From assembly GCA_964348725.1 (NCBI GenBank), contig CAYGDG010000003.1, positions 30,775 to 94,774 on the forward strand: a stretch of DNA of 64,000 nt, read 5' to 3'. Positions 1 to 64,000 of this stretch are shown here, piece after piece (position 1 is the first letter of the stretch; the number at the start of each line of letters is the position of its first letter). This DNA is from an uncultured Candidatus Saccharibacteria bacterium (GTDB lineage Bacteria > Patescibacteriota > Minisyncoccia > Phycocordibacterales > UBA9973). The translations under genes were made by a program, and so were the position numbers. Under the pieces are notes generated by a model. It made no database searches. It was not told the DNA's origin and was given only the letters and a program-made list of their open reading frames with translations.

Positions 1-414
1 TGGCCTGTGAAGCGGAGTACGCGAGCTCATTGAAGGCCCCGACGATGAAGGAATCGAATCGATAGCGCGGATTTAAGTTATCTTCTGGGCTGATATAAAG
101 GTCTTTAAGAGGTAATTCTTTATTGATATACGGCTCAGATGGGGTGTGTAGTTCTTGTTTTACCCCTTCAGTCTTAGTGATGACATATTCTACGGCTCGC
201 ATTGTCTCATATGCGTCGGCAATGGTCTTGGTAATGAGCTTATGATACTTATTTTTGAGCCAATCGCGCACAAATTCATTCGGAACCCCTACAAATACGA
301 CCCCCGCTTCCTCTTTTAATATAGATGTATTTTTGAACCAGGTGCTGAAATTGGCCTTTGAAACACTGAGTTCGATTTCTGACAGGCAATTTTTCCAAAG
401 TTGTTTTGTATCCA
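1..414 (-). CDS. dnaA: Chromosomal replication initiator DnaA, N-terminal 138 aa (gene continues beyond window start)
   Basis: Minus-strand translation from ATG at 414..412 reads MDTKQLWKNCLSEIELSVSKANFSTWFKNT...LNPRYRFDSFIVGAFNELAYSASQA; LNPRYxFDxFVVG..N.LA is the canonical DnaA domain II/III junction motif; not in ORF track because truncated by window edge. Confidence 0.85.
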
Positions 415-546
415 TTGCTTCACATTATACTCCCGTTATCCACAGAGGCAAAAGGCCGGAATCTTATTAACTATGTTTACAAACTGTGGATATCTTTTTA
501 GGCTATGAAAGTTGATTTTTTTCAAACAATAATATAAACTGGCAAT
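415..546. promoter_or_regulatory. Candidate oriC / dnaA-rpmH divergent promoter region, AT-rich with two DnaA boxes
   Basis: TTATCCACA perfect at 436..444; TGTGGATAT (rc ATATCCACA, 1 mismatch) at 486..494; AT-rich tract 495..540; located between divergent dnaA and rpmH. Confidence 0.55.
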
Positions 547-681
547 ATGTCACAAACATATCAGCCTAAAAAGAGAAAGCGCGCAAGAACTCACGGATTC
601 CTCTCCCGCTCCAAGACCAAGAACGGACAGAAGACCTTAAAGCGCAGGCTACAGAAAGGACGCAAGAAACTCGCCGTCTAG
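547..681 (+). CDS. rpmH: 50S ribosomal protein L34
   Basis: 44-aa translation [44 protein letters not shown]; highly basic, classic L34; precedes rnpA. Confidence 0.9.
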
Positions 682-687
682 AGCTTT

Positions 688-1050
688 ATGCTGCCAAAGA
701 AAAATAGGGCCGACAAGAAGGCTATTGAAAAAATCTTCAAAGAAGGGAGATTCGTGAATTCCCCGAACCTGACTCTCAAGTTCGTGTACCTGCCCCTTCA
801 TGACTCCCCTCAAGTATCCGCTCTTGTGCCGAAGACTGCGGTAAAGAAAGCTTCAGCTCGCAATCTTCTCCGCCGTCGCGCATATGAAGTATTGAAAAAA
901 TATATACAGCAGCTTCCCGCACAATTTACCGGCGCGCTCGTTTTCGGCAAAAGATCCGCTGCTGTCTTCGGTGGGCGAAAAACTAAAATATATAATCCAA
1001 TTCAAAATCTTGAACATGAACTCACGATCATTCTTAATAAGCTGCATTAA
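688..1050 (+). CDS. rnpA: Ribonuclease P protein component
   Basis: 120 aa basic protein directly after rpmH in conserved rpmH-rnpA-yidD-yidC-jag order. Confidence 0.8.
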   Translation: MLPKKNRADKKAIEKIFKEGRFVNSPNLTLKFVYLPLHDSPQVSALVPKTAVKKASARNLLRRRAYEVLKKYIQQLPAQFTGALVFGKRSAAVFGGRKTKIYNPIQNLEHELTIILNKLH

Positions 1051-1261
1051 TTTCTACCAGAAAAATCTTTCACCCGATCAGGGTTTCTTAAAAAAAATTG
1101 GTCTTTTTCGAAAGTCCGTTTGCGTTTTTTATCCGACCTGCTCAGACTATACTAAACAAGCCATAGAGAAATATGGCGCAACCAAAGGAATATATCTGGC
1201 TATTCGCCGCATCCTGCGCTGCCATCCATGGCAAAAGAATCATATTGATCCGGTACGATAA
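1016..1261 (+). CDS. yidD: Membrane protein insertion efficiency factor YidD
   Basis: Internal Met of ORF 971..1261; MNSRSFLISCINFYQKNLSP...CVFYPTCSDYTKQAIEKYG matches YidD (CxFxPTCSxY motif); overlaps rnpA 3' end as usual. Confidence 0.8.
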   Translation: MNSRSFLISCINFYQKNLSPDQGFLKKIGLFRKSVCVFYPTCSDYTKQAIEKYGATKGIYLAIRRILRCHPWQKNHIDPVR

Positions 1262-1299
1262 TATTTGGAATTTCCGGTGTTTTCGTATAGAATGGGGAG

Positions 1300-2049
1300 A
1301 TGTTAACTAATATCTGGAATACTGTTTTATATCATCCGTTTATAAATCTTATGGCTTTTCTGGTCGATGTTGTCCCTGGTGGAAGTGTCGGCATTGCGAT
1401 TATTATTCTTACTATTTTGGTTAAGCTTGCTCTTTTTCCTCTTTCGCAGCGCTCTATTGAAAATCAAGCAAAAATGAACTTCCTAACTCCGGAAATCAAC
1501 AAAATCAAAGCGTCTGGAGTCAGTAAAGAAGAACAGGCCAAGCAGACTTTTGAACTTTATAAAAAGCATAAAACTAATCCCTTTTCCGGATGTCTCCTGG
1601 TTTTGATTCAGTTTCCTATAATTATCGCACTGTATTCTGTTTTTTTCAGAGGAATTAATTTTAGCCCCGAAATACTTTATTCATTTGTCCATGTTCCTGA
1701 TCAGATAAATAATCTGTTTTTTGGCACAATCGATTTAACTCAAAAAAGTCTCATACTTGCGATACTCGCCAGCGTCTCTCAATTTTTCCAAGCACACTAT
1801 ATGCCAAAGCCCCCTGCTTCCGCAACCAATACAGGATCTTTTCAAGAAAGCCTCTCTAAAAGCATGGCGATGAATATGAAATATTTTTTCCCAATTTTAG
1901 TTTTCGCTTTCCTTTATACAGGTGTACCGGGTATTAAACCTCTTTCTGCCGCGGTCGCATTATACTGGTTAACCAGCAACCTCTTCGCTATCGGCCAGCA
2001 GATATATTCGAACCGGAAGAAATTGACCTTAGTAGAAGTCATTAAGTAA
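1300..2049 (+). CDS. yidC: Membrane protein insertase YidC (short, Gram-positive-type)
   Basis: 249 aa polytopic protein in conserved position; multiple TM segments, no large periplasmic domain. Confidence 0.8.
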   Translation: MLTNIWNTVLYHPFINLMAFLVDVVPGGSVGIAIIILTILVKLALFPLSQRSIENQAKMNFLTPEINKIKASGVSKEEQAKQTFELYKKHKTNPFSGCLLVLIQFPIIIALYSVFFRGINFSPEILYSFVHVPDQINNLFFGTIDLTQKSLILAILASVSQFFQAHYMPKPPASATNTGSFQESLSKSMAMNMKYFFPILVFAFLYTGVPGIKPLSAAVALYWLTSNLFAIGQQIYSNRKKLTLVEVIK

Positions 2050-2059
2050 TTCACATAAT

Positions 2060-2527
2060 ATGAATAAAGCCGATATACAAAATTTGATCAAAGAATTGGT
2101 TGAGAAGACAAATGTCACTGTCCACGGACTGGATATTTCAGACGACAATTCCAAGATGACCTTGTTTTCCTTGGATGTGTCCGAGCCGCATCTTTTTACC
2201 GGGCGCGGCGGCGAAGCATTGTCAGCGCTCAATCACCTGGCCCGCAAGATTGCCGAGAAGAATGCTCCGGAGGGCGGCGAGAACGACGGCTTCCTGATAG
2301 ATATCGGCGGTTTTCAGAAACAGCGCATAGATTCTGTCCGCGCGATCGCTCATATGATGGCCGAGCGCGCCCGCTATTTTAAATCGAATGTGGAAGTGGA
2401 CCCGATGTCGGCTTTTGAGCGTCGCATCATTCACGAATTCCTTTCGGACGCGACCGACCTTAAGACCGAATCAATGGGCGAAGGTCCGTCCCGCCGAGTA
2501 GTCATCAGATATACCGGAGTAATATAA
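2060..2527 (+). CDS. jag: Jag/KhpB RNA-binding protein (KH + R3H domains)
   Basis: 155 aa; C-terminal R3H-like segment ERRIIHEFLSDATDLKTESMGEGPSRRVVIRY; conserved position after yidC. Confidence 0.75.
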   Translation: MNKADIQNLIKELVEKTNVTVHGLDISDDNSKMTLFSLDVSEPHLFTGRGGEALSALNHLARKIAEKNAPEGGENDGFLIDIGGFQKQRIDSVRAIAHMMAERARYFKSNVEVDPMSAFERRIIHEFLSDATDLKTESMGEGPSRRVVIRYTGVI

Positions 2528-2530
2528 AAA

Positions 2531-2553
2531 AACTCCCCACAGGGAGTTTTTTT
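2531..2553. terminator. Rho-independent terminator between jag (+) and T4SS-like operon end (-)
   Basis: AACTCCC-CACA-GGGAGTT hairpin flanked by A-run and T-run. Confidence 0.7.
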
Positions 2554-2568
2554 ATATTACAGATTTTT

Positions 2569-3945
2569 TTATAATGCGATCTCCCAGAGTTTGAAATCTT
2601 TCTTATTAATGAAGAAGAGATATTTCTCAGCTTCGTCGAGAGCGAGCTTGATGCCGTCCGCATCCTCGCCTGCCAGCGTGTAGACATCCGCGATCACAGT
2701 GTATGTGCCGGTCTTTACATCTATCTTCCAGATGCTATCGGAAAAAGATATTTCATCCCGGTACCAGGCGTCCGGATATTCATCATTCAGTACGAACTTC
2801 GGCACGGCGCAATAGAGCGTCTCGGAGAGCTTGCCCCAGACACATTTCTCCGGTAATGTCTTGGCCGGCAGAACTTGCGTGTTTCCGGTGCCTGTATCAT
2901 ATAAGTACAGAGTAAGGTCCCTGTTTCCATAGGCTATGAGGCGTCCGGACGGGCTGGTGAGCGTGGTCAGACCGGGTATTCCACCTAATATCTTATTGAA
3001 ATCTTTCAGGTTCGGGTCTATGCCGTACATATAGCCTGGCACGTTCGCGGAAGGCTTGGTGGTAAGTGTTACCATCCGACTGTTCGGCCACTCAGAGAGC
3101 CACTCAGTGAAAGGAGAATCGAAGAGCTGGATCCTCTTTTCTCCGGCAAGTCCTGCAGAAATGCCCACGGCATTTGTACCGGAAGAGAAGATGTAGAACA
3201 TGCGCGAGGTGTCCCGAGATATGGTCATGTCAGAGATGTTTTCTGGTAAAAAGATTCCCTTCAGAGAAGTGTTTGCCGAATCTGCACCAAGAACTTCCTT
3301 TGGCAGGATACCCGCAAATGTCTCGATGGTCCGTCCGTCTGTTTTCAGATAGCGGAAAATCACTGAATCGCCGTGATTGCCAAAAAATGCTTCATGGATC
3401 TGCGGGATGATAGTGGTGGTGAATTTGCGCTCATCCAGCTTATCAGCAAATGCCTGATAGATATTGCCAGTCGCTCTCTCGGCGTAACGCAGAGCAGGAA
3501 CGAATTCCGTCGGCGGAGCGATAGGTTTTACCACAGCAGCTTGAGAAGCGGTACCTGCGGCATCGGTAGAGGCAGGTTCGATGACCGGAATGATCACCGG
3601 CAGTTCCTTGAATCTTTCTTTCTGGAAGATGATGTATCCGGCGATCGATAGGTCGGAAACTTTTCTCAACTTGGCTGCCGGAGCTTCGGTCGCAGGGGCA
3701 GGTTCAAAGCCGGAAATGTCCGTCGGTTCGGTCGCAGTAGGCAGTTCGTTGTTCGTACCGCCAAAAGGCCATATTTGAGAAAGGAAATTTGTTCCGGCCG
3801 TGCTTCCCACAGTACCGGTCTTGTCAGTGGTATTATAAAAATATAAAAAGCCGAAAGCTATAGCCGTGGCGGCGATGAGGATGATAATAAGAAGTTTTAG
3901 ATTTCGTGGTGACATAATTATTTTCCGTCGTATGACCAGTGCCAA
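2569..3945 (-). CDS. Membrane-anchored protein with C-terminal beta-propeller-like region (last gene of T4SS-like operon); likely true start at Met 3915
   Basis: 458 aa ORF; N-terminal TM (LLIIILIAATAIAFGFLYF), low-complexity linker, repetitive beta-strand-rich C-terminus; alternative ATG at 3915 removes overlap with upstream gene. Confidence 0.5.
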   Translation of the reverse strand: MALVIRRKIIMSPRNLKLLIIILIAATAIAFGFLYFYNTTDKTGTVGSTAGTNFLSQIWPFGGTNNELPTATEPTDISGFEPAPATEAPAAKLRKVSDLSIAGYIIFQKERFKELPVIIPVIEPASTDAAGTASQAAVVKPIAPPTEFVPALRYAERATGNIYQAFADKLDERKFTTTIIPQIHEAFFGNHGDSVIFRYLKTDGRTIETFAGILPKEVLGADSANTSLKGIFLPENISDMTISRDTSRMFYIFSSGTNAVGISAGLAGEKRIQLFDSPFTEWLSEWPNSRMVTLTTKPSANVPGYMYGIDPNLKDFNKILGGIPGLTTLTSPSGRLIAYGNRDLTLYLYDTGTGNTQVLPAKTLPEKCVWGKLSETLYCAVPKFVLNDEYPDAWYRDEISFSDSIWKIDVKTGTYTVIADVYTLAGEDADGIKLALDEAEKYLFFINKKDFKLWEIAL

Positions 3946-5162
3946 GGCTCTGAAGCCAAATTATACATCTTATAAGTGGCCGCGTTATTTTTCAGCCAGA
4001 CGAAACATTTATTGTCTTGCGCCCCGATGCTCTGGCCTTCACAGGTGAAGTCGATGGCGAGGCCCGCTTCGTGCCTGGAAGTGCCGGGGTATGCGGTAGG
4101 CGGATTGCATTTCGCGCTCTGGTTATATATGGCAGATTGCCCGCCGCAGTGCTGGGATCGCAAGGATTCCTGCGCTTGCTTTGATCGGTATGTTCCGCCG
4201 GCCAGCTTGATCTGCGGTGTTGTCGCCCATGCCGCATCTATCAATTTTTTCAGGTTGGCCGAAATGCTCTTGCATGCCCAGAAGGTGCCTCCTGAAGTGC
4301 TGATCTGTTCGAATCCTTGAGTGCATAGTCCGTATGCTCCGCTCGGCGGCGTGCCGCTCGAGCTGGACGTCATACCGTAAATTTCACGTTCGTCCCCTAT
4401 CGTGACTGACGCTTCCGGTAGTTTGCCTAGGCCCACGTCGAGCAGGTCCGAATTCAAGGTGTTGAGGATGGCGTATGCGCCGAGAGCCAAGATGAGTCCG
4501 AGAACGGCATTCGTTATCTTGCTCTTCCCGTCCGCTTTTTCAGACACCAGCTCGCTGGTCATGTATTCTATGCCGCCTACCACTATCATGATCATGGCAA
4601 GGGCCGCGCAAATGCCTATGATCACATTTATCATGATGTTGAGGTATGCCCCGAAGCCGGACGCTGTATCCACCACTCCGTCTTTGCCGACTTTTGGAAT
4701 TGGCGCCAGCAATGTATAGTCCGTCTCGGTGTCTGTCCGTGTCACGTCACCGGAGAGTATGGTCGGGTTCGCTAACCCCCCCACCTTCTGCGCTATAGTT
4801 CCTGTTTTATCCTCCACGACTACTGATACACTGTATGTTTTTCCGGAATCCAGAATGCTGCCGGTATTATATTCGGCATGATTACCCTGTATTTTCTTAA
4901 TTACCGACTGCCCGACCTGTTTGTTCGGTTCCCCTTCTTTTTTTTCATATAAAAATACGACCGCATCTGTGTTGTCCGCTGTTCCTTCGGTGTCTATGTT
5001 CACTACCCAAGTCCACTTCTGGGTGGAAAAATTCTGATTCTGAGCGCCCATGGAAAGATTCACTTTTGTCGTAGCTGCGTTCACGGAAGCGGTAAGCGCT
5101 CCGAAAGCGACCAATACGGCCAGAGAAAAAATAACTATTTTTTTGTTCTTAAAAAGTGACAT
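3918..5162 (-). CDS. Fusion protein: secreted N-domain + VirB2/TrbC-like 2-TM hairpin + C-terminal peptidase M15 (D-Ala-D-Ala carboxypeptidase-like cell-wall hydrolase)
   Basis: Signal peptide; hydrophobic hairpin YLNIMINVIIGICAALAMIMIVVGGIEYM-loop-TNAVLGLILALGAYAILNTL; C-terminal SRHEAGLAIDF and EPWHWSY motifs typical of LAS/M15 metallopeptidases. Confidence 0.6.
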   Translation of the reverse strand: MSLFKNKKIVIFSLAVLVAFGALTASVNAATTKVNLSMGAQNQNFSTQKWTWVVNIDTEGTADNTDAVVFLYEKKEGEPNKQVGQSVIKKIQGNHAEYNTGSILDSGKTYSVSVVVEDKTGTIAQKVGGLANPTILSGDVTRTDTETDYTLLAPIPKVGKDGVVDTASGFGAYLNIMINVIIGICAALAMIMIVVGGIEYMTSELVSEKADGKSKITNAVLGLILALGAYAILNTLNSDLLDVGLGKLPEASVTIGDEREIYGMTSSSSGTPPSGAYGLCTQGFEQISTSGGTFWACKSISANLKKLIDAAWATTPQIKLAGGTYRSKQAQESLRSQHCGGQSAIYNQSAKCNPPTAYPGTSRHEAGLAIDFTCEGQSIGAQDNKCFVWLKNNAATYKMYNLASEPWHWSYDGK

Positions 5163-6117
5163 CGATCTGTTTTTCGCGATTTAAAAATAATCTTTTGAGA
5201 TTTTTGACCGTGAGGCGTATGCGGGCACTGCCTTCGCTGCCTGATTCCGGCTTTATTCCTATCTCGTTCTTCACATCGGAAGAAATGGGAGCTCCGTTCA
5301 GATACCAGGACATCTGAAGGTCCGGAGATTCCAGATCCTTCGGCGAAAAGAAATATGGTTCGGCACTGATTATGGCTCCTCCTTCGGGTATGAAAAATCC
5401 GTTCCCGATGGCGCGTGGCAGATGTTGTCCGGAAATAGGATCTTTGGCATAAAAAGTTATATGTGGTTCGGAGGGGCGGACCGTAGTCGTGCCCGTACCG
5501 ATGCCATTGCCTGCGAGGTCAGATACGGTGACATTGATCTCATTCTCAGTTTCCAAATAGGTATTCTTGAAAGTGTATGAGCTCTTGCCAAAACCGGAAA
5601 AAGTGACTGATGTCTTGCCGTCCTGCTCCCAGCGATAAGCGAAGTTCTTGGCGCTGCCGTTCGCCGGTATTGCCACTATCTTGTATGAGCCTTCGGTGGG
5701 AACAAGCGCTTTGCCTTTATAGAAAGGCGGCACATATGAGTCTACTCCTTGCCAGAGCAGATCTATGGCGGCCGGGCTGATGGCGATCGTCTTCTCGATG
5801 AGAGAGCCGTCCGCCGCTTCTATCCGTGCTTGGAGCAGTGTGCGTGACCCTGCGGCTGGGGCGGTAAAGGAAAAACTTTTCTGCCCGAATGCCTCTATCA
5901 TTACCCGTCCGTCGAGCAGCCACGTGATACGCGCGCGATCAAGATCGGAAGCGTATGTGGAGAGTGCTGCGGACACCGATTCGTTCGGCCGCGGATATCT
6001 CGGAGTGAGCGACAAAGAAACATCGCCGCTCTGTATCTGAGCCAAAGCGGAGAGTATAGGCAATGCGAAAAAAGCGATTGCGAGGACCACGACCGACATT
6101 TGTAACTTGGCGTACAT
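5149..6117 (-). CDS. Secreted/anchored protein, three beta-sandwich-like repeats (possible VirB8-position protein)
   Basis: 322 aa; N-terminal hydrophobic segment VVVLAIAFFALPILSALA; position downstream of VirB4 as in Gram-positive T4SS operons. Confidence 0.4.
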   Translation of the reverse strand: MYAKLQMSVVVLAIAFFALPILSALAQIQSGDVSLSLTPRYPRPNESVSAALSTYASDLDRARITWLLDGRVMIEAFGQKSFSFTAPAAGSRTLLQARIEAADGSLIEKTIAISPAAIDLLWQGVDSYVPPFYKGKALVPTEGSYKIVAIPANGSAKNFAYRWEQDGKTSVTFSGFGKSSYTFKNTYLETENEINVTVSDLAGNGIGTGTTTVRPSEPHITFYAKDPISGQHLPRAIGNGFFIPEGGAIISAEPYFFSPKDLESPDLQMSWYLNGAPISSDVKNEIGIKPESGSEGSARIRLTVKNLKRLFLNREKQIDVTF

Positions 6118-6138
6118 CGGCTATATTATATCACGCTC

Positions 6139-7980
6139 TTACCCTCGAGGCACAGTCTGGGCATCCGCTAATTCCTGCTTGGCCTTCTTGATGGAAAGGA
6201 TCTGCGAGGGGTCAGAGGTGATTATCTGATCTTCAGTGTATGAGGAAATGACTTTGATGGCGACGTGTTTCAGGCCGGCAAAGAATATGCCCTCTCCCAC
6301 GCCGGATTCCAGCAGGAGGTATTTCTCTTCATCGGTCAGATTAAATGTCTTTTGCAGGATGTCGATAGTAGATGGAGACTGCTTGAGGAGTATCTGGATG
6401 CTGGAGTTTGTAACGATCGGCACGCCGTACGGACTCTTCATGAAGTCAGCCGCGTCCTGAGTGATGGTGGCCAGGCCGAGGAAGTATTTGCGTCCGCGCT
6501 TGGCGATGGAGTACAAGAATGACGCAGTATCTTCTGATTTCATCATCCACCACGCTTCGTCCACCACAAGTAATCTTTTCTTCAGATTTTTTCTGACGGC
6601 ATTCCAGATGTAATGCGTGACGATGTACATGGCGATCGGCTTCAATTCATCTTCCATGTCGCGCACGGAGAAGACGACGAATTTCTTGTTGATATCGACG
6701 TTCGAGGGTTTGTTCAAGAATGTAGACCACGAGCCGCGCGTATATTTCACAAGACGCTGCACGACGGAGTCCGAACCTTCCATGCCGGAGAGCACCATCT
6801 CGAAGTCGGAAAGGAGTGGCGGTTCGATATTGGAAAAGTCAGATTCGGGCGTGATGTCTTTTATCGCATACGTTTCTGAAATGGCGCGGTCCACCATGGA
6901 GTCCTCTTCCGGCGTGAGCCCGCCGAGCATGAGACGGAACAGACCCACGAGGTTGATGATGTTCGAGCGGAGCACATCCGCTGCTGTTTCGTCTTCACGC
7001 GGGATCGGCAGGTCAAACGGATTAATGTGGTGTTCGGATGAGAGCGAAATATTGAAATAGCGTCCGCCGACGGCTTCAGCCAGGTATTCGTATTCTCGTT
7101 CCGGGTCGATGACGATGACGTCAGTGTCGAACATGAGCGAGCGTAGGATCTCGAGCTTCGTGGCATAGGATTTTCCGGAGCCGGATTTAGCGAAGGTGAC
7201 AGAGTTGTAGTTCTCCAGAGAGAAGCGGTCAAAAATAACAAGCGAAGAATTGTGCCGATTCACCCCATAGAGGATTCCTTTGTCGGACGTAAGGTCGAAA
7301 GAAACAAATGGAAAGATCGAAGAGAGTGGAGCAGAATTTAATTTCTGATGCACCGCAAGGACGTCGCTGCCGATCGGGATGACGCTCTTGAAACCTTCGT
7401 CCTGCTGGAATAGGGCCGGCTTTATGTATATGAGCTTTGATTCGAGCATGGATTTTATCTCATTCTCTATCTTGAAGAGCTCGAGCTCATTGTCGGCATA
7501 TACGGTGATGTACAGGCCCACATCGAACATTTTTTCCTGCGCTTGCATGAGGCTGTCGCGCAGGTTTTCGAGATCCTGATATGCCGTATCGAGCATCGGA
7601 TCGCGCACCATGCCCTTCCCTTCGCGTACGGCTATCTGGCTCTGCACCTCGGCTACTTTTTTCTGGAACTGGCGCAAGGCAAGCGAAGTGTCTATCGGGT
7701 GTATGAAGATCGAAACATCGAATATCTTATCGAGATTTATGATGGGCGAGAACCAATTGTCTGTCAAAAACCTCGGATACGAAATGATGAAGAATGTACG
7801 GGCTATCTTATCGCCGAGGTTCAAGGACTTTGGTTCGATCTTCAGAGCTGAAGGAGCGATGACATCCTGGAGCTCGAGCGTGGCGGATTCGTAGATTTCT
7901 TCCGGAAGCACGGCCAAGACGGACGCTCGCGCGTCGCTCTCTTTCGGTCTTCTTCCTAAAATTTTATCTAAAAGTGACAT
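6139..7980 (-). CDS. virB4: VirB4/TrbE/PrgJ-like T4SS ATPase, C-terminal ATPase part
   Basis: 613 aa; Walker A FAKSGSGKSYAT, Walker B RLLVVDEAWWMM (DEAW typical of VirB4), ATITQ motif. Confidence 0.8.
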   Translation of the reverse strand: MSLLDKILGRRPKESDARASVLAVLPEEIYESATLELQDVIAPSALKIEPKSLNLGDKIARTFFIISYPRFLTDNWFSPIINLDKIFDVSIFIHPIDTSLALRQFQKKVAEVQSQIAVREGKGMVRDPMLDTAYQDLENLRDSLMQAQEKMFDVGLYITVYADNELELFKIENEIKSMLESKLIYIKPALFQQDEGFKSVIPIGSDVLAVHQKLNSAPLSSIFPFVSFDLTSDKGILYGVNRHNSSLVIFDRFSLENYNSVTFAKSGSGKSYATKLEILRSLMFDTDVIVIDPEREYEYLAEAVGGRYFNISLSSEHHINPFDLPIPREDETAADVLRSNIINLVGLFRLMLGGLTPEEDSMVDRAISETYAIKDITPESDFSNIEPPLLSDFEMVLSGMEGSDSVVQRLVKYTRGSWSTFLNKPSNVDINKKFVVFSVRDMEDELKPIAMYIVTHYIWNAVRKNLKKRLLVVDEAWWMMKSEDTASFLYSIAKRGRKYFLGLATITQDAADFMKSPYGVPIVTNSSIQILLKQSPSTIDILQKTFNLTDEEKYLLLESGVGEGIFFAGLKHVAIKVISSYTEDQIITSDPSQILSIKKAKQELADAQTVPRG

Positions 7981-7986
7981 ATATTA

Positions 7987-8631
7987 TTACGCGTTCGTTA
8001 GGTCTATTTTACCTTCTATTTCTCCCGGATTGAAGACCTTGTAGAAAACTTCCACGATCTCTTCTGTGCCGAGCTCGACGGACTTGATGCCGGCGCTGGC
8101 CAGTCCCTGAGAGATGACCGCTACTCGCTGCTCGAGCTGCGAACGCTTCTCTTCGAAATCCGCGGCCGCGGCCGCTTTGACTTCTTCGCGGTTCTTGCGG
8201 GAAAATATTCCTTTCAGCATGCCGGTGTCGGCGGAAAATTCTTTCGGCGTATACGGCACGACCACGAAGAATGTCTTGGTCATGATATTTACCGTCTCGG
8301 TAAAATTCTTGATGAATTCCATATACTCGCGCGTCTGTACTTTCAGGAGTGGTTCATTCTGCACCTTCATCCTGTTCTCGAGAAGCAGCAAGTATGGCCG
8401 GATGTCGAGCTTCCTCGACTGCACGACTATCTGCACGGAGAAATCGAGCGTGTTCAGGAAGTTCTGGAACTGCATGATGGTGGCCTTCTGTTCATCTTCA
8501 GACTTGAGCGAAAGGTTCACTGAATTCGCGAGGACGACAGAGCGCAGCCCGCCGTCTTTCAAAACGACCACGCCGTCGCGGACTTCTTTGATAGGTACGA
8601 AATCTTGAGTTGCTCTCGCTTGTATGGCCAT
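7987..8631 (-). CDS. VirB4-like N-terminal domain protein (split from ATPase part by in-frame TAA TAA)
   Basis: 214 aa; DFVPIKEVRDGVVVLKDGGLRSVVL... resembles N-terminal domain of PrgJ/TcpF-type VirB4; same reading frame as 6139..7980, separated by TAA TAA TAT. Confidence 0.6.
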   Translation of the reverse strand: MAIQARATQDFVPIKEVRDGVVVLKDGGLRSVVLANSVNLSLKSEDEQKATIMQFQNFLNTLDFSVQIVVQSRKLDIRPYLLLLENRMKVQNEPLLKVQTREYMEFIKNFTETVNIMTKTFFVVVPYTPKEFSADTGMLKGIFSRKNREEVKAAAAADFEEKRSQLEQRVAVISQGLASAGIKSVELGTEEIVEVFYKVFNPGEIEGKIDLTNA

Positions 8632-8635
8632 AGTA

Positions 8636-9061
8636 TTATTCTACCTCATTTTGCGAATCTTTTTTCGTGTCCAGCACGTCCAAGCTCCAAGCCAGATCAC
8701 GCAATCGGCTCGCGCCCAGCTTTGGCGCGGGTATGGCACTTGCAAGAGAGGCCGCTTCTTTGGCTTTCTCACCTTTTTCTTTCCGTCTTCTCTTCCAGAT
8801 GTAGAGCTTGTCCGTGGCGGCGTAGCGGATGCTGGCCTCGAGCATATTTATGAATGGCTTATTGTTCGGACGGTAAAAAGTGAGCGCGAGCGAAAAGCCG
8901 GCAATAATGAGCATAGGAATCAATCCCCAGAAAAAGCCGAGCAGTTTATACAGGATGAAGCAAAGCCCTCCGCCGCCGGCGAGATAGACGAATTGGCGGA
9001 AAGTGAACGGGCCGAAGATCTTATCTTCGATGTCGATGAATTGTGGCACTTTGAATTGCAT
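8636..9061 (-). CDS. PrgI/VirB3-like small 2-TM protein
   Basis: 141 aa; two TM helices (LAGGGGLCFILYKLLGFFWGLIPMLIIAGFSLALTFY) then basic tail; sits immediately upstream of VirB4 as prgI-prgJ. Confidence 0.5.
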   Translation of the reverse strand: MQFKVPQFIDIEDKIFGPFTFRQFVYLAGGGGLCFILYKLLGFFWGLIPMLIIAGFSLALTFYRPNNKPFINMLEASIRYAATDKLYIWKRRRKEKGEKAKEAASLASAIPAPKLGASRLRDLAWSLDVLDTKKDSQNEVE

Positions 9062-9064
9062 ATT

Positions 9065-9835
9065 TTATTGCGGTATTTCTCGATACGGGTCTATTTGTGG
9101 TGCCGGGACGGGAGCTACGGCAGGTGCCTGCGGGCTGACAGAAACCGGCGTCTTGGAAATATTGCTCAAGGAATACTCTGTCTTTACCGTCGGCAGTTGG
9201 AAAGAGCCGGAGAGCTTCGAAATCGGTATGGAAGAGACCGAAGAAAGAATTTTTTCATTTTGTTTTGGCGTGCTTATTGTCTCGGGATGTTCCACTTTTG
9301 TCAGCATGTCTTCACGTTTTTCCATCGGAGCCGCTGCAGATATTTGAGGGGGGAGAACGGGAGATGGGGTAATATTGATGCCGACGGATTTCAATACGTC
9401 TGTCTCAGCTGTTTTCAGATCGGGTCTTGGTATTGTCGCCGCCGCCGGGCGGACAGATGGAATCGGCTCTTCTCTCACCTGAATTTTCTTCTTTTCCGTG
9501 AGCTTCATCAGTTCTTGGCGGATCTTCTTGAAAACGAGCTCGTTCATTTCATTTACCAGCTCGTCAGCCTTGGCACGCGGAATTTTCATTCGAGCCGAAA
9601 GTTCCGCCGGAAAATTTTCCGGTGACAGCAAGCCGCACAGCAATAATTCAGTTTCCACGCCGAGGTCTTCGATCTGTTCGAAGCTGAAGCCCTTTTTCTC
9701 ACGCATCGAGAGGACGATGCCGCGCCAATCTACCGCTTGTATCGCGTCGCGTGTAGCCTCTGGTAAAGCGGCTTTCGCCTTATCTATTTTTATCTGTAGA
9801 AGGTCAAGTTCTGCCATCTTTCTATTATATAACAA
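9065..9835 (-). CDS. Hypothetical protein, paralog A (shared ~90-aa N-domain with next gene, Pro/Ser-rich C-terminus)
   Basis: 256 aa; N-domain LPEATRDAIQAVDWRGIVL...ELVNEMNELVFKKIRQEL aligns with N-domain of 9825..10319 product. Confidence 0.45.
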   Translation of the reverse strand: MLYNRKMAELDLLQIKIDKAKAALPEATRDAIQAVDWRGIVLSMREKKGFSFEQIEDLGVETELLLCGLLSPENFPAELSARMKIPRAKADELVNEMNELVFKKIRQELMKLTEKKKIQVREEPIPSVRPAAATIPRPDLKTAETDVLKSVGINITPSPVLPPQISAAAPMEKREDMLTKVEHPETISTPKQNEKILSSVSSIPISKLSGSFQLPTVKTEYSLSNISKTPVSVSPQAPAVAPVPAPQIDPYREIPQ

Positions 9836-10319
9836 ATTTACTTTTTATGTCTTCTATTTTTGAAGGCGGCACGATGGCTCGTATGGTGTCCGTGAAATCT
9901 TTCGAGACCACGTGTTTTTTCATGAGTACGCCATAGTCTCCGCCGGAGAGGATGAAATCGAGCGATTCGCGCCATGTCCACTCCTTGGCGACTGAATTAT
10001 TTTTTATCGTCTCTCGAATTTTATTCGCGATAGGGACGAATACTTGCGCAAGAAGTTCCTGTGCCACTATCTCCGCTTGGTTTCTCGGGATCCCCACTTC
10101 GTCTTCTATATTCATGGCAATATCCTGCGGATATGCGAGGCCGGTCATTACCAGCACCGTTTCTATTGCCAAGTTATCAATATCTTGTTCCAGTAGACCG
10201 TGAGAATTTCCGACGGCAGTTATTTGTGCGAGCCAGTCAAAAGAATGTACCGCGTCCAAAGACTCCTTTGGTAAGGTCTTGAGCTGTTCGTTGATTTTAT
10301 TTTTTAATTCTTCAGTCAT
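9825..10319 (-). CDS. Hypothetical protein, paralog B
   Basis: 164 aa; LPKESLDAVHSFDWLAQITAV...EIVAQELLAQVFVPIANKIRETI homologous to paralog A; 11-nt overlap with it. Confidence 0.45.
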   Translation of the reverse strand: MTEELKNKINEQLKTLPKESLDAVHSFDWLAQITAVGNSHGLLEQDIDNLAIETVLVMTGLAYPQDIAMNIEDEVGIPRNQAEIVAQELLAQVFVPIANKIRETIKNNSVAKEWTWRESLDFILSGGDYGVLMKKHVVSKDFTDTIRAIVPPSKIEDIKSKFVI

Positions 10320-10324
10320 ATTTT

Positions 10325-12709
10325 TTAGTGATCAGGCGCATGTGCTCCTGCGGGTGCCGGAGCGTGGGCTTCGGCCGGTGCGGCGTGCCCATGATCCCCG
10401 TGGTCATCATCTCCCCCGTGATCTCCATGACCATCCTTCGGCGGCTTCATACCCATCCTGATGTTGTGTGACGCGTTGCGGTCTGAGCTTGCGCTGCCGC
10501 CAGTCATGACACTGATAGTTTGGTGAAGTCCACTGCCCACTCTGTCTGCCTCTTTATCTCTTCTATTGTAGTTCTTGAGCTCGATCGCATGTTCGGCGTG
10601 GTGGACAGACTCTTCCATGTCTTTCAGTGTGTTATCTCCTGACTTATATTCTTTAGCTGAGTAATTTTTGTCGACAGTAATGATATTTCCATCTATATCC
10701 TGATATTCATCTTTGAACGCCTGACCAGTCTTCAGTGCATCTTTCTGTTTCTTGAATACTTTGAGCTGGTCTCCGTATACCGCCAATGCGTCTCTCTTCT
10801 TAGCTTTATCCTCGTCAGTCAGATTCGGCATCAGGTTTGCATCCTTCAGGTTCTGTCGAGCTGCCTCGAGCTGCTTGTCGATTTTCGCCACTTCCGTATT
10901 AGTAGTCATCTGCAAGGCACGTAGATCGGTCTGCAGCTTGTTCAATTCCTGCTTCTCTTTTTCATTATCGCCGACTTCCAAATCCTTTGCTCTCTTCAGG
11001 CGCTTTGCTTCCTGGCGTTCTTTCATGCCGGCAAAGCCTCCTTGCGCCGGCTTGCCTACGCCTTTTACTAGGCCGGTGCCGCGGACATCAAATGAAGCAG
11101 CCCCGAGCGCTCCGCCTGCACCCTGTAATCCTCGTATTGCCCAACCATAGTATTTATTGCTGGACAGATCTTTCAGCTTGCCGCTGTCCGCGGCCATCTG
11201 GCCGAGTCTTCCGATGGTGGAGCGCCCCGCGAGAGCATATGCGCCGAGCGCGCCGCCGACGGCGAGTCCTGCCACGCCGCTGCCGATTTTTGACATTGCC
11301 GCGCCGATCTCACCAGACATTTTCTGGGCTATTTCTTTTGCCTTGGTAAGAAGGATAAAGATGATGGCGAATGGGATGATAGTCTTCATGAATTTATCCA
11401 TGTAATCAGTCGAATTGCCGATGTCGTATGTGATGAGGCTGAAGAAATCTCCGAACAGGATGATGACATACAGGAAGAAGATGAAGACAGGCGCGAGGAA
11501 TGCGTTCTTGAGTAGATTGCTCAGCCACTCTTCCCAGCCGAAACCCGGAATGTGCACGTGAGGCAAAGTTTTGGAAGCGAAAGCGATTGGCGCGAATATC
11601 ATGGAAAGCCACAGGGCGACCACTCGGCCGACAAAGAGCATGGCGACCGAGAAGAATATATATGCCATGAATGCCATGATGGCGGAAGACAGCAAAGTGA
11701 CGAAAATGAACAGCCCGATATTGCCGGCATAGTTATCCTGGGTGATGACGTTCTGAGGGTTGAAAGGTTTGGTGAGTCCGAGGGAGATGGATTTTTCACC
11801 CGCCGAGTTAGCCGGGAGCGGATTTCCATTGCTGTCGACGGCTTTGATGTTGTTGTAAAAAACTTTCGCCAATATGTTCGAGCCGTCTATCAGTACCTGG
11901 GTGAAGAACAGGCTGAAGTTTATGAGCAGCGCCACGATGATGATGGAGCTGATGGCTTTCTTTGCCCCGTGCCCAAGGTTCAGAATGGTCTGTATCGCTA
12001 TATATAGAAGAGATACGATAAAGAATATGTTGGCGATGTCGCGCACTGCTCCCCATGCCTTGCGGATGAATTCGCTCGAATATGAACTGCTGTTCGTGGA
12101 ATAATAGACAAAGAAGTCGAGTATTTTGGCGGCCAGTCTGGCGAATGCGGCCAAAGGTTCCCAGAATATGGTGTAAACTATGGCAGCCAAACAGCCCTTT
12201 ACTCCTTCAATACTGAGCTTACACTCAAAGCTGTAACCGTCCGACGGAATATTCGATGGCATGCTGGTGCCTTCTGCGGCAGCTTGGAATCCTGTATCCG
12301 TCTGTTGCGACCCTGATCCGTCGCCGTTAAAATTTACTGCATTGGATATCGTATTCGAGGGATTAGTGCTCGCGAGGATTCTGTATTTTTTGCTCGCTTG
12401 AAAATTGTATTCTACGAGTAAGCTAACTGTCTGTTCAGTGCCGGCATCGCTCACCTGCGATGTAAAATTGGTATGCTTTACGGAATTGACGAGCCCGGCT
12501 TCATCATATTGGAGAAGATTCAGATCAAACGCGTCTCCCGCTTTTGGACCCAAAATTTTTATTTTGAAAGTTCCGGAATTCGGCGTGATGTCAGCAGGTT
12601 GTATCGGCTGTATTTCCAGAGCGGTGACCGCGTGTGCTGTCCCGATCGGCGCTATGAAAATGCCGAGCGCGATCACCGATATCAAAATGTATGAAAAAAG
12701 CCTTTTCAT
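10325..12709 (-). CDS. VirB6/TrbL-like polytopic membrane protein with N-terminal secreted domain, C-terminal coiled coil and His/Asp-rich tail
   Basis: 794 aa; signal peptide, ~7 TM helices, Gly-rich GSGVAGLAVGGALGAYALAGRSTIGRLG segment typical of TrbL/VirB6, tail HGDHGGDDDHGDHGHAAPAEAHAPAPAGAHAPDH. Confidence 0.5.
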   Translation of the reverse strand: MKRLFSYILISVIALGIFIAPIGTAHAVTALEIQPIQPADITPNSGTFKIKILGPKAGDAFDLNLLQYDEAGLVNSVKHTNFTSQVSDAGTEQTVSLLVEYNFQASKKYRILASTNPSNTISNAVNFNGDGSGSQQTDTGFQAAAEGTSMPSNIPSDGYSFECKLSIEGVKGCLAAIVYTIFWEPLAAFARLAAKILDFFVYYSTNSSSYSSEFIRKAWGAVRDIANIFFIVSLLYIAIQTILNLGHGAKKAISSIIIVALLINFSLFFTQVLIDGSNILAKVFYNNIKAVDSNGNPLPANSAGEKSISLGLTKPFNPQNVITQDNYAGNIGLFIFVTLLSSAIMAFMAYIFFSVAMLFVGRVVALWLSMIFAPIAFASKTLPHVHIPGFGWEEWLSNLLKNAFLAPVFIFFLYVIILFGDFFSLITYDIGNSTDYMDKFMKTIIPFAIIFILLTKAKEIAQKMSGEIGAAMSKIGSGVAGLAVGGALGAYALAGRSTIGRLGQMAADSGKLKDLSSNKYYGWAIRGLQGAGGALGAASFDVRGTGLVKGVGKPAQGGFAGMKERQEAKRLKRAKDLEVGDNEKEKQELNKLQTDLRALQMTTNTEVAKIDKQLEAARQNLKDANLMPNLTDEDKAKKRDALAVYGDQLKVFKKQKDALKTGQAFKDEYQDIDGNIITVDKNYSAKEYKSGDNTLKDMEESVHHAEHAIELKNYNRRDKEADRVGSGLHQTISVMTGGSASSDRNASHNIRMGMKPPKDGHGDHGGDDDHGDHGHAAPAEAHAPAPAGAHAPDH

Positions 12710-12739
12710 TTATTATGTTGTAATTTTAGCACAAAAAAA

Positions 12740-14149
12740 CTATCTTTTGGTGAAATAATACTCGTAACCGTATGCGTTGCGTGTGGTGGAAGTCATCGTC
12801 TGAATGCTTATGATCCTGCTGTAATAATACTCATATACAGTAAGGCGGCCATTCAAGAATGCCAATTGATATGCCGCCACATCCGGCTCGGAGACGCGTA
12901 TTTCTCTGCCCGCGGTATTTATATAGCCGAAGCTGCGCGCATAAAAGTGCGCAAGTGTCCAAGCAAAAGTCTGCAGGTCTTGCCGCCCGTCCCAACCATA
13001 CGCGCGCGCCAAGGCTTCGTTCCCAGCTATTTGTCTCTGAAATACAGTCTCGATTCCTTCGTGGTAGCGGACTACTGCATCTATCGGCGGAATAACATTT
13101 TGTCCCAAGACGAACGGGCCGTTGGGATTCAAATTTCCATTACTTCCGTTATTCCCATTGTTTCCATTGTTCTGATTATTCCCATTTCCTCCCGACGTAG
13201 TATTTCCGCCGCCGTTATTGTTCACTCCCCCGCCTCCGCCATCATTTACTCCGCCGCCATCATTATTTACCGGAGTATCTCCACCCCCACCGATACCTCC
13301 GCCGACATATGTGCCTCCGCCGCCTGTGCCGTTGCAATTTTCATCGTCATCATCACCGCATGGAGCCTGGTACGGCTGTCCGCCGGGCGTTCCTCCGGGA
13401 TTCGTATTTCCCGGTGAAGCGGTAGTGAAGGACAGAACACCTCCGTAATACGTAGTGCCTCCGCTTGCCGCCGCCGCGCGGAATTCATATTGCGTGCCGG
13501 AAGTGAGACTATTGATGAGCGATACCATGTCTCCCGCGCCCGAGCTATGGCTTACGATTGAAGTTTTTTTCCAAGGCTCGCTGATATCGATTAGTAGCCC
13601 CCCAGCAGTCTCCGTCACTGGATTTATTTTTCTGTATTCGAACCACGTCGTCGAGACAGAAGTGGAATTGTAAGAACCGTTCACATACGAAGAGTCAGCG
13701 TCCACCACCAGGGCATCTTCGGTGATGACGGAAGTAGCGAAACAAGAGGCGCATGGAGTGGTGACGAATTCTTTCACATTGCCATAACGTATCTCGGTCC
13801 TACTGGAAGCGATGGCGCAGTAATAATATTTGGTGTTCGGCTCGAGCCCGGTGATTTTTTTAGAGAAGGAGGTGGTGCCGCCAGATCCGATATTCGTCTC
13901 TTTGGTATATTTCATGTCCGAACCGAAAACGTCATTACAGAACACGGGTGGGATATCGAGGGTCGCATAACGGAAATATCCGGAGCTCGGAAATCCTTCC
14001 GGATTAGCGGACCCGGAGAGAATGACCGAATTTTCCGTAATGGATGCAGCATTTCCGGTCAGGACGGAATTTATCGCCAGCGCCGAAAAGGGCATCCAGA
14101 GCAGGGCTGACATCGCTATTATATTTTTTATATTTTTTTGCATCTTCAA
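12740..14149 (-). CDS. Secreted protein: two FN3-like repeats, Gly/Asn-rich low-complexity linker, C-terminal GWDG-motif domain
   Basis: 469 aa; signal peptide; linker GGGGTYVGGGIGGGGDTPVNNDGGGVNDGGGGGVNNNGGGNTTSGGNGNNQNNGNNGNNGSNGN; C-terminal ALARAYGWDGRQDLQTFA. Confidence 0.5.
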   Translation of the reverse strand: MKMQKNIKNIIAMSALLWMPFSALAINSVLTGNAASITENSVILSGSANPEGFPSSGYFRYATLDIPPVFCNDVFGSDMKYTKETNIGSGGTTSFSKKITGLEPNTKYYYCAIASSRTEIRYGNVKEFVTTPCASCFATSVITEDALVVDADSSYVNGSYNSTSVSTTWFEYRKINPVTETAGGLLIDISEPWKKTSIVSHSSGAGDMVSLINSLTSGTQYEFRAAAASGGTTYYGGVLSFTTASPGNTNPGGTPGGQPYQAPCGDDDDENCNGTGGGGTYVGGGIGGGGDTPVNNDGGGVNDGGGGGVNNNGGGNTTSGGNGNNQNNGNNGNNGSNGNLNPNGPFVLGQNVIPPIDAVVRYHEGIETVFQRQIAGNEALARAYGWDGRQDLQTFAWTLAHFYARSFGYINTAGREIRVSEPDVAAYQLAFLNGRLTVYEYYYSRIISIQTMTSTTRNAYGYEYYFTKR

Positions 14150-16711
14150 TTAATATATTTGCAGCGTCCTTTCGAACACGCCGATCGTCTGCGAAGTCTT
14201 GTCTTGCTGCAGGTTAAAGAGATCGCTGACTCGCACATAAGTCGGGCCGCGGGGATTGCCTAAGCTGCCGCATTCTGCCGTATTTGCCAGGCCGAACTGC
14301 TCGTAGAAAGAGCAGAAGCTGGTGATGCTTGAAAGGTTTGCCAATGTCGGGATGGTGAAGACGGTAAATGAACTGGCTGAGAGGAATCCGGGGCCGCCTC
14401 CATTCGCTATGGCCGGCATGTTGTTCGTAATGCCCGCATTAAGCGGATCAGGAATTGCCGCTCCTGCAGCCAAGGTGTTGTAATCATACAATATGTCAAA
14501 AGGATAAGCTGGACGCTTGGTGTCGAGTATCTGCCATGGAGTATTACCAAGGTCATTTTCGCAGCCGGCCGCACCTTTCAGTAGGTCCTTGTAAACGTAA
14601 TTGGTTTTGTCGATTATTTCTCTCCACATGATATCTGCCGCGGCAATGTCATTGCCGGAGACCATGTCTATAGAGAGGCGGCCGAAAGCGCTGGTCCATG
14701 GCTGGAGCGCATTTTCATATGCGTCCTGTGAGAGTGAGCCGGAAGCGAGCTGGCTGTTGAGCGCATCAATTTTGTTCTTGATATTGATAAGTCGCTGCAC
14801 AATGCTTTTTTTGACTGCAATATTTGTCTTGTTGTCTTCGATTATCTTTTTATATCCCTCGGCTCGTAGGAATTCCGCTTCCGCTTCGCTGGCCACTCCC
14901 GGCTGGATGTCGCGGATGAATGTACTATTTACTGCAGTCACATATCGGTCAAATATCTTATCCAATTTTTCAACAACGCTTGAATAAGGAAGCAAGTTGT
15001 CGTCTCGTACTACAGCCAGGCCGGTAATGAGGCCGACGTATGCGGCGTAGAGTTTTTTAGAGTCATTCTCTCCGTCACCTATGCCGAGGGCGACACCTAT
15101 TTGATTTATCGGTCCACCAAATGCACCGGCCAGCTGGTGTACAGTATCCGGTGGAATAGTATCCACGTCCGGTATCTTGCTTTCGGCGGTTTCCAGAGCG
15201 ATCTGCGCTTCTTCTTCCCAATCCGGATGCGGACCAGGGATACAGTAGTCGAGCTGGTAGACTGTTTTAATGAGGTTCGGCAATGCCGCATTCTGCTGTT
15301 CAAGCTTGTCTATATATGTACGCTGCGTGTCTATCACCGCTTGGGAAAAGTCCGTACGGATATTGAAATCCGGATTATCCCGGAGCCAGGAACTTGCATT
15401 CAGCGCGGAGTCGGCAAAATCTTTTTCAGTTTGCCATTTGTCCGAGTCGCTTATGCCGAGCGAATCAAGCGAGAGTCTGTTGTCATTTTCAGTCAATGCG
15501 GCAAGGCCTTCGTTGGTCAGCTGAGCGGTGAATTTTGCGAGTAAGGCGTCAAGCACTGCGGCGATGGCGTCATTCAGATCTTGTGCTTCGAGCAAGGCGT
15601 CCTTTGGATAACCCACGGCATCTGTGGCCAAGCTGGCCACGATGGAGCCTGGTGTTACACTCTCCCATCTTTTACAGAGGCGAGGCGAGCCGGTCGGATA
15701 CATGTTCGAGCTACCGGCGAGAGCCGCATCGTGTTCTTCTTTGGTGACTCCTATCGGATCCGCGCAACGAGAATCTGGCAGCCATCCGCCCGCTGATTGC
15801 AGGCCTTTGTCGATCCATTGTGCGGTAGACATCTCTGTGCCGGCCAACCTGCCACTTAGTTCATTTGAAGCCAAGAGATTGAAACCAAGGGGATTGTTTG
15901 CTGGTATGATGGTCATCGCATTCCACGCTCCCCAGCCCCCTTGCGAAAAATCTTCACTGAAAGCAGCAGCGGTGTATTGCGGCGTAGTGTCGCGGATCAG
16001 CTTGTCTAAAGAAAACTGCGCGTTCTGGGCGAAGTGATTGTTGAAAGCATTGGCTTGTGCATAGAGGAATGCGCGGCCGAAAGGAAACTTATTCGCATCA
16101 TTTATCTCGAGCCCGAAGCCGAGGATCTCTTCTTTTGCGATATCACGGAAATATTTAGTGGATTGGACAAAGAATGACTGACCATTATTTCCGTTCCTGA
16201 TCCATTCTATGGTCGCCAAAGTTATTTTTTGCAGCAGCAATTTTATGACCATGCGGCCGATGGCTTCGGTGCAGGTAATTTTCTTCTTGATGGACTCGGT
16301 ATTTGTGTCGATATTGTCTATAGTTTGTCCTTGTTTTATTACTGCCGTATAGGTGGCCTCATCATGCACTCCGATATCGTCTACTGTGGCGGAACTCTCG
16401 GCAGATTTGCCGGAAAAACTGCCGTCTTCTAATCGAGGACCGATCTCTTTTTTGGCTTTCCTGAACAAGCCCTTTATCCCGCTGCCTATGGCCTTCTGGC
16501 ATTCCGGAAGCTTGGCGATAGTGGGCAAAAGACCTTTTACGTAGCCGTTGATATTTCCGCCGGAACTGGATCCGGTGGCACCGGAAGTGCCGGTCGAATT
16601 GCTACCGAAGACGCCGAATGTCTGAGCACTTACCAAGACAGGCGAAAGCAATATGCCCGCAAGCGTGAATATGACGACTATATTTTTAAAAATTATATTT
16701 GCTTTGCTCAT
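14150..16711 (-). CDS. Large secreted protein of unknown function
   Basis: 853 aa; N-terminal signal peptide IVVIFTLAGILLSPVLVSAQ; stop/start adjacent to neighbours. Confidence 0.5.
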   Translation of the reverse strand: MSKANIIFKNIVVIFTLAGILLSPVLVSAQTFGVFGSNSTGTSGATGSSSGGNINGYVKGLLPTIAKLPECQKAIGSGIKGLFRKAKKEIGPRLEDGSFSGKSAESSATVDDIGVHDEATYTAVIKQGQTIDNIDTNTESIKKKITCTEAIGRMVIKLLLQKITLATIEWIRNGNNGQSFFVQSTKYFRDIAKEEILGFGLEINDANKFPFGRAFLYAQANAFNNHFAQNAQFSLDKLIRDTTPQYTAAAFSEDFSQGGWGAWNAMTIIPANNPLGFNLLASNELSGRLAGTEMSTAQWIDKGLQSAGGWLPDSRCADPIGVTKEEHDAALAGSSNMYPTGSPRLCKRWESVTPGSIVASLATDAVGYPKDALLEAQDLNDAIAAVLDALLAKFTAQLTNEGLAALTENDNRLSLDSLGISDSDKWQTEKDFADSALNASSWLRDNPDFNIRTDFSQAVIDTQRTYIDKLEQQNAALPNLIKTVYQLDYCIPGPHPDWEEEAQIALETAESKIPDVDTIPPDTVHQLAGAFGGPINQIGVALGIGDGENDSKKLYAAYVGLITGLAVVRDDNLLPYSSVVEKLDKIFDRYVTAVNSTFIRDIQPGVASEAEAEFLRAEGYKKIIEDNKTNIAVKKSIVQRLINIKNKIDALNSQLASGSLSQDAYENALQPWTSAFGRLSIDMVSGNDIAAADIMWREIIDKTNYVYKDLLKGAAGCENDLGNTPWQILDTKRPAYPFDILYDYNTLAAGAAIPDPLNAGITNNMPAIANGGGPGFLSASSFTVFTIPTLANLSSITSFCSFYEQFGLANTAECGSLGNPRGPTYVRVSDLFNLQQDKTSQTIGVFERTLQIY

Positions 16712-16723
16712 TTTGCTTTATTT

Positions 16724-17632
16724 TTACTCGGTTATTATACCATTATTTTCCAATATTGCCTGAAGCTCGCGTGCCGCTTTGATGAGGTCATCACTGTATT
16801 TTTGGTATTGCGAGAGTCCGGAGAGGCCGATGATCGGGTCCGTCACCATTTTTTCCATGTTCCGCACCGCGACGCCGGTATTATTCGCGTCATTCATGAT
16901 CTTCAGATGATGCGATACGAGGCTGGATGGCACAGACATCTCGGACATCTTGGAAGCAAATTCTTGGTATGCGTCCGCGATCCCGCTCAAGCGGCTTTCA
17001 GAATTTGTTTCGCCTGTAGAAGAATAAGTAGTAATGTCACCGCTCACCGCTTCGAGCTCGTCGCCGATACCGGCCTCGGCATACTTTTCAAAAAGACCTT
17101 GCAATGTATCATAGTATTTAGCTTGTGCTTGTACCCCGGTCTCTTCCGAGAGTTTGACGTTATTTGAAGTGTAGCGATCAAGGAGCGAAGGATCGGCTAT
17201 TTTCTCGCCGATCGAACCATAGAGATTGTTTATGGTCTTTTCATCGAACTGCCCATTCTGCTTCAAAGCTACAAAGGAAGTGAAAAATTCCTGAGCGAAT
17301 TTTTCCGTCTCTGTACCTTCCATACCAGCCGTGTCTCCGGCCGGCAGAGCTTCTCGCCTTTTCCTGATATATGAGCTGTCTGGTTCGCCGTCGAATGTGA
17401 CGGCCTTGTTCACGTCTGTTCCCCACAGCCCTTCTTCCCAATCCATCACGCCGTCGCCGTCAGTATCTTTCTGCCAAAGATCATTGAGCGTCACTTTTTC
17501 CGCCCGCAATTTCTTTTCCGATATGAATCGGCTGGCGGTGGAGAAACGGGAAATAAGGAAAACGCCGGCAATGACAGCGATGCCTATTCCCATCCATATC
17601 GTGAATTTTTTGCTTGGCAGATATTTATTCAT
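16724..17632 (-). CDS. N-terminally anchored membrane protein (first gene of operon), contains DxDxDG Ca-binding-like motif
   Basis: 302 aa; TM WMGIGIAVIAGVFLISRF; DTDGDGVMDWEEGLWGTD. Confidence 0.5.
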   Translation of the reverse strand: MNKYLPSKKFTIWMGIGIAVIAGVFLISRFSTASRFISEKKLRAEKVTLNDLWQKDTDGDGVMDWEEGLWGTDVNKAVTFDGEPDSSYIRKRREALPAGDTAGMEGTETEKFAQEFFTSFVALKQNGQFDEKTINNLYGSIGEKIADPSLLDRYTSNNVKLSEETGVQAQAKYYDTLQGLFEKYAEAGIGDELEAVSGDITTYSSTGETNSESRLSGIADAYQEFASKMSEMSVPSSLVSHHLKIMNDANNTGVAVRNMEKMVTDPIIGLSGLSQYQKYSDDLIKAARELQAILENNGIITE

Positions 17633-17682
17633 CAGTTGAAGACATTATATCATTAATCCATTTTTTGTGGTATTATTACTGT

Positions 17683-18063
17683 ATGAGTAAAATAACTAAA
17701 GAAATCAGGTTATTGGCCTGCTCTGCTCTGCTTTTGGGAGGTGTTTTCCTCTTCTCCTACTCTTCTGTTTTCGGTGCTGCGGGCGCGATTGATTTTGGCG
17801 GAAATATGATAACGAGCGTGGTGGAATGCACCTGCAGCACCGGTTCTCAGATCTCTGTTACCGGTTATGGACGCAAAAATTCAAAACATACCGGTACATA
17901 TTTATACACTCCAGGGACGATAGTCATCAAAGGAAAGGTGGAGCCCGGCAAAAAAATTATCGGCCAATACACCTCTGGAGGAGGCCAATGTTTGATAACA
18001 GGAACCCCATGTGAAAAATTGCCTATAACTAAAGGCACGTTTAAGATCATCAGCACTAATTAA
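17683..18063 (+). CDS. Small secreted Cys-containing protein, divergent from T4SS-like operon
   Basis: 126 aa from internal ATG of ORF 17614..18063; N-terminal hydrophobic segment LLACSALLLGGVFLFSYSSVFGAAGA; 6 Cys. Confidence 0.45.
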   Translation: MSKITKEIRLLACSALLLGGVFLFSYSSVFGAAGAIDFGGNMITSVVECTCSTGSQISVTGYGRKNSKHTGTYLYTPGTIVIKGKVEPGKKIIGQYTSGGGQCLITGTPCEKLPITKGTFKIISTN

Positions 18064-18883
18064 CAGTTTTTGTTATTTGTATCCAATCTGTAAGCGTGAG
18101 TTCTTCCGCACGGGTATTTATGGGTATATCAGTGGGTAATTTCGCTATATTTTTCAGGTTTCCAGCCAGTATCTTGCGCTTATGTGCAAAGCCGGCGCGG
18201 ACAATAGTCCAAAATTTTTCTTCATCTACTGCTTTTTGCCCAAAAAGCTTGCGGTTTAGGTCTGTAATAGCTATAACCGCCGAATCCACCTTCGGCGCCG
18301 GGGAAAAATACCGCGCCGGCACTTTCATCACCATCTTCGGATTACCATATGCTTTGACCGATATGGAAAGGATGCTTTCTTTACCATCGTTCGCGATAAT
18401 TCTCTGCGCCACTTCCCTCTGTACGAGCAATACCATGCGCTCTGGCTGATTTTTTTCCGTCAAAAACTTTTTCAATATCGCGCCTGTGATGTTGTACGGT
18501 ATGTTTGCTATTACTTTATACCTCACCCCCTGCCCCCTCTCCTTATCAAGGAGAGGGGAAATTTCAAACTCCAAAATATCTTCATTTTTTAAAATTAATT
18601 TTTTATTTTGTATTTCATTCGCAAATTTTTCCTGCAAGTATTCAAAAAGCTCTGAATCTTTTTCCACGGCGATGACTGTCGCCCCTGCGCCAAGCAATTT
18701 TTCCGTCAGCGCACCCTTACCGGGGCCGATTTCAAGCACAATGTCTTTTGCATTCACTTCACCCGCCGAAATAATCGCGGTCAGCGCCGCTTGCGATTTC
18801 AAGAAATTCTGCCCGAGTGATTTTTTTGCTCTGTGTCCAGGCCCGGCCTGGACAGTAGATTTGGTTTTATATTTTTTCATCAT
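18056..18883 (-). CDS. rsmA: 16S rRNA (adenine1518/1519-N6)-dimethyltransferase RsmA/KsgA, carrying two in-frame palindromic repeat insertions
   Basis: GHRAKKSLGQNFL, VLEIGPGKGALT (SAM site), ANIPYNIT motifs; REP-A at 18834..18854 and hairpin repeat at 18520..18558 lie inside the ORF. Confidence 0.85.
   Translation of the reverse strand: MMKKYKTKSTVQAGPGHRAKKSLGQNFLKSQAALTAIISAGEVNAKDIVLEIGPGKGALTEKLLGAGATVIAVEKDSELFEYLQEKFANEIQNKKLILKNEDILEFEISPLLDKERGQGVRYKVIANIPYNITGAILKKFLTEKNQPERMVLLVQREVAQRIIANDGKESILSISVKAYGNPKMVMKVPARYFSPAPKVDSAVIAITDLNRKLFGQKAVDEEKFWTIVRAGFAHKRKILAGNLKNIAKLPTDIPINTRAEELTLTDWIQITKTVN
18520..18558 (-). repeat. 37-39 bp hairpin repeat family C (RPE-like), copy 1, in-frame inside rsmA
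   Basis: rc = CCCCTCTCCTTGATAAGGAGAGGGGGCAGGGGGTGAGGT; encodes SPLLDKERGQGVRY within KsgA. Confidence 0.7.
18834..18854. repeat. REP-A palindrome copy 1 (TGTCCAGGCCCGGCCTGGACA)
   Basis: Perfect 19-21 bp palindrome; 13 bp downstream of RAYT1 stop, inside rsmA N-terminal codons. Confidence 0.8.
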
Positions 18884-19526
18884 ACGTAAGCCAATTTTCT
18901 ATTTCTGCTTTTACTTCATCCGTATTTTGAAAATAATCCGGAAATGGGCTCTTTTCCAGGATCTTTTTCTCCGAGCGTTCCAGATTCAAATAATCCACAT
19001 AGCTTGAAAAATTAAATTTTTTCAAGTATTCTTTCGCGCCGGAAATATTTTTTAAGCCGGCTTCCTTCCATCGCGGCTCTATTATTTTGAGTGGATTGAG
19101 ATGAATATAAGCGTATAAGTATTTTAAATAATTGTCGTTTTCGACATGCTGCGATTTTGTTTTTCCCTGAAAAAGAGATCCGCTCCGGTCATATTTTTTG
19201 TTGAAATATGTGGAATAACTTGTGAGTAATTTTAAAAGAAACTGGCTTGCATCTTTCTCATTTTTGATCCGTACAAGAATATGAAAATGATTCGGCATTA
19301 GGCAATACGCCCCGATATCTACCAAACTCTCCCCTCTTTCCACTGTCCAGGCCCGGCCTGGACTTGTCTCAGCGTCAGAATATTTCGGCGATTCTTTGCC
19401 GTTGCATAAATAAAGTAGCTTATGAAATCGCGCATAATCTTTTTCATCCTTGAAAATCGTCATTTTATTTGTCCCACGATTATACAGATGATAATACTCC
19501 CCTTGGGCAAAAGGTATTTTCCTCAT
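18867..19526 (-). CDS. REP-associated tyrosine transposase / IS200-like Y1 HUH transposase (RAYT1)
   Basis: 219 aa; GEYYHLYNRG, HUH motif CLMPNHFHILV, catalytic Tyr region LLTSYSTYFNKKYDRSGSLFQG; flanked by REP-A. Confidence 0.75.
   Translation of the reverse strand: MRKIPFAQGEYYHLYNRGTNKMTIFKDEKDYARFHKLLYLCNGKESPKYSDAETSPGRAWTVERGESLVDIGAYCLMPNHFHILVRIKNEKDASQFLLKLLTSYSTYFNKKYDRSGSLFQGKTKSQHVENDNYLKYLYAYIHLNPLKIIEPRWKEAGLKNISGAKEYLKKFNFSSYVDYLNLERSEKKILEKSPFPDYFQNTDEVKAEIENWLTYDEKI
19345..19363. repeat. REP-A palindrome copy 2, in-frame inside RAYT1
   Basis: GTCCAGGCCCGGCCTGGAC; encodes SPGRAWT within the transposase. Confidence 0.8.
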
Positions 19527-19539
19527 CCTCCTATTATAC

Positions 19540-19560
19540 TGTCCAGGCCCGGCCTGGACA
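19540..19560. repeat. REP-A palindrome copy 3
   Basis: TGTCCAGGCCCGGCCTGGACA, 14 bp upstream of RAYT1 start. Confidence 0.8.
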
Positions 19561-19648
19561 AGGGTCTGTGATACTTGACTTTTTATTCTCTTGGGTGTAT
19601 AATCTAGAAAATACTGAAATGAACTACACTCTTTAAAAACACAAAACT

Positions 19649-20299
19649 ATGAAAAAACTTATGATCGTCCTCGCACCTTTGGTGATGTTGCTTGCTTCTT
19701 GCGGTATGTCACAGGAAGAAAAATTGCGGTATTCGGCAAAATCCGGCAATGCCGCGGAGGCGCTCTTTGGCGAATCCGCGATAACGCTTCCCACTGCGCT
19801 CAATCTGAACACAATTTCACCGGTAGATTCTTTCACCGTCCCGGCTCTCAAAAAGAGCTTTGATCCGAAAGAATTGATCAATGAGTCCGGCGGCATCGCG
19901 AACTTCTATATTTTTAGCAGTTTTCAAAAAATTCTGGACGATTTCAAGCCCGTGATGCTCGATACATATCCTATGAACATAAAAATATGGGAGACGGTGA
20001 AGAGCACTACTGATCTTGAAATTTTTGCTCAAATCAGGACCGAGCCGATGAGCGAAACGGAATTTGTGAAACTCTTCGTATATCTTATTTCCAAGCAGCC
20101 AAATGGCGAGCCGGGGAAATTGCTTACGAGCGGATACGCGAATATTTTCCATGTCCGCACAAGCTCCGGAGCGTCGGTCGCTCTCTACGCGGGCTGGGGC
20201 TCCGTCAGCGAGCGCTGGTATGTGCACGCGCGCGGCCTCGATTCTTGGGACGGTGGCGAACGCGTCTTTTCCCGGGGCAATGAGCCCTTGGATTCTTAA
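19649..20299 (+). CDS. Lipoprotein of unknown function
   Basis: 216 aa; lipobox MLLASCG; C-terminal ALYAGWGSVSERWYVHARGLDSWDGGERVFSRG duplicated downstream. Confidence 0.6.
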   Translation: MKKLMIVLAPLVMLLASCGMSQEEKLRYSAKSGNAAEALFGESAITLPTALNLNTISPVDSFTVPALKKSFDPKELINESGGIANFYIFSSFQKILDDFKPVMLDTYPMNIKIWETVKSTTDLEIFAQIRTEPMSETEFVKLFVYLISKQPNGEPGKLLTSGYANIFHVRTSSGASVALYAGWGSVSERWYVHARGLDSWDGGERVFSRGNEPLDS

Positions 20300-20347
20300 A
20301 CTCTTGGATTTTGGTTTTTAAAACTTAGATCCTTAGAAACTTATCAA

Positions 20348-20380
20348 ATGCCCTTGCAATTTTTGCAAGGGCATTTTCTA
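20348..20380 (+). terminator. Rho-independent terminator of lipoprotein gene
   Basis: ATGCCCTTGCAA-TTT-TTGCAAGGGCAT 12-bp stem followed by TTTCT. Confidence 0.7.
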
Positions 20381-20453
20381 TGAAATTTTGTATAATACAG
20401 TACACCAGACCTCATGATCGGACGGTCAAGACTTTCCGGCGGGAACGGCAGAA

Positions 20454-20745
20454 TTGAATTTCGAGAGCTTGGCCGGGTATGCCTTGCCGGGGAGTGGGAT
20501 TCATATTCCGAAACAAAAAATATTTTGCCCGTGGCGGGCGCTGGAGGATTTTAGATCCCAGATAAAATACAGCACGATCCCTGATATAAGTTATGCTTGG
20601 GTCGGCAGTGGCGCAGGTGGCGCTTGCCACACAGCGACGGTCGCTCTCTACGCGAACTGGAACTCCGACAACGAGCACTGGAATGTGAACGCGAACGACC
20701 TCGATTCTTGGAACGGAGGCAAACGCGTCTTTTCCCGATGCAGAT
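20454..20745 (+). pseudogene. Truncated paralog/remnant of lipoprotein gene 3' end (no in-frame stop before running antisense into pcrA)
   Basis: ~125 bp direct repeat of 20160..20290 at 20620..20745 (~80% identity); encodes ATVALYANWNSDNEHWNVNANDLDSWNGGKRVFSRC; preceded by extended -10 TGTATAAT at ~20389..20396. Confidence 0.4.
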
Positions 20746-20784
20746 CATTTTTTCCCGCCAGCAAAAGCCGGCGGGATTTTTTTT

Positions 20785-20803
20785 GTCCAGGCCCGGCCTG
20801 GAC
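20785..20803. repeat. REP-A palindrome copy 4
   Basis: GTCCAGGCCCGGCCTGGAC immediately after CCCGCC...GGCGGG hairpin; overlaps pcrA stop codon by 1 nt. Confidence 0.8.
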
Positions 20804-22812
20804 TAGATGTAAATGGTTTTTATGCCGCTGTCTTCCCCTTCTTTCTCCAAAATATCCGCTGGAATATCCTGTAAGAATTCACTCGGCGCATTTATCTGGC
20901 GGGAGCCGAAGATGGTGCGGAAGTTCGCGAATGACAAATGCAGTTTTTTCTTGGCGCGGGTGAGGGCCACATAAAACAGGCGGCGTTCTTCCTCGGCATC
21001 TTCGGCGCTTTTTCTGTCGCCGTCTCTTCTGTGCGGGAACAATCCGTCTTCTAATCCGGTGATGAATACGGTGCCGAATTCCAAGCCCTTTGAAGCGTGC
21101 ACGGTCATCAGGCGCACGGCGTTTTTGTTTTCTTTCTTGGTTTCCGTAATCATCATGGAGTCCTGATCGCTGGCGAGTGATGCATCCTCTAAAAGTTTTT
21201 CCACGCCCGCCCCGGCGGGTAAACCGGCACTGCCTTCCAGGTTGTCATATTTTAAGGCGAGCGTGGCGAGCTCTTTGATGTTCTCCAATCGCTCCACATC
21301 TTCATCCGTGCCGTTTTTCAATTCTTCTTCAATGCCCGAGCGCTTCACGGTGAAACGAATTACTTCGCTTGTTTTTGCCGTCTGGATTTTTTCTTGTATT
21401 TCTTCAAGTGTTTTGTAGAAATTTTGAATTTTGAGTTGCATCTTTATCGGCAGTTCTGCTTTTTGTCCGCTGAAAAGTTTTGCCATCGTCGTCTTGCCGA
21501 TACCACGTGCCGGAAAATTGATGATGCGCTTGATATCCGACAGGCTTTCCGGATTCAAAGCCGCGCGGAGGTATGCCAGGGTATCCTTGATTTCCTTGCG
21601 CTCAAAGAATTTTACGCCGAGCACTTGGTATGGGATGTTGTAGCGGAGGAGTGCTTCTTCCAATGCGCGGGATTGGTAGTTTGCTCTATATAGTACCGCG
21701 ATGTCGGCGAAAGAGTTTTTCTCAGTCGCTCGGTTCTCCTCGCTGTCGCTCGGCCACTCCTTCAAAAAATCTCTTTCACCGACATCGCAGATTTCCAAAA
21801 TTTTCGTCGCCACGAATTCCGCTTCCTCGCCTTCGCTCAACGCTTCATATAATCCGATCTTCTCCCCCGCCGCATTCTTAGTAAAAAGATTCTTGTCCGG
21901 GCGGAATTTATTTTTCTTGATCACATTGTTCGCCGCTTCCAAAATATTCTGCGTGGAGCGGTAATTTTCCTCAAGCAACACTATCTTTGCATTCGGGTAA
22001 TCTTTTTCAAATGATAAAATATTTTTCAAATTTGCCCCGCGCCAGGAATAAATATTCTGGTCAGCATCACCCACTGCTGTAATATTTTTATGCTTCTCCG
22101 ATAGCAGGCGTGTCAGCATATATTGCACCTCATTCGTGTCCTGATACTCGTCTATATGAATGTACTGCCAGCGGTCTTGGTATATCTGGCGTATTCCCTC
22201 ATTCTCTTTTAAAAGCCGCGTCGCTTTCAAGAGCAAGTCATCAAAATCCAGCGAATTTTCTTTCGCTTTTTTCTTTTCGTATGACTGCCATACCTGTGCC
22301 ACGATTTTGGAAAGATAGTCGCTCGCATTTTCAGCATAGACAGCCATATCCGTGAATTTTCCTTTCTCGCGGCTGATGATATTCCGTATCTTTTTCGGTT
22401 CGTATTGCTTTGGGTCCAAGCCGATTTCTTTTAAAGATTCTTTTACCATGGACGCGGTATCTCCCTCATCCAATATCGTAAAATATTTTGTCAGTCCCAA
22501 AGCGCGCGCATTTTCTTTAATAATAAAAACTCCGAGCGAGTGAAAAGTGGAGACGAACGGCACGGTACTCTGCCCCTTGGCATTTTTTTCAATTTCAGCG
22601 ATGACGCGCTCACGCATTTCTTTGGCCGCTTTGTTTGTGAAAGTGACGGCCAAAATATTCTCCGGCGCGATGCCCTGCTTGATGAGGTTCACGATTCTGT
22701 GAGTTATTGTTTTCGTCTTCCCCGCGCCCGCACCAGCCACGATAAGAAGCGGCCCGTCTTTATGCTGGGCCGCTTCTTTTTGTGCGTCATTTAAGCCGTG
22801 GAGGTGTTCCAT
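20803..22812 (-). CDS. pcrA: ATP-dependent DNA helicase PcrA/UvrD family
   Basis: 669 aa; Walker A AGAGAGKTKT, motifs TFTNKAAKEM, DEYQDTN, VGDADQNIYSWRGA, VHASKGLEF. Confidence 0.85.
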   Translation of the reverse strand: MEHLHGLNDAQKEAAQHKDGPLLIVAGAGAGKTKTITHRIVNLIKQGIAPENILAVTFTNKAAKEMRERVIAEIEKNAKGQSTVPFVSTFHSLGVFIIKENARALGLTKYFTILDEGDTASMVKESLKEIGLDPKQYEPKKIRNIISREKGKFTDMAVYAENASDYLSKIVAQVWQSYEKKKAKENSLDFDDLLLKATRLLKENEGIRQIYQDRWQYIHIDEYQDTNEVQYMLTRLLSEKHKNITAVGDADQNIYSWRGANLKNILSFEKDYPNAKIVLLEENYRSTQNILEAANNVIKKNKFRPDKNLFTKNAAGEKIGLYEALSEGEEAEFVATKILEICDVGERDFLKEWPSDSEENRATEKNSFADIAVLYRANYQSRALEEALLRYNIPYQVLGVKFFERKEIKDTLAYLRAALNPESLSDIKRIINFPARGIGKTTMAKLFSGQKAELPIKMQLKIQNFYKTLEEIQEKIQTAKTSEVIRFTVKRSGIEEELKNGTDEDVERLENIKELATLALKYDNLEGSAGLPAGAGVEKLLEDASLASDQDSMMITETKKENKNAVRLMTVHASKGLEFGTVFITGLEDGLFPHRRDGDRKSAEDAEEERRLFYVALTRAKKKLHLSFANFRTIFGSRQINAPSEFLQDIPADILEKEGEDSGIKTIYI

Positions 22813-22837
22813 GAGAACACTATAGCATAAAAATATT

Positions 22838-23128
22838 TTACTGAGCCGCCACTGCTTCTTTTTTAAGATTTTCCGTTTCTTCAGCTGCTATCTGTGAGAA
22901 AGCAGGCACTTTTTCCATGAAAAAATCGAGCACTGCTTCCGGTGATGCGTCGCTGTCCATCAGCTTGTCGTATTCGGACATTGTATTCTCGTCGAAGAGC
23001 GGAAGGATGCGCAGGAGCACTGCCTGGAAAATTATCTTTCCGAGACGGGCCAGCATTTCTTCCTGCTCGGCTTCTGGAAGATCGTTTATCTTGAATACTT
23101 CTACGATGTTTTGTTTTATTGGGTTCAT
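22838..23128 (-). CDS. Small acidic hypothetical protein
   Basis: 96 aa ORF, compact spacing with neighbours. Confidence 0.35.
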   Translation of the reverse strand: MNPIKQNIVEVFKINDLPEAEQEEMLARLGKIIFQAVLLRILPLFDENTMSEYDKLMDSDASPEAVLDFFMEKVPAFSQIAAEETENLKKEAVAAQ

Positions 23129-23151
23129 GATGTGATTATGATTATTAATTT

Positions 23152-25434
23152 TTAATGATCCAATTTATATTTAAGAAGTCGGTTGTAAAAAGTGTCCCAT
23201 GACTCATTGTGCTGGTCCAAAGGTATGATGCCACTTTCCTTCGACATTTCTTTGAGTTGTGCCACGAAGTCTCCCGCTCCTTCTGGTGTCTTGAAACCAG
23301 CTTCGAATATGTAGCTCGCTCGGTAATCCTTGATCTGATTCCATGTATCAGTCTCTATACCCGGAACAAATACCACGCCTGTTTCTCCGAATTCCAGATT
23401 AAGGAGCGTGTCATGGGCTTCCACCAGTGCTTTTTCAGGAGTGAGGTAGCCGGTCGCTACGTCATGCTTTATTATCGCCAAAGCGTCTTCGGGCTTCAGG
23501 TGCCACAATAGGTTTCCGATATGTAGAACGTCATGCGTGATGGGAACTCTTTCCGCGAAGGCATGCAGGTCTTCTTTTCCATCCCAGCCCATGAGCTTTG
23601 CCGCATTACTATCTCCCTCGATCATTTTTTGGATGCTATCTTCCGTCCGTTCGTAAGAACCCGAAATATATTCGGTGGTGACCGGCTTCACTTCCGCCGT
23701 GCTTCCTTCGGCTCCAGCTGGAGCAATTACTGGATGACCGTCGTGCGGCAAGTTCGATGCGCTCGGAGCATGTTCCGCGCTGGTGCTTGCGCCGCCAGCA
23801 GCAGGAGTTCCCTGCGAATGATCCGAGTCAAACATCTTTCCGTGGTATTTTTCTACGGTCTCTCCGGTCGGAGTTCCGTGTATCAGGATCTGGTCGCCGC
23901 CGGCCCGCACGTCGTCGAGCTTCAGGTTGCCCTGGGCGTCAAAGCCGAGATGGGAACCCCTGAGCAACATCGCGCTTTCCGCGCCGTTCGGATTGTTCGG
24001 ATCGAATCCTCCGAGCTCTATGGAAAGCTTCACGTTATCGGTCTTCATAAATTCCTGCACGCTGTGCGGCGCTTTTGAAAAATCATTGCCATAATCATGG
24101 CGCAGCTTTTCTTTGAGGTCTGCAAGGGTCTGAATGAATCCGCGAGAGCTGACTTCAACGCTTTCCTTGAAATCTCCGGAGATATTTTTATCTGAGCCTG
24201 GGAAGTTATGATCTTTGCCCCAGCCCGCAGTTTCCTGTTCTTTGAACGGCACCCCTTGGCCCGCTTCAGATCCGCCTGTACCTCCGCCAGGTATAGGCTT
24301 TGCAGCTGCGTCTTTATCCGCAAAGTCCGCGGCGTGTTCACTGACTGCCGCTACGGTTCCTACGGCTACGCCTAAGGAAAGTACAGCGCCGAGGACTTTC
24401 TTGATCTTCTTTATCTGGCTGGTGTTCTTTACGATCTTGTCGTATTCCTTTTCCATCCATGGAATATTTTCCATCAGCTTGTCCGGATCATAATGCTCTT
24501 TCAAATGCTTCAGTTTCTTTTCATTAGCTTGCAGCGCTCGTTCGGTGAAATAGTCCAAGCTGAGCTTGGATAATCCTCCGAGTCCTCCGACTGCCGCTGC
24601 GGCCCAGCCGCCGGCCATGAAAGAAAGGCCCAAGCCGCCGGCCATAAGCAGGCCGCTCATGACCTTCTGCGTCTTCGGAGAGAATTTCAGTTTTGTCATG
24701 GCGGTGTTCACGCCTGTCGCTATTCCCATCCGCCACAAGAGCTTGCTGCCGATGTTTTGCGTTCCCCCATATCCTAAAGCGCCGGCCGTGAGATACGTGG
24801 CTGCACCCACCAGTCCGGCGGTGACGGCGAATTTGCCCGCTTTGGTCCAGGCATTGTTGTCGAGTCCATCCCATTTCTCTCTGAATTTCTTAAAATGTTT
24901 TCCAAGGCCGGAAGCTTCCGCTTTTGCGAGCTGCTCGGCATCTTTGCGCTCCAGGAATTTCTTCATGGTTTCGCGGGTCTCGGCGGCCGTTTCTTCGGAA
25001 GCCTCAGGGCCATTCTTGAAATCTTCGTAAAATTTCTGATGCATCTCTTCTATTCTGTGCTGATTGCCGGAGAGGAGGACTTCCACCATTTCTTTTTCTT
25101 CCGGCTTCTCCTTTGTGCCAGCCTCTTCTGCTTCTGGGGTAGTGTCTTCTTTGACATCCTCAGTCTCGCCAGTAAGTACCGTCTCTATGTCAGACGTATC
25201 TGTTTCAGGATCTTTTTCTTTTTTGCCGCCGAAGAGTTTTTTGAAAAAGCCGGGGGTGGCTTCGTCTTTGGTGTTTTTTACTATTTTCTTGAATGCCGCT
25301 CCATAGGTCTCCGGATTTTCCTCGGGAATAACGCCCAATTTTCCCGCTGCTTCCAGGGCGGTCATGCTACCTGATTTGGCTTTTAATTTTTCCGCCAGAG
25401 ATTGAACTTTATTCGGATCTATTCCTTCTTTCAT
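23152..25434 (-). CDS. Large hypothetical protein: charged coiled-coil N-region, Gly-rich TM region, C-terminal GWDG-motif domain
   Basis: 760 aa; TM cluster AVTAGLVGAATYLTAGALGYGG...GLLMAGGLGLSFMAGGWAAAAVGGLGGL; C-terminal AAKLMGWDGKEDLHAFA resembles C-domain of 12740..14149 product. Confidence 0.5.
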   Translation of the reverse strand: MKEGIDPNKVQSLAEKLKAKSGSMTALEAAGKLGVIPEENPETYGAAFKKIVKNTKDEATPGFFKKLFGGKKEKDPETDTSDIETVLTGETEDVKEDTTPEAEEAGTKEKPEEKEMVEVLLSGNQHRIEEMHQKFYEDFKNGPEASEETAAETRETMKKFLERKDAEQLAKAEASGLGKHFKKFREKWDGLDNNAWTKAGKFAVTAGLVGAATYLTAGALGYGGTQNIGSKLLWRMGIATGVNTAMTKLKFSPKTQKVMSGLLMAGGLGLSFMAGGWAAAAVGGLGGLSKLSLDYFTERALQANEKKLKHLKEHYDPDKLMENIPWMEKEYDKIVKNTSQIKKIKKVLGAVLSLGVAVGTVAAVSEHAADFADKDAAAKPIPGGGTGGSEAGQGVPFKEQETAGWGKDHNFPGSDKNISGDFKESVEVSSRGFIQTLADLKEKLRHDYGNDFSKAPHSVQEFMKTDNVKLSIELGGFDPNNPNGAESAMLLRGSHLGFDAQGNLKLDDVRAGGDQILIHGTPTGETVEKYHGKMFDSDHSQGTPAAGGASTSAEHAPSASNLPHDGHPVIAPAGAEGSTAEVKPVTTEYISGSYERTEDSIQKMIEGDSNAAKLMGWDGKEDLHAFAERVPITHDVLHIGNLLWHLKPEDALAIIKHDVATGYLTPEKALVEAHDTLLNLEFGETGVVFVPGIETDTWNQIKDYRASYIFEAGFKTPEGAGDFVAQLKEMSKESGIIPLDQHNESWDTFYNRLLKYKLDH

Positions 25435-25502
25435 ATATGTTTGATTGTATCAACTAAATACGTTATTTAATAACCTATTTTTACATTATACACCCAAAAG
25501 CT

Positions 25503-26855
25503 TTACTTGTCAATACTTACCTTTCCTTTCTGCGCCAAGAACTTTTCTCGTTCGGCATCCAGATCTCTGACGAAGCCGGCCATGTTTTTTTCCGAGTTTA
25601 TCTTCCCCCAGTCAGCTTTTTTGAACTTGCCGTCTTCTGGCATAATGAAGAAGAGCATGCTCCCCATACCTCGATACTGATCCCAGATGTATTGGATCTG
25701 ATCGTCGAACATGTTTGTGCAGCCCCAGCTGACTCGCCTGTCCTTCGGATCCTTGCTCATCATCGCTTTTTCTCGTCGTTCCTGCTCTGTTTTGTATATG
25801 GAGTGTATGGACATGCGGTATGCTAGTTTATTTTCTTGGCCGGGGAGTGGTTTCAAGTCATAGCCGAAAATACGGAAGAGGTCCTTGCCATATTCTTCGG
25901 CTGTCTCGTGTTCGTTGCGGATAGTGCTGAGCGTGTATGCGCCCGCGCCGGTCTTGTGTCCGTCGTTCTCATCGCCGACCTCCGTGCCGATGCCCACATT
26001 GTCCGCGCGTACAAATCTGCCGTTCCCGTCATATGTCTCCACTTCCGCTTTTTGTTTGTTCAATATCATCACCGTCTTCCCTTTCACAAAAGGCAGATTC
26101 AGGAAATATTCCCGTGCCGCTTCCATGGATTCAGGGTCCATAGCCTGTTGTTCTGTTTTCTGCCTGAAAGCATCTTGTATCTTCTCAGCATTGTATGCCA
26201 GGACGCCTATGCCTATGGCGACCGGTATGCCAATGCGCATGAGATATTTGCGCAGCTCCGGATCCATCGCGCTCTTGTCTTTTACCTTCACGATCTTTTC
26301 CTTGATATATTTTATTTTCGGAGCTTTCACTTTCTTTCCCTTCACGGATACTTCCGGGCCTACGGCATCTTCTATGATCTGCTGTATGTCCGGCGGCATA
26401 CTCTCAGTCATGACTTGTATGCTAAAGTCCGCGAGATCCTGTTCATCAAGTTCTATACCGATTTCTCTGGCCATTTTCTTCACCGCTTGCGCGCGCTTCT
26501 CTCCAGCAGGGAATTTCATCGCTTCGCTTAAAATTTTCTCCGCCACGCTGCCCCAATCTTCTTCAGGGCTGCCCATCTCTTCTTGTATCAGTTCTCGTGT
26601 TTCCATGTGCTGCTCCGGTGAGCCAAGCTGCTCGAGCATGGTGTCCACGATCCTGTTCACTTCATTTTCTTTTTCCTGGCCGGAGAGGTGGCCGGTCATG
26701 CTTTCCGCGCGCAAAAGAAGCTCGGCTGCGAGATTGTTCCAGTCGTATATATTTTCAAAAGTATTCTCTTTGTTTCGTTCCATAAGCATCAAAATTATAC
26801 CATTAAATAAAAAAAATGGTCTTCTTATAAAGAAGACCATAATGATCGCAAACAT
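25503..26855 (-). CDS. Hypothetical membrane-anchored protein; weak L,D-transpeptidase-like SWGC motif near C-terminus
   Basis: 450 aa; N-terminal TM; ...RRVSWGCTNMFDDQIQYIW (low-confidence similarity to YkuD SHGCIR motif). Confidence 0.45.
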   Translation of the reverse strand: MFAIIMVFFIRRPFFLFNGIILMLMERNKENTFENIYDWNNLAAELLLRAESMTGHLSGQEKENEVNRIVDTMLEQLGSPEQHMETRELIQEEMGSPEEDWGSVAEKILSEAMKFPAGEKRAQAVKKMAREIGIELDEQDLADFSIQVMTESMPPDIQQIIEDAVGPEVSVKGKKVKAPKIKYIKEKIVKVKDKSAMDPELRKYLMRIGIPVAIGIGVLAYNAEKIQDAFRQKTEQQAMDPESMEAAREYFLNLPFVKGKTVMILNKQKAEVETYDGNGRFVRADNVGIGTEVGDENDGHKTGAGAYTLSTIRNEHETAEEYGKDLFRIFGYDLKPLPGQENKLAYRMSIHSIYKTEQERREKAMMSKDPKDRRVSWGCTNMFDDQIQYIWDQYRGMGSMLFFIMPEDGKFKKADWGKINSEKNMAGFVRDLDAEREKFLAQKGKVSIDK

Positions 26856-26862
26856 CTTACGG

Positions 26863-27675
26863 TTAGTGAAAAGTACCGACTTTTCCCAACTGTTTGCCGG
26901 TAACTCCCCGGCTGGCGAGTGCTTTGGCTGCCCACTCGAGGTTGCTTACGCGGCATTCTTTAACCTTTTTTATTTTGCCGGTGAGAGGCACTTTGTTGCC
27001 GCATCCGTCAAAAAATTCAGAACCTCCATCGCAGGTTTTCTTCATGGTCAGTTCTTTACCGGTTTCGGTGATTACAGGCACCTCATCTTTTGGAGTGGTG
27101 GCTTTTGGCAAATACTTCCATTTGATTTCTACGCCGCTGCTTACATACACATCAGGTACCGATGATTTTTTGCTTGCAACAACATCCTTCATGCGCCTTG
27201 GAGCTCCGCTTGTGGCGGGCTCTGTCGCAGGAGGTGTGTTTGCAGCAACATCATTGCTTGCCTGTTCGGTGGGAGTCGGTGCATCGCTGATGGAAGCAGT
27301 TACATCAAGCTTCTGCTCAGGTTCGTCCACGGCGAGTTTACTATGCTCTTCCGCAGTCTTTTTGGCCTGAGCGGAGATGTATTCGCCCACCTGTTTTTGC
27401 ACTTCCTGGTTGATCCGGATCGCTTCCCCCTTCTTGTCCTGATTGTACCTTTCCCGGTCCTCATCGCGAGCTTTTTTCTCAGCGGTGATTTGTCCCTGTG
27501 TTGCAGTCTGTACCGAATCGTACTTCGTCTGCATTTTTTTGTTCTGAGAAGCCAGGTTCTCAACTTCCTGTTTCAGCTGTTTCCTGGTCTGTTTCTTAGG
27601 CTGAGCCGAAGCATCAGAAGTTCCGAGCGCGAAGAGCGCAACCATCGTAAGGATGGCAATGAATGTTTTTTTCAT
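26863..27675 (-). CDS. Secreted coiled-coil protein of unknown function
   Basis: 270 aa; signal peptide MKKTFIAILTMVALFALGTSDASA; lysine/glutamine-rich. Confidence 0.5.
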   Translation of the reverse strand: MKKTFIAILTMVALFALGTSDASAQPKKQTRKQLKQEVENLASQNKKMQTKYDSVQTATQGQITAEKKARDEDRERYNQDKKGEAIRINQEVQKQVGEYISAQAKKTAEEHSKLAVDEPEQKLDVTASISDAPTPTEQASNDVAANTPPATEPATSGAPRRMKDVVASKKSSVPDVYVSSGVEIKWKYLPKATTPKDEVPVITETGKELTMKKTCDGGSEFFDGCGNKVPLTGKIKKVKECRVSNLEWAAKALASRGVTGKQLGKVGTFH

Positions 27676-27852
27676 CGTTTGTGTAATTAAGGTTTATAAA
27701 ATTGATTATTTGTAGCAATCCGCGAAATTGCGGACTGCATTCAAATAACCAATTCAAACCTTGGATTTTAAGGATCAAAAAATACTATGGAAGTATAGCA
27801 AATAAAAGAGCCTTTGTCAAGGCCCTTTCGATGTGTCTATAAGTGGAAGATT

Positions 27853-28794
27853 TTACAGCAATTCCTTGAGCTCTTTCAGCTTCTGCAATTTGTTTCCATA
27901 GAATCCCTGTATTTCAGGCGCACTATATTTTGCCATCATGCTCTCATAGTATTTTTCAAACATACCCATTTCTTCCATGTTCTGATTCGGCATTTCTTTT
28001 TTCAGCGCGGCGACTTTTTTCCGCTTTTCTTTTTCGAGACGGTCTTCTTCCGTTTCTGGCTGTGCCGCGTCTTCCGGTGCGGCTGCATCGGTCTCTTCAG
28101 TCGGCGCCTCTGCGGTTTCTTCTGCATTTGTGTCTACATCATTTGTTTCCGCTTCAGCCTCTTTCTCAGATGCTGTCGATGCTGTGATGATGGGCTCTGT
28201 GCCGCCTTCAGGCAGGACGATATAAACTTCGTTGTTATTGAATTTAGCCGTAAAGTCTTTTGCCGCCATGTCTATGGAGTCCTTCGCATTGTTCACATTT
28301 TCCATCCGAAGCATGGCACCGCTGTTCCTTACCAATCTGTACCGTGTCTTACTCTTCTTGAACATCATTTCCGTGCCGATAGGAACTTCCCTTTTCTTGC
28401 CATCCATAAGGTCGATGAATGCCGGAGGATCTATCTTTACTTTTGGCGCGGCTGCCGGAGCCGGTGCTGGAGTATTTTTCGGCTTAGGTGTTTTGTTCGG
28501 AAAGCCGACTTCCACATCTCCTTTTCCTGTTTTCCAGGTTATCTTCATCGTGTCACCTTCCTCTTTGCTGTCGATCATTTCAAATTTCTCGCGCTCCCCG
28601 CTCTCTGCTTTTGCTTCGATGACGATGCGGCCGCTCTTGCTGGCTTGGATCTTCATGATCTTGAATCCCTGAACTTCATCTCCCCACTTAAGCGTATGTC
28701 CGCCGGGCAATTTTACCTGCTTGAAATTATCAAGCCTGTTCTTCGTGTCTATGCTCGCCCCTGCGTCGCCATTTAAAACTTCTCCTTTAATCAT
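27853..28794 (-). CDS. Hypothetical protein with acidic Glu/Thr/Ala-rich C-region
   Basis: 313 aa ORF; no recognisable motif. Confidence 0.45.
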   Translation of the reverse strand: MIKGEVLNGDAGASIDTKNRLDNFKQVKLPGGHTLKWGDEVQGFKIMKIQASKSGRIVIEAKAESGEREKFEMIDSKEEGDTMKITWKTGKGDVEVGFPNKTPKPKNTPAPAPAAAPKVKIDPPAFIDLMDGKKREVPIGTEMMFKKSKTRYRLVRNSGAMLRMENVNNAKDSIDMAAKDFTAKFNNNEVYIVLPEGGTEPIITASTASEKEAEAETNDVDTNAEETAEAPTEETDAAAPEDAAQPETEEDRLEKEKRKKVAALKKEMPNQNMEEMGMFEKYYESMMAKYSAPEIQGFYGNKLQKLKELKELL

Positions 28795-28955
28795 ATGTTC
28801 TTATTATAAATTAAATTCCGTGAACTGCTAATCGTAAGATCTATTAATTATGTATTTTGAAAATTATTTTGTCAAATCTACCAGTCATATCCGTGACCAG
28901 TAGATTTGCCTGTATCGCTATTTTAACACATTTATTTCTATGCTATTATTTGTGC

Positions 28956-29576
28956 ATGAAACCAAACAGATTCGAACAGCTCTCCGACGGCATCTTCGCC
29001 ATCGTCATGACGATCCTCGTATTTGAAATTCGCGTGCCGGATTTTGCCCTGTATCCTACGAATGCTGACATGGTACATGCCTTCCTTTCCATGGTGCCGC
29101 TTTTTCTGACCTACATCCTGTCTTTCGCCATGCTCTTCACGTACTGGCGCGCGCACCATTTCTTCGTATCAGTGTACGCGCAGAATATAGACATGACGCT
29201 GACAAATATAAATGCCCTCTTTTTCCTGTTCGTCGGTCTCGTTCCCTTTTCCGCATCGCTCCTCGGCGAATACACTGCTATAGAGATGCCGATAATTATT
29301 TTCGCGCTGAACACTATACTTATCGGCCTGTGCTTGTACTGGATGCGCAATTATGTCTTGCATTCGGACCACATAAAAAATATCAAAATAGGTAAAGATG
29401 AAATCCTGCGTGGCACCATCCGCACGCTTGTGCCCGTCTTTTCCGCGCTCATCGCTATTCCTCTGTGTTTTTACAATAAAGAGCTCGCGCTCTCGCTCCT
29501 GACCCTCGCCATCCTCTTTAACTTTTCGCACACGAGCACGCGCTTTCTCTCCACACTCTTCAGCCCGAAAAAATAA
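28956..29576 (+). CDS. DUF1211/TMEM175-like membrane protein (putative K+ channel family)
   Basis: Internal ATG of ORF 28857..29576; RFEQLSDGIFAIVMTILVFEIRVP is the family hallmark; several TM helices. Confidence 0.65.
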   Translation: MKPNRFEQLSDGIFAIVMTILVFEIRVPDFALYPTNADMVHAFLSMVPLFLTYILSFAMLFTYWRAHHFFVSVYAQNIDMTLTNINALFFLFVGLVPFSASLLGEYTAIEMPIIIFALNTILIGLCLYWMRNYVLHSDHIKNIKIGKDEILRGTIRTLVPVFSALIAIPLCFYNKELALSLLTLAILFNFSHTSTRFLSTLFSPKK

Positions 29577-29673
29577 AACAGATAATCCACCGCGCCTCTT
29601 TACATGCTCGTGAGCTCCTGCTACACTAGGAGAATATTTTTAGTTCTTTTAAAGTGCTTGCAGTACCTCTGAG

Positions 29674-29731
29674 TATGAAAAGCGCCAAGGATACCCACTT
29701 TTTCCATCGGGCATCTTTCGCGCTTTTCATA
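29674..29731 (+). promoter_or_regulatory. 12-bp long-range inverted repeat upstream of small Cys-rich peptide gene
   Basis: TATGAAAAGCGC (29674..29685) ... GCGCTTTTCATA (29720..29731), 34-nt spacer. Confidence 0.4.
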
Positions 29732-29804
29732 AATTCCGGCCGGGTTTATGCAAGCTGGGCAAACAACTCCCCCAATCCGGAGTTTTACTTTGAAATAAAC
29801 CACT

Positions 29805-30194
29805 ATGAAAAAATTCATTGGTTTGATTTTTATACTCTGCACGGGATTTCTTCTCGCGCATGCGGATGCTGTAGGTACAACATCTCGCCTTGAATTCACC
29901 GTAGTAAAAGTAAACACGAGTACAGCCGATGCAAACACAGCCGGACTAACAGCCGACCAGTTTCCACCGGGAACGCAGCAGCAGAAATGCCTAGCCGCAA
30001 TCCGGTCCGGAAACAGTATTCCTGTAATCGTAGCTTACCAAACGAAAGACGTAGACAAAAAGCTGGCAGCCCAGAGCCTCAAAGACGGGAAAAACCGTAA
30101 GTTTGCAACGGCGAAAAAAGGAGGTTTGGCGCGAGCTCCTATTGCGTTTAACGCACCTGGTTGTTCATGCGGTGCATGTTCAGCTTACAGTTAA
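29805..30194 (+). CDS. Small secreted protein with Cys-rich C-terminus (GCSCGACSAYS)
   Basis: 129 aa; signal peptide MKKFIGLIFILCTGFLLAHADA; terminal Cys cluster. Confidence 0.5.
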   Translation: MKKFIGLIFILCTGFLLAHADAVGTTSRLEFTVVKVNTSTADANTAGLTADQFPPGTQQQKCLAAIRSGNSIPVIVAYQTKDVDKKLAAQSLKDGKNRKFATAKKGGLARAPIAFNAPGCSCGACSAYS

Positions 30195-30470
30195 CATGCC
30201 GAGGAACACAAACAAAAAAAGCGTGTCTATACAGTAGGCATGCTTTTTTATTTTGCATCCAGCCTTTTTGCTTCCGCCCAGGCGAGCTCGTAAATTTTTT
30301 TCATCGCATCCGCTATTTCGTGCGATTCTATGATAATGCCGAGCTTCTCGCGCCAGGAGGCTATCATCACTTTATTGTCATAAATATTTATTTCCGGAAC
30401 GAAATAATACTTGTCTGCTGGTACGATTTGCCACTTCCTCTTTCTTCTCTTTCGCTTTTTCGCCGAGAGA

Positions 30471-31421
30471 TTAATCCGCGATTATTTTGTATCCATCTAA
30501 AACGGCATTGCAGATGAAAAGCTCTATCGCTTCATATTGCTCTTTGAGCTGGGCTTGCTGGAGAGCTTTGTAATATTCAGGCCTTTTCTTTCTTTTAATG
30601 ATAGCCGGCGGGGTGTTTTTTGCCAGAAGCATTCCAATCAGAAGCAATCTGCCTACCCGGCCGTTACCATCGCTGAATGGATGGATTTTTTCAAAATCAG
30701 CATGAAAATGCGCCGAATCTTTAAGGTAATCATTCGATTTTTTCTGCGCAAATAATTCTTTCATCAAAATTGGAACCTTCAGATAATTTGCGGTAGGTAC
30801 GAAAGAACCTGTGATTCGCACTGGGTGTGTCCTGTATCGTCCGGCATCATCGCGAATACCGGCCATCAGTATTGTATGCAGTTCTTTCGCCAGTAATTCT
30901 TTTACTGGTTGTTTTTTGGATAATGCTTCCAATAAATAGCGGAACGCCCTGTCGTGATTTTTTGCCTCCAATTGCTCATTGAGAGTTTTATTTCCGAGTG
31001 TTTTTTTATCAAAAATAACTGAAGCTGTATCTGCTATAGAGAGGGTGCTTCCTTCTATCGCGTTGGAGTTGTATGTTATTTGGAGGGATAGCTCATCAAT
31101 CAGGTCTTTGCGGGATAGGATTTTTTGCAGGATGTTCTTGTTTTTTTTAGATAGGTCCGAAATAAGGTTTTTTTTGACCTCAAAAATTGAATTTTGATCC
31201 TCAGTCCTGACACCGTAAGAAGAAAGCAGTTTATTTATTCTGGTCTCCGCATCTCTGCGCGGAACAGCTTTGCCTGTCCACCAATTATTAAAAGCGGCAA
31301 AGGATACGACAAGCTCGCTTGCCAGCTGGGTCTGGGTCTTGCCAGAAATATCTTGCAACACTTGTAATTTCTCTGGCACATTCATATCAGCTATCCTATC
31401 AAACTTTATAAAGAAAGTCAA
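30471..31421 (-). CDS. Fic/Doc family protein with N-terminal XRE-like HTH
   Basis: 316 aa; canonical FIC motif HPFSDGNGRVGRLL; N-terminal LQVLQDISGKTQTQLASEL HTH. Confidence 0.8.
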   Translation of the reverse strand: MTFFIKFDRIADMNVPEKLQVLQDISGKTQTQLASELVVSFAAFNNWWTGKAVPRRDAETRINKLLSSYGVRTEDQNSIFEVKKNLISDLSKKNKNILQKILSRKDLIDELSLQITYNSNAIEGSTLSIADTASVIFDKKTLGNKTLNEQLEAKNHDRAFRYLLEALSKKQPVKELLAKELHTILMAGIRDDAGRYRTHPVRITGSFVPTANYLKVPILMKELFAQKKSNDYLKDSAHFHADFEKIHPFSDGNGRVGRLLLIGMLLAKNTPPAIIKRKKRPEYYKALQQAQLKEQYEAIELFICNAVLDGYKIIAD

Positions 31422-31442
31422 ATTCAGAAACTTTATAAAGTT

Positions 31443-32951
31443 TTACTTTCTCACCCCATGCTTCTCATGTAATTTTGCCACCTCCTCTTCTTCCAATTCC
31501 TCTTTCTTTTCTTTTGCCTTTTCGCCGAGAGATTTTAATTCAGTGTCGGAAAGAGTGTCTAGCTCTTTCACGCGTGCATCCAAATACTCCCGCGTGTTTT
31601 TTGCCGGATCGTCCAATACTTCTTCAAGCAACGCATGTAGCATCCAGCCCATGCGGGGCCCTGGTTTTATATTCAATTCTTTCATCAAAATAACGCCGTC
31701 CACTTTCAGTTGGGATACGGATATTGGATCCCGCAGGCATTCTTCTATCATCGCGTGATATTTGCGCAGGCGGTATGGCGCTTCTTTTTTCTTCATGCCC
31801 ACACGGTCGCACTCGCGGATATTCATAAGGGTCCAGATATTGTCCACGCCGATTTTGGTGATGATGCGGCGTACGGCGGAAAGGGTGATCTGCTCCGTGT
31901 CGGAAAAGAACATGTGGTTTCTCACCAATGCAACTATGAGTTCGCTTTCTTTCTTCGGGAATTTCAGCCGAGCCAAAATTTTTTCTGCCATTCGCGCGCC
32001 GACGACTTCATGCCCGTAAAAAGTATAGGCCTTCTTCTCCCCTGGCCTCCTGGTGCGCGGCTTGCCGATATCGTGAAAAAGCGCGGCCAGGCGGATTTCC
32101 AATGACCACTTTTTATCCGCCGCATGCTGGAGCGCCTGGAGGAGGTGCTCATACACATCAAAGAGATGCGCGCCGCCTTGTTCACAGCCTATTCCCTCTT
32201 CTAATTCGGGGACGATATGTTTGAGCAGTCCGAGCTTTTGCAAAAGCACGACGCCATTCGCCGGTGCGGGGGATTCTATGATTTTTATAAATTCATCACG
32301 TATTCTTTCGGCGGAAACTTTAAGCAACAAATTATTTTTTTTGTAAATGCTTTCAAGAGTTTCATGCGAAAGAGTGAAACCGAGCTGTACAGAGAAACGG
32401 ACAGCGCGGAGCATACGCAGGGCATCCTCGGAAAAGCGCTCATCCGGCTCCCCTACTGTCCGTAAGGTTTTATTTTGTATGTCCTTTATACCTTCAAACA
32501 AGTCTATTATCTGTCCTTTAGACTTGTCCGCCGTGGCGGGGTCTAGAGCTAAAGCATTGACCGTGAAATCACGCCTCTTAAGGTCATCTTCCAGCTTTTG
32601 GCTCCATTTTACCTCATCTGGATGCCTGGAATCGCTATATTCTGCTTCAGTCCTATAGGGCGTTACCTCTATAATGTCATATTCCTCAGGGGATGTTCCC
32701 GCCACGGCGGGTAGGTCACGAGGAACACACACCCCTACAGTACCAAAAGTATTTTCATATACTGTCTTTTCAAAAAGTCCGATAATCTGCTCTGGTGTGG
32801 CATTGGTGGTGATGTCCCAATCTTTTGGCTTTCTGTCCATGAGGAGATCACGGACACATCCGCCTACCAGGTACGCTTCAAAACCCGCTTTTTCTAAAGT
32901 CGCTGTTATTCGTGAAACTTCCGGAGGGATTTTTTCTTTGAGGTTATCCAC
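31443..32951 (-). CDS. cca: CCA-adding tRNA nucleotidyltransferase with HD domain (GTG start)
   Basis: 502 aa; LVGGCVRDLLMDRKPKDWDITT polymerase-beta head, HDIGKP HD motif. Confidence 0.8.
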   Translation of the reverse strand: MDNLKEKIPPEVSRITATLEKAGFEAYLVGGCVRDLLMDRKPKDWDITTNATPEQIIGLFEKTVYENTFGTVGVCVPRDLPAVAGTSPEEYDIIEVTPYRTEAEYSDSRHPDEVKWSQKLEDDLKRRDFTVNALALDPATADKSKGQIIDLFEGIKDIQNKTLRTVGEPDERFSEDALRMLRAVRFSVQLGFTLSHETLESIYKKNNLLLKVSAERIRDEFIKIIESPAPANGVVLLQKLGLLKHIVPELEEGIGCEQGGAHLFDVYEHLLQALQHAADKKWSLEIRLAALFHDIGKPRTRRPGEKKAYTFYGHEVVGARMAEKILARLKFPKKESELIVALVRNHMFFSDTEQITLSAVRRIITKIGVDNIWTLMNIRECDRVGMKKKEAPYRLRKYHAMIEECLRDPISVSQLKVDGVILMKELNIKPGPRMGWMLHALLEEVLDDPAKNTREYLDARVKELDTLSDTELKSLGEKAKEKKEELEEEEVAKLHEKHGVRK

Positions 32952-32965
32952 AGATTAAAAAAGTG

Positions 32966-33038
32966 TGCGGCGTAGGAGAATCGAACTCCTGTCTCATCCT
33001 TGGCAAGGACGTGTTCTACCACTAAACCAACACCGCGC
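32966..33038 (-). tRNA. tRNA-Gly(GCC)-like, with two central acceptor-stem mismatches
   Basis: Anticodon arm CGTCC-TTGCCAA-GGATG, T-arm GGAGT-TCGATTC-CTCC; acceptor GCGCGGT vs ACGCCGC gives C:C and G:G at pairs 4:69 and 5:68. Confidence 0.55.
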
Positions 33039-33105
33039 AAAAACAGTATAATATTTTATACCTAGAAATGCAATATATCTATAAATAATGTACTATATTA
33101 AGGAC

Positions 33106-33180
33106 GCACTCGTAGTGAAATGGATATCACGACTGCCTTCGAAGCAGTTATTGGGGGTTCGAATCCCTCCGAGTGCACCA
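33106..33180 (+). tRNA. tRNA-Arg(TCG), CCA encoded
   Basis: Acceptor GCACTCG/CGAGTGC perfect; anticodon stem ACTGC/GCAGT, loop CTTCGAA; T-loop TTCGAAT; 75 nt. Confidence 0.75.
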
Positions 33181-33274
33181 GCGTCAAAAAGCTATTTTAG
33201 TCAATAGTGTCCAATAATATCTCTTTATTTAATCTTTATCACCTATAGGTATAATAGGTAAAAGGGTTGAAAAC

Positions 33275-33283
33275 TGTGGATAA
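33275..33283 (-). promoter_or_regulatory. Perfect DnaA box (TGTGGATAA) in AT-rich tRNA-flanking intergenic region
   Basis: rc = TTATCCACA. Confidence 0.4.
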
Positions 33284-33400
33284 CTATGTTGGAAAGGTGT
33301 ATAACGGACACTTTTCCTGTCTCATATTAGACCCTTATTTTTATAAAATAGCCTTATAAATAAAGCTATAATGTAAAAGACAGCAAAAATAACTGTATTT

Positions 33401-33414
33401 GTTTCACGTGAAAC
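33401..33414. promoter_or_regulatory. Perfect 14-bp palindrome GTTTCACGTGAAAC overlapping start region of yraN-like gene
   Basis: Self-complementary; GTTTCACGTG recurs at 33601..33610 and CATGTGAAAC at ~43031 upstream of pnp. Confidence 0.35.
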
Positions 33415-33419
33415 ATATT

Positions 33420-33833
33420 ATGCCAAAGGTTTTTACTTCAAATACACAAAAAATAGGTGAAATAGGCGAGAATATAGCCTGTGAGTTCCTCATGAAACAT
33501 GGTTTTTCGGTAATTGAACGCAATTATACGAAAAAATGGGGTGAAATTGATATAATTGCCGAAAAAAGCAACAAAATATACTTTATAGAAGTTAAATCTG
33601 TTTCACGTGCAACTTTGCCGGATGTTTCGCATGAAACAAAGGGGAATGACGAATATCGTCCAGAAGACAACATGCACCCTTGGAAATTAAAGCGGCTTTC
33701 ACGGACAATACAAACCTATATTCTGTCCAAGAAGCTGGATGAAAGGGAATGGCAGGTAGACCTATTGGTGGTGTATATGGACATACGGAACCGCACGGCC
33801 AGGGTAAAGGTCATGTCAGATATTATTCTATAG
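33420..33833 (+). CDS. yraN: YraN/UPF0102 family endonuclease-like protein
   Basis: GEIGENIACEFLMKHGFSVIERNY..GEIDIIAEK...IYFIEVK PD-(D/E)xK-like pattern; ATG 33420 preferred over TTG 33399. Confidence 0.6.
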   Translation: MPKVFTSNTQKIGEIGENIACEFLMKHGFSVIERNYTKKWGEIDIIAEKSNKIYFIEVKSVSRATLPDVSHETKGNDEYRPEDNMHPWKLKRLSRTIQTYILSKKLDEREWQVDLLVVYMDIRNRTARVKVMSDIIL

Positions 33834-33843
33834 AATGAAAATG

Positions 33844-33914
33844 TCGGGGCGCTGGGAATCGAACCCAGTCTATCTGTTCCCAAAACAGACGTACTACCGG
33901 TATACTACGCCCCG
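33844..33914 (-). tRNA. tRNA-Pro(TGG)
   Basis: Acceptor CGGGGCG/CGCCCCG; anticodon stem TCTGT/ACAGA loop TTTGGGA; T-loop TTCGATT; 71 nt. Confidence 0.75.
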
Positions 33915-33943
33915 ATGCTTTTTTGTGCCGGGATATGAACGGC

Positions 33944-34017
33944 TGGTGCGGGATAAGGGAGTCGAACCCTTCACCACAGTTTGGAAAACTGTTATTTTAC
34001 CGATAAACTAATCCCGC
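33944..34017 (-). tRNA. tRNA-Gly(TCC), CCA encoded
   Basis: Acceptor GCGGGAT/ATCCCGC; anticodon stem ACAGT/ACTGT loop TTTCCAA; T-arm AAGGG-TTCGACT-CCCTT. Confidence 0.75.
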
Positions 34018-34080
34018 CTTCGGCGGGCAAGCCCGCTTCCGTCTTTACAAGATAGCAAAAAAAGCCTCTATTGGCAAATA

Positions 34081-34122
34081 AAAAGGCCAACTATTGTTTT
34101 GTATAATAGCTGGCCTTTTTTA
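34081..34122. terminator. Bidirectional terminator hairpin between desaturase gene and tRNA cluster
   Basis: GGCCAACTATT...AATAGCTGGCC stem (1 mismatch) flanked by A- and T-runs. Confidence 0.55.
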
Positions 34123-34124
34123 AT

Positions 34125-35189
34125 TTAGGCTTTTCCCATGTACCGTAGATACACGATATGCGCGATAATTGCATCGAGCATAGTCGAGTATTCGTAATAG
34201 GCGATATTCTTTTCCACACAAAGCTTCTTCACGAGTATCCTGATATTTGGATAATGCACGTGGCTGATGCGGGGAAACAAATGATGCTCAATCTGGAAAT
34301 TTAGTCCGCCGGAAAACCAGCGGATCAGCCTGCTCCCTGTGGCAAAATTTACCGTGGCGTCTTTTTGGTGATGATGCCATGCTTGCAGATCTTCGCCTTC
34401 CTTAGGAAAGTTCGCCTTTGGCACGACGTGCGCCAGCTGGAACACGATGCTGATTGTGAGTCCGCACGTGAGCATGATGATCAGGAAGCCGATGCACCAT
34501 TCTAGAAAAGGCATGAAGCACAAAGGTAGGATGATGAAAAAGCCGACATGCACTGCTTTACTGAACCAGAAAATAAAATGTTGCAATCCGTTCATCTTTT
34601 TAAATCGCCGTCCTTCTATTTCTCCGCTGAAATATTTCACAAAATCATTTATGTATACCCAAACAAAATATATCCATGGGTATAAGACTACCCAATAGAT
34701 ATGCTGGTATTTGTGAAACCATTTCCTCGGCTGATCCGGGTGCAGTCGCATAAATGGGCCAACATTGATGTCTTCATCATGATCTTTTACATTTGTAAAT
34801 GTATGATGCAAGACATTGTGTTTGAATTTCCAGAGGTACACATTTGCACCGAGGAAATTCAGCGAGTGACCCATGATCTCATTTACCCATTTTTTGGAAG
34901 AATAGCTTCCGTGGGCGCCGTCGTGCATCACATTGAATCCGATGCTGGCAACGGCGATTCCGAGGCCCACGCATACAAGAAATGCGGGCCACCAGGACAA
35001 GGGCGTGAAAACGAACACATAGTACAAGGCCCAGAAGACCGAGAATAATATGCCGGTTTTCAGGTAGAGTGCAATATTTCCGTTCTCGGAAATATTATTC
35101 AAAGAAAAGTATAATTGTACTCTTCTTTCTATCTCACGCGCAAAGTCATCGCGCGGGGGGAATGTAGGAATTTCTTTTTCCAGTAGCAT
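34125..35189 (-). CDS. Membrane fatty acid desaturase
   Basis: Three His boxes HDGAH, HNVLHH, QIEHHLFP; multiple TM helices. Confidence 0.8.
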   Translation of the reverse strand: MLLEKEIPTFPPRDDFAREIERRVQLYFSLNNISENGNIALYLKTGILFSVFWALYYVFVFTPLSWWPAFLVCVGLGIAVASIGFNVMHDGAHGSYSSKKWVNEIMGHSLNFLGANVYLWKFKHNVLHHTFTNVKDHDEDINVGPFMRLHPDQPRKWFHKYQHIYWVVLYPWIYFVWVYINDFVKYFSGEIEGRRFKKMNGLQHFIFWFSKAVHVGFFIILPLCFMPFLEWCIGFLIIMLTCGLTISIVFQLAHVVPKANFPKEGEDLQAWHHHQKDATVNFATGSRLIRWFSGGLNFQIEHHLFPRISHVHYPNIRILVKKLCVEKNIAYYEYSTMLDAIIAHIVYLRYMGKA

Positions 35190-35280
35190 GTGATTTTTAT
35201 TTATTAAAGAAGTTTAGATATCTGTATTTTTCGTATTTGCTCGTATTATAGCATCTTATATTTGTATTTAGTCCGCCTTC

Positions 35281-36036
35281 ATGTATGATAAAGGGATGTT
35301 TACACCGTACATATATGCATTCGTATCGGTCATCGTCGTGTCACTCGTCTCACTTGTAGGCGTCTTTACGCTGTCCCTTAAAGCAGAAACAATACGGAAG
35401 TATACATTTATTTTTATGAGCCTTGCTGTGGGGGCGCTTCTCGGCGACGCTTTTATTCACCTTATCCCGGAAGCGATGGAGGGGGGAGGGCCTGTGGGTA
35501 TTCTCATCATCGCCGGTATTCTGCTTTTCTTTATTTTGGAAAAATTTCTGCACTGGCATCATCACGGCGAAGATGCGGGCGAGCATCATATTCATCCTGT
35601 CGGCAAATTGGTCCTCCTTTCTGACGGCGTGCACAATCTCTTGGACGGTGTCATCATCGGCGCGAGCTTTTTGGTATCCGTGCCTGTGGGCATCGCCACC
35701 ACGCTGGCCGTCATATTACACGAAATTCCCCAGGAAATAGGGGACTTTGCCGTGCTTCTGCATGCCGGATATTCCAAAGCGCGTGCCTTGTGGCTCAATT
35801 TTCTTTCCGCGCTTCTTTCCATAGCCGGTGTGGTGCTGGTATTGCTCCTCGGCTCTGCCGCTGAAAATTTTTCCGTATATTTTGTGCCTGTAGCCGCAGG
35901 CGGATTTATCTATATTGCTATGGCGGATCTGATACCGGAGCTCCATAAAACAAAAGAAGGAAAAAATTCCTTCTTGCAATTGTTTGCAGTATTGGCGGGC
36001 ATCGGCGCGATGCTCGCGCTCACTTTAGTGGAGTAA
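35281..36036 (+). CDS. zupT: ZIP family zinc/metal transporter
   Basis: HEIPQEIGDFAVLL signature, 8 TM, His-rich loop HWHHHGEDAGEHHIH. Confidence 0.8.
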   Translation: MYDKGMFTPYIYAFVSVIVVSLVSLVGVFTLSLKAETIRKYTFIFMSLAVGALLGDAFIHLIPEAMEGGGPVGILIIAGILLFFILEKFLHWHHHGEDAGEHHIHPVGKLVLLSDGVHNLLDGVIIGASFLVSVPVGIATTLAVILHEIPQEIGDFAVLLHAGYSKARALWLNFLSALLSIAGVVLVLLLGSAAENFSVYFVPVAAGGFIYIAMADLIPELHKTKEGKNSFLQLFAVLAGIGAMLALTLVE

Positions 36037-37101
36037 TTAGTAATTCCAGGACTTATAGGAATTATCGATACCCGGATGGCGCATGTTGCGTACCTCGAAA
36101 TGCAAGTGCGGTCCTGTAGAGCGTCCAGTAGAGCCTACATAGCCGATGACCTGGCCTTGTGCTACCTGTGCGCCTTGTGATACGGCAATGCGTGATTGGT
36201 GGGCGTAATATGTCTTTGTGCCATTCGCATGGTCTATGATGACAAGGTTTCCATATCCGCCGTTGTATCCCGTTCTGGCGAAAGCGACCTTGCCGGCTGC
36301 TGCAGCATATATCGGGGTTCCGGTTTTGGCGGCGTAGTCGTAGCCATAATTATCGTGGAGTCTTTGGCTAATGCGAGAGCCCGGAAGCGGATGTATGAAG
36401 TATCCGTTTGAAGAACCCGAATATGTCTGTCCTTTCTGCGGCTTGGACGAGCTGGAAGCCGGCTTTGCCTCATTGTGCACCATCTGGCCGTCCGGAATAA
36501 AGATCTCTTCGCCTACGGCAAGCTTTTCATTTTCCGCGATGCCGTTGAAGCGGGCGATTTCTTCCGTGTCGCCCTTGTAGAGCTTGGCGATGGAGGCGAT
36601 CGTTTGCCCTTTAGCGACAGTATGCTTTGCGCCGTTTATCGGCATGACGAGCAAGACCTCGCCTACTTTCGGCTTGTCGCCTTTTTTCATATCGTTTGCC
36701 CAGAGGATAGTATTCACGGATACGCCGAACATGTCAGCGATGGCGGAGAGGGAATCACCCTGACGGACCACGTACACTTCTATGTCCTCAGTGGACAGCT
36801 CGGAGTCGGTGCCATCAGATACTCCCAAGGGGCCGGTGGCGGGGAGGAGGGCATTGTCAGAGGTGATGTTCACTTGCGCGTCTTCTTTGATTTCCGGCTC
36901 GGTCTTGCTCTTCTTTTCGTCTATGATGGTAGCAGAAGAGACGTTTGCCTCAAGGAGGGGCATGTTTTGAGAATTCGGTACGGCTTCAGCATTGGCTTCC
37001 TCGGCGGAAGCCTTAGTTCCAAAAATGGCAGAGAAAAAACCCGCTTCAGCGCTGGTCGGGGCCACAAACAGGCCAAACAGCATAGAAAAGGCTACAAACA
37101 A
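36037..37101 (-). CDS. LysM-domain M23 family metallopeptidase
   Basis: Two LysM repeats (YVVRQGDSLSAIADMFGVSVNTILWAN; HTVAKGQTIASIAKLY) and M23 motifs HxxxD...GSTGRSTGPHLHFEV. Confidence 0.8.
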   Translation of the reverse strand: MFVAFSMLFGLFVAPTSAEAGFFSAIFGTKASAEEANAEAVPNSQNMPLLEANVSSATIIDEKKSKTEPEIKEDAQVNITSDNALLPATGPLGVSDGTDSELSTEDIEVYVVRQGDSLSAIADMFGVSVNTILWANDMKKGDKPKVGEVLLVMPINGAKHTVAKGQTIASIAKLYKGDTEEIARFNGIAENEKLAVGEEIFIPDGQMVHNEAKPASSSSKPQKGQTYSGSSNGYFIHPLPGSRISQRLHDNYGYDYAAKTGTPIYAAAAGKVAFARTGYNGGYGNLVIIDHANGTKTYYAHQSRIAVSQGAQVAQGQVIGYVGSTGRSTGPHLHFEVRNMRHPGIDNSYKSWNY

Positions 37102-37857
37102 GCTAAAAATTTTAAAATGAGGTTTTATAAGCCTATTTTTGTGTGTCGTAAGAGTCTTTTTTCCAGCTTATAAAATAAGGATGGAATTTGGACGACCCAA
37201 AATTGTCTTGAAAACAAAAGGTCTTACGACGGTTACGAACGGACGGGATTGTCTGATAGGCTCTTTCGTGCTCCTGTACGGTATGTCTAAAGGGTACCCG
37301 ATAGGCTTCCCGAAGTCAACCCTTTTGGGGATAACTTTTTTTGACAAAAATTCGGAATAAATGTTAAATTATAAAGGTATTTAGCTCTTCAAACATACAA
37401 AACCCTAGCATTTATGGAAAAGTTATATATTCTACTTCGTGCACCCGTATCGGGGAATTGGTTTTTCTTCCTTGTGGCTATGACCGGGGCAGCTTTGTGG
37501 TTTGCTTTGGCTTGGCTATTAATAGAGGAAAATCCTAGAAATAAAAAAAGACCGCCCTAAACGCGGCTTTTTGTTTTTTTGGATAAAAAAACTCCCCCCG
37601 AACCACCAGGGAGAGTTAACCATTAAACAAAACCGACAATTATTTATAGGCTATCGCCTGCGCCGACCTTGATTGGCCGTGAGATTTCTTCCACTACGTC
37701 GTGTACGACGTGAGTACACATAAAATTTTTCTTCATCGGCAATACCTTTTGGCCTGCCAGGTCTAGGGGCTATTTTTTTTCGAATCATAAAGAATAGGTT
37801 TAAAGTTCATTGTAATAATATTCCTGTCTGGGCTGCAAAGCAAGAGGGGATAACTAG

Positions 37858-37939
37858 TGCCGTGGGAGGGATTTGAACCCTCAAGCCCGAAAGCATACGC
37901 TTCTGAAGCGTACGTGTATACCAATTCCACCACCACGGC
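37858..37939 (-). tRNA. tRNA-Leu(CAG)
   Basis: Acceptor GCCGTGG/CCACGGC; anticodon stem TACGC/GCGTA loop TTCAGAA; long variable arm; T-loop TTCAAAT. Confidence 0.7.
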
Positions 37940-37944
37940 ATTAT

Positions 37945-38712
37945 TTATATTTCAATCCACAGCGGGCAATGGTCTGAGCCATAATATTGGTCCAGGATGC
38001 CCGCGCCTTTCACTTTACCAGCAATTTCGGCGGATGCAAAGAAATAATCTATCCGCCAGCCGACATTGCGTTCGCGGGCGGCAGTTTTTTGATCCCAGTA
38101 GGTGTATGCGCCCGTCTTGCCCGGATAGAACTTCCGAAACATGTCCACATAGCCGGAAGCCACCACTTCATCCAGCCAAGCGCGCTCCTCCGGCAGGAAG
38201 CCGGTATTTTCTTCATTCGCTTTCGGACGGGCCAAGTCTATCTCTTCATGGGCGGTGTTTACGTCGCCGCAGAAAATTACTTTCTCACCAGCTTTGCGTA
38301 ATTTCAAAATAAATTTCAAAAATTCATCGTAAAAATCCAACTTGTATTGCAGGCGTACCGGTCCGCCGCCTCCATTTGGGAAATATACATTAATCAGCGT
38401 GAAGTCTTTGTACTTCGCGCCCACGATGCGGCCTTCGTCATCAAAGCGGCTCTGACCCATGCCGTAAAAAACTTCTTTCGGTTTCACTTTAGAGTAAATT
38501 GCCACGCCGCTGTAGCCCTTTTTTACTTTAGAAGAAGAAAAATACGAAGTATGGCCCGGAACATTGCGGGTGGCTTCGTCCAGCTGTTCCATTTCAGCTT
38601 TGGTTTCTTGTAGGCACAAAATATCAGGATCTTCGCCCTGAAAAAGGGGAGTGAAGAAGCCTTGCCTGACTGTGGCCCGGAGGCCATTTGTGTTCCAACT
38701 GATAATTTTCAT
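37945..38712 (-). CDS. xth: Exodeoxyribonuclease III (AP endonuclease)
   Basis: MKIISWNTNGLRA...ILCLQETK...SDHCPLWIEI. Confidence 0.85.
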   Translation of the reverse strand: MKIISWNTNGLRATVRQGFFTPLFQGEDPDILCLQETKAEMEQLDEATRNVPGHTSYFSSSKVKKGYSGVAIYSKVKPKEVFYGMGQSRFDDEGRIVGAKYKDFTLINVYFPNGGGGPVRLQYKLDFYDEFLKFILKLRKAGEKVIFCGDVNTAHEEIDLARPKANEENTGFLPEERAWLDEVVASGYVDMFRKFYPGKTGAYTYWDQKTAARERNVGWRIDYFFASAEIAGKVKGAGILDQYYGSDHCPLWIEI

Positions 38713-38721
38713 TGCTTTACT

Positions 38722-39360
38722 TTATTTTTTTCTAAAGAGGGTTTCTCTATAATATGCATCTTTCGTCGGTATGATTTCGGAAGAGATGATCTCACATGCG
38801 TCGCCGAAAATTTGTCGCATTTCTTCCTCAGTGAAAAAATGATAGTGCACGCCGTATTTTTCAAAGTCTCCGTCAGCAGATGCTTTCGGAGAAAAATCCA
38901 TAAATTTCGGTGTTTCGCGAGAAAGGGAGACATTTAAATAATACCCGCCAGGTTTCAGCACACGAGCCACTTCTTCCGCATACGCGCTCCAATCCGCGGT
39001 GAAAAGATTTTCCATGAGGCCAAAATCCGTCGCACCATCAAAGCTGGCGTCCGCGAAAGGGATTTCCAACGCGTCCGCTTCCATGAATCTTAACTTACCG
39101 GCAAGTCCCCAGTCTTTTATATGAGAGTTCGTTTTTGCCACTGCTCCACTTTCAAAGTCGATGCCAATGACTCGCAGCCCCGAGTCAGCCATGTGCTTGC
39201 CAAAAAGTCCGCGGCCGGAGCCAATGTCGAGCACGAGGGCGTTCGGCTGGAGCTTTTCCATCAGCTTTTTCCCGCGTGCGGGCAGCGGCAGGTGCGTCCA
39301 AGAATCCGAGCCGGTCTTGTATGCTTCTTCAAAATATTTTTTATGCCCGCGGTAATCCAC
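38722..39360 (-). CDS. Class I SAM-dependent methyltransferase
   Basis: LVLDIGSGRGLFGKHMADSGLRVIGIDF motif I. Confidence 0.7.
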   Translation of the reverse strand: MDYRGHKKYFEEAYKTGSDSWTHLPLPARGKKLMEKLQPNALVLDIGSGRGLFGKHMADSGLRVIGIDFESGAVAKTNSHIKDWGLAGKLRFMEADALEIPFADASFDGATDFGLMENLFTADWSAYAEEVARVLKPGGYYLNVSLSRETPKFMDFSPKASADGDFEKYGVHYHFFTEEEMRQIFGDACEIISSEIIPTKDAYYRETLFRKK

Positions 39361-39480
39361 ACACAGAGTATATCACTGTATTGCTTTTTCCGAAAAGAAG
39401 CGTATATTGTAAATCTGTCCTTTCTGTCCGATTTCTTCTTCGTCAAAAAAATATGTACTAACCATCTAAACCATCTCGCC

Positions 39481-39624
39481 ATGATTTTACTCATACTCAC
39501 CGCCATCACTCCAATCTGGAAAATGGGTGTAGCTATCCTGCTGCTCCATTTTCCTATTATCTTTGCCGTCCTACTAGTATTGTTGGCCTTGTGGGAGAAG
39601 CGTCAAAGAAGCTTTAACTTCTAA
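39481..39624 (+). CDS. Putative small membrane protein (47 aa)
   Basis: MILLILTAITPIWKMGVAILLLHFPIIFAVLLVLLALWEKRQRSFNF; internal start of ORF 39121..39624. Confidence 0.3.
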   Translation: MILLILTAITPIWKMGVAILLLHFPIIFAVLLVLLALWEKRQRSFNF

Positions 39625-39656
39625 ATCAAATTGTTTCACCTCTAAACAGACTTATT

Positions 39657-39797
39657 ATGAAAAACACTTCCACTGCGAGCCTCCGCTCTTACTTGTATGT
39701 TTTTATTATTATGGGGTTGATTGCATTTATGTTGCCTAAGCTTTTTCCGTGGCCTGCCACAAAAACAGCTTCTGTATCTTCTGCAGTAAGAAAATAA
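39657..39797 (+). CDS. Putative small membrane protein (46 aa)
   Basis: MKNTSTASLRSYLYVFIIMGLIAFMLPKLFPWPATKTASVSSAVRK; followed by terminator. Confidence 0.3.
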   Translation: MKNTSTASLRSYLYVFIIMGLIAFMLPKLFPWPATKTASVSSAVRK

Positions 39798-39816
39798 AAA
39801 AAGTTTTAATGTTAGA

Positions 39817-39850
39817 AAAATCCCTTCTCTTTTGGAGGGATTTTTTATTT
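39817..39850. terminator. Bidirectional rho-independent terminator
   Basis: AAATCCCT-loop-AGGGATTT followed by TTTTTATTTT. Confidence 0.65.
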
Positions 39851-40813
39851 TCGGCCATGAAATTTCTGATGCACTTCGCGCAGATGCTTATCCGTCACAT
39901 GGGTATATATCTGCGTGGTGGCGATGTTCGCGTGCCCCAGCATTATCTGCACGCTGCGGATGTCCGCGCCATTGCCGAGCAGGTCCGTGGCAAAGCAGTG
40001 GCGGATGACGTGCGGAGTGACTTTTTTTGAAATGCCGGCTTTGATTGCATAGTGTTTTACGATACGCTCCACGCTGTGCCTGTTCAGCGCGCCGGCCGGC
40101 ATGTCCCCGCTTTTGTCTTTTCTTTCGGACGGATTACGCTTCATTTCTTGGCCGATTTGCACAAAGAGCGCTTCCTCCATGTCTTTGCGGATGGCGAGAT
40201 ATGCCCGTACCGCAGCACGTGCCGCTTCAGTGATGAAGATAACCCGCACTTTTCCGCCTTTGCCGCGAATGCTGTATTCGGAAGCGGTCCAATCCAGATC
40301 GCGAGGTAAAGCGCACAGTTCGGATACGCGTAGCCCAGTGGAAAAAAGAAGTTCCAATATCGCCTTGTCCCGCAGGCTTTTCAAGTCCGTACCTTCAGGC
40401 GCTTGCAAGAGGCGTTCCAGCTCCGACGGCGTGATGAGGTCAAGCAGTCGTTCCGGTACTTTGGACAGTTCTATCCGGTCGGGGGAGAGCGACGGTATGC
40501 CACGCTTGCCGAGATATTTCAAAAACATACGGAGCGCGATCAGGTAATAATTTTGTGTTTTTTTAGACATTGTCTTTCCCACGGGCATATTCGGCGAGCG
40601 CTGGCGGTTCAGCCAGAGGCGGAAATTTCTTACCAGGGAATCATCTATGTCGCCCGCGTTTTGTATATTCGCCCATGCCAAAAATCTAGACAGGTAACCT
40701 TCGTAATTTTCTATCGTTCGTAGTGCCGCGCCCTTTTCAATCTCCATGTATTCCAAAAATTCTCGCAGGTGACGGTATATTTCGCTGGTATTCGCTTTTT
40801 CGGTTTCAACCAT
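39845..40813 (-). CDS. xerC: Tyrosine recombinase XerC/XerD family
   Basis: 322 aa; RHCFATDLLGNGADIRSVQIMLGHANIATTQIYTHV catalytic region. Confidence 0.8.
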   Translation of the reverse strand: MVETEKANTSEIYRHLREFLEYMEIEKGAALRTIENYEGYLSRFLAWANIQNAGDIDDSLVRNFRLWLNRQRSPNMPVGKTMSKKTQNYYLIALRMFLKYLGKRGIPSLSPDRIELSKVPERLLDLITPSELERLLQAPEGTDLKSLRDKAILELLFSTGLRVSELCALPRDLDWTASEYSIRGKGGKVRVIFITEAARAAVRAYLAIRKDMEEALFVQIGQEMKRNPSERKDKSGDMPAGALNRHSVERIVKHYAIKAGISKKVTPHVIRHCFATDLLGNGADIRSVQIMLGHANIATTQIYTHVTDKHLREVHQKFHGRK

Positions 40814-40909
40814 AGAGTCATTTTATCATAATATTGTGCGACATCGGTGAAACAGCATCCGGGAGAGGAGCACTTGCATTTTTCTGGGCTTTATGCTAGG
40901 ATATGAAAC

Positions 40910-41173
40910 ATGTTAGCAACCAAGAAAAAGCAGACAATAATCAAGAAACATCAGGTCCACGAAAAGGATACCGGTTCTACCGAGGTCCAAGTGGCCGTGC
41001 TTTCCGTCCAGATAGACGAGCTTGCCAAGCACTTGAAGAAGCACAAAAAGGATAATCACTCCCGCCGCGGCCTCATCAAGATGGTGGCCGATCGCAGGAC
41101 GCATCTGAAGTACTTGCTCCGTAAGGACAAGACTCGCCACGACGCTCTCGTCAAAAAGATGAATCTCGCCTAA
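40910..41173 (+). CDS. rpsO: 30S ribosomal protein S15
   Basis: 87 aa; DTGSTEVQVAVLSVQIDELAKHLKKHKKDNHSRRGLIKMVADRRTHLKYL. Confidence 0.9.
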   Translation: MLATKKKQTIIKKHQVHEKDTGSTEVQVAVLSVQIDELAKHLKKHKKDNHSRRGLIKMVADRRTHLKYLLRKDKTRHDALVKKMNLA

Positions 41174-41177
41174 ATTA

Positions 41178-41214
41178 CCCCCTCTGCTTAATAAGGAGAG
41201 GGTCGGGGTGAGGT
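41178..41214 (+). repeat. Hairpin repeat family C copy 2 (intergenic, after rpsO)
   Basis: CCCCCTCTGCTTAATAAGGAGAGGGTCGGGGTGAGGT. Confidence 0.7.
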
Positions 41215-41219
41215 CAAAT

Positions 41220-41244
41220 CCCGCCTCTGGCGGGTTTTGTTTTA
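41220..41244 (+). terminator. rpsO terminator
   Basis: CCCGCC-TCT-GGCGGG then TTTTGTTTTA. Confidence 0.7.
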
Positions 41245-41270
41245 TCAGTAAAAAAGTTATACTTATATAT

Positions 41271-41783
41271 ATGGCAGTAATCAAACACAAAGAACAGCGC
41301 GTGGGCGTCTTTATCGACACGCAGAATCTCTATCACAGCGCGCGCAATTTATACAAAGCCCGCGTGAATTTCGGTGCAGTGTTGAAAGAAATAGTGGCAG
41401 GCAGGAAGCTCGTGCGCGCGGTGGCCTATGTCATTACCACTGAAGCGGGGGATGAGAAAAACTTTTTCGAAGCATTGGCAAAACTCGGCATTGAGACCAA
41501 GACTAAAGACCTCCAGATATTCGCCGGCGGCGCCAAGAAAGCCGACTGGGACGTCGGCCTCGCCATGGATGCCATCAAGATGGCCAGCCGCTTGGATGCA
41601 GTAGTGATAGTCTCCGGCGACGGGGACTTTATCCCGCTCGTGGAATATTTGCAGACCCTCGGCGTACAAGTGGAAGTGGCATCCTTTGGTAAATCAACTT
41701 CCGGTAAGCTCAAAGAATCCGTGGATGATTTCGTAGATCTCTCTGAAAACCCGAGAAAGTATCTTTTGGGCAGCGGGAAATAA
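41271..41783 (+). CDS. NYN/LabA-like (PIN-like) domain protein
   Basis: VGVFIDTQNLYHSAR...VVIVSGDGDFIPLVEYLQTLGVQVEV. Confidence 0.65.
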   Translation: MAVIKHKEQRVGVFIDTQNLYHSARNLYKARVNFGAVLKEIVAGRKLVRAVAYVITTEAGDEKNFFEALAKLGIETKTKDLQIFAGGAKKADWDVGLAMDAIKMASRLDAVVIVSGDGDFIPLVEYLQTLGVQVEVASFGKSTSGKLKESVDDFVDLSENPRKYLLGSGK

Positions 41784-41875
41784 AACTCCAAAAAAACTTT
41801 ATCTTTTCTTTATCTGCCGTGTTTTATAATATATTTACTCTTTGATTAAAGATAATCGGGGAGTATACTTACAGT

Positions 41876-42622
41876 ATGAAAACAAGTTACACGCTTTCGA
41901 ATTTCGATCTGCTTTTTGAAGAAGGCACTGTGCCTGCTGGCAAGACGTATGACATCTTGAAAATAAAAGACATGCCGAGTGAGGACAAGCCGCGCGAGAA
42001 GCTCGGTAAGTATGGACCGGCAGCGCTCTCGGTGGCCGAACTCATCGCTGTCATCTTGAATACCGGCACCGTGAAAGAAGAAGTTATGATGATGTCTTCG
42101 CGTATTATCAAAGACTATGGCGAGCGCAGTCTGGCTGGACAGACAGATGCGAGCAAGCTTTCCAAAGATATGGATATTCCACTTCATAAGGCGATGCAGA
42201 TCGTCGCCTGTGCCGAGCTCGGCAAAAGATTTTTCGAGCGCAAGGTGCAGGGCATCCAGACCGTGCGCACAGCAAAAGATGTATATGAATATCTGCGCGA
42301 CATGCGAGATTTGCCAAAAGAGCACTTGCGAGGTATTTATCTGAATACGCATCACCGCGTCATTCGCGACGAAGTCATCTCCATCGGCACTATCAATTCG
42401 AATCTCATCCATCCGCGCGAAGTTTTCAAGCCGGCCATCGAGTACGGTGCCGCAGCAGTCATTCTCGCGCACAATCATCCTTCCGGTATACCGACTCCTT
42501 CAGAGGCGGATATTGAAATCACCAAGCACATCATCGCCGCCGGCAAGATGATCGGCATTCCGCTCCTCGACCACGTCATCATCGGAAAAAATAAATTTGT
42601 CAGTATTGAGGCGGATTATTAA
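41876..42622 (+). CDS. radC: DNA repair protein RadC (JAB/MPN domain)
   Basis: HNHPSGIPTPSEADIEITKHIIAAGKMIGIPLLDHVII. Confidence 0.8.
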   Translation: MKTSYTLSNFDLLFEEGTVPAGKTYDILKIKDMPSEDKPREKLGKYGPAALSVAELIAVILNTGTVKEEVMMMSSRIIKDYGERSLAGQTDASKLSKDMDIPLHKAMQIVACAELGKRFFERKVQGIQTVRTAKDVYEYLRDMRDLPKEHLRGIYLNTHHRVIRDEVISIGTINSNLIHPREVFKPAIEYGAAAVILAHNHPSGIPTPSEADIEITKHIIAAGKMIGIPLLDHVIIGKNKFVSIEADY

Positions 42623-42655
42623 TTTACCTGCCCGCGAGGCATTAAAAATATTTTA

Positions 42656-42904
42656 ATGAATGCAGTAAAAAATAAGACATACGATATTTCCAATCACGCG
42701 TCACCATACTTTGGTGAACTCCTGCGCGACGAGCCGCTAACATTGACCAAAGCCGAACTAGCCCTCCATCTTTCCGATCTGCACTATTTGTTTATGAGAA
42801 AGTTCTCCGACCTTGCCGCTTCGTCCCGTGTGTCAGAAGCTGAAGCACAAAAGCTCTTGGCGATGCTCCAAGAGATAATTAAAGTAAAAAAGCTGCTCGT
42901 ATAA
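42656..42904 (+). CDS. Hypothetical small protein
   Basis: 82 aa ORF followed by terminator AGCCCCTTCGGGGGTTTTTT (42906..42926). Confidence 0.35.
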   Translation: MNAVKNKTYDISNHASPYFGELLRDEPLTLTKAELALHLSDLHYLFMRKFSDLAASSRVSEAEAQKLLAMLQEIIKVKKLLV

Positions 42905-43087
42905 AAGCCCCTTCGGGGGTTTTTTGCATTTTATACGCAAAATGCTAGTATAATCTTATAAATTAATAGTTAATCAGGTTCGTCTTTAGATAGAGCTATG
43001 TGTTGCGCATGCACGTTCGTCATGTGAAACAATACTTTATTCTAAAGAGGAATCCCTGCCCGCCTTTGGCGGGTCAAAAATAAACAT

Positions 43088-45202
43088 ATGCAAAAGAAAG
43101 AATACAGCGTAGAGATCGGCGGCAAGAATTTGACCGCGATTTTTACTGACTTAGCAGATCAGGCGCACGGAAGCGTGATGCTGAAATACGGCGAGACGAT
43201 CGTGATGGCGACGGCGTGTATGAGCAAGGATAAACAGCAGGGCCTCGGCTATTTTAATCTCACGGTAGACTATGCGGAAAAGTTTTACGCGGCCGGAAAA
43301 ATTCTCGGCTCGCAGTATGTGCGTCGCGAAGGCAAGCCTTCCACCGAAGCGGTGCTCGCTTCGCGCGTGATTGACCGCACCATCCGCCCGCTTTTTGATC
43401 AGAATATCCGCCATGCAGTGCAGGTGATAGTCACCGTCATCGCTTGCGATGATAATGATCCGGCCATGCTCGCCGTGAATGCCGCATCCTTAGCGCTCGC
43501 TGTTTCAAATATTCCGTGGAAAGGCCCGATCGGCTGTGTACGCATCGGAAAATATGATGATGATACACTCAAAATAAATCCTTCCACTAAATTGCGCGAA
43601 GAAGAATACCCGTACCAATTTGATCTCACTGTGTGCGGCAGGGAGGGCACTATAAATATGATAGAAGCGGCGGCTCGCCAAGCAAAAGAAGAAGAGCTAG
43701 AAATGGCGCTCACTCGCGCAAGCGAAGAGATAACGAAGCTGGAAGATTTTCAGAAAAAGATCGTCACTGAAATCGGCCACCCGAAGCGCGTGATAGAAAA
43801 AGAAACTATTTCCGCCGAGTCAGTCGCGCTTTTCAATTCTGAAATTTTGCAGAAGATGGAAGCCGCTATTTTCTCTGGACCGGGCAAAAAAGAAATTGAT
43901 GCGCTTCATAATGTATGGAATAAAATGGTCCGCGAAAAATTTACAGAACAGAAAGATTTCCAGCTGGAAGACGATTTATTTGACGATACGGAAAATGATT
44001 TGCTTCATGAAAAAGCAATCAAAGAAAATAAGAGAGCCGATGGTCGCGCCATGGACCAGGTACGCGAACTCTACGCACAAGCCGGCGGACTTTCTTCTAT
44101 ATTGCACGGCTCCGGAATTTTTTATCGCGGCGGCACGCATGTACTTTCCGCGCTCACTCTCGGCGGCCCTGAAGACAAGCAGGCGGTGAACGGCATGGAT
44201 GTCACCGCTGAACGTAGATTTATGCATCACTACAACTTCCCGCCATTTTCCGCGGGAGAAACTGGACGCTCCGGATTTACGAATCGGCGTGAAGTAGGAC
44301 ATGGCGCGCTTGCAGAAAAAGCGCTCGCGATGGTGCTCCCAAACAAAGAAGATTTTCCATATACCATTCGCATCGTCTCCGAATCGATGGCTTCAAACGG
44401 CTCCACATCGCAGGCATCCATTTGTGCCTCTACGCTCGCACTCATGGACGCTGGTGTGCCGATCAAAGCGCCGGTCGCGGGCATTGCGATGGGATTGATG
44501 TATGAAAATGACAATGCATATAAAATTCTGACTGACATTCAAGGACCGGAAGATCATCATGGCGATATGGATTTCAAAGTCGCTGGTAGCCGCGACGGCA
44601 TCACCGCTATTCAGCTGGATGTAAAAGTGGACGGCGTGCCGATAAAGATATTGGGCGAAGCCATGAAGCAGAGCAAGCAGGCGCGCCTCACCATCCTGGA
44701 TGCGATTGAAAAAGAAATTTCAAAGCCGCGTGCAGAAATATCTGCCAATGCGCCGAAAATTCTGATCATCAAAATCAAGCCGGACCAGATCGGCATGGTC
44801 ATTGGTGGAGGTGGCAAGACGATCAAAGAAATCCGCGAAAAGACTGGCGCTGAAATTACGATTGAGGATGATGGCACTGTGTATCTCACCGGTAAGGGCG
44901 GCGCCGCTGAAGCGGCCAAAGCGATCGTGGAAGGCATGACGCGTGAATTCAAAGTGGGCGAAATGCTGAAAGGCGAAGTGGTAAAGATCGCGGACTTCGG
45001 AGCCTTCGTACGCTTAAATGAATTTACGGATGGCATGGTACATATCTCCGAACTCGCCCCATTTCGTGTGGAGCGTGTTTCCGATATAATAAAGGAGGGC
45101 ATGATCGTGCCGGTGAAAGTTATTGCTCTTGATCCTCAAAGAGGCAAAATATCTCTTTCTATTAAGGAAGCTGATCCGGAATTTTTCAAACCGAAAGTAT
45201 AA
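43088..45202 (+). CDS. pnp: Polyribonucleotide nucleotidyltransferase (PNPase)
   Basis: 704 aa; two RNase PH domains, KH (IKIKPDQIGMVIGGGGKTIKEI) and S1 domains. Confidence 0.9.
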   Translation: MQKKEYSVEIGGKNLTAIFTDLADQAHGSVMLKYGETIVMATACMSKDKQQGLGYFNLTVDYAEKFYAAGKILGSQYVRREGKPSTEAVLASRVIDRTIRPLFDQNIRHAVQVIVTVIACDDNDPAMLAVNAASLALAVSNIPWKGPIGCVRIGKYDDDTLKINPSTKLREEEYPYQFDLTVCGREGTINMIEAAARQAKEEELEMALTRASEEITKLEDFQKKIVTEIGHPKRVIEKETISAESVALFNSEILQKMEAAIFSGPGKKEIDALHNVWNKMVREKFTEQKDFQLEDDLFDDTENDLLHEKAIKENKRADGRAMDQVRELYAQAGGLSSILHGSGIFYRGGTHVLSALTLGGPEDKQAVNGMDVTAERRFMHHYNFPPFSAGETGRSGFTNRREVGHGALAEKALAMVLPNKEDFPYTIRIVSESMASNGSTSQASICASTLALMDAGVPIKAPVAGIAMGLMYENDNAYKILTDIQGPEDHHGDMDFKVAGSRDGITAIQLDVKVDGVPIKILGEAMKQSKQARLTILDAIEKEISKPRAEISANAPKILIIKIKPDQIGMVIGGGGKTIKEIREKTGAEITIEDDGTVYLTGKGGAAEAAKAIVEGMTREFKVGEMLKGEVVKIADFGAFVRLNEFTDGMVHISELAPFRVERVSDIIKEGMIVPVKVIALDPQRGKISLSIKEADPEFFKPKV

Positions 45203-45219
45203 AAAATTGAAATAAAAAA

Positions 45220-45247
45220 ATCCCCACATGTCCGACATGTGGGGATT
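45220..45247. terminator. Terminator hairpin (strong for minus-strand gene 45270..45686, possibly bidirectional)
   Basis: AATCCCCACATGT-CCG-ACATGTGGGGATT; A-run on plus side upstream. Confidence 0.6.
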
Positions 45248-45269
45248 CCGGTAATCAACTTTTGCATTA

Positions 45270-45686
45270 TCAACGCACTACAAATACTGCGGATACTGTC
45301 TGAAGAGTTTTTCCGTTCAAGCTAAATTCAGCGTTGAACGTACCACGAGTTTCATCTTTTTCATCAGACACAGCAGTACATGATACATCAATATCTGTAT
45401 CCATCGGTGTCACATGGTAGGCTTTACCTGTATGTTCTACACACCATAGATGTTTTTTCTCCCCTTTAAAAAAGAGAAAGGATAATACATGCGCGCAATT
45501 CCACATAGCAAGCATTGAATGAGCAACATTCACATGTCCTCTATCGCGGACACTTGTTTCACTTGAGGGGAAATTCATTTTCCCTGAAATTCTCTTAGCA
45601 TCATCAGATATGACTACGGTCTCCGGAATTAGATAATGAGGAACTGGGGATTTTTTTAAAACCACTGAAATAAGGTTCTTTTTCAT
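45270..45686 (-). CDS. Hypothetical protein
   Basis: 138 aa ORF with terminator; no recognised motif. Confidence 0.4.
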   Translation of the reverse strand: MKKNLISVVLKKSPVPHYLIPETVVISDDAKRISGKMNFPSSETSVRDRGHVNVAHSMLAMWNCAHVLSFLFFKGEKKHLWCVEHTGKAYHVTPMDTDIDVSCTAVSDEKDETRGTFNAEFSLNGKTLQTVSAVFVVR

Positions 45687-45853
45687 TTTCTTTGTATTTA
45701 ATTATCAAGGAACAATTCCCCGACTTCTTATTTTACTTTACGCAAAATTTCAAAAAAATGCCATTAGATGCTGACTTTATAAGGATAAAATTATAAGGAT
45801 AGCCTAAAAGCTTTACAAAATAATAGTATTCTACTAGAATAAAGTGACATAAT

Positions 45854-46630
45854 ATGTCGACACTTTCGCAGATAAATGAGCTTTTAAGAAAATCATCTCT
45901 TTTAAATGAAAAAGAGATTTTAGTATACGAGGCATATATCGGGCAAAAATTTTTGAGTCCGACACAGATTTCCCGCATAACAGGGATAAAACGCACGACT
46001 GTCTACCTTGTATTGGAAGAATTAAAACAAAAAGGTTTATTGATTGAAAAAATAAAAGGCAAAAGAAAAGTGGCCGGCCTTGCTCCGGCTCAAACACTGA
46101 GGCATTTAGTGAATCATGAAGAGGAGAAAGTAAAAGAAAAAAGTAATATGGTGCGCAATATAATTCTTCTTTTGGAAAATTTGCAAAAAAATGCTAACGA
46201 AGAAACTGAAATAGAAATCTTGGAAGGCAAAAATGGAGCTATTGTACTTTTAGAAAAAATTCTAGAACAAAAAGAAAATATTTATTGGCTTGGCTCTTTA
46301 GACACTATTTTGCAAATATTTGAAGAAGAAAAACTGTATAAATTGTTTACTTGGAAGCGAATGGATACAAAAACAGTTTCATATGCCATTACTGATAGGA
46401 AAATATTGAATAATAAAAAATTTGGAGAAAAAATAGAAGGATTTAGGCAATTTCGTTTTTTGCCTGAAAATTTTGATATACCGGCTCTTATTATTTTGTT
46501 TGGAAATTCAGTCGGGTTGATTCGGATTCATAAAAAAGATTTGAAAATAGTATTTGTTCGGGATAAAAATATTTCAGGAATAGTCAAATTTATGCTCGAT
46601 ATTTTATGGAAGTCGCTTCCGGAACACTAA
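45854..46630 (+). CDS. TrmB-like HTH transcriptional regulator
   Basis: N-terminal winged-helix EILVYEAYIGQKFLSPTQISRITGIKRTTVYLVLEELKQKGLL. Confidence 0.55.
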   Translation: MSTLSQINELLRKSSLLNEKEILVYEAYIGQKFLSPTQISRITGIKRTTVYLVLEELKQKGLLIEKIKGKRKVAGLAPAQTLRHLVNHEEEKVKEKSNMVRNIILLLENLQKNANEETEIEILEGKNGAIVLLEKILEQKENIYWLGSLDTILQIFEEEKLYKLFTWKRMDTKTVSYAITDRKILNNKKFGEKIEGFRQFRFLPENFDIPALIILFGNSVGLIRIHKKDLKIVFVRDKNISGIVKFMLDILWKSLPEH

Positions 46631-46710
46631 AATAAAATTGACGCTAAAATTAATAATTTTTTGGTGTACTTATGATACAATAAACGGAACGAGGCATATT
46701 ATGTCCATTA

Positions 46711-46731
46711 GTTAGCGCTTTAGACCCTAAC
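46711..46731 (+). repeat. REP-B copy 1 (GTTAGCGCTTTAGACCCTAAC)
   Basis: 11 bp upstream of RAYT2 start; exact reverse complement at 47401..47421. Confidence 0.75.
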
Positions 46732-46742
46732 TTATATATATT

Positions 46743-47405
46743 ATGCGCAAAGAACCTTTAATAACAGGAGAGTATTATCACATTTATAATAGAGGCGTTG
46801 ATAAAAGAGATATTTTCAACGATCTCCACGACTCGGAGCGTTTCAAGGAAAGCATCAAAGAATTCAATCAAGTAGATATAGTGGGCAGCCTGCAACGACA
46901 GCATAAAGTAGTTAGGGCTTTAGACCCTAACTATTGCAAAAAACCGCTCGTCGCCATCGTTTGTTTTTGTGTTAATCCTAACCATTTCCATTTTGTTCTA
47001 AAACAGTTGGTTGATGGCGGAATAGCAAAATTCATGCAGAAACTTCTTGGCGGGTATACTTCTTTTTTTAATCAGAAACATCAGCGGTCAGGGTCTTTAT
47101 TTCAAGGAACATTTAAATCAAAATTATTGAGCGATGAAGGTTATTTCAGAAAGATTTTCGCTTATGTTAATCAGAATTATTTAGTGCACTCCATACCGGC
47201 AGAGAAATTGAAATTTATTTTTGCCAGCGATGCGGAATACAGCAAAGGGAATTTTGATTTTATTGACGCTCAAGAGGGGAAAGAGATGCTTGAAGTTTTT
47301 GATGGGGAAGCCGGTTTTAAAAATCATTGCAAAGAAATCATAAGTCTCATCAGGGAAGAGCGAGGCGCGCCTTCCTTGAATGAACCGGATGAACTGCCTT
47401 GTTAG
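46743..47405 (+). CDS. REP-associated tyrosine transposase / IS200-like Y1 HUH transposase (RAYT2)
   Basis: 220 aa; GEYYHIYNRG, HUH CVNPNHFHFVL, LLGGYTSFFNQKHQRSGSLFQG; paralog of 18867..19526. Confidence 0.75.
   Translation: MRKEPLITGEYYHIYNRGVDKRDIFNDLHDSERFKESIKEFNQVDIVGSLQRQHKVVRALDPNYCKKPLVAIVCFCVNPNHFHFVLKQLVDGGIAKFMQKLLGGYTSFFNQKHQRSGSLFQGTFKSKLLSDEGYFRKIFAYVNQNYLVHSIPAEKLKFIFASDAEYSKGNFDFIDAQEGKEMLEVFDGEAGFKNHCKEIISLIREERGAPSLNEPDELPC
46911..46931 (+). repeat. REP-B copy 2, in-frame inside RAYT2 (GTTAGGGCTTTAGACCCTAAC)
   Basis: 7-bp arms GTTAGGG/CCCTAAC; encodes VVRALDPNY. Confidence 0.75.
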
Positions 47406-47421
47406 GGTCTAAAGCGCTAAC
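47401..47421 (-). repeat. REP-B copy 3 (inverted), overlaps RAYT2 stop
   Basis: GTTAGGGTCTAAAGCGCTAAC. Confidence 0.75.
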
Positions 47422-47471
47422 CGTAAGGTATTACATTCCACATGCCTGTAAAATAATGCTAGAATATCATC

Positions 47472-48347
47472 ATGCCAGAACCGATACAATCGAATGCCCC
47501 CACTCCTCACGGGGCGGTGAAAACGTATTCCGAGGACATGGCCAAAGCCATAGAAGGCAATGAAGCCGGCCTCATCAAGCAGATAATCAAAGAAGAAGAA
47601 GAGAAAGAACAGGTGAAGAAAAATCTTTCACCCGAAAGCCAGCGGAATAAAACATTCATGCTGATCTCAGTTGTGCTCATTTTCGCCGCATTCATGGCAC
47701 TTGGCGCTATAGTCATAATTGGCAAGCGCATGCACACAGTGGATGTGACGCCGCAATTCGTGCCGCTCATTTTTACCGACAGCATGAAGACGCTGGAAAT
47801 CGCCGGGCTGAATAAAGAAAAAATATTGGAAACGATACATGCCGGAGTTTCCGGAAGCAAAGTAAAGGCAGGCGGCGTGGAAGGAATTTATCTTACTGAA
47901 GGCGGAAAATATATCGGCTTGCGCAGATTCCTGAGTTTACTCAAAGCGAATATAGATCAGGCAAAGCTCACATACGTTTCTGATAATTTTTTCATCGGCG
48001 CCGTAAAGGACGGAGCGAGTGAAAATGCGAACGAGCCGGCAGTCTTGATAAAGACCCGTGCTTTTGAAGACATATTTGAGCCGCTGCAGGCATGGGAAAG
48101 CAAGATGTACCAAGACCTACACATCCTGTTCGGCGATACTATAAATACAGACACAAATTATTTGCTGACCAAGAATTTTGAAGCGGGAGTGATAGAAAAT
48201 AAAGACGCCCGCATCCTATACCGGACGGACGGCACCATCGCTCTGTTTTATCTTTTTGCGGACGATACGTCCGTCATCATCGCCCGTTCCGAAGAAGCGG
48301 CCCGCGAAATCGTCATCCGCCTTGCTTCTTCCAAAGTGAAACGCTAG
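47472..48347 (+). CDS. Hypothetical single-TM protein
   Basis: 291 aa; TM FMLISVVLIFAAFMALGAIVIIG. Confidence 0.45.
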   Translation: MPEPIQSNAPTPHGAVKTYSEDMAKAIEGNEAGLIKQIIKEEEEKEQVKKNLSPESQRNKTFMLISVVLIFAAFMALGAIVIIGKRMHTVDVTPQFVPLIFTDSMKTLEIAGLNKEKILETIHAGVSGSKVKAGGVEGIYLTEGGKYIGLRRFLSLLKANIDQAKLTYVSDNFFIGAVKDGASENANEPAVLIKTRAFEDIFEPLQAWESKMYQDLHILFGDTINTDTNYLLTKNFEAGVIENKDARILYRTDGTIALFYLFADDTSVIIARSEEAAREIVIRLASSKVKR

Positions 48348-48363
48348 GTGATATACTTGTTAT

Positions 48364-48723
48364 ATGACTTTAGACAAGAAACAACTGAAAGAGAAGCTGG
48401 AGGCGGAGCGCGACGTCCTGTTTGAAGAGATGAAAGATATCGGGGTTTTTAATCCGGAGACTAAGACATGGGAAGCTACTCCGGAACCGCAACCTTTTCC
48501 TGAAGCGGATCAAAATGATGCCGCGGACAGATTTGAAGATTTTGAAGAGCGTACCTCACTCCTTCGCGATTTGGAAAAGCGTTTAAAGAGCATCCTGAAT
48601 GCCATTAAAAATTTCGGCAGTTCAGGCTTTGGAAAGTGTAAAGTGTGTAAGAAGGAAATAGAAGCGGCGCGGATGAAAGCAAATCCGGCGGCACGTACGT
48701 GCATGAAGCATTTGAATGATTAA
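48364..48723 (+). CDS. DksA/TraR family C4-type zinc finger protein
   Basis: CKVCKKEIEAARMKANPAARTCMKH. Confidence 0.65.
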   Translation: MTLDKKQLKEKLEAERDVLFEEMKDIGVFNPETKTWEATPEPQPFPEADQNDAADRFEDFEERTSLLRDLEKRLKSILNAIKNFGSSGFGKCKVCKKEIEAARMKANPAARTCMKHLND

Positions 48724-48733
48724 ATAAAAAAAT

Positions 48734-50281
48734 ATGAGTTTCGCTCGCGTATATTCCGCGCAAGTGAGCCTCCTCGAAGGTCAAATAGTTACCATAGAAG
48801 TGGACACCTCCCGCGGTCTGCATTCTTTCTCCGTTGTCGGCTTGCCGGATAAGGCGGTGGATGAGTCTAAAGATCGCGTGTCTTCCGCTATCAAGAATTC
48901 GGGTTACAAATCACCGAAAGCACAGAATCAGAAAATCATCGTCTCCCTTTCGCCGGCAGACCTGAAAAAAGAAGGACCGTTTTTTGACCTGGCCATCGCT
49001 CTTTCTTATATGCTCTCAGCCGGGGATATAAAATTCGATCCGGAGAAAAAAATATTCCTCGGTGAGCTTGGACTCGATGGAGCGCTGCGGCGTACGCGCG
49101 GCGTGTTGCCTATTGTGCAGGAGGCAAAAAAGCGCGGCTTTGAAGAAATTTATCTGCCGATGGAAAATGCCGAAGAAGCAGCTTTAGTTTCTGACATCAA
49201 AATATTTCCAGCCGGCAGCCTACGCGAAGTGGCGGATCATATCAATACGCTGCGCGATATGCCTGAAGGGAAACGCCGACAGATAACCGTGCAGCCGCAG
49301 ACGGAAATAAAATATGAAGCCAAGCGTGGCGGAGAATTTGCCGATATTCGCGGTCAGGAGAGCGCCAAGCGCGGGCTTGAGATCGCCGCTGCCGGCGGGC
49401 ACAATATAGCGATGTACGGCCCGCCGGGCACAGGTAAGACAATGCTCGCTCGCGCTTTTACCGCACTCCTGCCTGATTTGTCGCTTGAAGAAGTGCTGGA
49501 GATAACCGGCATTCATTCGGCCGCAGGTGCAGCGCGTGGGGAGCTCGTGTCCTCACCGCCCTTTCGCGCACCGCATCATACTTCTTCATATGTATCGCTC
49601 ATCGGTGGCGGTACTTTTCCGAAGCCAGGTGAAGTGACCCTCGCCCATCGCGGAGTATTATTTCTTGACGAATTTCCGGAATTTGAAAAGCGCGTGCTGG
49701 AATCTTTGCGTCAGCCGCTTGAGGATAATGTCGTCTCCATCGCTCGCGCCAAAGGCACCGCCATCTTCCCGTCAAATTTTATTCTGGTCGCCGCCATGAA
49801 TCCGTGCCCGTGCGGCAATCAGGGCAACAAACAGAAAGCATGCATCTGCAAGCCGACTGACCTGGACAGATACAAAAGAAAACTTTCCGGACCGATAATG
49901 GATCGCATTGATCTATGGGTGTCGGTAGGAAACATTGATTATAAAAAGCTTGGCGAAGAAGGCGGCGGCGAGCGCACCGAACACATCCGCGCCCGCGTGG
50001 AAAAAGCGCGAGAAAAACAGAAAGAAAGATTTAAAAATGCGGGCCGGAATATCCGCGCGAATAGCGATATGTCAGCCAAAGACCTTTCTGTACTCATCAA
50101 GCTCGCGCCCGAAGTGCGCGAAGTCTTGGATAACAGCGCTGAACGCCTCGCGCTGTCCGCCCGCGCATACCACCGCGTCATCAAACTCGCCCGCACCATC
50201 GCCGACCTGGAAAACAGCGAAGACGTCAAAGAAAATCACATCATGGAGGCGATACAGTATCGGCCAAAAGTTAATTTATAA
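48734..50281 (+). CDS. comM: YifB/ComM Mg-chelatase-like AAA+ protein
   Basis: 515 aa; Walker A GPPGTGKTM, Walker B VLFLDEFPEF, Cys cluster CPCGNQGNKQKACIC. Confidence 0.85.
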   Translation: MSFARVYSAQVSLLEGQIVTIEVDTSRGLHSFSVVGLPDKAVDESKDRVSSAIKNSGYKSPKAQNQKIIVSLSPADLKKEGPFFDLAIALSYMLSAGDIKFDPEKKIFLGELGLDGALRRTRGVLPIVQEAKKRGFEEIYLPMENAEEAALVSDIKIFPAGSLREVADHINTLRDMPEGKRRQITVQPQTEIKYEAKRGGEFADIRGQESAKRGLEIAAAGGHNIAMYGPPGTGKTMLARAFTALLPDLSLEEVLEITGIHSAAGAARGELVSSPPFRAPHHTSSYVSLIGGGTFPKPGEVTLAHRGVLFLDEFPEFEKRVLESLRQPLEDNVVSIARAKGTAIFPSNFILVAAMNPCPCGNQGNKQKACICKPTDLDRYKRKLSGPIMDRIDLWVSVGNIDYKKLGEEGGGERTEHIRARVEKAREKQKERFKNAGRNIRANSDMSAKDLSVLIKLAPEVREVLDNSAERLALSARAYHRVIKLARTIADLENSEDVKENHIMEAIQYRPKVNL

Positions 50282-50285
50282 AAAT

Positions 50286-50672
50286 ATGCAAAAAGATTTT
50301 GATTCTTGGAACAGACTTAAAAAAGAGATTGACCGAAAAGACATTACAAGAGAGAGATTTTTCAACGAACGAGAAATATATTGGGGTTCTTTGGGTTTAA
50401 ATATCGGTTTTGAACAAGACGGCAAGAACGAAAACTTTGAAAGACCGCTTTTAATAATAAGAAAGTTCAATAGAAATATTGTCTGGGCGGTCCCGCTTAC
50501 GAGCGTGGCTAAAGAAAACAAATTTCATTTCAAATTTAAAAATAGCGGTTCTTTTGTGATTCTTTCGCAAATCCGACTCGTAGATACGAAAAGAATGCTC
50601 CGTTTGATAGAAAAAATAAACGAAGAGGAATTCAAAGAAATTGTCTCTAGAATAAAAGCTCTTTTCCCATAA
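50286..50672 (+). CDS. MazF/PemK-like endoribonuclease toxin (no obvious cognate antitoxin)
   Basis: REIYWGSLGLNIGFEQDGKNENFERPLLII ... VWAVPLTS; starts 4 nt after comM stop. Confidence 0.55.
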   Translation: MQKDFDSWNRLKKEIDRKDITRERFFNEREIYWGSLGLNIGFEQDGKNENFERPLLIIRKFNRNIVWAVPLTSVAKENKFHFKFKNSGSFVILSQIRLVDTKRMLRLIEKINEEEFKEIVSRIKALFP

Positions 50673-50681
50673 AAAGCGAAA

Positions 50682-50699
50682 CCCCGCCGTGAGGCGGGG
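50682..50699 (+). terminator. GC hairpin after MazF-like gene (no clear T-run)
   Basis: CCCCGCC-GTGA-GGCGGGG. Confidence 0.4.
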
Positions 50700-50776
50700 A
50701 ATCTCGGGGGACTTACGTCCATTTACCTTTATAGTATATACCTATTAAAAACTAAAGTCAAGCATCTCATATAGAT

Positions 50777-50995
50777 TTAATGATTTAAAAGCCGTTTTTC
50801 AAATTTCTCCGCTATGATAGAAATTCCGCCGGAGGCGACAATAACTAAAAGACCCATAAAGACACCGCCCGCAATGTCATCGTCGGGCCGAACTATGAAT
50901 AAGTATGCTTCCCCGGTAAGAATAAGAGCAAGGACGGCTCTCGCGCAGTATTTTATAGTTCGCGCTATGAGAAGAAATGTTTTTGTTCGTTTCAT
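50777..50995 (-). CDS. Small membrane protein
   Basis: 72 aa; two hydrophobic helices. Confidence 0.4.
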   Translation of the reverse strand: MKRTKTFLLIARTIKYCARAVLALILTGEAYLFIVRPDDDIAGGVFMGLLVIVASGGISIIAEKFEKRLLNH

Positions 50996-50996
50996 G

Positions 50997-51194
50997 TTAT
51001 TTATATTCCAAGATATCGCCGGGCTGGCACTCTAAAGCTTTGCAGATGGCTTCCAATGTCGGCAGACGAACAGCTTTTGCTTTTCCGTTTTTCAAGATAG
51101 AAAGGTTCGCCATCGTTATGCCCACTTTTTCTGAAAGCTCGGTCAGACTCATTTTTCTTTTCGCCAGCATTACATCTAGGTTTATGATAATCAT
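50997..51194 (-). CDS. XRE-family HTH transcriptional regulator (Cro/CI-type)
   Basis: MSLTELSEKVGITMANLSILKNGKAKAVRLPTLEAICKALECQPGDIL. Confidence 0.7.
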   Translation of the reverse strand: MIIINLDVMLAKRKMSLTELSEKVGITMANLSILKNGKAKAVRLPTLEAICKALECQPGDILEYK

Positions 51195-51198
51195 ATAT

Positions 51199-51702
51199 TT
51201 ATACAGTTAAGTCGTTCTCATTTTTCATATCAATCGCATTTTGCAAGAGCCGCTCCAGCACTTCGGCGCATATGCCGACAGTTATCGGTACGCAGGCGAA
51301 GACAAAACCGAACAAGAGAAGGCCCGGCGCATCATCCGCATCGGCGATAGGGTAGAGGAGGGGCAAGCCGGAGAGATATATGATACCGATGATGACCGCC
51401 GCGTATTTTATTTTTTTCAAAGCCCGCATAGATTCGTCCGAAAAAGTTTTCCCTTTATCAATATAGCGGAGTAATTTCAAAATCTGCCACAGTCCGAAGA
51501 AGAAAGGTATCACGGTGGCATAGAGGCCCAGCACGAGAGGAGGGAACACATAATAAAGCCCCGGAAATTCTATCGGACCGTCTTTCCAGATGCTTGGAAA
51601 TACAAAAATGCAAAAAAGAACCACAATTCCTACTATCACGAACAAAGCTACTTTTAATATGAGCGTCGCGCCCTTTCTCACTATAAGATTATTTTCTTTC
51701 AT
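51199..51702 (-). CDS. Polytopic membrane protein (DUF2975-like partner of XRE regulator)
   Basis: 167 aa, 4 TM; adjacent to XRE regulator. Confidence 0.45.
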   Translation of the reverse strand: MKENNLIVRKGATLILKVALFVIVGIVVLFCIFVFPSIWKDGPIEFPGLYYVFPPLVLGLYATVIPFFFGLWQILKLLRYIDKGKTFSDESMRALKKIKYAAVIIGIIYLSGLPLLYPIADADDAPGLLLFGFVFACVPITVGICAEVLERLLQNAIDMKNENDLTV

Positions 51703-51864
51703 ATCTTAAATATAGCATATTATTATCGTATTGCAATACTTTCTTATCGTTTAACGATATATTTATTACATAGGCCAGGGATACGATGTATGTGGCCTCA
51801 AAAATTACAAATCAGGGTGAATTCATCGTTGTTAGACTTTCTGCTATCACAGAGTTTCTAACAT

Positions 51865-52632
51865 TTATTTCTGGAGCGCTTTTGCCCCCAGCCAAGCCAG
51901 TTCAAATATCTTTCTCTGCGAACTAGAGATTTCTTCGCTCTCAATAATTACGGCAAATTTTTCTCTCCAAGAAACTGCCAGGACTTTATTGTTGTAAATA
52001 TTAGTTTCCACTGAAAAGTAAAATTTATCTTTCGGGATTAGTACCGATTCGCGCAATTCTTCTTTATCGTGGGCGACGACTGCGCGGCTCTCGGCGTCAT
52101 CCGGAGCGATGACTCTCACTCTGATACCTTCTTCAATTTTTCTTTTTGTATAATCTTTAAAATACTCTCGGCTGATTGCTCTAAACATATCAGTACCGAC
52201 AGCGTACGCTAAAATTTCTCCTTTTGCCGTCAAAGTATCTTCAAAAGCCTCTTTCATCCTATCAACTCCCTCATAAAATTTCACTTTAGGTTTTTCTTTC
52301 ACATTATATACAGACAAAAGCTCCGGCATTAAATTTTGCACCAGTCGGATTTTTTCTTTGTCCTGTTTTATCTTATTTTCCAAAAAAGAAATAACCTTCT
52401 CCGGGTTTTCCGGCGCGAATTTCTGGATTTTACTTTCCCCGACAAAATTTACCAATCCTTTATTCGCCAGAGATTCTAAAATAGGGTAGCCGGTAGTCCT
52501 GTTTATCTGTGCCGCCCTGGCTATTTCTGTCATCGTGGAAGTGCCGAGCTCTAAAAGGGCAAGATATACGCCCGCTTCTTTATTGCTCAATCCTAAATCT
52601 TCTAATTGTTTTTCGCTGACCATATTAAGCAA
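51865..52632 (-). CDS. TrmB-like HTH transcriptional regulator
   Basis: NKEAGVYLALLELGTSTMTEIARAAQINRTTGYPILESLANKGLV. Confidence 0.55.
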   Translation of the reverse strand: MLNMVSEKQLEDLGLSNKEAGVYLALLELGTSTMTEIARAAQINRTTGYPILESLANKGLVNFVGESKIQKFAPENPEKVISFLENKIKQDKEKIRLVQNLMPELLSVYNVKEKPKVKFYEGVDRMKEAFEDTLTAKGEILAYAVGTDMFRAISREYFKDYTKRKIEEGIRVRVIAPDDAESRAVVAHDKEELRESVLIPKDKFYFSVETNIYNNKVLAVSWREKFAVIIESEEISSSQRKIFELAWLGAKALQK

Positions 52633-52873
52633 GTATATACCTAAGTATAAATTGTGTCAATCTCTTTCAACAAATTATGTTAATAATTTTAATCTTATAA
52701 ATTAAGATTATTTATGAATAAGTAGGGACTATTTTAAATAAATTGTCTAAATAACTTGACAAATAGGAAAACTCTTGCTAAACTACCAAGCAAGAAAGGT
52801 TATTTGAAAAATGATTTGATTGGTTGCCCGGGGCGATTCTAGAAGCCCCGACCAACCAATTAATCTACATAAC

Positions 52874-53584
52874 ATGAAAAAAATACAATTAAACAATGAA
52901 TCTTATTTATTCCACATGGGATGTAAATACAACCCCGATTCAAAAAAAGCAATATTGATAGTACCAAGTGGTGCTGGATACTATGCTGAAAATGAAACAT
53001 ATGGAAAATTCAGCAACCATATTGATAACTTCGTCTTGAGTTTGAGTGATACACACAATGTTTACTACTTAGTTCTTCCTGGGCAGGACCCAAGTATTAA
53101 CGAAGGGTCATATTCATGGGAAGCAAGTGTGCGCGCAACAGCAGAAGCGGTAAAACTTATACAAAAAAATCATTCTCTTATAGGAATCGTCGGAATGTGT
53201 ACCGGTGGAGTGATTGCTGTGGAAGCGTTAGCGTTTCTTGGCTTAAGTTCTTTGCCAATTGTCCTGTACAACAGTTCGTATTGGGTAGGTTGGCAGAAAC
53301 CCAAAATTCAGGATGATTTTCATAATGATTATCCTCATGTGCGCTTGGACCGGCAATCTCTTCTAAGAGCGCCAAATCCTGTTGATATTATTCCTAAACA
53401 TAGAGGAAGAATATTTCAGATACTGTGTCGTGTTTCACGCTATCCTGTAGGATTTCAACAAAAAATGAAAGACAAAAAGAAAGACATTGAACAGGTACTT
53501 TTCGATAATCTTGGAGATGTTCCTGATTCGGAAGCGTATGAGTATCAAGGAATGATTAGTATAATAACTCATTTCTTTTCTTAA
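52874..53584 (+). CDS. Alpha/beta-hydrolase-like protein (GxCxG nucleophile elbow)
   Basis: Internal ATG of ORF 52820..53584; IGIVGMCTGGVIAVEA resembles dienelactone-hydrolase-type Cys nucleophile. Confidence 0.45.
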   Translation: MKKIQLNNESYLFHMGCKYNPDSKKAILIVPSGAGYYAENETYGKFSNHIDNFVLSLSDTHNVYYLVLPGQDPSINEGSYSWEASVRATAEAVKLIQKNHSLIGIVGMCTGGVIAVEALAFLGLSSLPIVLYNSSYWVGWQKPKIQDDFHNDYPHVRLDRQSLLRAPNPVDIIPKHRGRIFQILCRVSRYPVGFQQKMKDKKKDIEQVLFDNLGDVPDSEAYEYQGMISIITHFFS

Positions 53585-53638
53585 CTCAAAATTAATTAAA
53601 TTTTTGAAAGCGCCGGGAGGTTATTATCCTGGCGCTTT

Positions 53639-54295
53639 TTAATTTTCTAAACTTCTAAAATGTTCTAGAGTGAATTCCTTGAGAGATGCGAGCGTGAGGT
53701 CGGCGATGCCGAATCGTTTATCATTGAATACAGTGGAATCCGGTACGGCGACACATTTCATTTTTGCGGCTTTAGCGGCCAATACGCCATTCGCAGAATC
53801 TTCAAATACCAGGCATTCGCCCGTCGGAACCCCCAGCTTTTCAGCAGTGGTGATGAATACGCCCGGATGCGGCTTGCCGTACGGTTCATGTTCTGCGGAA
53901 TGAATCACTTTCATTTTGTCTTTAATAGAGACCCGTTCAAGCACTGCATCAATGACGGCCATAGTGGAAGATGAAGCGATGGCCATTGGGATTTTCTGCG
54001 AAGCGAACAAGCTGATAATTTCTTCTACGCCAGGCATCGCTTTTCCTTCAGCGCGAATCAGGCTTATTACTTCTTGCAGAATATCTGAAACCATTTTTTC
54101 TTTTGTCACCGGTAAAGCGTACCTGCCTGCCCAATATTCCACGACTTCATCTATCCGCATACCCATCGTCTGCTTACACATGTCTATGGTAAGGGGAATA
54201 CCCATGCCGTTATATACCTTTACTAAAGACCTGCGCCAGACAGGCTCCGAATCAATCAGCAGTCCGTCCATATCAAATATTACAGCTCGTATCAT
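53639..54295 (-). CDS. HAD-IA family hydrolase (beta-phosphoglucomutase-like)
   Basis: MIRAVIFDMDGLLIDSEPVW motif I; VFEDSANGVLAAKAAKM motif IV. Confidence 0.75.
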   Translation of the reverse strand: MIRAVIFDMDGLLIDSEPVWRRSLVKVYNGMGIPLTIDMCKQTMGMRIDEVVEYWAGRYALPVTKEKMVSDILQEVISLIRAEGKAMPGVEEIISLFASQKIPMAIASSSTMAVIDAVLERVSIKDKMKVIHSAEHEPYGKPHPGVFITTAEKLGVPTGECLVFEDSANGVLAAKAAKMKCVAVPDSTVFNDKRFGIADLTLASLKEFTLEHFRSLEN

Positions 54296-54342
54296 CGGTA
54301 GAGTATAGCAAATAAAAGATAGATTTTAAAAGGATTATTCGG

Positions 54343-54351
54343 TTATCCACA
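54343..54351 (+). promoter_or_regulatory. Perfect DnaA box TTATCCACA upstream of small ORF 54429
   Basis: exact 9-mer. Confidence 0.35.
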
Positions 54352-54428
54352 CATTTCCTTTGACAGTGAACGAGCGTTCACTTATACTATATACATAACA
54401 AATTATTAGCGATAAGAAATATAAACCT

Positions 54429-54626
54429 ATGTCACAAGCACAATACTTAAAGATGTTGGAAAGGGAAATACAGAGGATTAACAAGGTCATAGACCATAAG
54501 ATCCTCCAGGGCCAGAATTATATGAAAGAAGCCTCTGAGCATAAACTCTTGCTCCGCAAAGTGCGCTATCATTCCCGCCGCGGAATCTTAAGCAAATTTT
54601 TTCCATCTCTCGCATTTCAATTCTAA
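54429..54626 (+). CDS. Hypothetical small basic protein
   Basis: 65 aa ORF upstream of lexA. Confidence 0.3.
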   Translation: MSQAQYLKMLEREIQRINKVIDHKILQGQNYMKEASEHKLLLRKVRYHSRRGILSKFFPSLAFQF

Positions 54627-54633
54627 GATACCT

Positions 54634-54699
54634 GTCCCGTTAGAAATTCTACTGACGGGAATAAAGATAGAAAATTATTATTTTAAATTTCTGACGGGA
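54634..54699 (+). promoter_or_regulatory. Candidate LexA operator(s) upstream of lexA
   Basis: Inverted repeat TCCCGT-N14-ACGGGA (54635..54660) containing TAGAAATTCTA; CTGACGGGA repeated at 54652..54660 and 54690..54698. Confidence 0.35.
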
Positions 54700-55265
54700 T
54701 GCGATCAATACACCAGGCTCAAATTGAAGAGTTCTACAAAGAGAACAAGCGCATGCCGACGTATTCGGAGATGATGAAGCTTTTCTCCTTCAAGTCAAAG
54801 AATGCGGTCTTTAAGATAGTGGATAAATTAGTGGAAGCGGGCATAGTAGCCAAAGACCATCTTGGCCGGCTCATCCCATCGGATTCCTTCGGCGAAATCC
54901 CGAAGCTCGGTTTTGTGACTGCTGGCTTTCCGGCGAGCGTGGAAGAAGAATTAGTGGATACTATTAATTTGGACGATATGCTTATCAAAAGAAAATCGCT
55001 TACCTATATGCTGGAGGTGGATGGGGACTCTATGATAGACGCGCACATTGCAGACGGGGACATGGTGCTGGTAGAAAAGACTAATCAGGCAAAAGACGGG
55101 GACATCGTGATAGCAAATGTGGACGGCGAATTCACGATGAAATATTTCAGGAAGAAAGGGGAGAAAGCGTGGCTGGAACCAGCGAATAAAAACTACAAGC
55201 CTATCTACCCCACGCAGTCTTTAGAAGTGATCGCTATATTGAAAGCGGTAGTAAGGAAATATTAG
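54699..55265 (+). CDS. lexA: LexA repressor (S24 peptidase)
   Basis: N-terminal wHTH; C-terminal LEVDGDSMIDAHIADGDMVLVE (Ser) ... FTMKYF (Lys) catalytic region. Confidence 0.8.
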   Translation: MRSIHQAQIEEFYKENKRMPTYSEMMKLFSFKSKNAVFKIVDKLVEAGIVAKDHLGRLIPSDSFGEIPKLGFVTAGFPASVEEELVDTINLDDMLIKRKSLTYMLEVDGDSMIDAHIADGDMVLVEKTNQAKDGDIVIANVDGEFTMKYFRKKGEKAWLEPANKNYKPIYPTQSLEVIAILKAVVRKY

Positions 55266-55355
55266 TCGCTCCGCCGAAATAAGAATTTTGTCGCTTTACC
55301 CGCAAGCGGGCTCCGACACGCCAAAATTCTTTATTCCGGCTGCGCTTACAAAAAC

Positions 55356-55392
55356 AAAAACCGCCCATAAGGCGGCTTTCGCTTTTTCTCTC
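55356..55392. terminator. hup terminator (bidirectional)
   Basis: CCGCC-CATAA-GGCGG flanked by A-run and T-rich run. Confidence 0.65.
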
Positions 55393-55403
55393 GAGAGAAA
55401 AGA

Positions 55404-55676
55404 TTATTTGACTGCGTCCTTCAACGCCTTTGCGGCGCGGAATTTTGGAACCTTAGTCGCTGGCACTTTGACCGCTTCTCCAGTCTTTGGATTGCGAGCC
55501 ATGCGTGCGGCGCGAGGCTTTACGGAAAAGATTCCGAAGCCGGCGATTGAAACTTCACCGCCCTTCTTCATGGTGCCGACGATAGCTTCAAACATTCCGT
55601 CTACGATCTCTTCAGCTTGTACCTTGGTGCCACCGAGCTTTGCGTGTACCCATTCTGCCAATGCTTGTTTGTTCAT
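55404..55676 (-). CDS. hup: DNA-binding protein HU
   Basis: 90 aa; GFGIFSVKPRAARMARNPKTGEAVKVPA arm. Confidence 0.9.
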   Translation of the reverse strand: MNKQALAEWVHAKLGGTKVQAEEIVDGMFEAIVGTMKKGGEVSIAGFGIFSVKPRAARMARNPKTGEAVKVPATKVPKFRAAKALKDAVK

Positions 55677-55833
55677 AGTATTGTATTGAAATTTATTTTT
55701 AAATCTATTTCGACCGTACCCGTCGAAACGGGCCTTTAAAATAGTACCCTTATATTATATAGCAAGGGTTTTTTAAGGCAAGCTTTTCAAGGGTATTTTA
55801 GAACTCTTTCAATAAGCCAAAAAAACCTTTATT

Positions 55834-56802
55834 TTATAAGGCTTTTTCCTCTTCAAATGCCACTTCCATGATTTCCGTGAAACGATCCCAAGGGATAGCG
55901 GTCGCTTCCGTGGAATCTATGTTTACTCCGCCATTTTGGATGGAATTTGTAGCCGGATCATAATACCAGTTCGGAACTTCTTTTATTTTTGCCGGCGCGG
56001 CGAGAACATCATACTCTATCTGGGGATTTTCGCCGGTCCTTGTCAGGAGTTCTGTACCTCTGATGATGGCAGCCAGACGGCCGAGAGGTATTTTTTCATT
56101 TTTCTGCGGCCTGGAAAGTATATTTACATGCCCGCTCGATCTTCTTTGCACCACGATGTCATATCTCCCACCGGCTTGGGCACGCAAGTATCCCGGCAAG
56201 CTTATGTTGTCCGATTCTATGAGTACGGCTCTCAGGTTTCCGAGCCGCATTTCGATGGCCTTGCCCTCTTTTTTCAGATCTTCGTATGCTTTTGGCAGTT
56301 CATAAATACGGCGGACTTCTTCCATATGATGCGCTTCCATAAGGGGAATCACGACATTTACTACTTTCGAAGGATCGCTCGGAAATTGCTTATTCAATGA
56401 ACCAATCAGGCCTGAAAGACCAAAGGCTTTGTTCAGAGGATCTTTGGATAATGTGCCTAATCCGAATTTATCATCACGTTCGGCATATCGGAGGAGCTTG
56501 CTCAAGGCCGGGTCGTTCTCGATCCTGAGATATCTCGCTACCAAGAAAGATGCTGTGGTCGACTCGCCGGTGCCATGGTGATTGAAAGGGCCTTCGCCGA
56601 CGTCTATGAGCAGCTCTCCCTTTTTGATGTGATCTTCGAACTTCTCTTTGTCAGCATTCGGATTAAGGGAGATGTCTGCTTTGTCCGCTCCGGGGAAGTC
56701 CTTGCCACCAAAATGACGCAAGAGGTAAATGGCTAAGATGGTGTCTGGCTGAGGCCTGACCGGCAGCACGATGCGGGAAATTTGCATAAAATCATTATAC
56801 AT
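55834..56802 (-). CDS. Hypothetical protein
   Basis: 322 aa ORF, no recognised motif. Confidence 0.45.
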   Translation of the reverse strand: MYNDFMQISRIVLPVRPQPDTILAIYLLRHFGGKDFPGADKADISLNPNADKEKFEDHIKKGELLIDVGEGPFNHHGTGESTTASFLVARYLRIENDPALSKLLRYAERDDKFGLGTLSKDPLNKAFGLSGLIGSLNKQFPSDPSKVVNVVIPLMEAHHMEEVRRIYELPKAYEDLKKEGKAIEMRLGNLRAVLIESDNISLPGYLRAQAGGRYDIVVQRRSSGHVNILSRPQKNEKIPLGRLAAIIRGTELLTRTGENPQIEYDVLAAPAKIKEVPNWYYDPATNSIQNGGVNIDSTEATAIPWDRFTEIMEVAFEEEKAL

Positions 56803-56972
56803 TTTAACCCTTTTCTAAGCACTTGACAAGTTACATATAATTTGCTATACTGTATATATAGTTCTTTACAAGAGTTGTTGTCGGCAGCCTAGTTATAAGA
56901 TACAAGCCTCTGAGCCTTTGGCGGCTTATATCTTATAACTATCGCTACTTAACTTCTAAAAACAACTCACAA

Positions 56973-57317
56973 ATGAATAACATCGGAAAAAAGATCGTAA
57001 CACACATGGGCAATATTTTGTTCTGTGTGGAAATCAATGGTAAAGAATTCTATGGTGCAATGACCAGCCTTGGTCACCGGTTCGCTTTCAAGCATGAGCT
57101 CGTCAGGGGTAAATACCTGGACCACCGGGAGTGGGATAACGCTCTCGAGAAATGGAACGGACCAAATGGTGGCCGTGCTCAAGCGGAAACCATGACCCCC
57201 GATGAGCTTGCCCTGGCGAATCTGCTTGCCCATAACATGGCAAAAGATTTCACCTATGACATGACCAACGCGCAAAAACATAAGTTGCGTCACAAGCATG
57301 TCCTGAGCTTCCAGTAA
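56973..57317 (+). CDS. Hypothetical protein
   Basis: 114 aa ORF with strong downstream terminator. Confidence 0.4.
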   Translation: MNNIGKKIVTHMGNILFCVEINGKEFYGAMTSLGHRFAFKHELVRGKYLDHREWDNALEKWNGPNGGRAQAETMTPDELALANLLAHNMAKDFTYDMTNAQKHKLRHKHVLSFQ

Positions 57318-57337
57318 GAAGCAAAGATTAAAACATT

Positions 57338-57379
57338 CAGCCTTTGAAATAATATATTTCAAAGGCTGCTTTTCTTTTT
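57338..57379 (+). terminator. Rho-independent terminator
   Basis: CAGCCTTTGAAAT-AATAT-ATTTCAAAGGCTG then TTTTCTTTTT. Confidence 0.8.
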
Positions 57380-57441
57380 ATATGGCAATTTTAATAAAAA
57401 AATCCCGTACTATTTCCAGTACGGGATTTTTTGTGCGCAAT

Positions 57442-58974
57442 TTATCTCGCGTATTCGGTAATCCTGGTCTCGCGGATCATGGTGACTTTGATTTCGCCTG
57501 GATATTTGAGCTCCTGCTCTATCTTGATGGCGATATCACGCGCCATCAGCTTCGCTTCGGCATCGGAAATCTTGTCTGGGGTGACGAAGATGCGGATTTC
57601 ACGGCCGGCGGAGAGGGCGTAGGATTTTTCGACTGCCGGGAAAGCATTTACGAGGGCTTCGAGTTCTTGCAAGCGCTTCAAGTAATTTTCCACTGAATCG
57701 CGGCGCGCACCCGGGCGTCCGCCGGAGATGGCGTCCGCAGTCTGCACGATGACCGCTTCCACGGTCTCATACGGATAGTCTTCGTGGTGGGATTTCATCG
57801 CGGTGATGATGCGCTCATCCGCGCCAAATTTCTGGAGGATACGGATACCGATCTCGATATGCGTGCCCTGCACTTCGTGATCGAGCGCTTTACCGATGTC
57901 ATGTACCAGGGCTCCGGCCTTGGCGATGGCCACATCCGCGCCGAGCTCTTCGGCTAGCATGCCGGCGATGTGCGCCATTTCAATAGAGTGCTGGAGCACG
58001 TTCTGCCCGTAGCTGGTGCGGAAGTACAGGCGGCCGATGATGGCCACAATGCGCGGATCAAAGTTGAATATGCCGCATTCGTACACTGCTTGCTCTCCCT
58101 TTTCTTTGATTATTTTGTTGATTTCTTCTTTGGCTTTCTCTACCAATTCTTCAATCTTTGCCGGCTGGATGCGTCCGTCGAGAATGAGGTTCTCGAGCGC
58201 GAGGCGGGCTACCTGGCGACGTACTGGATCAAAAGAAGAGATGACGATAGTGCCTGGGGTATCATCCACGATGAGCTCTACGCCGGAAGCGCGTTCGAAA
58301 GCGCGGATATTGCGGCCTTCTTTTCCGATGATCTTGCCTTTGATGTCATTGTTCGGAATGGCGACGATGGTGGTCATCATGTCACTCGCAGTGCTGGAAG
58401 CGAGGCGTTGGATGGAAGTGGAAAGGATATCCTTGGCGCGGCGATCAAGCTTTTCTTCATTGGAATTTTCAAGCTTCTGGATGCGCACGAGGATGTCTTC
58501 CTCATACTTCTTCTCAATATCGGCAAGCAGAGCTTCTTTTGCTTCAGCTTCCGTCAGGCGAGCGACTCGTTCGAGTTCGACACGCTTTACTTCTTCCATA
58601 CCTGCCACTTTTTCCTGCACTTTTTTCACTTCTTCTGTCTTGATCTTGATATTCTCGATCTCTTTATCTATCTCGTGCTGACGCGCGTCGAGGAGCTCAT
58701 CTTTCTTGATGAGTCTTTTTTCCGTCTCTTTAAATTCTTCCACGCGCTTCTTCTCTTCTTCGCGCAGTTCAGCGAGTTTTTCTTCGCTCTTTGTTTTCGC
58801 TTCGTCGAGGATGCGCTGCGCTTCTTCCTTGGCGCCGACCATCATGTCCTTGATGTCGATCTCGATGCTTCGCTTCTTGCCGAGCGCGATCAAAAAGCGC
58901 AGGTAATAGCCGATGCCCGCGCCTAAGAGGAGCGCTCCGGCTCCTATCAAAAGTATTGTTACTGTTAAGCTCAT
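57442..58974 (-). CDS. rny: Ribonuclease Y
   Basis: 510 aa; N-terminal TM, coiled coil, KH domain, HD domain (HDIGKALDHE). Confidence 0.85.
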   Translation of the reverse strand: MSLTVTILLIGAGALLLGAGIGYYLRFLIALGKKRSIEIDIKDMMVGAKEEAQRILDEAKTKSEEKLAELREEEKKRVEEFKETEKRLIKKDELLDARQHEIDKEIENIKIKTEEVKKVQEKVAGMEEVKRVELERVARLTEAEAKEALLADIEKKYEEDILVRIQKLENSNEEKLDRRAKDILSTSIQRLASSTASDMMTTIVAIPNNDIKGKIIGKEGRNIRAFERASGVELIVDDTPGTIVISSFDPVRRQVARLALENLILDGRIQPAKIEELVEKAKEEINKIIKEKGEQAVYECGIFNFDPRIVAIIGRLYFRTSYGQNVLQHSIEMAHIAGMLAEELGADVAIAKAGALVHDIGKALDHEVQGTHIEIGIRILQKFGADERIITAMKSHHEDYPYETVEAVIVQTADAISGGRPGARRDSVENYLKRLQELEALVNAFPAVEKSYALSAGREIRIFVTPDKISDAEAKLMARDIAIKIEQELKYPGEIKVTMIRETRITEYAR

Positions 58975-59172
58975 AGACCTTTGTGCGGCCTACAAGAACA
59001 CGCCTATATTAGGGTTTTGTTTCGATACGCTGCGTCAAATTTGTATCCTCTGCTGTCCATATATGGAATATTCTTATAAACCGATTGAAATAAAAATTAT
59101 AAAATCTAACATCTCCACTATATCAGATAGAGGAGGGCTTTGTCTAATTATGAGGCTGGAAGGGCTTTGTAG

Positions 59173-59778
59173 CTAGGTAGTTGGTTTTGCGACCGGAGCT
59201 TTGGATTTGGTGACGATTTCGTCTATGATGCCGTACTTTTTTGCTTCTTCGGCGTCCATGAAGAAGTCGCGCTCTACGTCTTTTTCTATCTGGGCTACTG
59301 ATTTGCCGGTATTTTTCGCGAGGAGCTTGTTTAGATTATCGCGGGTTTTCAGAATATGCTTCGCAGTGATGGCGATGTCGGATGCCTGGCCTTCCACGCC
59401 GCCGAGGGGCTGGTGAATCATCACTTCGGCATTCGGCAATATGTAGCGCTTGCCTTTCTTTCCTGCGGACAGGATGATGGCGCCGCCGGAAGCAGCGAGG
59501 CCGACGCAAAAAGTGGCGACGTCTGGGCGGATATGATTCATTGTGTCTACGATGGCCATAGTGGAAGTCACCGAGCCGCCAGGGGAGTTCACATACAAGA
59601 AAATGTCTTTCTTGGAATCTTCATTTTCCAAAAACAGCAGCTGGGCGATGATGATATTCGCGTTGTTGTCATCTATCGGTCCGCCGAGGAAGATGATGCG
59701 CTCGCGGAGGAGGCGGGAATAGATGTCGTACGCGCGCTCACCGAACTGTGATTTTTCTATTACGGTTGGAATTAACAT
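59173..59778 (-). CDS. clpP: ATP-dependent Clp protease proteolytic subunit
   Basis: 201 aa; catalytic Ser context GLAASGGA, His (MIHQP), Asp; downstream of tig. Confidence 0.9.
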
Positions 59779-59898
59779 CTTTTAATAATAGCTCTTTTAG
59801 ACGTTTTTGCAAGTTATCCCCATTGTTCTTGGATTTCAAATAGTGCATAATAAGCCTTTAGAGCTACTCCTTTATATAAATAAAAAAACAAAAAAGAG

Positions 59899-60078
59899 AT
59901 GATAACTACCTTATTCTGTCCTGCCTGTCAGCAAGATACTGAACACGGCATCACTGACGGCAAGTTCAAGATCTGCTATCCGTGCCTTGGGCGAGAAGGC
60001 GCGAAACACAAGCTGAATGTACAGAAAGAACTTTCAGCAGAAGAAAAACAAAAAATCTTTACAGAACTCAAGACCTAG
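59899..60078 (+). CDS. Putative small zinc-ribbon protein (59 aa)
   Basis: MITTLFCPACQQDTEHGITDGKFKICYPCLGREGAKHK... CxxC-N17-CxxC; followed by terminator. Confidence 0.35.
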   Translation: MITTLFCPACQQDTEHGITDGKFKICYPCLGREGAKHKLNVQKELSAEEKQKIFTELKT

Positions 60079-60099
60079 TGGACTTGAGTTTTTATTTTT
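60066..60099. terminator. Bidirectional terminator
   Basis: ACTCAAG-loop-CTTGAGT then TTTTTATTTTT. Confidence 0.65.
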
Positions 60100-61135
60100 G
60101 GCTTTCGAGAAAATTGAAAACTTTCTCATTCGTCAGCACGTTCTCGGCATGGGCGCGGGCGCGTTCTGGGTCGGCATCTTTATAATGTTCTAAAATATGC
60201 TCGACTTCGTGGTTCACCTGTTCTTCATCGGCTTTGATATTTTCAGTTTCAGAGATCTTGTGCAACACGAGAGAGAGCTTTGCTTTCTTTTCGCCGTCGC
60301 CGCGGAAGTCCTTACGGATCTCTTCGCGGGTCTTTTTGAGGTGCACTAAATAATCCTCGAATTTGAGGCCCATCTGAGTGATGTCGCTTTCCATGCGGTG
60401 CATGATCTTGTCGAGCTCCACTTCGATTAGGATTTCCGGCAAGTCTGCTTCTGTTTCGTCGATGATCTTCTCGATAGTCTTCAGGCGGTTTTTCTCCTTG
60501 AGCTGATTCTCTTTTTCGAGCTTGATATTGGCGCGGAGTTTTTCCTTGAAGTCTTCGACGTTCGTAAACGGCCCGAGCGCCTGCACGAATTCGTCATTTA
60601 ATTCCACGATGTCTTTTTCTTCGACTTCTTTCGGCTTACCGTCGGCATCTTTGTTCTGCGGAGAGCGGGACTTCCTGATATCGAGCAAAGTTTTTTCAAA
60701 TTCTTCGTCCGTGACGGCAAGATCCTTTTCCTCATCCTTCATCTCCATATTTATTTTTGCCGCGATCTTTTTATAATCCGGCAGTTTTACTTCGGGTAGT
60801 ACGGCGGTCTTGATGATGAAGCCGAGGGGATTGTTGCGCACGAGCTTGGTGATCGTTATTTCCGGACGGCTGATGGCGTCTATCTTCTCATCCATCAATA
60901 TTTTTGGATAATGTTCGCTTATAGCAAGTGAGGCCATTTCTTCGAGGATGCTCATCTCTGGCACGCGTGACAGCAGAATATTCTCAGGCACTTTGCCTTT
61001 GCGGAAGCCGTCCATCTCTATATGCGCGCCGATATTCGCCAAAGCCTTTTGGAAATATGTTTCAAAGTGCTCTGTCGGCAGTTCGCCGCTGATTTCCACT
61101 TCGCTTTTTGGTAGTTTCTTTGTTGTGATTTGCAT
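60092..61135 (-). CDS. tig: Trigger factor (short form)
   Basis: 347 aa; N-domain signature MDGFRKGKVP; tig-clpP order. Confidence 0.8.
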   Translation of the reverse strand: MQITTKKLPKSEVEISGELPTEHFETYFQKALANIGAHIEMDGFRKGKVPENILLSRVPEMSILEEMASLAISEHYPKILMDEKIDAISRPEITITKLVRNNPLGFIIKTAVLPEVKLPDYKKIAAKINMEMKDEEKDLAVTDEEFEKTLLDIRKSRSPQNKDADGKPKEVEEKDIVELNDEFVQALGPFTNVEDFKEKLRANIKLEKENQLKEKNRLKTIEKIIDETEADLPEILIEVELDKIMHRMESDITQMGLKFEDYLVHLKKTREEIRKDFRGDGEKKAKLSLVLHKISETENIKADEEQVNHEVEHILEHYKDADPERARAHAENVLTNEKVFNFLESQK

Positions 61136-61225
61136 TCCGGTATCTTATATCAAAAAGGGAATTTTATCAATTAGCATATATTAATAAGTTGCAAAGGTAT
61201 TATTATATGTTAACATAAAGAAATT

Positions 61226-62548
61226 ATGAAGAATTCGGAGGACCTTTTTATCTCTACTACTGAAGCGGCAAAACTGCTCGGCATCTCCGGTGTAGCGGTT
61301 TTTCATAAGATAAAGAAAGGTATAATCAAGGCGCAGAAAGTCGGGCGCAACTATCTGATACCGCAGAAAGAAATAGAATCTATGTTAGGAAAAAATATTT
61401 TTCCTGTTTCTTCTTCCAAACCGGGGGATGAGAAGTTATTCTCCGAATTCAAGAAGCTTGAAAAAAAGATCCTGAGCAATCCAAAGCACTCAATTTCATT
61501 GCGCGAAGCGAAAGAAATATTCTTGTCGCACGAAGAGCTCTTCAATACGGACATAGACCTCGGCGGCAGAGACATCATCATAGGCTTCAACGAGCCAGCA
61601 TTCAAGAAATCAGAAGAAAATTCCGAGCCCGACTTGGATTCTCCGGTAAATGCCCGCCTTCTTTCCTATTTCCTCCCGGCGGTCCTCTTGGCAAAGATGC
61701 AGAAAGAGCGCCCACGCCTCATACTGGTGAGCGGAATCAATGCCGCCCTCAAATGGAATGCAAATACTGATAATGAGCGAAGAAGAATGATGATAAATAA
61801 TGCGCTGAAGATGCGATTTATTACGGACGCCCTGCAGACTTTCTTTCCCGATGCCTTTTCCCTGGTGGAGACGAGGGCTTCATATGACTTCCTGAAGATT
61901 TCCGAGCGCAAACTGGAAATGCTCTGGAATATTTTTGAAAAGGAATATCCGGATAAAATAGCAGGATTAAAGACGCATCTTCTGCGTTTCAAGAAACCGA
62001 AGCTCTTCGCGGAAGATTTGTCGGAAAAAGACATTGAGAAATTAGTGAATCTGAATCAGGCGGAGCTGAAAGACGCATTCAAATACGCGATGGTACACTT
62101 GTTCTGCCTGGGGGACATAAATTTGAGCTACGACTTTGCCCATAATCCGAAAGGATATTGTTCAGTAGGCGAATACAATGAAGCTATCTTCAATGTGGTT
62201 CGGAAAATAGGATATGAAATATTGAAAAACGTGGGAGAGGCGGTCTTTGACCAAGAGGTCTATTGTTTTAATAATTCAAAAATAGTTCTGCAAGACGAAG
62301 TGAAATCTCCGCCGCCGTACAACGGAGCTTTTCGCGCCACCAGAGGAATCACCAGCTTGGATGAAGCTACCTTTGAGAACGGACGCCCGCTTTCTTATTA
62401 CGATGAGCGCCCTCGGCTGAAGCCGAGTATGGATTTCTTTTATAAAATAATTCCGAAAGAAACTTTTGAAAAATATTGGGATTCTTATAAGAAAAAATAC
62501 TTAGATTTGAAAGCGAGATACGAAGAAGCGTATCAGATGGAGAAATAA
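61226..62548 (+). CDS. Hypothetical protein with N-terminal excisionase/MerR-like HTH
   Basis: ISTTEAAKLLGISGVAVFHKIKKGIIKAQKVGRNYLI; remaining ~380 aa unrecognised. Confidence 0.5.
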   Translation: MKNSEDLFISTTEAAKLLGISGVAVFHKIKKGIIKAQKVGRNYLIPQKEIESMLGKNIFPVSSSKPGDEKLFSEFKKLEKKILSNPKHSISLREAKEIFLSHEELFNTDIDLGGRDIIIGFNEPAFKKSEENSEPDLDSPVNARLLSYFLPAVLLAKMQKERPRLILVSGINAALKWNANTDNERRRMMINNALKMRFITDALQTFFPDAFSLVETRASYDFLKISERKLEMLWNIFEKEYPDKIAGLKTHLLRFKKPKLFAEDLSEKDIEKLVNLNQAELKDAFKYAMVHLFCLGDINLSYDFAHNPKGYCSVGEYNEAIFNVVRKIGYEILKNVGEAVFDQEVYCFNNSKIVLQDEVKSPPPYNGAFRATRGITSLDEATFENGRPLSYYDERPRLKPSMDFFYKIIPKETFEKYWDSYKKKYLDLKARYEEAYQMEK

Positions 62549-62586
62549 AAAAGGACCGGCGCTTCTGCACCAGTCCTTTTTTCATG
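62549..62586 (+). terminator. Putative terminator
   Basis: AAAAAGGAC...GTCCTTTTTTC with structured loop. Confidence 0.45.
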
Positions 62587-62596
62587 AGGATACTTT

Positions 62597-63340
62597 TCAC
62601 TCTCCATTCACAAACACTGAGGCTGTATTCCAGAACTTGGACATATCCATAGAGTCCGAAATAAAGATACTCATTATTTTCATGCGGCCATTGTAGATGT
62701 TTTTGAATTCACCTACTGCTTGCATGACAGGATACGCACAGGTAGCTGGAATGAAAGCCACCATTCGCTCAAAGCCTTTTTTCTCGCATGCATCAAAAAG
62801 AGGCATGAATTCCTGGGCACATCCGTTCTTCAGCGAACAAGACTTATAGCGAGCATGATTATCAAATTTATTTCTCAGTATTGTTTCACTGAAGAAATAG
62901 CTGTGATGGTACGTCATTTCTGGCGGCGGGTTGAAAACCTTGCTCACAAGATTTAATTCTTGTTTCATCGCTCTTTTTGCAAAAGAAGGAGGGATTTCCG
63001 ATGCGCGATAGAATTCCTTCCTAGCTTCGCTTTTCGGTTGCGTTGTTTTTTCCACATGTTGCCAGTCATTTGCGAGGAGCAGAACTTTTGCTCCCACAGT
63101 CTTCTTTACAAGTTCAGCAGTGATAGAAAATGTTTCTGTTGGGAAATGAGACATATAAGGATGTTTCTTAACCCAGTCAGAAGTTTTTTTATTCTTGCAG
63201 TCCTCAAAGATGCCCGGAACAAGAATGTCAGAGCCGGGCGTTTCGTGGACGAGCGAGAAATGTCCTCCTAGAATTACGGAGGCGGAGCTTTCAGAAAGGA
63301 AATCCAGTGAAGTTTGGCGGATGGCGTCTTTATTTTTCAT
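62597..63340 (-). CDS. Hypothetical protein
   Basis: 247 aa ORF. Confidence 0.45.
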   Translation of the reverse strand: MKNKDAIRQTSLDFLSESSASVILGGHFSLVHETPGSDILVPGIFEDCKNKKTSDWVKKHPYMSHFPTETFSITAELVKKTVGAKVLLLANDWQHVEKTTQPKSEARKEFYRASEIPPSFAKRAMKQELNLVSKVFNPPPEMTYHHSYFFSETILRNKFDNHARYKSCSLKNGCAQEFMPLFDACEKKGFERMVAFIPATCAYPVMQAVGEFKNIYNGRMKIMSIFISDSMDMSKFWNTASVFVNGE

Positions 63341-63428
63341 GGTGCGTTTGTTCAGGTTAGTGTTGTGTTTTATTGTTTTGTTTTTACAAATTATAGTATA
63401 TTTTTATGATAAAGTCAAAAAACACAAA

Positions 63429-63464
63429 CCCCTCTCCTTTTCAGGAGAGGGGTAGGGGTGAGGT
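63429..63464 (+). repeat. Hairpin repeat family C copy 3 (intergenic)
   Basis: CCCCTCTCCTTTTCAGGAGAGGGGTAGGGGTGAGGT. Confidence 0.7.
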
Positions 63465-63480
63465 GTATTCTCTTATTCCT

Positions 63481-63729
63481 TTATTCTAAATCCTTATCCA
63501 GAGAATCAAATTCCGCATTTGTGCCGAGGTCGGCTTCTATGTCGGAGATGTCATCCGAAGATGAAAGGGTGTCAGCGGCAGTTCCCGTTCCTGTGTCCTG
63601 CACATTGCTTCTTTCGAAGCGGCCCTGCTTCGCGTTGCTGATGAGGTATACACCTCCGATGACGAGCAGGATGATAATGATGACCGAACCTACGAGCGCA
63701 CCGTTTGATTTTTTGTTGGTGGGTTCCAT
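63481..63729 (-). CDS. Small membrane protein with acidic C-terminus
   Basis: 82 aa; TM ALVGSVIIIILLVIGGVYLI. Confidence 0.4.
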   Translation of the reverse strand: MEPTNKKSNGALVGSVIIIILLVIGGVYLISNAKQGRFERSNVQDTGTGTAADTLSSSDDISDIEADLGTNAEFDSLDKDLE

Positions 63730-63753
63730 ATGTTTTATTTTTTTATTTATAAA

Positions 63754-64000
63754 TTATTGAACGGTGGTTGTGGTGGAAGTGCCTGTGGAAGTATTGACAG
63801 AAGTATTCTGCGAAGCGCGGTATGCTTCAGCTTTTGCTTTCAAATCTTTTACCGCTTCGGACAGGTATGTGTGCGCCTGCTTCAATGAATCCTTTGCAGA
63901 AGCGAGGTTCGCTTTTATTTCGTCCAATGAGCCGTCCGCTTCAGCGATCGCTTTTGCTTTCGCGCCGGAAGTTTCAGCGGCCATGATGGATGCTTCAGCT
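63754..64000 (-). CDS. Hypothetical Ala/Lys-rich protein (5' end may lie beyond window)
   Basis: ORF 63754..63984 with open frame continuing to window edge. Confidence 0.3.
   Translation of the reverse strand, partial: AEASIMAAETSGAKAKAIAEADGSLDEIKANLASAKDSLKQAHTYLSEAVKDLKAKAEAYRASQNTSVNTSTGTSTTTTVQ

Follow-up and report, generated by a model that had tools for sequence, protein, structure and literature searches.

We analyzed a window of 64,000 nucleotides (64 kb) from a contig of an uncultured Candidatus Saccharibacteria bacterium. The locus of interest holds the genes ksgA and uvrD with an intact Y1 HUH tyrosine-transposase-like gene between them, the target gene and template repeat of a diversity-generating retroelement (DGR), and four copies of a short palindrome. 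A second Y1 gene lies further along the window with three repeats of its own. The features are as follows.

18056..18883 (−): ksgA/rsmA, rRNA adenine dimethylase (Pfam RrnaAD 182 bits, KsgA alignment)
18835..18853 (unstranded): 3'-flank copy of the 19-mer (copy 1), in ksgA codons 11–17 (VQAGPGH)
18867..19526 (−): Y1 HUH tyrosine-transposase-like gene, 219 aa, intact, motifs NHFH, FQ, YIHLNP and SS
19345..19363 (unstranded): internal copy (copy 2), in frame, Y1 codons 55–61 (S-P-G-R-A-W-T)
19541..19559 (unstranded): 5'-flank copy (copy 3), ahead of the Y1 ATG
19649..20299 (+): DGR target gene, lipoprotein-like 216-aa ORF, variable repeat at 20170-20275
20633..20738 (+): DGR template repeat (TR), 17/17 mismatches to the variable repeat (VR) at TR adenines
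20785..20803 (unstranded): distal copy (copy 4), last base overlapping the uvrD stop codon
46711-46731 (+): 5' site of paralog 2, its own 21-mer GTTAGCGCTTTAGACCCTAAC
46743..47405 (+): Y1 paralog 2, 39% identical to the first (Pfam Y1_Tnp 34.3 bits)
46911-46931 (+): internal 21-mer of paralog 2, 1 mismatch, codons 57–63
47401-47421 (−): 3' 21-mer of paralog 2, over the stop codon

The exact 19-mer GTCCAGGCCCGGCCTGGAC occurred four times, with no further match in the 64 kb even when up to three mismatches were allowed, and shuffled sequences gave a chance expectation of zero copies (100 shuffles). Copies 1 and 3 extended to perfect palindromes of 21 nt (18834-18854 and 19540-19560), and each 19-mer copy folded as single-stranded DNA with an energy of −8.8 to −9.9 kcal/mol (z −3.1 to −4.7). 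An earlier note on this DNA had reported four identical palindromes of 19–21 bp within 2 kb, two bracketing the Y1 gene at 13–14 nt and a third inside it, and the coordinates bear this out: copy 1 lies 13 nt past the Y1 stop and copy 3 lies 14 nt ahead of the ATG, which gives a hairpin-to-hairpin length of 725 bp. Copies 1 and 2 both lie within genes; copy 2 encodes the loop that joins helix A to strand 2 of the Y1 protein, upstream of the HUH motif. Through their AGT/ACT foot the flanking copies form an inverted pair, the AGT foot of copy 1 (18854-18856) being inverted relative to the 5' copy, with 31-nt arms (18834-18864 and 19530-19560) that are 87% complementary.

The fourth copy had been placed about 1.2 kb away beside a gene fragment. 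Its distance (1.26 kb from the Y1 gene) and the sequence similarity behind that description are real, but the supposed fragment is the template repeat of the DGR rather than the decayed copy of a gene. The similarity spans 20633-20742 against 20170-20279, and within a 106-nt block all 17 mismatches fall at TR adenines (P ~4e-13). A terminator-like hairpin (20753-20776) and a T run close the template repeat, and copy 4 sits just after them. A regular-expression scan of the 64 kb for a DGR reverse transcriptase, looking for ORFs of 150 aa or longer with an RT-like [YF]xDD context, found none. Hairpin copies bracket a 1.2-kb target-plus-template module; orthologous genomes lack this module at their uvrD-Y1 intergenic site. 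A 178-aa ORF at that position in one relative (L126) was set aside, as tblastn with the target protein gave no match and the sequences had no obvious resemblance.

The Y1 ORF scored 31.9 bits against Pfam Y1_Tnp (PF01797; gathering score 23), and H80, F81, H82, Y140 and N144 were invariant in an alignment of 24 Y1 sequences. The AF2 model had a pLDDT of 91, and its closest PDB fold in Foldseek was 4ER8, the E. coli RAYT-REP complex (E 1.3e-6), followed by 2A6M and 2XM3, with IS608/ISDra2 TnpA; a profile search against PDB sequences had returned spurious matches only, so the fold search was required. The reading of the ORF as a Y1 HUH protein was thereby upheld. Its assignment to the RAYT subfamily was not: the NCBIfam equivalog NF047646 (REP_Tyr_transpos) gave 40.2 bits against a cutoff of 80. 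The conserved motifs NHFH (79-82), F119-Q120, YIHLNP (140-145) and S174-S175 instead match TnpA-Y1 subclass 2.1 (TIRYT-like), an assignment made by comparison with Table 1 of Quentin et al. 2018 rather than by HMM scoring.

The same architecture recurred across a Patescibacteria branch for which a protein search gave more than 7,800 proteins and species-representative genomes gave at least 595 loci. Its presence in many independent assemblies (NCBI, ENA, JGI, Logan) rules out an assembly artefact. Relatives kept the gene order DUF5663-uvrD-Y1-ksgA while Y1 identity ranged over 45–71%, and the Y1 gene was single-copy at its fixed place between uvrD and ksgA, the 39%-identical gene being its sole paralog. 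An exact word of 12 nt or longer, almost always a hairpin, was shared by the 5' flank and the stop region at 66 of 79 homologous loci, compared with 1/72 in the control; the hairpins of the family were perfect palindromes of 15–29 nt. These loci contrast with the report of no REP-like hairpins for subclass 2.1 (Quentin et al. 2018; PMC6006769), and because of that report the subclass assignment may be imperfect, or the CPR branch may be atypical. An in-frame copy at codons 52–65 was present at 13/63 loci (~20%) versus 0–2/63 in control windows. An AGT/ACT foot, with ACT at the 5' side or AGT at the 3' side, accompanied 15 of 31 copies against an expected 2.5%, and the guide tetranucleotide GT[AG]G (GTAG/GTGG) was never at the foot among these 31. 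Copies far from the gene numbered 8 in 368 kb family-wide, or about 1 per 46 kb. This count used the flank-shared word as probe; a first count with the best perfect upstream hairpin was unreliable, as it caught the terminators of neighbouring genes.

The conserved position bears directly on a second reading offered in the earlier note, namely an IS200-like element of 0.7 kb with subterminal hairpins, which we took as an active insertion sequence with the hairpins as transposon ends. The unit does resemble IS200/IS605 TnpA elements in its HUH/Y1 fold, its single Y1 ORF, its length of ~0.7 kb and its hairpins near each end of the gene, and across the family flanking hairpins are near-universal. 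Against this, the gene keeps its place beside uvrD and ksgA over such divergence, its stop overlaps the ksgA start by 17 nt, and its 3' hairpin falls within the ksgA reading frame. There were no near-identical copies, the two genes of the same genome being only 39% identical, and the catalytic motif is YxxxNP (class 2) and not YxxxQ. By their foot the flank copies form an inverted pair, while the ends of IS200/IS605 elements share one strand. The loop orientation of the copies also differs between loci, which excludes the constant orientation of those strand-specific ends. We regard this reading as very unlikely.

Among syntenic orthologs the three sites were alike within a genome and different between genomes (GGCC/GGCC, GGTC/GACC, ATACC/GGTAT, GGGC/GACC). 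A formal pair count gave 95.5% paired, with 4/9 pairs compensatory, a level reached in 0/500 shuffles and compared with 10–48% in slid registers. The peptide at the internal site shifted non-conservatively, from SPGRAWT to SPYPVWT to TPGRTWS, while the palindrome was retained, which indicates a constraint on the DNA. The Y1 alignment had no length difference at this site and the encoded peptide is conserved, ruling out an insertion. The internal copy, earlier taken as one more REP inside a gene, is a conserved, in-frame, co-varying component of the architecture and not an insertion accident. It appears dispensable at least sometimes, since in one relative (L122) drift has left it with 3 mismatches next to exact flank copies. 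A dyad-symmetric double-strand operator would preserve self-complementarity equally well, so the co-variation alone is no proof of a single-stranded hairpin.

The three-site layout recurred at paralog 2 with a 21-mer unrelated to the 19-mer. The outer 21-mers are an exact 21-nt inverted pair, and the self-complementarity of this repeat is weak. In both Y1 genes the sites lie ahead of the gene, in frame within it, and at or just past the stop codon; for the first gene these are the promoter-like site, an in-frame surface loop and the position past the stop.

Palindrome copies also lie in other genes. In addition to copy 1, ksgA carries in frame a second palindrome family (D4) at 18534-18558; this unrelated family is the sole place in the window with the sequence GGGGWSAS. 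The identical 19-mer was retained in relatives whose KsgA is only 58–65% identical, and relatives' ksgA genes contained it in frame 3–4 times. In relatives' gatB an in-frame doublet of the 19-mer forms an insertion of ~15 aa relative to other GatB proteins, on contigs without the Y1-ksgA operon and far from any Y1 gene. Such copies elsewhere, gatB included, imply that some copying or mobilisation happened. Single 19-mer matches in high-GC metagenome contigs (GC 0.52–0.78) had no Y1, ksgA or other tested neighbour and were taken as chance. Presence or absence of copies between neighbouring strains, raised earlier as a check, did not vary: the near-identical L088, L112, L107 and L111 differed only in the centre of one copy, by 3 substitutions, which gives no sign of recent mobility but says little about it.

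These distributions also weigh on the main reading of the earlier note, REP/BIME elements mobilised by their RAYT, taken here as a canonical system in which the palindrome is one of hundreds of extragenic REPs spread genome-wide. Part of it stood. Cognate hairpins flank a RAYT-like gene whose best fold match is the RAYT-REP complex, the 19-mer is a hairpin-forming palindrome by ssDNA folding and by co-variation that keeps its stem, lineage-specific hairpin variants co-evolve with the gene, and relatives have copies away from it. Other points were not supported. REPs number ~100 or more dispersed extragenic copies per genome, but here there were 4 in 64 kb, all within 2 kb and none in the other 62 kb, with far copies correspondingly rare in the family and many copies intragenic. 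The GT[AG]G foot is missing, the RAYT model score is half its cutoff, and the motifs are those of subclass 2.1 and not of the REP-associated TnpA-Y1 subclasses 2.2, 2.4 and 2.5 (PMC6006769). No REPIN, a mobile unit in which two inverted REPs form a larger hairpin, was present in the window; relatives carried tandem doublets, repeating every 23 nt, in gatB and at the 5' end of ksgA, in which orientation is indefinable for a near-perfect palindrome. We consider a canonical REP/BIME system unlikely.

At the 5' end of the Y1 gene, copy 3 forms the 17-nt spacer of a promoter-like site, TTGTCC-17-TATAAT (19561..19533, minus strand), followed by N6 and the ATG, and this is the best promoter-like site. 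A TAnwwT motif 4–8 nt ahead of the ATG was present in 42/80 family genes versus 5.1% of all ATGs, and an SD-like sequence in 0/80, which places the 5' copy ahead of the point where a leaderless mRNA would probably begin. Judged from sequence, this geometry favours a site within the promoter. It is a difficulty for the view that the hairpins act at the RNA level as transcript terminators, attenuators or stabilisers. In favour of that view, the hairpins are GC-rich and fold stably, the operon transcript includes the internal and 3' copies, and many REPs have been argued to act as RNA (Di Nocera et al.; PMC3733652). Yet no T-run follows the 19-mer copies on the coding strand, none of the copies was called as a terminator, and generic RNA hairpins need neither identity at three sites nor concerted switching, making this explanation highly improbable.

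Another alternative is a purely regulatory dyad operator: a dimeric regulator, either the Y1 protein or some other, would bind the palindromes as double-stranded sites and control the Y1-ksgA operon without any mobilisation. The 5' copy exactly fills the promoter spacer, palindromy suits a dimer, the copies cluster around one operon, and the strains lack mobility polymorphism; with low copy number and most copies within 1.3 kb of the gene, a purely regulatory role could also fit. It leaves unexplained the in-frame gatB doublet on contigs without the operon, the copy by uvrD 1.26 kb off, and one relative (L120) in which new variants replace old ones at the same ksgA sites. The 21-mer of paralog 2 is weakly self-complementary, and all solved relatives of the protein are ssDNA hairpin nucleases. 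Regulation with no mobilisation is, in our assessment, rather unlikely.

We instead favour, as the probable explanation, a domesticated and vertically inherited RAYT/TIRYT-like Y1 HUH endonuclease gene within its own cognate hairpins, a REPtron/TIRtron-like three-site unit. The system is an unusual form of the known REP/RAYT and TIRtron systems. Its likeness to TIRtrons (TIRYT genes, subclass 2.1, Bertels Group 1) lies in the motif set NH[YF]H, FQ, Y[IV]HLNP and SS tail, the protein length of ~220–240 aa, and a single- or low-copy gene between terminal inverted repeats, which both Y1 genes here possess. TIRYT repeats may be self-complementary, may overlap gene ends and form small repeat families (PMC3733652; PMC6006769). 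The two differ in that neither cognate repeat here contains GGGGWSAS, the consensus of most TIRYT TIRs, and in that a third, in-frame copy at a fixed loop within the gene is not described for TIRtrons.

REPtrons (E. coli-type RAYT, TnpA_REP, 4ER8; REP/BIME or REPIN) offer the best structural match, along with inverted cognate hairpins around a vertically inherited single-copy Y1 gene, lineage-specific co-evolution of gene and hairpin, and a short asymmetric foot beside the stem. Here, however, the foot is AGT/ACT in about half of the copies and not GT[AG]G, the copies are very few, clustered and in many cases intragenic, the palindromes are perfect and 15–29 nt long, and the protein falls below the NCBIfam cutoff. 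Subclass 2.4 RAYTs of Cyanobacteria and Bacteroidetes carry in-frame REPs inside tnpA_REP (Quentin et al. 2018; PMC6006769), similarly with the cognate REP within their own gene, the frame unbroken, in a peripheral loop. In our case the subclass is different, the copy occupies a single fixed loop (codons 52–65) ahead of the HuH motif, and the 39%-identical paralog has the same layout built on an unrelated sequence. Rickettsia palindromic elements and REP-decorated ORFs likewise place short palindromes in frame in loops of housekeeping proteins, as in ksgA and gatB here, but the elements here are 19–23 nt versus ~100–150 nt for RPE-1 and are tied to an adjacent cognate Y1 gene.

For the three-site unit we infer binding, cleavage, copying and autoregulation by the Y1 protein. 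The protein would recognise the lineage-specific hairpin on ssDNA, with the asymmetric AGT/ACT foot as an added feature of about half of the copies and, by analogy with solved Y1 enzymes, would cut and rejoin at the hairpin. This activity may occasionally copy or replace the ~19–23-nt element, mostly near its own gene and at existing hairpins, and the only survivors would be insertions that keep the frame in tolerant loops. Local copying and replacement of this kind could explain the identity of the three sites within a genome and their joint switching between genomes, as well as the doublets, the piling up of in-frame copies in the adjacent ksgA and the rare distant copies such as gatB. Since the 5' copy would lie between the −35 and −10 of a leaderless promoter, the Y1 protein probably represses its own transcription and that of ksgA.

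More tentatively, and against our own expectation, the internal copy may be functional and not a passenger. It could serve as a protected master copy that regenerates the flanks and locks enzyme and site together through specificity switches, or as a self-limiting switch, since cleavage between the internal and a flank site would delete half of the gene. In a related scenario, two hairpins may mobilise the cargo between them, here the DGR module.

Domesticated HUH genes of the RAYT/TIRYT type are widespread. The Patescibacteria branch amounts to an unusually clean natural experiment on their function and on the matching of enzyme to site, with tiny perfect palindromes, three fixed sites per gene and several specificity switches among syntenic orthologs. 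Two orthogonal gene-site pairs occupy one genome, making co-evolution and cross-specificity accessible with short oligonucleotides. Streamlined CPR genomes tolerate palindrome insertions even in the essential genes ksgA and gatB. The observations are also relevant to annotation, because the recurring VQAGPGH- and SPGRAWT-like peptides are repeat-encoded.

Exact copies of the 19-mer palindrome GTCCAGGCCCGGCCTGGAC occur at four positions in the window, as the earlier note had claimed, and were absent from the rest of the 64 kb even allowing 3 mismatches (shuffle expectation 0).

Exact copies of the 19-mer palindrome by start position.
18835: copy 1, 3' flank of the Y1 gene, inside ksgA
19345: copy 2, internal to the Y1 gene
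19541: copy 3, 5' flank of the Y1 gene
20785: copy 4, distal, at the uvrD stop

The perfect palindrome reached 21 nt at copies 1 and 3, and the single-stranded DNA of each copy had a folding energy of about -9 to -10 kcal/mol. The claim that two copies bracket a gene and a third lies inside it also held for ORF 18867..19526(-): copy 1 is 13 nt past its stop, copy 3 is 14 nt ahead of its start codon, and copy 2 spans codons 55-61. A foot of AGT (3') or ACT (5') was present on one side only in 15/31 copies vs 2.5% expected, making the window's two flank copies an inverted pair with feet toward the gene. This foot resembles the REP foot in anatomy but not in its GT[AG]G sequence. The window has 46% GC, and we judged the genome to be of the Patescibacteria/CPR type by the sources of the window's homologs.

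The ORF passed the Pfam Y1_Tnp model (31.9 bits, threshold 23), and the HUH histidines H80 and H82, Y140, and N144-P145 were invariant in an alignment of 24 homologs with 50–71% identity. A confident AlphaFold model (pLDDT 91) best matched the solved structure 4ER8, the E. coli RAYT with its REP hairpin (E 1.3e-6), followed by IS608 and ISDra2 TnpA. The previous RAYT designation is thus sustained at the level of domain and fold but not of subfamily, as the NCBIfam RAYT equivalog score was 40 bits against a cutoff of 80 and the motif set (NHFH, FQ, YIHLNP, and a C-terminal tail with SS) agrees with subclass 2.1 (Bertels Group 1, 'TIRYT') rather than the REP-associated subclasses in the table of Quentin et al. 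2018 (PMC6006769). YIHLNP also does not fit the IS200 motif YxxxQ. An active IS200-like element would share the fold of the IS608 and ISDra2 enzymes, and we consider it highly improbable for this gene, whose place between uvrD and ksgA is conserved and whose paralog in the window is only 39% identical. No gain or loss of copies was seen between near-identical strains, a comparison of the kind suggested in the earlier note. The family is large, with >7,800 protein-search matches and at least 595 loci in GTDB species representatives, and the loci we kept were Patescibacteria.

In five orthologous loci from other genomes, DUF5663, uvrD, Y1, and ksgA followed one another in this order and the Y1 stop codon overlapped the start of ksgA; each of these syntenic genomes had its own palindrome variant. 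In four of them (L124, L126, L127, and L129) that variant recurred at three sites: 12–20 nt ahead of the start codon, within the reading frame at codons 53-57, and 3–18 nt past the stop. The fifth, L122, had its 5' copy 38 nt ahead of the start codon and an internal copy that had drifted by 3 mismatches, while the flank copies were still exact and inverted.

Palindrome variants.
Window: GTCCAGGCC-G-GGCCTGGAC
L126: GTCCAGGTC-G-GACCTGGAC
L127: nTCCAGGTC-G-GACCTGGAn
L124 and L120 (a further comparison locus): GTCCATACC-C-GGTATGGAC
L129: GTCCAGGGCGGACCTGGAC
Variant B: GTCCATACCCGGTATGGAC
Variant C: GTCCAGGTCGGACCTGGAC

The internal copy encodes the peptide S-P-G-R-A-W-T through the self-complementary codons aGT CCA GGC nnn GCC TGG ACa, and homologs kept it as SPGRTWT, SPGKAWT, TPGRTWS, SPYPVWT, and similar peptides, with amino acid variants matching compensatory DNA changes. 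Since the palindrome was kept while residues changed non-conservatively, the constraint is on the nucleic acid. The internal copy is no accident. Across 22 copies of the syntenic clade, which was picked by synteny with palindrome content playing no part, 95.5% of cells were paired and 4/9 pairs had changed on both sides. Not one shuffle out of 500 reached these values and shifted registers gave 10–48%; copies of one genome are non-independent, making this count strong but not a formal probability.

The arrangement extended to distant relatives. In a set of 80 loci with 41–54% identity, the stop region of 66/79 repeated without mismatch a word of 12 nt or more from the upstream 120 nt, compared with 1/72 for a control region 1 kb away. 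These words were hairpins specific to their locus, and an AGG...CCT core was frequent among them. A flank word (≤20% mismatch) was also in frame at codons 52-65 in 13/63 loci, and three control windows within the gene gave 0–2/63. A second Y1 gene of the window, paralog 2, repeated the three-site layout with a weakly self-complementary 21-mer, GTTAGCGCTTTAGACCCTAAC, unrelated to the 19-mer, so that two orthogonal gene-site pairs are present in one genome.

Paralog 2 and its 21-mer (region 46711-47421).
46743..47405 (+): paralog 2, 39% identical to the first Y1 gene, Pfam Y1_Tnp 34 bits
46711 (+): 21-mer before the start
46911 (+): internal 21-mer, codons 57-63 in frame, 1 mismatch
47401 (-): 3' 21-mer, inverted, over the stop codon

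Copies also occurred in neighboring and distant genes of relatives. Searching JGI metagenomes for exact matches turned up the identical 19-mer in low-GC relatives with the same synteny; their KsgA proteins were only 58–65% identical and their Y1 proteins 57–71%, which points to strong conservation of the site. The ksgA genes of those relatives had 3–4 in-frame copies (VQAGPGH/Q/R). At one ksgA loop, relatives had the 19-mer palindrome and the window had a palindrome of another family. L120 ksgA (380-1300) had two variants together: the old GTCCAGGCCSGGCCTGGAC at two sites, and the new GTCCATACCSGGTATGGAC as a doublet at its 5' end, just downstream of the Y1 gene, and at a single C-terminal site. 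The internal copy of the L120 Y1 gene also carried the new variant. L120 is thus a snapshot of variant replacement at pre-existing sites. Metagenome relatives also carried the window's 19-mer in gatB as an in-frame tandem doublet with a 23-nt period.

gatB doublets.
L091: 499-540
L097: 12225-12266
L115: 6882-6923

These genes encoded Pfam GatB_N and GatB_Yqey, on contigs without any Y1 gene, and the doublet was a ~15-residue loop insertion (HVQARPGQMSRPGLD) relative to GatB of other Patescibacteria. Dispersal is very low: the window had one 19-mer copy >300 nt from the gene, and the family had 8 far copies in 368 kb. A canonical high-copy REP, to which the RAYT fold and the foot's anatomy would be suited, is quite unlikely at such copy numbers.

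Copy 3 forms the exact 17-nt spacer of the Y1 gene's best promoter-like site, TTGTCC-17-TATAAT, followed by 6 nt and ATG.

Promoter-like geometry.
19527-19561 (-): TATAAT-N6-ATG

A -10-like hexamer was located 4–8 nt before the ATG in 42/80 family genes (52%) vs 5.1% of ATG trinucleotides in the same loci, and a Shine-Dalgarno-like sequence in 0/80, which together suggest leaderless mRNAs. The 5' hairpin would then be in promoter DNA, outside the transcript, favoring a DNA-level role and making autoregulation by the Y1 protein plausible. We give hairpins acting at the RNA level very little credence given this placement. A purely regulatory operator would account for copy 3, and is rather unlikely, as it leaves unexplained the gatB doublet on contigs without the operon, the copy beside uvrD and the variant replacement at ksgA sites in L120.

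In the reading we favor, and consider probable, the Y1 HUH gene has been domesticated, is inherited vertically, and sits with three cognate sites in a unit that resembles a REPtron or TIRtron. The enzyme would occasionally copy or replace the short hairpin, mainly in cis and at hairpins already present, which would homogenize the three sites and seed in-frame copies in nearby genes and rarely in distant ones. TIRtrons and REP-decorated ORFs were described by Di Nocera et al. 2013 (PMC3733652). For subclass 2.1, Quentin et al. 2018 (PMC6006769) did not find any REP-like sequences, and neither they nor Bertels et al. 2017 mentioned members from CPR or an arrangement of three fixed sites. A full-text literature search, with subscription-only literature outside its scope, returned nothing relevant on the three-site phenomenon in CPR, and we regard it as a variation on these known systems.

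The 'gene fragment' noted beside copy 4 reflects real sequence similarity and is the template repeat (TR) of a diversity-generating retroelement (DGR).

DGR target/template pair.
20170-20275: variable repeat (VR), 3' end of ORF 19649..20299 (+)
20633-20738: TR, a 106-nt block matching VR

All 17 VR/TR mismatches fell on TR adenines (17/27 adenines, P about 4e-13), and the TR was followed by a terminator-like hairpin and T run. No RT-like ORF was recognizable by motif in the 64-kb window, making the pair an orphan within it. Copies 3 and 4 exactly bracket the 1.2-kb module, which was missing from the uvrD-Y1 intergenic region of the orthologous loci L065, L122, L124, and L129. As L129 had two upstream palindrome copies 46 nt apart, the module may simply have inserted between a pre-existing copy pair; a speculative alternative is that the Y1 system mobilized it. 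In L126 the corresponding position was taken by an unrelated ORF of 178 aa, encoded on the other strand (4851-5387), and the site seems prone to cargo acquisition. A promoter-like block, TTGAC-N-TGGGTGTATAAT, precedes the DGR target gene at 19575-19603 (11/12 matches to the sigma-70 consensus) and recurs inverted at 25478-25513.

Another palindrome family was also present in the window, with the structure CCCCTCTCC-loop-GGAGAGGGG then GGGGTGAGG.

Second palindrome family.
18521-18560: inside ksgA, in frame (ISPLLDKERGQGVR), at the loop where relatives have the 19-mer
41179-41214: further copy
63429-63464: further copy

Its tail matches the GGGGWSAS consensus of TIRYT terminal repeats, and no Y1 gene was beside these copies in the window. 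A 29-nt perfect palindrome at 45219-45247, AATCCCCACATGTCCGACATGTGGGGATT, resembled the hairpin flanking the Y1 gene of L020, from an unrelated genome (TTTCCCACATGTCGGACATGTGGGAA). It could be a terminator, or else a cognate hairpin that has strayed from a Y1 gene located elsewhere on this genome.

Follow-up and report, generated by a model that had tools for sequence, protein, structure and literature searches.

The presence of a palindromic repeat inside the reading frame of a conserved gene raises the questions of where it came from and why it is tolerated. We addressed them for the rsmA gene carried by the 64,000-nt stretch of Patescibacterium DNA analysed here in full (the window). The gene (rsmA/ksgA, 18056..18883, minus strand) encodes a 16S rRNA adenine dimethyltransferase of 275 aa. 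Its ORF was intact, all family-invariant residues were kept, and the product matched PF00398 (E 1e-53) and TIGR00755 (217.6 bits, cutoff 171). The EIGPGKG, EKD, DIL and NIPYN motifs were invariant in the RsmA orthologue alignment. A previous sequence-only reading had called rsmA essential, a description that was unsupported: the gene figures in a list of ribosome-biogenesis genes with lower conservation in CPR bacteria (PMC12641178).

The repeat occupies 18520..18558 on the minus strand, that of the gene; the plus strand reads ACCTCACCCCCTGCCCCCTCTCCTTATCAAGGAGAGGGG. On the rsmA strand, its reverse complement is CCCCTCTCCTT-GAT-AAGGAGAGGGG-GCA-GGGGGTGAGGT. It begins with a C-arm, CCCCTCTCCTT (reverse complement of 18548-18558), followed by the loop GAT, continues with a purine arm, AAGGAGAGGGG(G) (reverse complement of 18533-18544), followed by a short loop, and ends with a mirror block, GGGGGTGAGGT (reverse complement of 18520-18530). 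The frame across the insert was ...EFE ISPLLDKERGQGVR YKVIANIPYNIT, with no in-frame stop in the repeat, and the predicted translation, SPLLDKERGQGVR, makes up 13 codons shortly before the NIPYN motif. The insert falls within the connector that joins the SAM-binding strand (..EDIL) to the catalytic strand (YKVIANIPY). In an AF2 model of RsmA (mean pLDDT 84.7), the insert formed a helix (108-116) and a turn; mean pLDDT over 10-residue blocks was about 84-92 there.

Three hairpin-plus-tail copies of the element were found in the window. The second (41179..41214, plus strand) begins 6 nt past the stop codon of rpsO (ORF 40910..41173) and is followed directly on its 3' side by a terminator-like hairpin, cccgcctctggcggg and then a T-rich run. 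The third (63429..63464, plus strand) falls in an intergenic region, with the start of ORF 62597..63340(-) on one side and the stop of ORF 63481..63729(-) on the other. A relaxed hairpin pattern gave four matches at these three loci, as the rsmA copy matched on both strands, compared with 0.00 matches expected by chance in 100 dinucleotide-preserving shuffles; GGGGTGAGGT occurred exactly three times, each time adjoining a hairpin. The repeated, palindromic and in-frame nature of the element, and its position in a permissive loop of a conserved gene, thus stood as first described. The size of 37 bp originally given was approximate: the rsmA copy is 39 nt long and both intergenic copies are 36 nt, or 37 nt for the rpsO copy if an extra 5' C at 41178 is counted. 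No further copies were present in 9 kb beyond the window on the plus side or 8 kb on the minus side, and an Rfam search of the whole window at the gathering threshold returned five tRNAs only and no RNA family for the element.

All three copies had stems of 10-11 bp with 0-1 mismatch, where the G/C-rich class II intrastrand triplex motif calls for a fully complementary purine arm, a hairpin of at least 9 bp and a loop of 3-6 nt, and in all three a second short loop was followed by a G-rich block mirroring the purine arm, such that G*G, A*A or T*A triads can be drawn. The rsmA copy had an 11-bp perfect stem (one mismatch in the detector's 12-nt arm window) and 12/12 mirror triads; the rpsO copy had one stem mismatch and 9/10 triads, and the third copy 10/10. 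The longest stem and mirror therefore belonged to the rsmA copy, although it lies in coding DNA. Its computed RNA hairpin had a folding energy of -21 kcal/mol (z -2.1). We considered a MITE and rejected it, as the only inverted repeat is the internal hairpin and terminal inverted repeats are lacking; no target-site duplication was found at the three window copies or in two orthologues discussed below (P0008 and P0085).

The architecture (C-rich arm, 3-4 nt loop, complementary purine arm, 2-3 nt loop, mirror-image G-rich block) identified the element. By its sequence it belongs to the known BoxC/PIT/TMECO class of intrastrand-triplex motifs (Holder et al. 2015, PMC4666352; Hoyne/Maher 2000 cited there), as the variant of AT genomes, and is not a private family; the earlier reading had listed it as a third repeat family. 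It shares with TMECO the same three blocks (C-rich arm, 3-6 nt loop, purine arm, about 3-nt loop, mirror G block), the core CCCTCTCC / GGAGAGGG / GGGTGAGG, a length of 34-39 nt, dispersal on both strands, and solitary copies without an adjoining transposase. The literal TMECO pattern, CCCTCNCCC N3-6 GGGNGAGGG N3 GGGNGAGGG, did not match the rsmA copy, in which 8/9 positions agreed in each block (CCCTCTCCT, AGGAGAGGG and GGGTGAGGT). One triad had changed coordinately in all three blocks, from C:G*G to T:A*T, so the three block differences form a single triad change and the element is a sequence variant of TMECO rather than TMECO itself; the triad concerned is the outermost.

The mirror relationship was examined in a non-circular comparison of 62 perfect hairpins whose purine arms are asymmetric. 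A mirror described the 3' block better in 42 and a direct repeat in four, with a tie in the other 16; a mirror 5' of the hairpin occurred in none. Across the variants, the symmetry is that of a mirror rather than of a direct repeat. From its sequence, the element is predicted to be able to fold in DNA as a hairpin or an intrastrand purine-motif triplex. Triplex formation in vitro has been reported for E. coli TMECO oligonucleotides only, and the in vivo footprint was negative (PMC4666352).

The core CCTCTCC..GGAGAGG..GGGGTGAGG was present in at least 120 stretches, which came from many phyla; the element is not unique to the window. The AT type occurred in 25 viral-contig stretches, with only two weak DUF559-like matches, of which the one with its distance worked out lay several kb from the repeat. 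The idea of a phage vector was dropped: these contigs contributed little to it and have no bearing on mobility. The distribution differs from that described for TMECO in two respects. The host here is a Patescibacterium, whereas the 3610 copies counted by others were in proteobacterial genomes, and E. coli copies are reported to be always intergenic (PMC4666352), whereas one of the three window copies lies inside rsmA and the other two are intergenic. In-frame copies of the class were also found in Mfd, a MeaB-mutase fusion, NAD-dependent DNA ligase and a radical-SAM protein. What is new is that, as read from their sequences, elements of this class are translated within real housekeeping genes in several phyla.

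Comparison with orthologues was used to ask whether the 13 residues were inserted into RsmA or are native to it. The set comprised the 120 closest RsmA proteins, about 56-69% identical; no relative above 69% identity was present among 5.8 billion proteins, and consequently there is no true empty-site allele. The insert sequence was absent from 120/120 of these orthologues, where its presence would have spoken against an insertion. The connector measured 17 aa in this RsmA; its median length in 116 orthologues was 12, and most of them have 7-13 aa. The comparison supports an insertion into rsmA, and in this alignment the net gain of the loop is about 4-9 residues with most of the native connector replaced. 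The event is thus, on the same evidence, a replacement, or an insertion plus a deletion, and not a clean insertion. The expectation that the element adds or replaces about 13 residues holds for the 13 codons and for the replacement of most of the native connector, not for a net gain of 13. A coincidental or convergent likeness of an original RsmA connector to the repeat would be compatible with B. subtilis KsgA, whose connector is of similar length and aligns through the insert region without gaps. However, the 39 nt constitute a complete three-block element matching both intergenic window copies and copies in other phyla, and with the sequence found in none of the 120 nearest orthologues this origin is already contradicted; we regard it as highly improbable.

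The same loop was occupied repeatedly in the orthologues, by independent insertions. Inserts of 6 aa or more were present in 22/120. They were TM-like or MITE-like, 6-80 aa long, and unrelated in sequence and orientation. In orthologue P0008 this loop held a related element in reverse orientation; in its relative P0085 that loop was empty and the element lay at a second site; P0057 carried three such elements. A roughly 100-bp element with terminal inverted repeats, closer in form to a Rickettsia palindromic element (RPE), was seen in P0014 and some other rsmA orthologues.

The source of the window is a metagenome-assembled genome, in which short repeats can confuse assemblers, and a repeat-induced chimera might in principle have placed the element in rsmA during assembly or binning. 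An identical RsmA protein was, however, encoded on three contigs from independent assemblies and separate sequencing runs (NCBI, ENA and Logan run ERR3094292), which argues against an artefact. In addition, the junctions are in frame, rsmA is colinear with its orthologues on either side, and a 39-nt repeat is shorter than a typical read. We give an artefact very little credence.

We next weigh whether the insert is a passenger or serves rsmA. The near-intact stem and mirror of a copy in coding DNA could reflect a recent arrival, or could reflect selection on DNA or RNA structure, which would make the element functional. Under the second reading the insert would have been kept for its structure (hairpin, triplex or non-template-strand G-quadruplex) or for a peptide that benefits rsmA, acting through transcription or translation pausing, mRNA stability or a changed 30S subunit contact. 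This is consistent with the finding of the longest stem and mirror in the one copy where synonymous drift should erode them, with the ordered helix of the AF2 model and with the repeated hits in the same loop. On the other hand, the diversity of the orthologue inserts, in sequence and length as well as in orientation, points to a permissive site rather than a required function, and most orthologues function with the shorter connector. As relayed in PMC4666352, Maher and colleagues observed no promoter, terminator or polymerase-blocking activity of these elements in vivo, and the introduction of the same paper states that purine-motif triplexes cannot form in RNA. Taken as a whole, including all of these routes, a benefit to rsmA appears improbable.

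The simplest reading is that the insert is a tolerated selfish passenger, like the RPEs, and not a functional module of RsmA. We consider it probable that 18520-18558 is a solitary BoxC/PIT/TMECO-type copy, of the variant that occurs in AT-rich genomes, carried in rsmA in this way. The element would have entered the rsmA connector in the lineage of this Nomurabacteria-like Patescibacterium, displacing most of the native connector. Its persistence may be explained by a length that is a multiple of three, by the small number of stop-bearing frames in the repeat family and by a site that is naturally variable and permissive; having persisted in frame, the rsmA copy would be translated as 13 residues.

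The likeness to RPEs, proposed from the outset, was borne out for behaviour and not for membership. As with RPEs, selfish palindromic repeats lie in frame in unrelated housekeeping genes at sites compatible with the fold, as seen in rsmA and, for the class, in other genes. This is shared behaviour only. RPEs are given as about 150 bp long in the summary of Ogata et al. 2000 by a review (PMC10969869), which in its summary also describes them as Rickettsia-specific and as encoding a conserved peptide of about 30-50 aa. The present element, in contrast, measures 36-39 bp, or 12-13 codons, belongs to a pan-bacterial class and probably has no origin in common with RPEs. Membership was rejected on length and host.

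A second repeat, REP-A, also lies in rsmA, as had been noted earlier, and this was upheld. The copy at 18832..18853 (minus strand; core GTCCAGGCCCGGCCTGGAC at 18835-18853) spans codons 11-17 of an N-terminal extension (TVQAGPGH). Since no ATG, GTG or TTG occurs in frame from this copy to the conserved KKSLGQNFL, REP-A must be translated; residues 1-26 of the AF2 model had pLDDT below 50. The same copy doubles as the repeat flanking the downstream (3') end of a RAYT-like Y1 (HUH) transposase gene (18867..19526, minus strand), the last 17 nt of which overlap the start of rsmA. Its product matched PF01797 (E 1.6e-7) and contained the HFHIL and YIHLNP motifs, but scored only 40 bits against NF047646 (cutoff 80), which indicates a distant RAYT.

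Inverted REP-A copies at 18834-18864 and 19530-19560, 87% complementary, flank this gene, and REP-A with the RAYT-like gene fits the REP/RAYT arrangement of a REPtron. Besides the copy in rsmA, REP-A lies at 19342..19363 (minus strand), in frame within the RAYT ORF (SPGRAWTV), at 19538..19559 (unstranded), immediately upstream of the RAYT start codon, and at 20782..20803 (unstranded), a fourth copy within or after the paralogous ORF 20454..20963(+). A RAYT orthologue occupied the same place in locus L125, with the internal REP-A position conserved (SPGKAWTV). The repeats are not all extragenic, as REP/RAYT repeats would be, since those at 18835 (rsmA) and 19345 (RAYT ORF) are predicted to be translated. 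We rejected a link of the triplex-motif repeats with the local RAYT: the flanks of that gene carry REP-A only, and REP-A is confined to 18.8-20.8 kb.

A different gene was associated with the triplex-motif repeats elsewhere. A YcjD-like DUF559 gene had an element within 250 nt at 59/80 metagenome loci, an association that is shown only for the YcjD-like subfamily, because the DUF559 seeds were themselves found beside repeats. Degenerate copies were seen by eye in seven of the remaining loci, and 55/74 clusters at 90% identity had a flanked member. Element density was 3.0 per kb near DUF559 and 0.086 per kb far from it, a 35-fold enrichment. The flanking copies were inverted, with 36/43 upstream copies on the plus strand and 46/50 downstream copies on the minus strand, and the arm variant matched on both flanks in 29/34 pairs, compared with a shuffle mean of 14.8. 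The flanks at locus L166 were of the AT type, as in the rsmA window, and in E. coli K-12 a TMECO copy follows the ycjD stop codon at a distance of about 170 nt. Whole repeat-DUF559-repeat cassettes lay in frame in MetRS, HrpA-like helicases, an MmeI-type enzyme and DNA methylases.

This arrangement resembles REP/RAYT in that a small nuclease gene lies between inverted copies of a genome-dispersed repeat. It differs in that DUF559 is a PD-(D/E)XK (Vsr-like) nuclease and not an HUH/Y1 transposase, that the repeats carry a third, mirror block, and that the DUF559 ORF usually runs into the downstream repeat, with whole cassettes translated within host proteins. As with inteins and free-standing homing endonucleases (for example I-Bth0305I, PDB 3r3p), a selfish nuclease gene here occupies conserved host genes in frame (MetRS, helicases, methylases), and DUF559 shares its fold with Vsr and with a group-I-intron homing endonuclease. 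Unlike inteins, the cassettes lack both a splicing domain and an intron; the mature host protein would hence retain the nuclease domain together with Pro/Gly/Ser-rich linkers encoded by the repeats. As the repeats are stop-free in most frames and encode such linkers, cassettes or solitary repeats may settle in frame, unspliced, in essential or conserved genes.

From these flanking inverted copies and in-frame insertions elsewhere, we infer that a YcjD-like DUF559 nuclease may have moved solitary copies in trans or left them behind. No DUF559 gene was found in the window or in Patescibacteria loci L001-L003 and L124-L126, nor among the listed Pfam annotations of about 17 kb beyond the window (L208-L210); with none in the roughly 81 kb examined, mobilisation by DUF559 is unsupported for the Patescibacterium genome itself. 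Spread might instead be enzyme-free, through template switching or hairpin-primed repair at structure-prone DNA, with DUF559 genes as a preferred landing place or cargo. E. coli copies lack nearby mobility genes and are tied to local instability (PMC4666352), and the missing DUF559 gene and target-site duplications at the three window copies agree with such a route. Against it, the ordered inverted geometry, the matching flank variants and the enrichment resemble REP/RAYT rather than random landing, and the fold is that of Vsr and a homing endonuclease. We judge enzyme-free spread possible but rather unlikely. We tentatively propose, at somewhat less than even confidence, that BoxC/PIT/triplex repeats, which have been orphans since the 1990s, and YcjD-like DUF559 constitute a previously unrecognised pan-bacterial mobile element paralleling REP/RAYT, of which the rsmA copy would be a solitary derivative. 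We found no publications linking DUF559/ycjD with BoxC or triplex motifs; as coverage was incomplete, an earlier description is possible.

The corrected identity places the rsmA insert in a repeat class studied in E. coli for 30 years, the origin and function of which were never established, and widens that class to include Patescibacteria and coding DNA. Through the DUF559 association, the mobility or maintenance of BoxC/triplex elements becomes approachable by experiment in E. coli K-12, with its one ycjD and 23 repeat copies, and the cassettes in MetRS, HrpA-like helicases and DNA methylases point to a class of unspliced in-frame nuclease insertions. For RsmA, small repeats of several kinds have landed repeatedly in one surface connector in this clade, an RPE-like phenomenon outside Rickettsia.

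The ORF at 18056..18883(-) is a bona fide rsmA/ksgA gene (PF00398, E 1e-53; TIGR00755, 217.6 bits, cutoff 171), and its product keeps all residues that are invariant in 40 orthologues. The triplex-motif (TM) element inside it, copy 1 (18520-18558; + strand ACCTCACCCCCTGCCCCCTCTCCTTATCAAGGAGAGGGG), runs CCCCTCTCCTT-GAT-AAGGAGAGGGG-GCA-GGGGGTGAGGT on the coding strand. As the sequence-only reading had proposed, the repeat is in frame: it is read as SPLLDKERGQGVR, without a stop, flanked by ..NEDILEFEI and YKVIANIPYNIT. The rsmA frame of copy 1 and four of the five remaining frames are stop-free. Because an identical RsmA is present on three independently assembled contigs, an assembly artefact is unlikely. 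In an AlphaFold2 model of the protein (mean pLDDT 84.7, pTM 0.80), the insert is predicted to form a helix (108-116) and a turn, where pLDDT averaged over 10-residue blocks is 84-92. The KsgA of B. subtilis, whose native connector is long, aligned gap-free across the insert region. Description of rsmA as essential is unsupported, given its lower conservation in CPR bacteria, where it is among the less conserved ribosome-biogenesis genes (PMC12641178).

The closest relatives of the window RsmA are Nomurabacteria/Patescibacteria proteins (about 56-69% identity). The connector, a surface loop between DIL and YK(I/V)IANIPY, is 17 aa long in the window as compared with a median of 12, a mode of 13 and a minimum of 7 in 116 orthologues. 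The copy-1 peptide sequence was found in 0/116 of these, which argues against a native loop. The same connector of orthologue P0008 contains CACCCCCTCCCAA-CCTCCCCCTT-GGCG-AAGGGGGAGG-GG, a related element in opposite orientation relative to the gene. In its relative P0085 the connector is short and empty, and the same element type occupies a second site, after NINRNNF; in P0057 a single element sits in the connector and two more, inverted relative to each other, sit at the second site. At least six extra connector residues were present in 22 of 120 orthologues, these inserts originating from triplex-motif-like, REP-like and MITE-like sequences. The differing element types, orientations and sites therefore indicate independent events at a permissive site. 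The expected addition or replacement of about 13 residues held as a replacement of most of the native connector by 13 codons, in both the window protein (P0001) and P0008, but not as a clean addition. No target-site duplication was visible at either insert, and no RsmA relative was close enough (nearest ~69% identity) to supply a true empty-site allele.

In P0014 (L126 10001-10843) the connector contains an element of ~100 bp, bounded by terminal inverted repeats that match perfectly over 16 bp. This element, also seen in P0032, P0036 and P0075, has the termini ACGCAAAGTCTTTTTG...CAAAAAGACTTTGCGT and is translated in frame as ..LGRSDGDGQRKFSTENFRGE..; it is closer in form to the Rickettsia palindromic element (RPE). 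Connectors of further orthologues carry other insert families (LAGIGT.., SGPRKKSPDH..).

Two further TM copies lie in the window, copy 2 (41179-41214, +) 6 nt past the rpsO stop codon and 5' of a terminator-like hairpin, and copy 3 (63429-63464, +) in an intergenic region. Both are 36 nt as listed, compared with 39 nt for the rsmA copy. A relaxed hairpin pattern matched exactly these three loci in the window and none in 100 shuffles, and the tail GGGGTGAGGT occurs three times, each time adjoining a hairpin. All three show the full architecture of C-rich arm, purine arm and mirroring G block, with permitted triads between purine arm and mirror block at 12/12, 9/10 and 10/10 positions. The G-rich strand is the + strand for two of the three. 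No further copies were found within ~9 kb past the window end or ~8 kb before its start, a density of ~3 copies per 81 kb (window plus both flanks). The window start lies ~1-2 kb from dnaN-dnaA and rpmH-rnpA-yidC-jag (window 1-2600; L209 5674-10468) and is likely to adjoin the replication origin. Imperfect tandem repeats at 13134-13324, 9-nt-period and GC-rich (repeat families D3 and D8), are probably inside a repetitive ORF. Five tRNA genes (32966-34017, 37858-37939) were the sole Rfam matches in the window; no Rfam family covers the TM element.

A full-text literature search on the sequence identified the class as BoxC/PIT/"TMECO" (Holder et al. 2015, PMC4666352; Kaplan et al. 2016, PMC5100583), with the motif 5'-CCCTCNCCC N3-6 GGGNGAGGG N3 GGGNGAGGG. 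TMECO has 3610 copies across 262 proteobacterial genomes and folds in vitro into an intrastrand triplex of the purine-motif type; in E. coli K-12 it is without exception intergenic, and no mobility gene or function is known for it (PMC4666352). What had been taken for a third repeat family is thus a repeated element, but a variant of a class already known. Identity as an RPE was rejected, since length, host and peptide were all mismatched. Relative to TMECO, the window copies show a single coordinated change, the outermost triad of the three blocks being T:A*T instead of C:G*G. Low-GC genomes from other phyla carry this T:A*T variant too, as do 25 viral-contig stretches. One viral-classified contig (L212, IMGVR_UViG_3300048592_001291) has five near-identical AT-type copies in the same orientation within 7.3 kb; the other viral contigs have 1-2 each.

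The element is not confined to the window. Scanning one genome per species for the exact pattern CCTCTCC N5-10 GGAGAGG N2-5 GGGGTGAGG gave at least 120 stretches, in Proteobacteria, Chloroflexota, Planctomycetota, Acidobacteriota, Cyanobacteria, Bacteroidota, Armatimonadota and others. Mirror symmetry was tested, without circularity, on 62 perfect hairpins whose purine arms are asymmetric: the 3' block followed the arm's mirror image in 42 and its direct sequence in 4, with 16 ties, and a 5'-side mirror block was found in 0/62. The third block thus varies together with the stem, as expected under a triplex/mirror constraint.

Of 140 elements (among the matches listed, 120 loci), 30% had an open span of 60 or more codons on each side, as compared with 73% of random positions; TM elements are depleted from genes, yet present in some. 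A coding location is, as far as could be found, new for the class. Real in-gene cases were confirmed by Pfam: solitary repeats are translated in Mfd, where the repeat separates the UvrB-interaction domain from D3 (L007 1065-4649, -), in a MeaB-methylmalonyl-CoA-mutase fusion, where it lies in the linker (L012 2926-6423), in the adenylation domain of an NAD-dependent DNA ligase (L067 3173-6157, -) and in a radical-SAM N-terminal domain (L099 232-2616). These four loci belong to phyla other than that of the window.

A candidate enzyme is the DUF559 nuclease: in two Burkholderiales MetRS genes, a DUF559 (PF04480) domain lies between two inverted TM elements, the entire unit being in frame. E. coli K-12 has a single DUF559 gene, ycjD, and 23 TMECO copies; a copy lies ~170 nt 3' of the ycjD stop codon, which a degenerate arm overlaps (L127 11204-11761). 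A metagenome scan by DUF559 alignment yielded 80 loci (L128-L207, 42-69% identity), whose flanks were searched with a generic hairpin-plus-mirror detector. An element was detected within 250 nt of the gene in 59/80 loci, and, after de-replication, in 55/74 clusters at 90% identity and 44/62 at 70%. TM density was 3.0 per kb near the DUF559 gene and only 0.086 per kb farther out in the flanks, a 35-fold difference. All seven loci inspected by eye among those without a detected element contained degenerate or long-loop copies. One of these seven, L166 from a groundwater sample, has flanks of AT type resembling the window copies.

The upstream element was on the + strand in 36/43 cases and the downstream one on the - strand in 46/50, so that the mirror blocks point toward the DUF559 gene. 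Since the downstream copy usually starts ~50 nt before the DUF559 stop codon, the repeat encodes the C-terminal end of the nuclease. The same arm variant was present on both flanks in 29/34 pairs (shuffle mean 14.8, maximum 23). DUF559 has a Vsr-like PD-(D/E)XK fold (PDB 3hrl), and among its distant relatives is a homing endonuclease of a group I intron (3r3p). Complete repeat-DUF559-repeat cassettes are in frame in MetRS (between the anticodon and tRNA_bind domains), HrpA-like DEAH helicases (between RecA1 and RecA2), an MmeI-type enzyme and N6/N4 DNA methylases (L018 1777-4515(-), L006 2-2161, L128 3-2771, L129 87-2741, L153 1053-4322, L142 1314-4355, L139 2-2686, L158 555-4301), and another open span runs from a cassette into a Mur-ligase gene. 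The in-frame cassettes have no intein or intron features. Holder et al. found no mobility activities for TMECO (PMC4666352). No link of DUF559/ycjD to BoxC/triplex repeats was found in the searchable papers, whose coverage is incomplete, an earlier description being possible.

A separate palindromic repeat, REP-A (core GTCCAGGCCCGGCCTGGAC), has four copies in the window, confined to 18.8-20.8 kb (18835, 19345, 19541, 20785). Two inverted copies bracket a RAYT-like gene (PF01797, E 1.6e-7; NF047646 score under cutoff), whose product, a Y1/HUH transposase of 219 aa, contains the motifs HFHIL and YIHLNP. The proposed REP-A copy in the rsmA N-terminus was confirmed: the copy at the RAYT 3' end lies in rsmA codons 11-17 (TVQAGPGH), and it is translated because there is no alternative start codon 3' of it. 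RsmA residues 1-26 are predicted to be disordered in the AlphaFold2 model. The order uvrD-RAYT-rsmA recurs in the P0010 lineage (RAYT 62%, RsmA 64% identical), with REPs at matching places (L125 2465, 2521, 2723, 3236, 3953), one of them in frame within RAYT and at the same position in both RAYT proteins. The loop is uniform within each genome, translated copies included, being CCCGG in the window and AAAGG/AAAGA in all L125 copies. The translated REPs have therefore been homogenized with the rest of the family, which suggests concerted evolution or repeated replacement of copies. Two paralogous ORFs without a Pfam match (19649-20299 and 20454-20963) match each other at 84% identity over 110 nt; both sit between uvrD and RAYT, whereas in relatives uvrD directly adjoins rsmA or RAYT. 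The ORF at 20454-20963 continues through a REP-A copy.

In-frame insertion of a repeat into rsmA was thus correctly observed, and its interpretation as an insertion is supported. Mobilization of the solitary rsmA repeat by a DUF559 nuclease is suggested by other genomes but is unsupported in this one, in the available sequence of which no DUF559 gene was seen. We conclude that copy 1 is best read as a selfish insertion, tolerated at a permissive site; since it is essentially intact, its structure may have a functional role.

Follow-up and report, generated by a model that had tools for sequence, protein, structure and literature searches.

Each of the two RAYT genes in the 64-kb stretch of DNA analysed here (the window) contains, in frame within its own coding sequence, a copy of the palindrome that flanks it, and in both genes this internal copy lies at the same site upstream of the HUH motif. 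The arrangement recurs at that site in about a quarter of the homologous genes surveyed, and the internal copy follows the flanking copies as they change from lineage to lineage. The internal palindrome may be an ancient resident copy of the cognate REP, a putative substrate of the RAYT that it helps to encode, evolving in concert with the flanking copies; this explanation was given an even chance of being correct.

RAYT1 is encoded on the reverse strand at 18867..19526 and is a 219-amino-acid Y1/HUH protein with NHFH at residues 79-82 and a YIHLNP tyrosine helix (Pfam Y1_Tnp, 31.9 bits; cutoff 23). Its palindrome, REP-A (GTCCAGGCCSGGCCTGGAC), has a 9-bp stem and a 1-nt centre. The internal copy (19345..19363, reverse strand) falls in the alpha1-beta2 connector and encodes SPGRAWT at residues 56-62 (S56-PGRAW-T62), with the centre of the palindrome on codon position 2. 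Three further copies, identical to the internal one, were located at 19540-19560 (reverse strand), 14 nt upstream of the RAYT1 ATG; at 18834-18854 (reverse strand), 12 nt beyond the RAYT1 stop codon; and at 20784-20804 (no strand given), at the 3' end of a uvrD/pcrA-like helicase gene, the last being the sole REP-A in the window away from RAYT1. Four sites in 64 kb compare with 0.00 expected by chance. No tag or guide beyond the palindrome was consistently shared by the internal and flank copies except, in RAYT1 and its orthologues, an ACAGT that follows the hairpin, and GTAG was present on the 3' side of one of the four REP-A copies.

RAYT2 is encoded on the forward strand at 46743..47405 (220 amino acids, Y1/HUH, NHFH at residues 80-83; Pfam Y1_Tnp, 34.4 bits against the cutoff of 23). 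REP-B (TAGTTAGGGCTTTAGACCCTAACTA) has a 9-bp stem and a 7-nt loop, and its three sites in the window compare with 0.00 expected. The internal copy (46909..46933, forward strand) is in frame and encodes VVRALDPNY at residues 56-64 (V56-VRALDPN-Y64), again centred on codon position 2. The 5' copy (46709..46732, forward strand) ends 10 nt before the RAYT2 ATG and is followed by TATATATATT; a consensus promoter scan called no site there. The 3' copy (47400..47422, reverse strand) is inverted and contains the RAYT2 stop codon TAG (47403-47405), an arrangement also present in the relatives L166, L167, L169, and L171. The 3' copy often supplies the RAYT stop codon. Genomic contexts of the RAYT2 relatives were varied. 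No third RAYT to which the palindrome at 45219 might belong was found in the window.

The AlphaFold model of RAYT1 (pLDDT 91) was matched best in Foldseek by 4er8_A (E=8e-7), the RAYT of E. coli in complex with a REP hairpin, followed by the IS608 and ISDra2 TnpA structures; a sequence search of the family profile against the PDB gave nothing at E<=0.01. Across 30 sequences, the NHFH residues (N79, H80, F81, H82) and Y140 and N144 of YIHLNP were invariant, and I141, H142, L143, and P145 of the same motif were at least 90% conserved. Scores against the NCBIfam RAYT equivalog NF047646 were 40.2 and 25.7 bits, below the 80-bit cutoff. RAYT1 and RAYT2 are members of a distinct, longer subfamily and are not equivalogs of the proteobacterial RAYT.

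The two proteins are 39% identical. A sequence-only reading of the window had described an in-frame copy of the cognate palindrome in both genes, at the same codon position and about 15 residues before the HUH motif. The sequences are as described, each accompanied by flank copies; measured from the Asn codon of NHFH, the palindrome centre lies 62 nt upstream in RAYT1 and 59 nt upstream in RAYT2, one codon apart and on codon position 2 in both; and the palindrome-coded peptide has its last residue 17-18 positions ahead of the first histidine of the HUH motif, near the original estimate. The 5' and internal copies are also separated by similar lengths in the two genes (196 nt in RAYT1, 200 nt in RAYT2). 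BLASTP placed both internal palindromes in the same gapped connector but 7 residues out of register, so that the match is exact in distance to the HUH motif and not in that pairwise alignment.

In a survey of 156 homologous genes taken from Patescibacteria assemblies, 38 genes (24%) carried an internal copy of their own flank palindrome, all at this same site; the non-carriers had a decayed remnant there, or nothing. Syntenic orthologues of RAYT1, found by exact-protein look-ups, carried the internal copy in 5 of 5 cases, and a matching copy was present in all seven sampled members of the RAYT2 subfamily, which have four different stem sequences among them. A metagenome scan for closer relatives yielded only genes 44-54% identical. 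The recurrence in 38 homologous genes bears out the proposal that this is a conserved, non-accidental feature of one homologous site. The associated check, that homologues might lack the palindrome, gave a divided answer: every sampled close orthologue of RAYT1 and member of the RAYT2 subfamily carries it, but only 24% of the broad sample does.

When 13-mers common to an ORF and its own flanks were mapped (at most 1 mismatch), 30 matches fell 60-90 nt upstream of the HUH motif, and every other bin held 5 or fewer. A scan blind to the flanks, made for GC-rich perfect hairpins with a stem of at least 7 bp, found such hairpins within the 75 nt before the HUH motif in 24 of the 156 genes, against 1-3 genes in other ORF windows and 5 in the adjacent upstream window. 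REP copies at other ORF sites were rare (L054 and L157). Automatic detection put the centre on codon position 2 for 33 of the 35 carriers; in the other two, L033 and L035, reading the sequence gave that position as well, and in one relative, L170, the centre is in phase 0.

Carriers were not richer in flank copies than non-carriers (2.34 vs 2.14, p=0.14), and with no such difference the idea that carriers are simply the more repeat-rich systems was rejected; nor is there any sign that they are the more 'active' ones. Incompatibility with stop codons was also rejected as a general cause of absence, since the flank palindromes of 35 non-carriers are open in the usual phase. The palindrome of one clade, CTAGG-TCTTG-CCTAG, would read TAG in that phase.

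In each of the 38 carriers the palindrome is lineage-specific and the internal copy tracks the flanks, and in no locus surveyed did the site hold a strong hairpin unlike the gene's own flank palindrome. For 33 internal copies, a count of paired positions gave 57 cells changed on both sides, compared with 19.7 +/- 3.8 in shuffles, and a covariation score of 0.444, compared with 0.09 or less for slid partners. Stem offsets 3-9 comprised 226 Watson-Crick cells, 1 G:T, and 18 other. Covariation of reverse-complement codons was evident across 76 proteins (56 compatible pairs vs 47.7 +/- 2.2 in shuffles). Within the syntenic RAYT1 orthologues, GGCC/GGCC has become GGTC/GACC jointly in the 5', internal, and 3' copies, and the GGC/GCC to GGT/ACC change replaces Ala with Thr (SPGRAWT to SPGRTWT). 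The coded peptide varies by lineage (PGRAW, QGRTL, EGRTF, QGLPL, IGLPY, VRALDPN), and both loop orientations occur among close relatives (e.g., L001 vs L045). At conserved residues, codon identity among orthologues was 46/53 in the palindrome vs 44-54% gene-wide. Non-carrier L013, whose flank REP is that of carrier L047, keeps G.TL with non-palindromic synonymous codons. Near-pure Watson-Crick pairing, frozen synonymous sites, and a variable peptide together indicate that the constraint on the internal palindrome acts on DNA and not on RNA or protein.

The best reading of the comparisons is that the internal copy would be a tolerated substrate of its own enzyme, with feedback on RAYT expression possible but not required by the data. 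Two of the functions first suggested for it, a self-recognition or cleavage site and a templated hotspot, both fit the evidence, and together they make up the favoured explanation. The internal copy is maintained at the DNA level and follows the flanks in each lineage, and the protein accepts whatever peptide results. The RAYT would treat the internal hairpin as it treats the flanking ones, namely as a single-stranded DNA hairpin substrate, and through repeated rounds of cleavage and strand transfer among neighbouring copies, the variant present in the flanks would come to replace the internal one. In vitro, REP hairpins are cut by TnpA-REP on their 5' or 3' side, and the enzyme also catalyses strand transfer (PMC8266576). 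Replication template switching between nearby palindromes would be an alternative route to the same overwriting. Because the centre lies on codon position 2, the arms read as pairs of reverse-complement codons (Q/L, G/T, P/W, E/F); either orientation gives the same frame and nearly the same peptide, so overwriting would be harmless.

Several observations weigh against the tolerated-substrate reading. Retention looks near-universal in the RAYT2 subfamily, all 120 top homologues having [RK][AG]L, and extends to all RAYT1 orthologues; this resembles purifying selection for a function more than neutral tolerance. If two copies on the same strand, 200 nt apart, were both cut, the promoter and the first 55 codons should be lost, which would be costly. 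The similar numbers of flank copies in carriers and non-carriers count against it too. The phase 0 centre in L170 is a further departure. To our knowledge, a hairpin exchange that swaps one REP for another at unchanged length has not been described.

The near-universal retention would be expected of a selected autoregulatory site, at which the RAYT would bind both the promoter copy and the internal copy ~200 nt downstream (as operator or roadblock) and so limit its own synthesis, with selection keeping the internal copy matched to the specificity of the enzyme. The 5' REP-A is built into a promoter-like site (19533..19561, reverse strand; TTGTCC, 17 nt, TATAAT) with the ATG 6 nt past the -10 box. 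This layout, with the embedded copy, was kept in all four orthologue loci, and the -10 box 6 nt before the ATG is found family-wide. Among transposases, autoregulation through a promoter that overlaps the enzyme's own binding sites is common, and the frozen synonymous sites in the palindrome would also be accounted for. However, 76% of the broad sample has flank copies and no internal copy, which argues that the latter is dispensable; the distance between the 5' and internal copies is spread evenly over 180-226 nt, with no helical phasing; and HUH Y1 enzymes bind single-stranded hairpins and not duplex operators. Autoregulation by this route was considered possible but unlikely. DNA looping between the two copies was rejected in view of these distances and the lack of phasing.

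More broadly, the enzyme's own recognition hairpin could be a working part of the gene, serving as an internal operator, a self-limiting cleavage site, or a protected master copy used to regenerate both flank and dispersed REPs; this was judged rather improbable. If it were true, the REPs of gene-dense Patescibacteria would be coding-compatible elements, open in every frame, codon-centred, and read alike in either orientation; such REPs would have the enzyme gene and its neighbours as their habitat, and enzyme specificity would be physically coupled to the enzyme's own sequence.

Selection for the peptide itself (PGRAW, QGRTL, RALDS), with the flank palindromes derived from that coding segment, would account for the order of the segment in the RAYT1 model (short helix 58-61, pLDDT ~85-87), for the part of the peptide that non-carriers retain (G.TL), and for the [RK][AG]L motif, which each of the 120 top RAYT2 homologues has. 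It is nevertheless very unlikely, since the peptide differs freely between lineages and changes as base pairing demands, the Ala to Thr replacement being an example, and since it is only in non-carriers that synonymous sites drift, those of carriers being fixed.

The gene downstream of RAYT1 bears on whether the site could have been filled by independent, recent in-frame insertions into one permissive loop, that is, by survivorship of local REP hopping with no common ancestry. The start of rsmA (RrnaAD; 18056..18883, reverse strand) overlaps the 3' end of RAYT1 by 17 nt, and the RAYT1 orthologues (57-70% identity) all lie directly 5' of rsmA. The 3' REP-A is read in frame as TVQAGPGH in the rsmA N-terminus (REP-A at residues 10-16), and this in-frame copy is conserved in 5/5 rsmA orthologues; the Pfam RrnaAD match begins only at residue 17. 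In L161, rsmA contains three additional REP-A copies, in frame and absent from the rsmA of the window. From these sequences, cognate palindromes evidently move and are tolerated in frame. An unrelated in-frame palindrome is also present in rsmA at 18534-18558.

Such entry of REPs into RAYT-adjacent genes favours independent insertion, as do the rare copies in other RAYT loops (L054, L157) and the register of the RAYT2 palindrome, which differs from that of the main type (AGG as a codon, 7-nt loop). Against it, the distance from YNRG to HUH was 61.6 residues in carriers vs 60.2 in non-carriers, and not 6-9 codons longer; non-carrier sisters have a segment of the same length with a homologous but decayed palindrome; and the 38 carriers share one codon phase, though REP-A and CAAGG-type palindromes are open in all three frames. 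Independent insertion is accordingly very unlikely, and a fresh insertion was rejected on the connector length and the decayed homologous segments. The L161 rsmA copies qualify as RPE-like insertions and, given the near-equal connector length, the RAYT internal copy does not. Judged from this comparison of carriers and non-carriers, the internal copy is an old trait of this Patescibacteria RAYT family and not the product of two fresh insertions.

The sequence-only reading had also raised an mRNA hairpin for autoregulation. A transcript hairpin acting in ribosome pausing, as an RNase barrier, or in translational control would be consistent with the stable RNA folds predicted for the internal copies with context (-19.7 kcal/mol, z-score -2.2, for REP-A; -16.7 kcal/mol, z-score -2.4, for REP-B), with the position of the 3' copies, which are at the stop codon or no more than a few nt away, and with the effect on translation attributed to REPs near stop codons in E. 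coli, but it is the least probable account, since G:U makes up just 1 of the 19 departures from pairing, the internal hairpin is always the flank DNA palindrome and never an arbitrary one, close relatives have both loop orientations, and the 5' copy probably lies outside the RNA. The last point follows from its position upstream of a -10 box separated from the ATG by only 6 nt; a leaderless mRNA is probable. An Rfam scan of the window returned only tRNAs and no match for the palindromes, and a known RNA family was rejected as their identity.

The loci resemble REPtrons (E. coli rayT/yafM and the RAYTs of Pseudomonas and Stenotrophomonas) in the Y1/HUH RAYT fold, in the placement of the gene between inverted, lineage-specific copies of one palindrome (in the window and at most of the 156 loci), in the inheritance of RAYT1 as a single-copy, vertically transmitted gene at a fixed locus beside rsmA, and in the presence of several distinct RAYT/palindrome pairs in one genome. 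They differ from REPtrons in the third copy at a conserved site inside the ORF, which the prototype E. coli rayT lacks; in proteins ~55 residues longer, with a connector ~25 residues longer, than in E. coli; and in a 5' copy set within a leaderless-type promoter and a 3' copy that often holds the stop codon. The palindromes also differ, being low-copy, with four REP-A and three REP-B in 64 kb, all but one at RAYT genes and several of them intragenic, as opposed to the high-copy dispersal of REP/REPIN elements; the GTAG (or CGTC) tag of the REP/REPIN 5' foot was not found, as no 5' GTAG is shared.

With IS200/IS605 elements (IS608, ISDra2) the loci share a Y1 HUH transposase and hairpins that lie subterminally at each end and are recognised in single-stranded form, but here the flanking hairpins are perfect palindromes in inverted orientation, and RAYT1 is syntenic and not multi-copy. 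We know of no IS200/IS605 element with an end-like hairpin inside tnpA. The phiX174 origin lies inside gene A and the pT181 origin inside repC, and in these cases too the cis site of an enzyme that processes single-stranded DNA is within its own coding sequence, where site and peptide constrain each other. Those sites are essential origins of autonomous replicons, whereas the gene described here is chromosomal, most of the family can dispense with the internal copy, and nothing points to a role in replication. Like the Rickettsia palindromic elements and intragenic REPs (Di Nocera et al. 2013, PMC3733652), the internal copy is a palindromic repeat read through in a surface connector of the protein, and the rsmA copies of this clade are plain examples of that class. 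The RAYT copies are unlike them in that the host gene is the enzyme presumed to mobilise the repeat, and in having a family-wide conserved site, covariation with the flanks, and no length polymorphism.

The supposition that the property is not commonly reported for RAYTs agreed with the literature, in that a REP inside a RAYT ORF was not described in the RAYT/REP papers searched, a result that is absence of evidence only, with subscription journals outside the coverage. REPtrons and in-frame palindromic repeats are both known; what was unreported in those papers is a cognate copy at a fixed RAYT site that covaries with the flanks.

Among domesticated transposases that co-evolve with their repeats, RAYT/REP systems serve as a leading model, and how enzyme and repeat are matched is not understood. 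With the cognate repeat written into the gene of the enzyme, changes in the repeat become legible as changes of residue (Ala/Thr, Pro/Gln, Trp/Leu), and the internal copy provides a built-in label by which, in metagenomic data, each RAYT can be paired with its repeat. The system also offers a direct comparison of flank with internal copies in RAYT binding, in cleavage, and in repeat homogenisation. The site is a natural example of a DNA-level constraint that overrides protein sequence, and, with the in-frame rsmA copies, it indicates that in very small genomes part of the palindromic-repeat population resides within genes.

RAYT1 (18867-19526, minus strand, 219 aa) and RAYT2 (46743-47405, plus strand, 220 aa), the only Y1_Tnp-type genes in the 64-kb window, both exceeded the Pfam Y1_Tnp threshold and were 39% identical to each other. 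The AlphaFold model of RAYT1 was confident (pLDDT 91), and its top match among solved structures was 4er8_A, the E. coli RAYT with a REP hairpin (E=8e-7); the IS608 and ISDra2 transposases came next. Both proteins scored far under the cutoff of the NCBIfam proteobacterial RAYT equivalog and were therefore assigned to a separate, longer subfamily. Thousands of homologues were found, and the named ones belonged to Patescibacteria (Yonathbacteria, Nomurabacteria, Paceibacterota).

REP-A (GTCCAGGCCSGGCCTGGAC), the palindrome of RAYT1, occurs four times in the window, where none would be expected by chance: 14 nt before the RAYT1 ATG, within the ORF (coding SPGRAWT), 12 nt beyond the stop codon, and 1.2 kb away, where a helicase gene ends. 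REP-B (TAGTTAGSGCTTTAGACCCTAACT), the palindrome of RAYT2, has three copies in the window, every one at RAYT2: upstream of the gene, inside the ORF (VVRALDPNY), and inverted across the stop codon. The sequence-only reading had placed each gene's own palindrome in frame at an equivalent site, and this was confirmed, the internal centres lying 62 nt (RAYT1) and 59 nt (RAYT2) upstream of the Asn codon of the HUH motif (NHFH), each at codon position 2.

Other repeats were also present in the window. The 3' part of a lipoprotein-like gene (19649-20299) is duplicated as a 110-nt direct repeat (84% identical; 20170-20279 and 20633-20742), whose second copy falls ahead of a REP-A copy at 20784; a palindrome with a 14-bp stem, AAATGCCCTTGCAATTTTTGCAAGGGCATTT, lies between both repeat copies at 20346-20376. 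Directly past the stop codon of pnp (PNPase), at 45219-45247, is a perfect palindrome with a 14-bp stem, AATCCCCACATGTCCGACATGTGGGGATT, similar to TTTCCCACATGTCGGACATGTGGGAAA, the flank palindrome of a homologous locus (L019) from another RAYT lineage; no third RAYT that might own it was found within the 64-kb window.

A total of 160 homologous loci were retrieved, and the gene was definable in 154, which with the two from the window gave 156 genes. An internal copy of the gene's own flank palindrome was found in 38 of these (the carriers). Words common to an ORF and its own flanks peaked 60-90 nt before the HUH motif, with 30 there and no more than 5 in any other bin. A hairpin scan blind to the flanks (GC-rich, perfect, stem of at least 7 bp), comparing the 75 nt before the motif with other ORF windows, was positive at that site in 24/156 genes, compared with 5 in the adjacent upstream window and 1-3 elsewhere in the ORF; no strong hairpin unlike the gene's own flank palindrome was found at the internal site among the 156 genes. 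Four relatives of RAYT1 (57-70% protein identity) that were traced to contigs all lay immediately 5' of rsmA, like RAYT1 itself, and are therefore fixed-locus orthologues; three palindrome copies were present at all four loci. Relatives of RAYT2 (61-71% identical) had a perfect or near-perfect internal match to their own flanks in 6/6 cases, and [RK][AG]L, the peptide motif coded by the RAYT2-type internal copy, was found in 120/120 best RAYT2 homologues. The internal palindrome is thus a conserved feature, as had been proposed, and not a coincidence of one genome. The expectation that homologues carry their local REP at this site held for the carriers, RAYT1 orthologues and RAYT2 relatives, but not for three quarters of the wider family or the prototype, E. 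coli rayT, which has no internal REP.

Rare REP copies were located at two other RAYT loops. The clade of L054, L019, L056, and L063 has an insertion of 8-11 aa directly past the HUH strand, which in L054 (ORF nt 264-292) is a perfect flank-palindrome copy coding ISPRQDLGEI and in the other three is decayed; L157 has a copy at a third site (ORF nt 455-480, approximately aa 155). At L171 (Ga0265292_1000082, 49044-51306), a RAYT2 relative lies between two His_Phos_1 genes with two CYTH genes outside, and it looks as though a local duplication is centred on this cassette.

The internal copy is old rather than freshly inserted. A fresh insertion would add 6-9 aa, and the mean distance from YNRG to the HUH motif was 61.6 aa in carriers versus 60.2 aa in non-carriers; sister genes without the copy have a segment of equal length in which the palindrome is decayed (IQNQPL next to IQGLPL, LHGKTL next to LQGSTL). 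Carriers were spread over several clades of a neighbour-joining tree. The connector between helix alpha1 and strand beta2, where the internal copy resides, is approximately 25 aa longer than in E. coli RayT, which would fit an ancient in-frame gain at the family root. By automatic detection the centre was at codon position 2 in 33/35 carriers, and reading of the sequence placed the remaining two (L033 and L035) there as well; in L170, a RAYT2 relative, the centre was in phase 0. Centring on position 2 makes the arms reverse-complement codon pairs, and a flip therefore alters the central residue only; both loop orientations were seen in close relatives (CGA in L001, TCG in L045).

Upstream of RAYT1, as of each of its orthologues, TTGTCC is supplied by the palindrome's left foot and is followed after 17 nt by TATAAT and, 4-8 nt on, by the ATG (19533-19561, minus strand, in the window), and the 5' copy is accordingly predicted to be part of the promoter. 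A TATAAT-like box ended 3-10 nt before the ATG in 96/147 genes, and exactly 6 nt before it in 70/147 (control window, 1/147), and a Shine-Dalgarno-like sequence was detected in just 4/147. Because the box is so close to the ATG and Shine-Dalgarno sequences are nearly absent, the mRNAs of the family are probably leaderless, and the position of the box likewise makes it probable that the 5' copy is untranscribed. At the other end, in RAYT2 and four relatives the stop codon lies next to or within the 3' copy. The beginning of rsmA shares 17 nt with the 3' end of RAYT1 (18834-18883), and the 3' REP-A copy is read in frame as part of the RsmA N-terminus in all five genomes (residues 10-16, TVQAGPGH, in the window); the four orthologous loci, L161, L163, L164, and L165, keep this arrangement at about nt 1447-1500 (TVQARPGR, DVQGRPGQ, KVQVGPGH, TVQVGPGH). 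Three further in-frame REP-A copies, absent from the window's rsmA, were found in that of L161, and these palindromes thus move and are tolerated within genes.

A second palindrome family, CACCTCACCCC..CCCCTCTCCTT...AAGGAGAGGGG, has an in-frame rsmA copy at 18534-18558 (SPLLDKERGQG) and another copy at 63428-63453; the same RsmA loop has REP-A instead in L161 and L163 (QAGPGQ and QGGPGQ), and two more of the in-frame REP-A copies that the window lacks lie in rsmA of L161. The rsmA palindromes (L161 nt 1760, 1907, and 2174; L163 nt 1772) give what looks like a hotspot immediately 5' of TAT AAA (YK) codons.

Palindrome sequence varied by lineage (e.g., TCCAAGGTCGAACCTTGGA, CCAGGAAGGCCGGGCCTTCCTGG, CAGCAAGGTCGGACCTTGCTG, GTGAGAGCTTTAGACTCTCAC, GGGGAGAGGTTTAGACTCTCCCC), and within each locus internal and flank copies matched, often across 19-27 nt. 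In 33 centre-aligned internal copies, 88% of stem cells were paired, both-sided stem changes numbered 57 (19.7 +/- 3.8 after shuffling), and the covariation score was 0.444 versus at most 0.09 with slid partners, values that measure the variety of matched palindromes and are no independent test of structure, the carriers having been picked for matching palindromic flanks. The RAYT1 orthologues are the cleanest case of an internal copy tracking its flanks: the window and L161 share the inner stem GGCC/GGCC, L164 and L165 have GGTC/GACC instead, and the 5', internal, and 3' copies all show this switch, which inside the ORF replaces GCC (Ala) with ACC (Thr) (SPGRAWT versus SPGRTWT).

The main rival explanation is an autoregulatory site, kept by selection and acting with the promoter copy. 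Near-universal retention in the RAYT2 subfamily favours it, but three quarters of the wider family lost the internal copy while keeping those in the flanks, and the spacing from the 5' to the internal copy ranges over 180-226 nt with phasing absent. Selection on RNA, including the mRNA hairpin suggested earlier, is poorly supported, since wobble pairs should be tolerated in an RNA-selected structure and G:T made up only 1 of the 19 non-Watson-Crick cells among 245 at stem offsets 3-9. Constraint on the protein is also poorly supported, as the coded peptide varies widely with the base pairing (PGRAW, QGRTL, EGRTF, QGLPL, IGLPY, VRALDPN) and L013, which lost the internal copy despite having the same flank palindrome as L047, still codes G.TL, with ACA and CTG where pairing requires ACC and TTG. 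Codons at conserved residues of five orthologues were identical in 46/53 cases within the palindrome versus 44-54% gene-wide, and in some loci the internal palindrome exceeds the flank copy (L026, 31 nt; L085, 33 nt; both perfect). Together, these comparisons indicate constraint acting on DNA. Long perfect internal palindromes (27-33 nt) occur at ORF nt 157-188 in L026, 156-189 in L085, and 162-189 in L027 and L032; their cores match the flank copy, and the outer stem pairs are found in the coding copy only.

We conclude that the internal palindrome is a resident cognate REP copy evolving in concert with the flanks. It may be rewritten by the RAYT itself, which would cleave and strand-transfer the internal hairpin as it does the flanks, activities known in vitro for other RAYTs (PMC8266576), or replication template switching among the close palindromes may rewrite it repeatedly. 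REPs or RPEs read through within genes are already known (PMC3733652), as are REPs flanking RAYT genes and RAYT-repeat co-evolution. A cognate REP within a RAYT ORF was not described in the literature searched, in agreement with the earlier remark that this is not a commonly reported RAYT property. What is new is that the enzyme's own gene holds the cognate repeat at a conserved in-frame site, that this copy covaries with the flanks over a large Patescibacteria family, and that the cassette is compact, with one REP in the leaderless promoter, one in the connector, and one at the stop codon.
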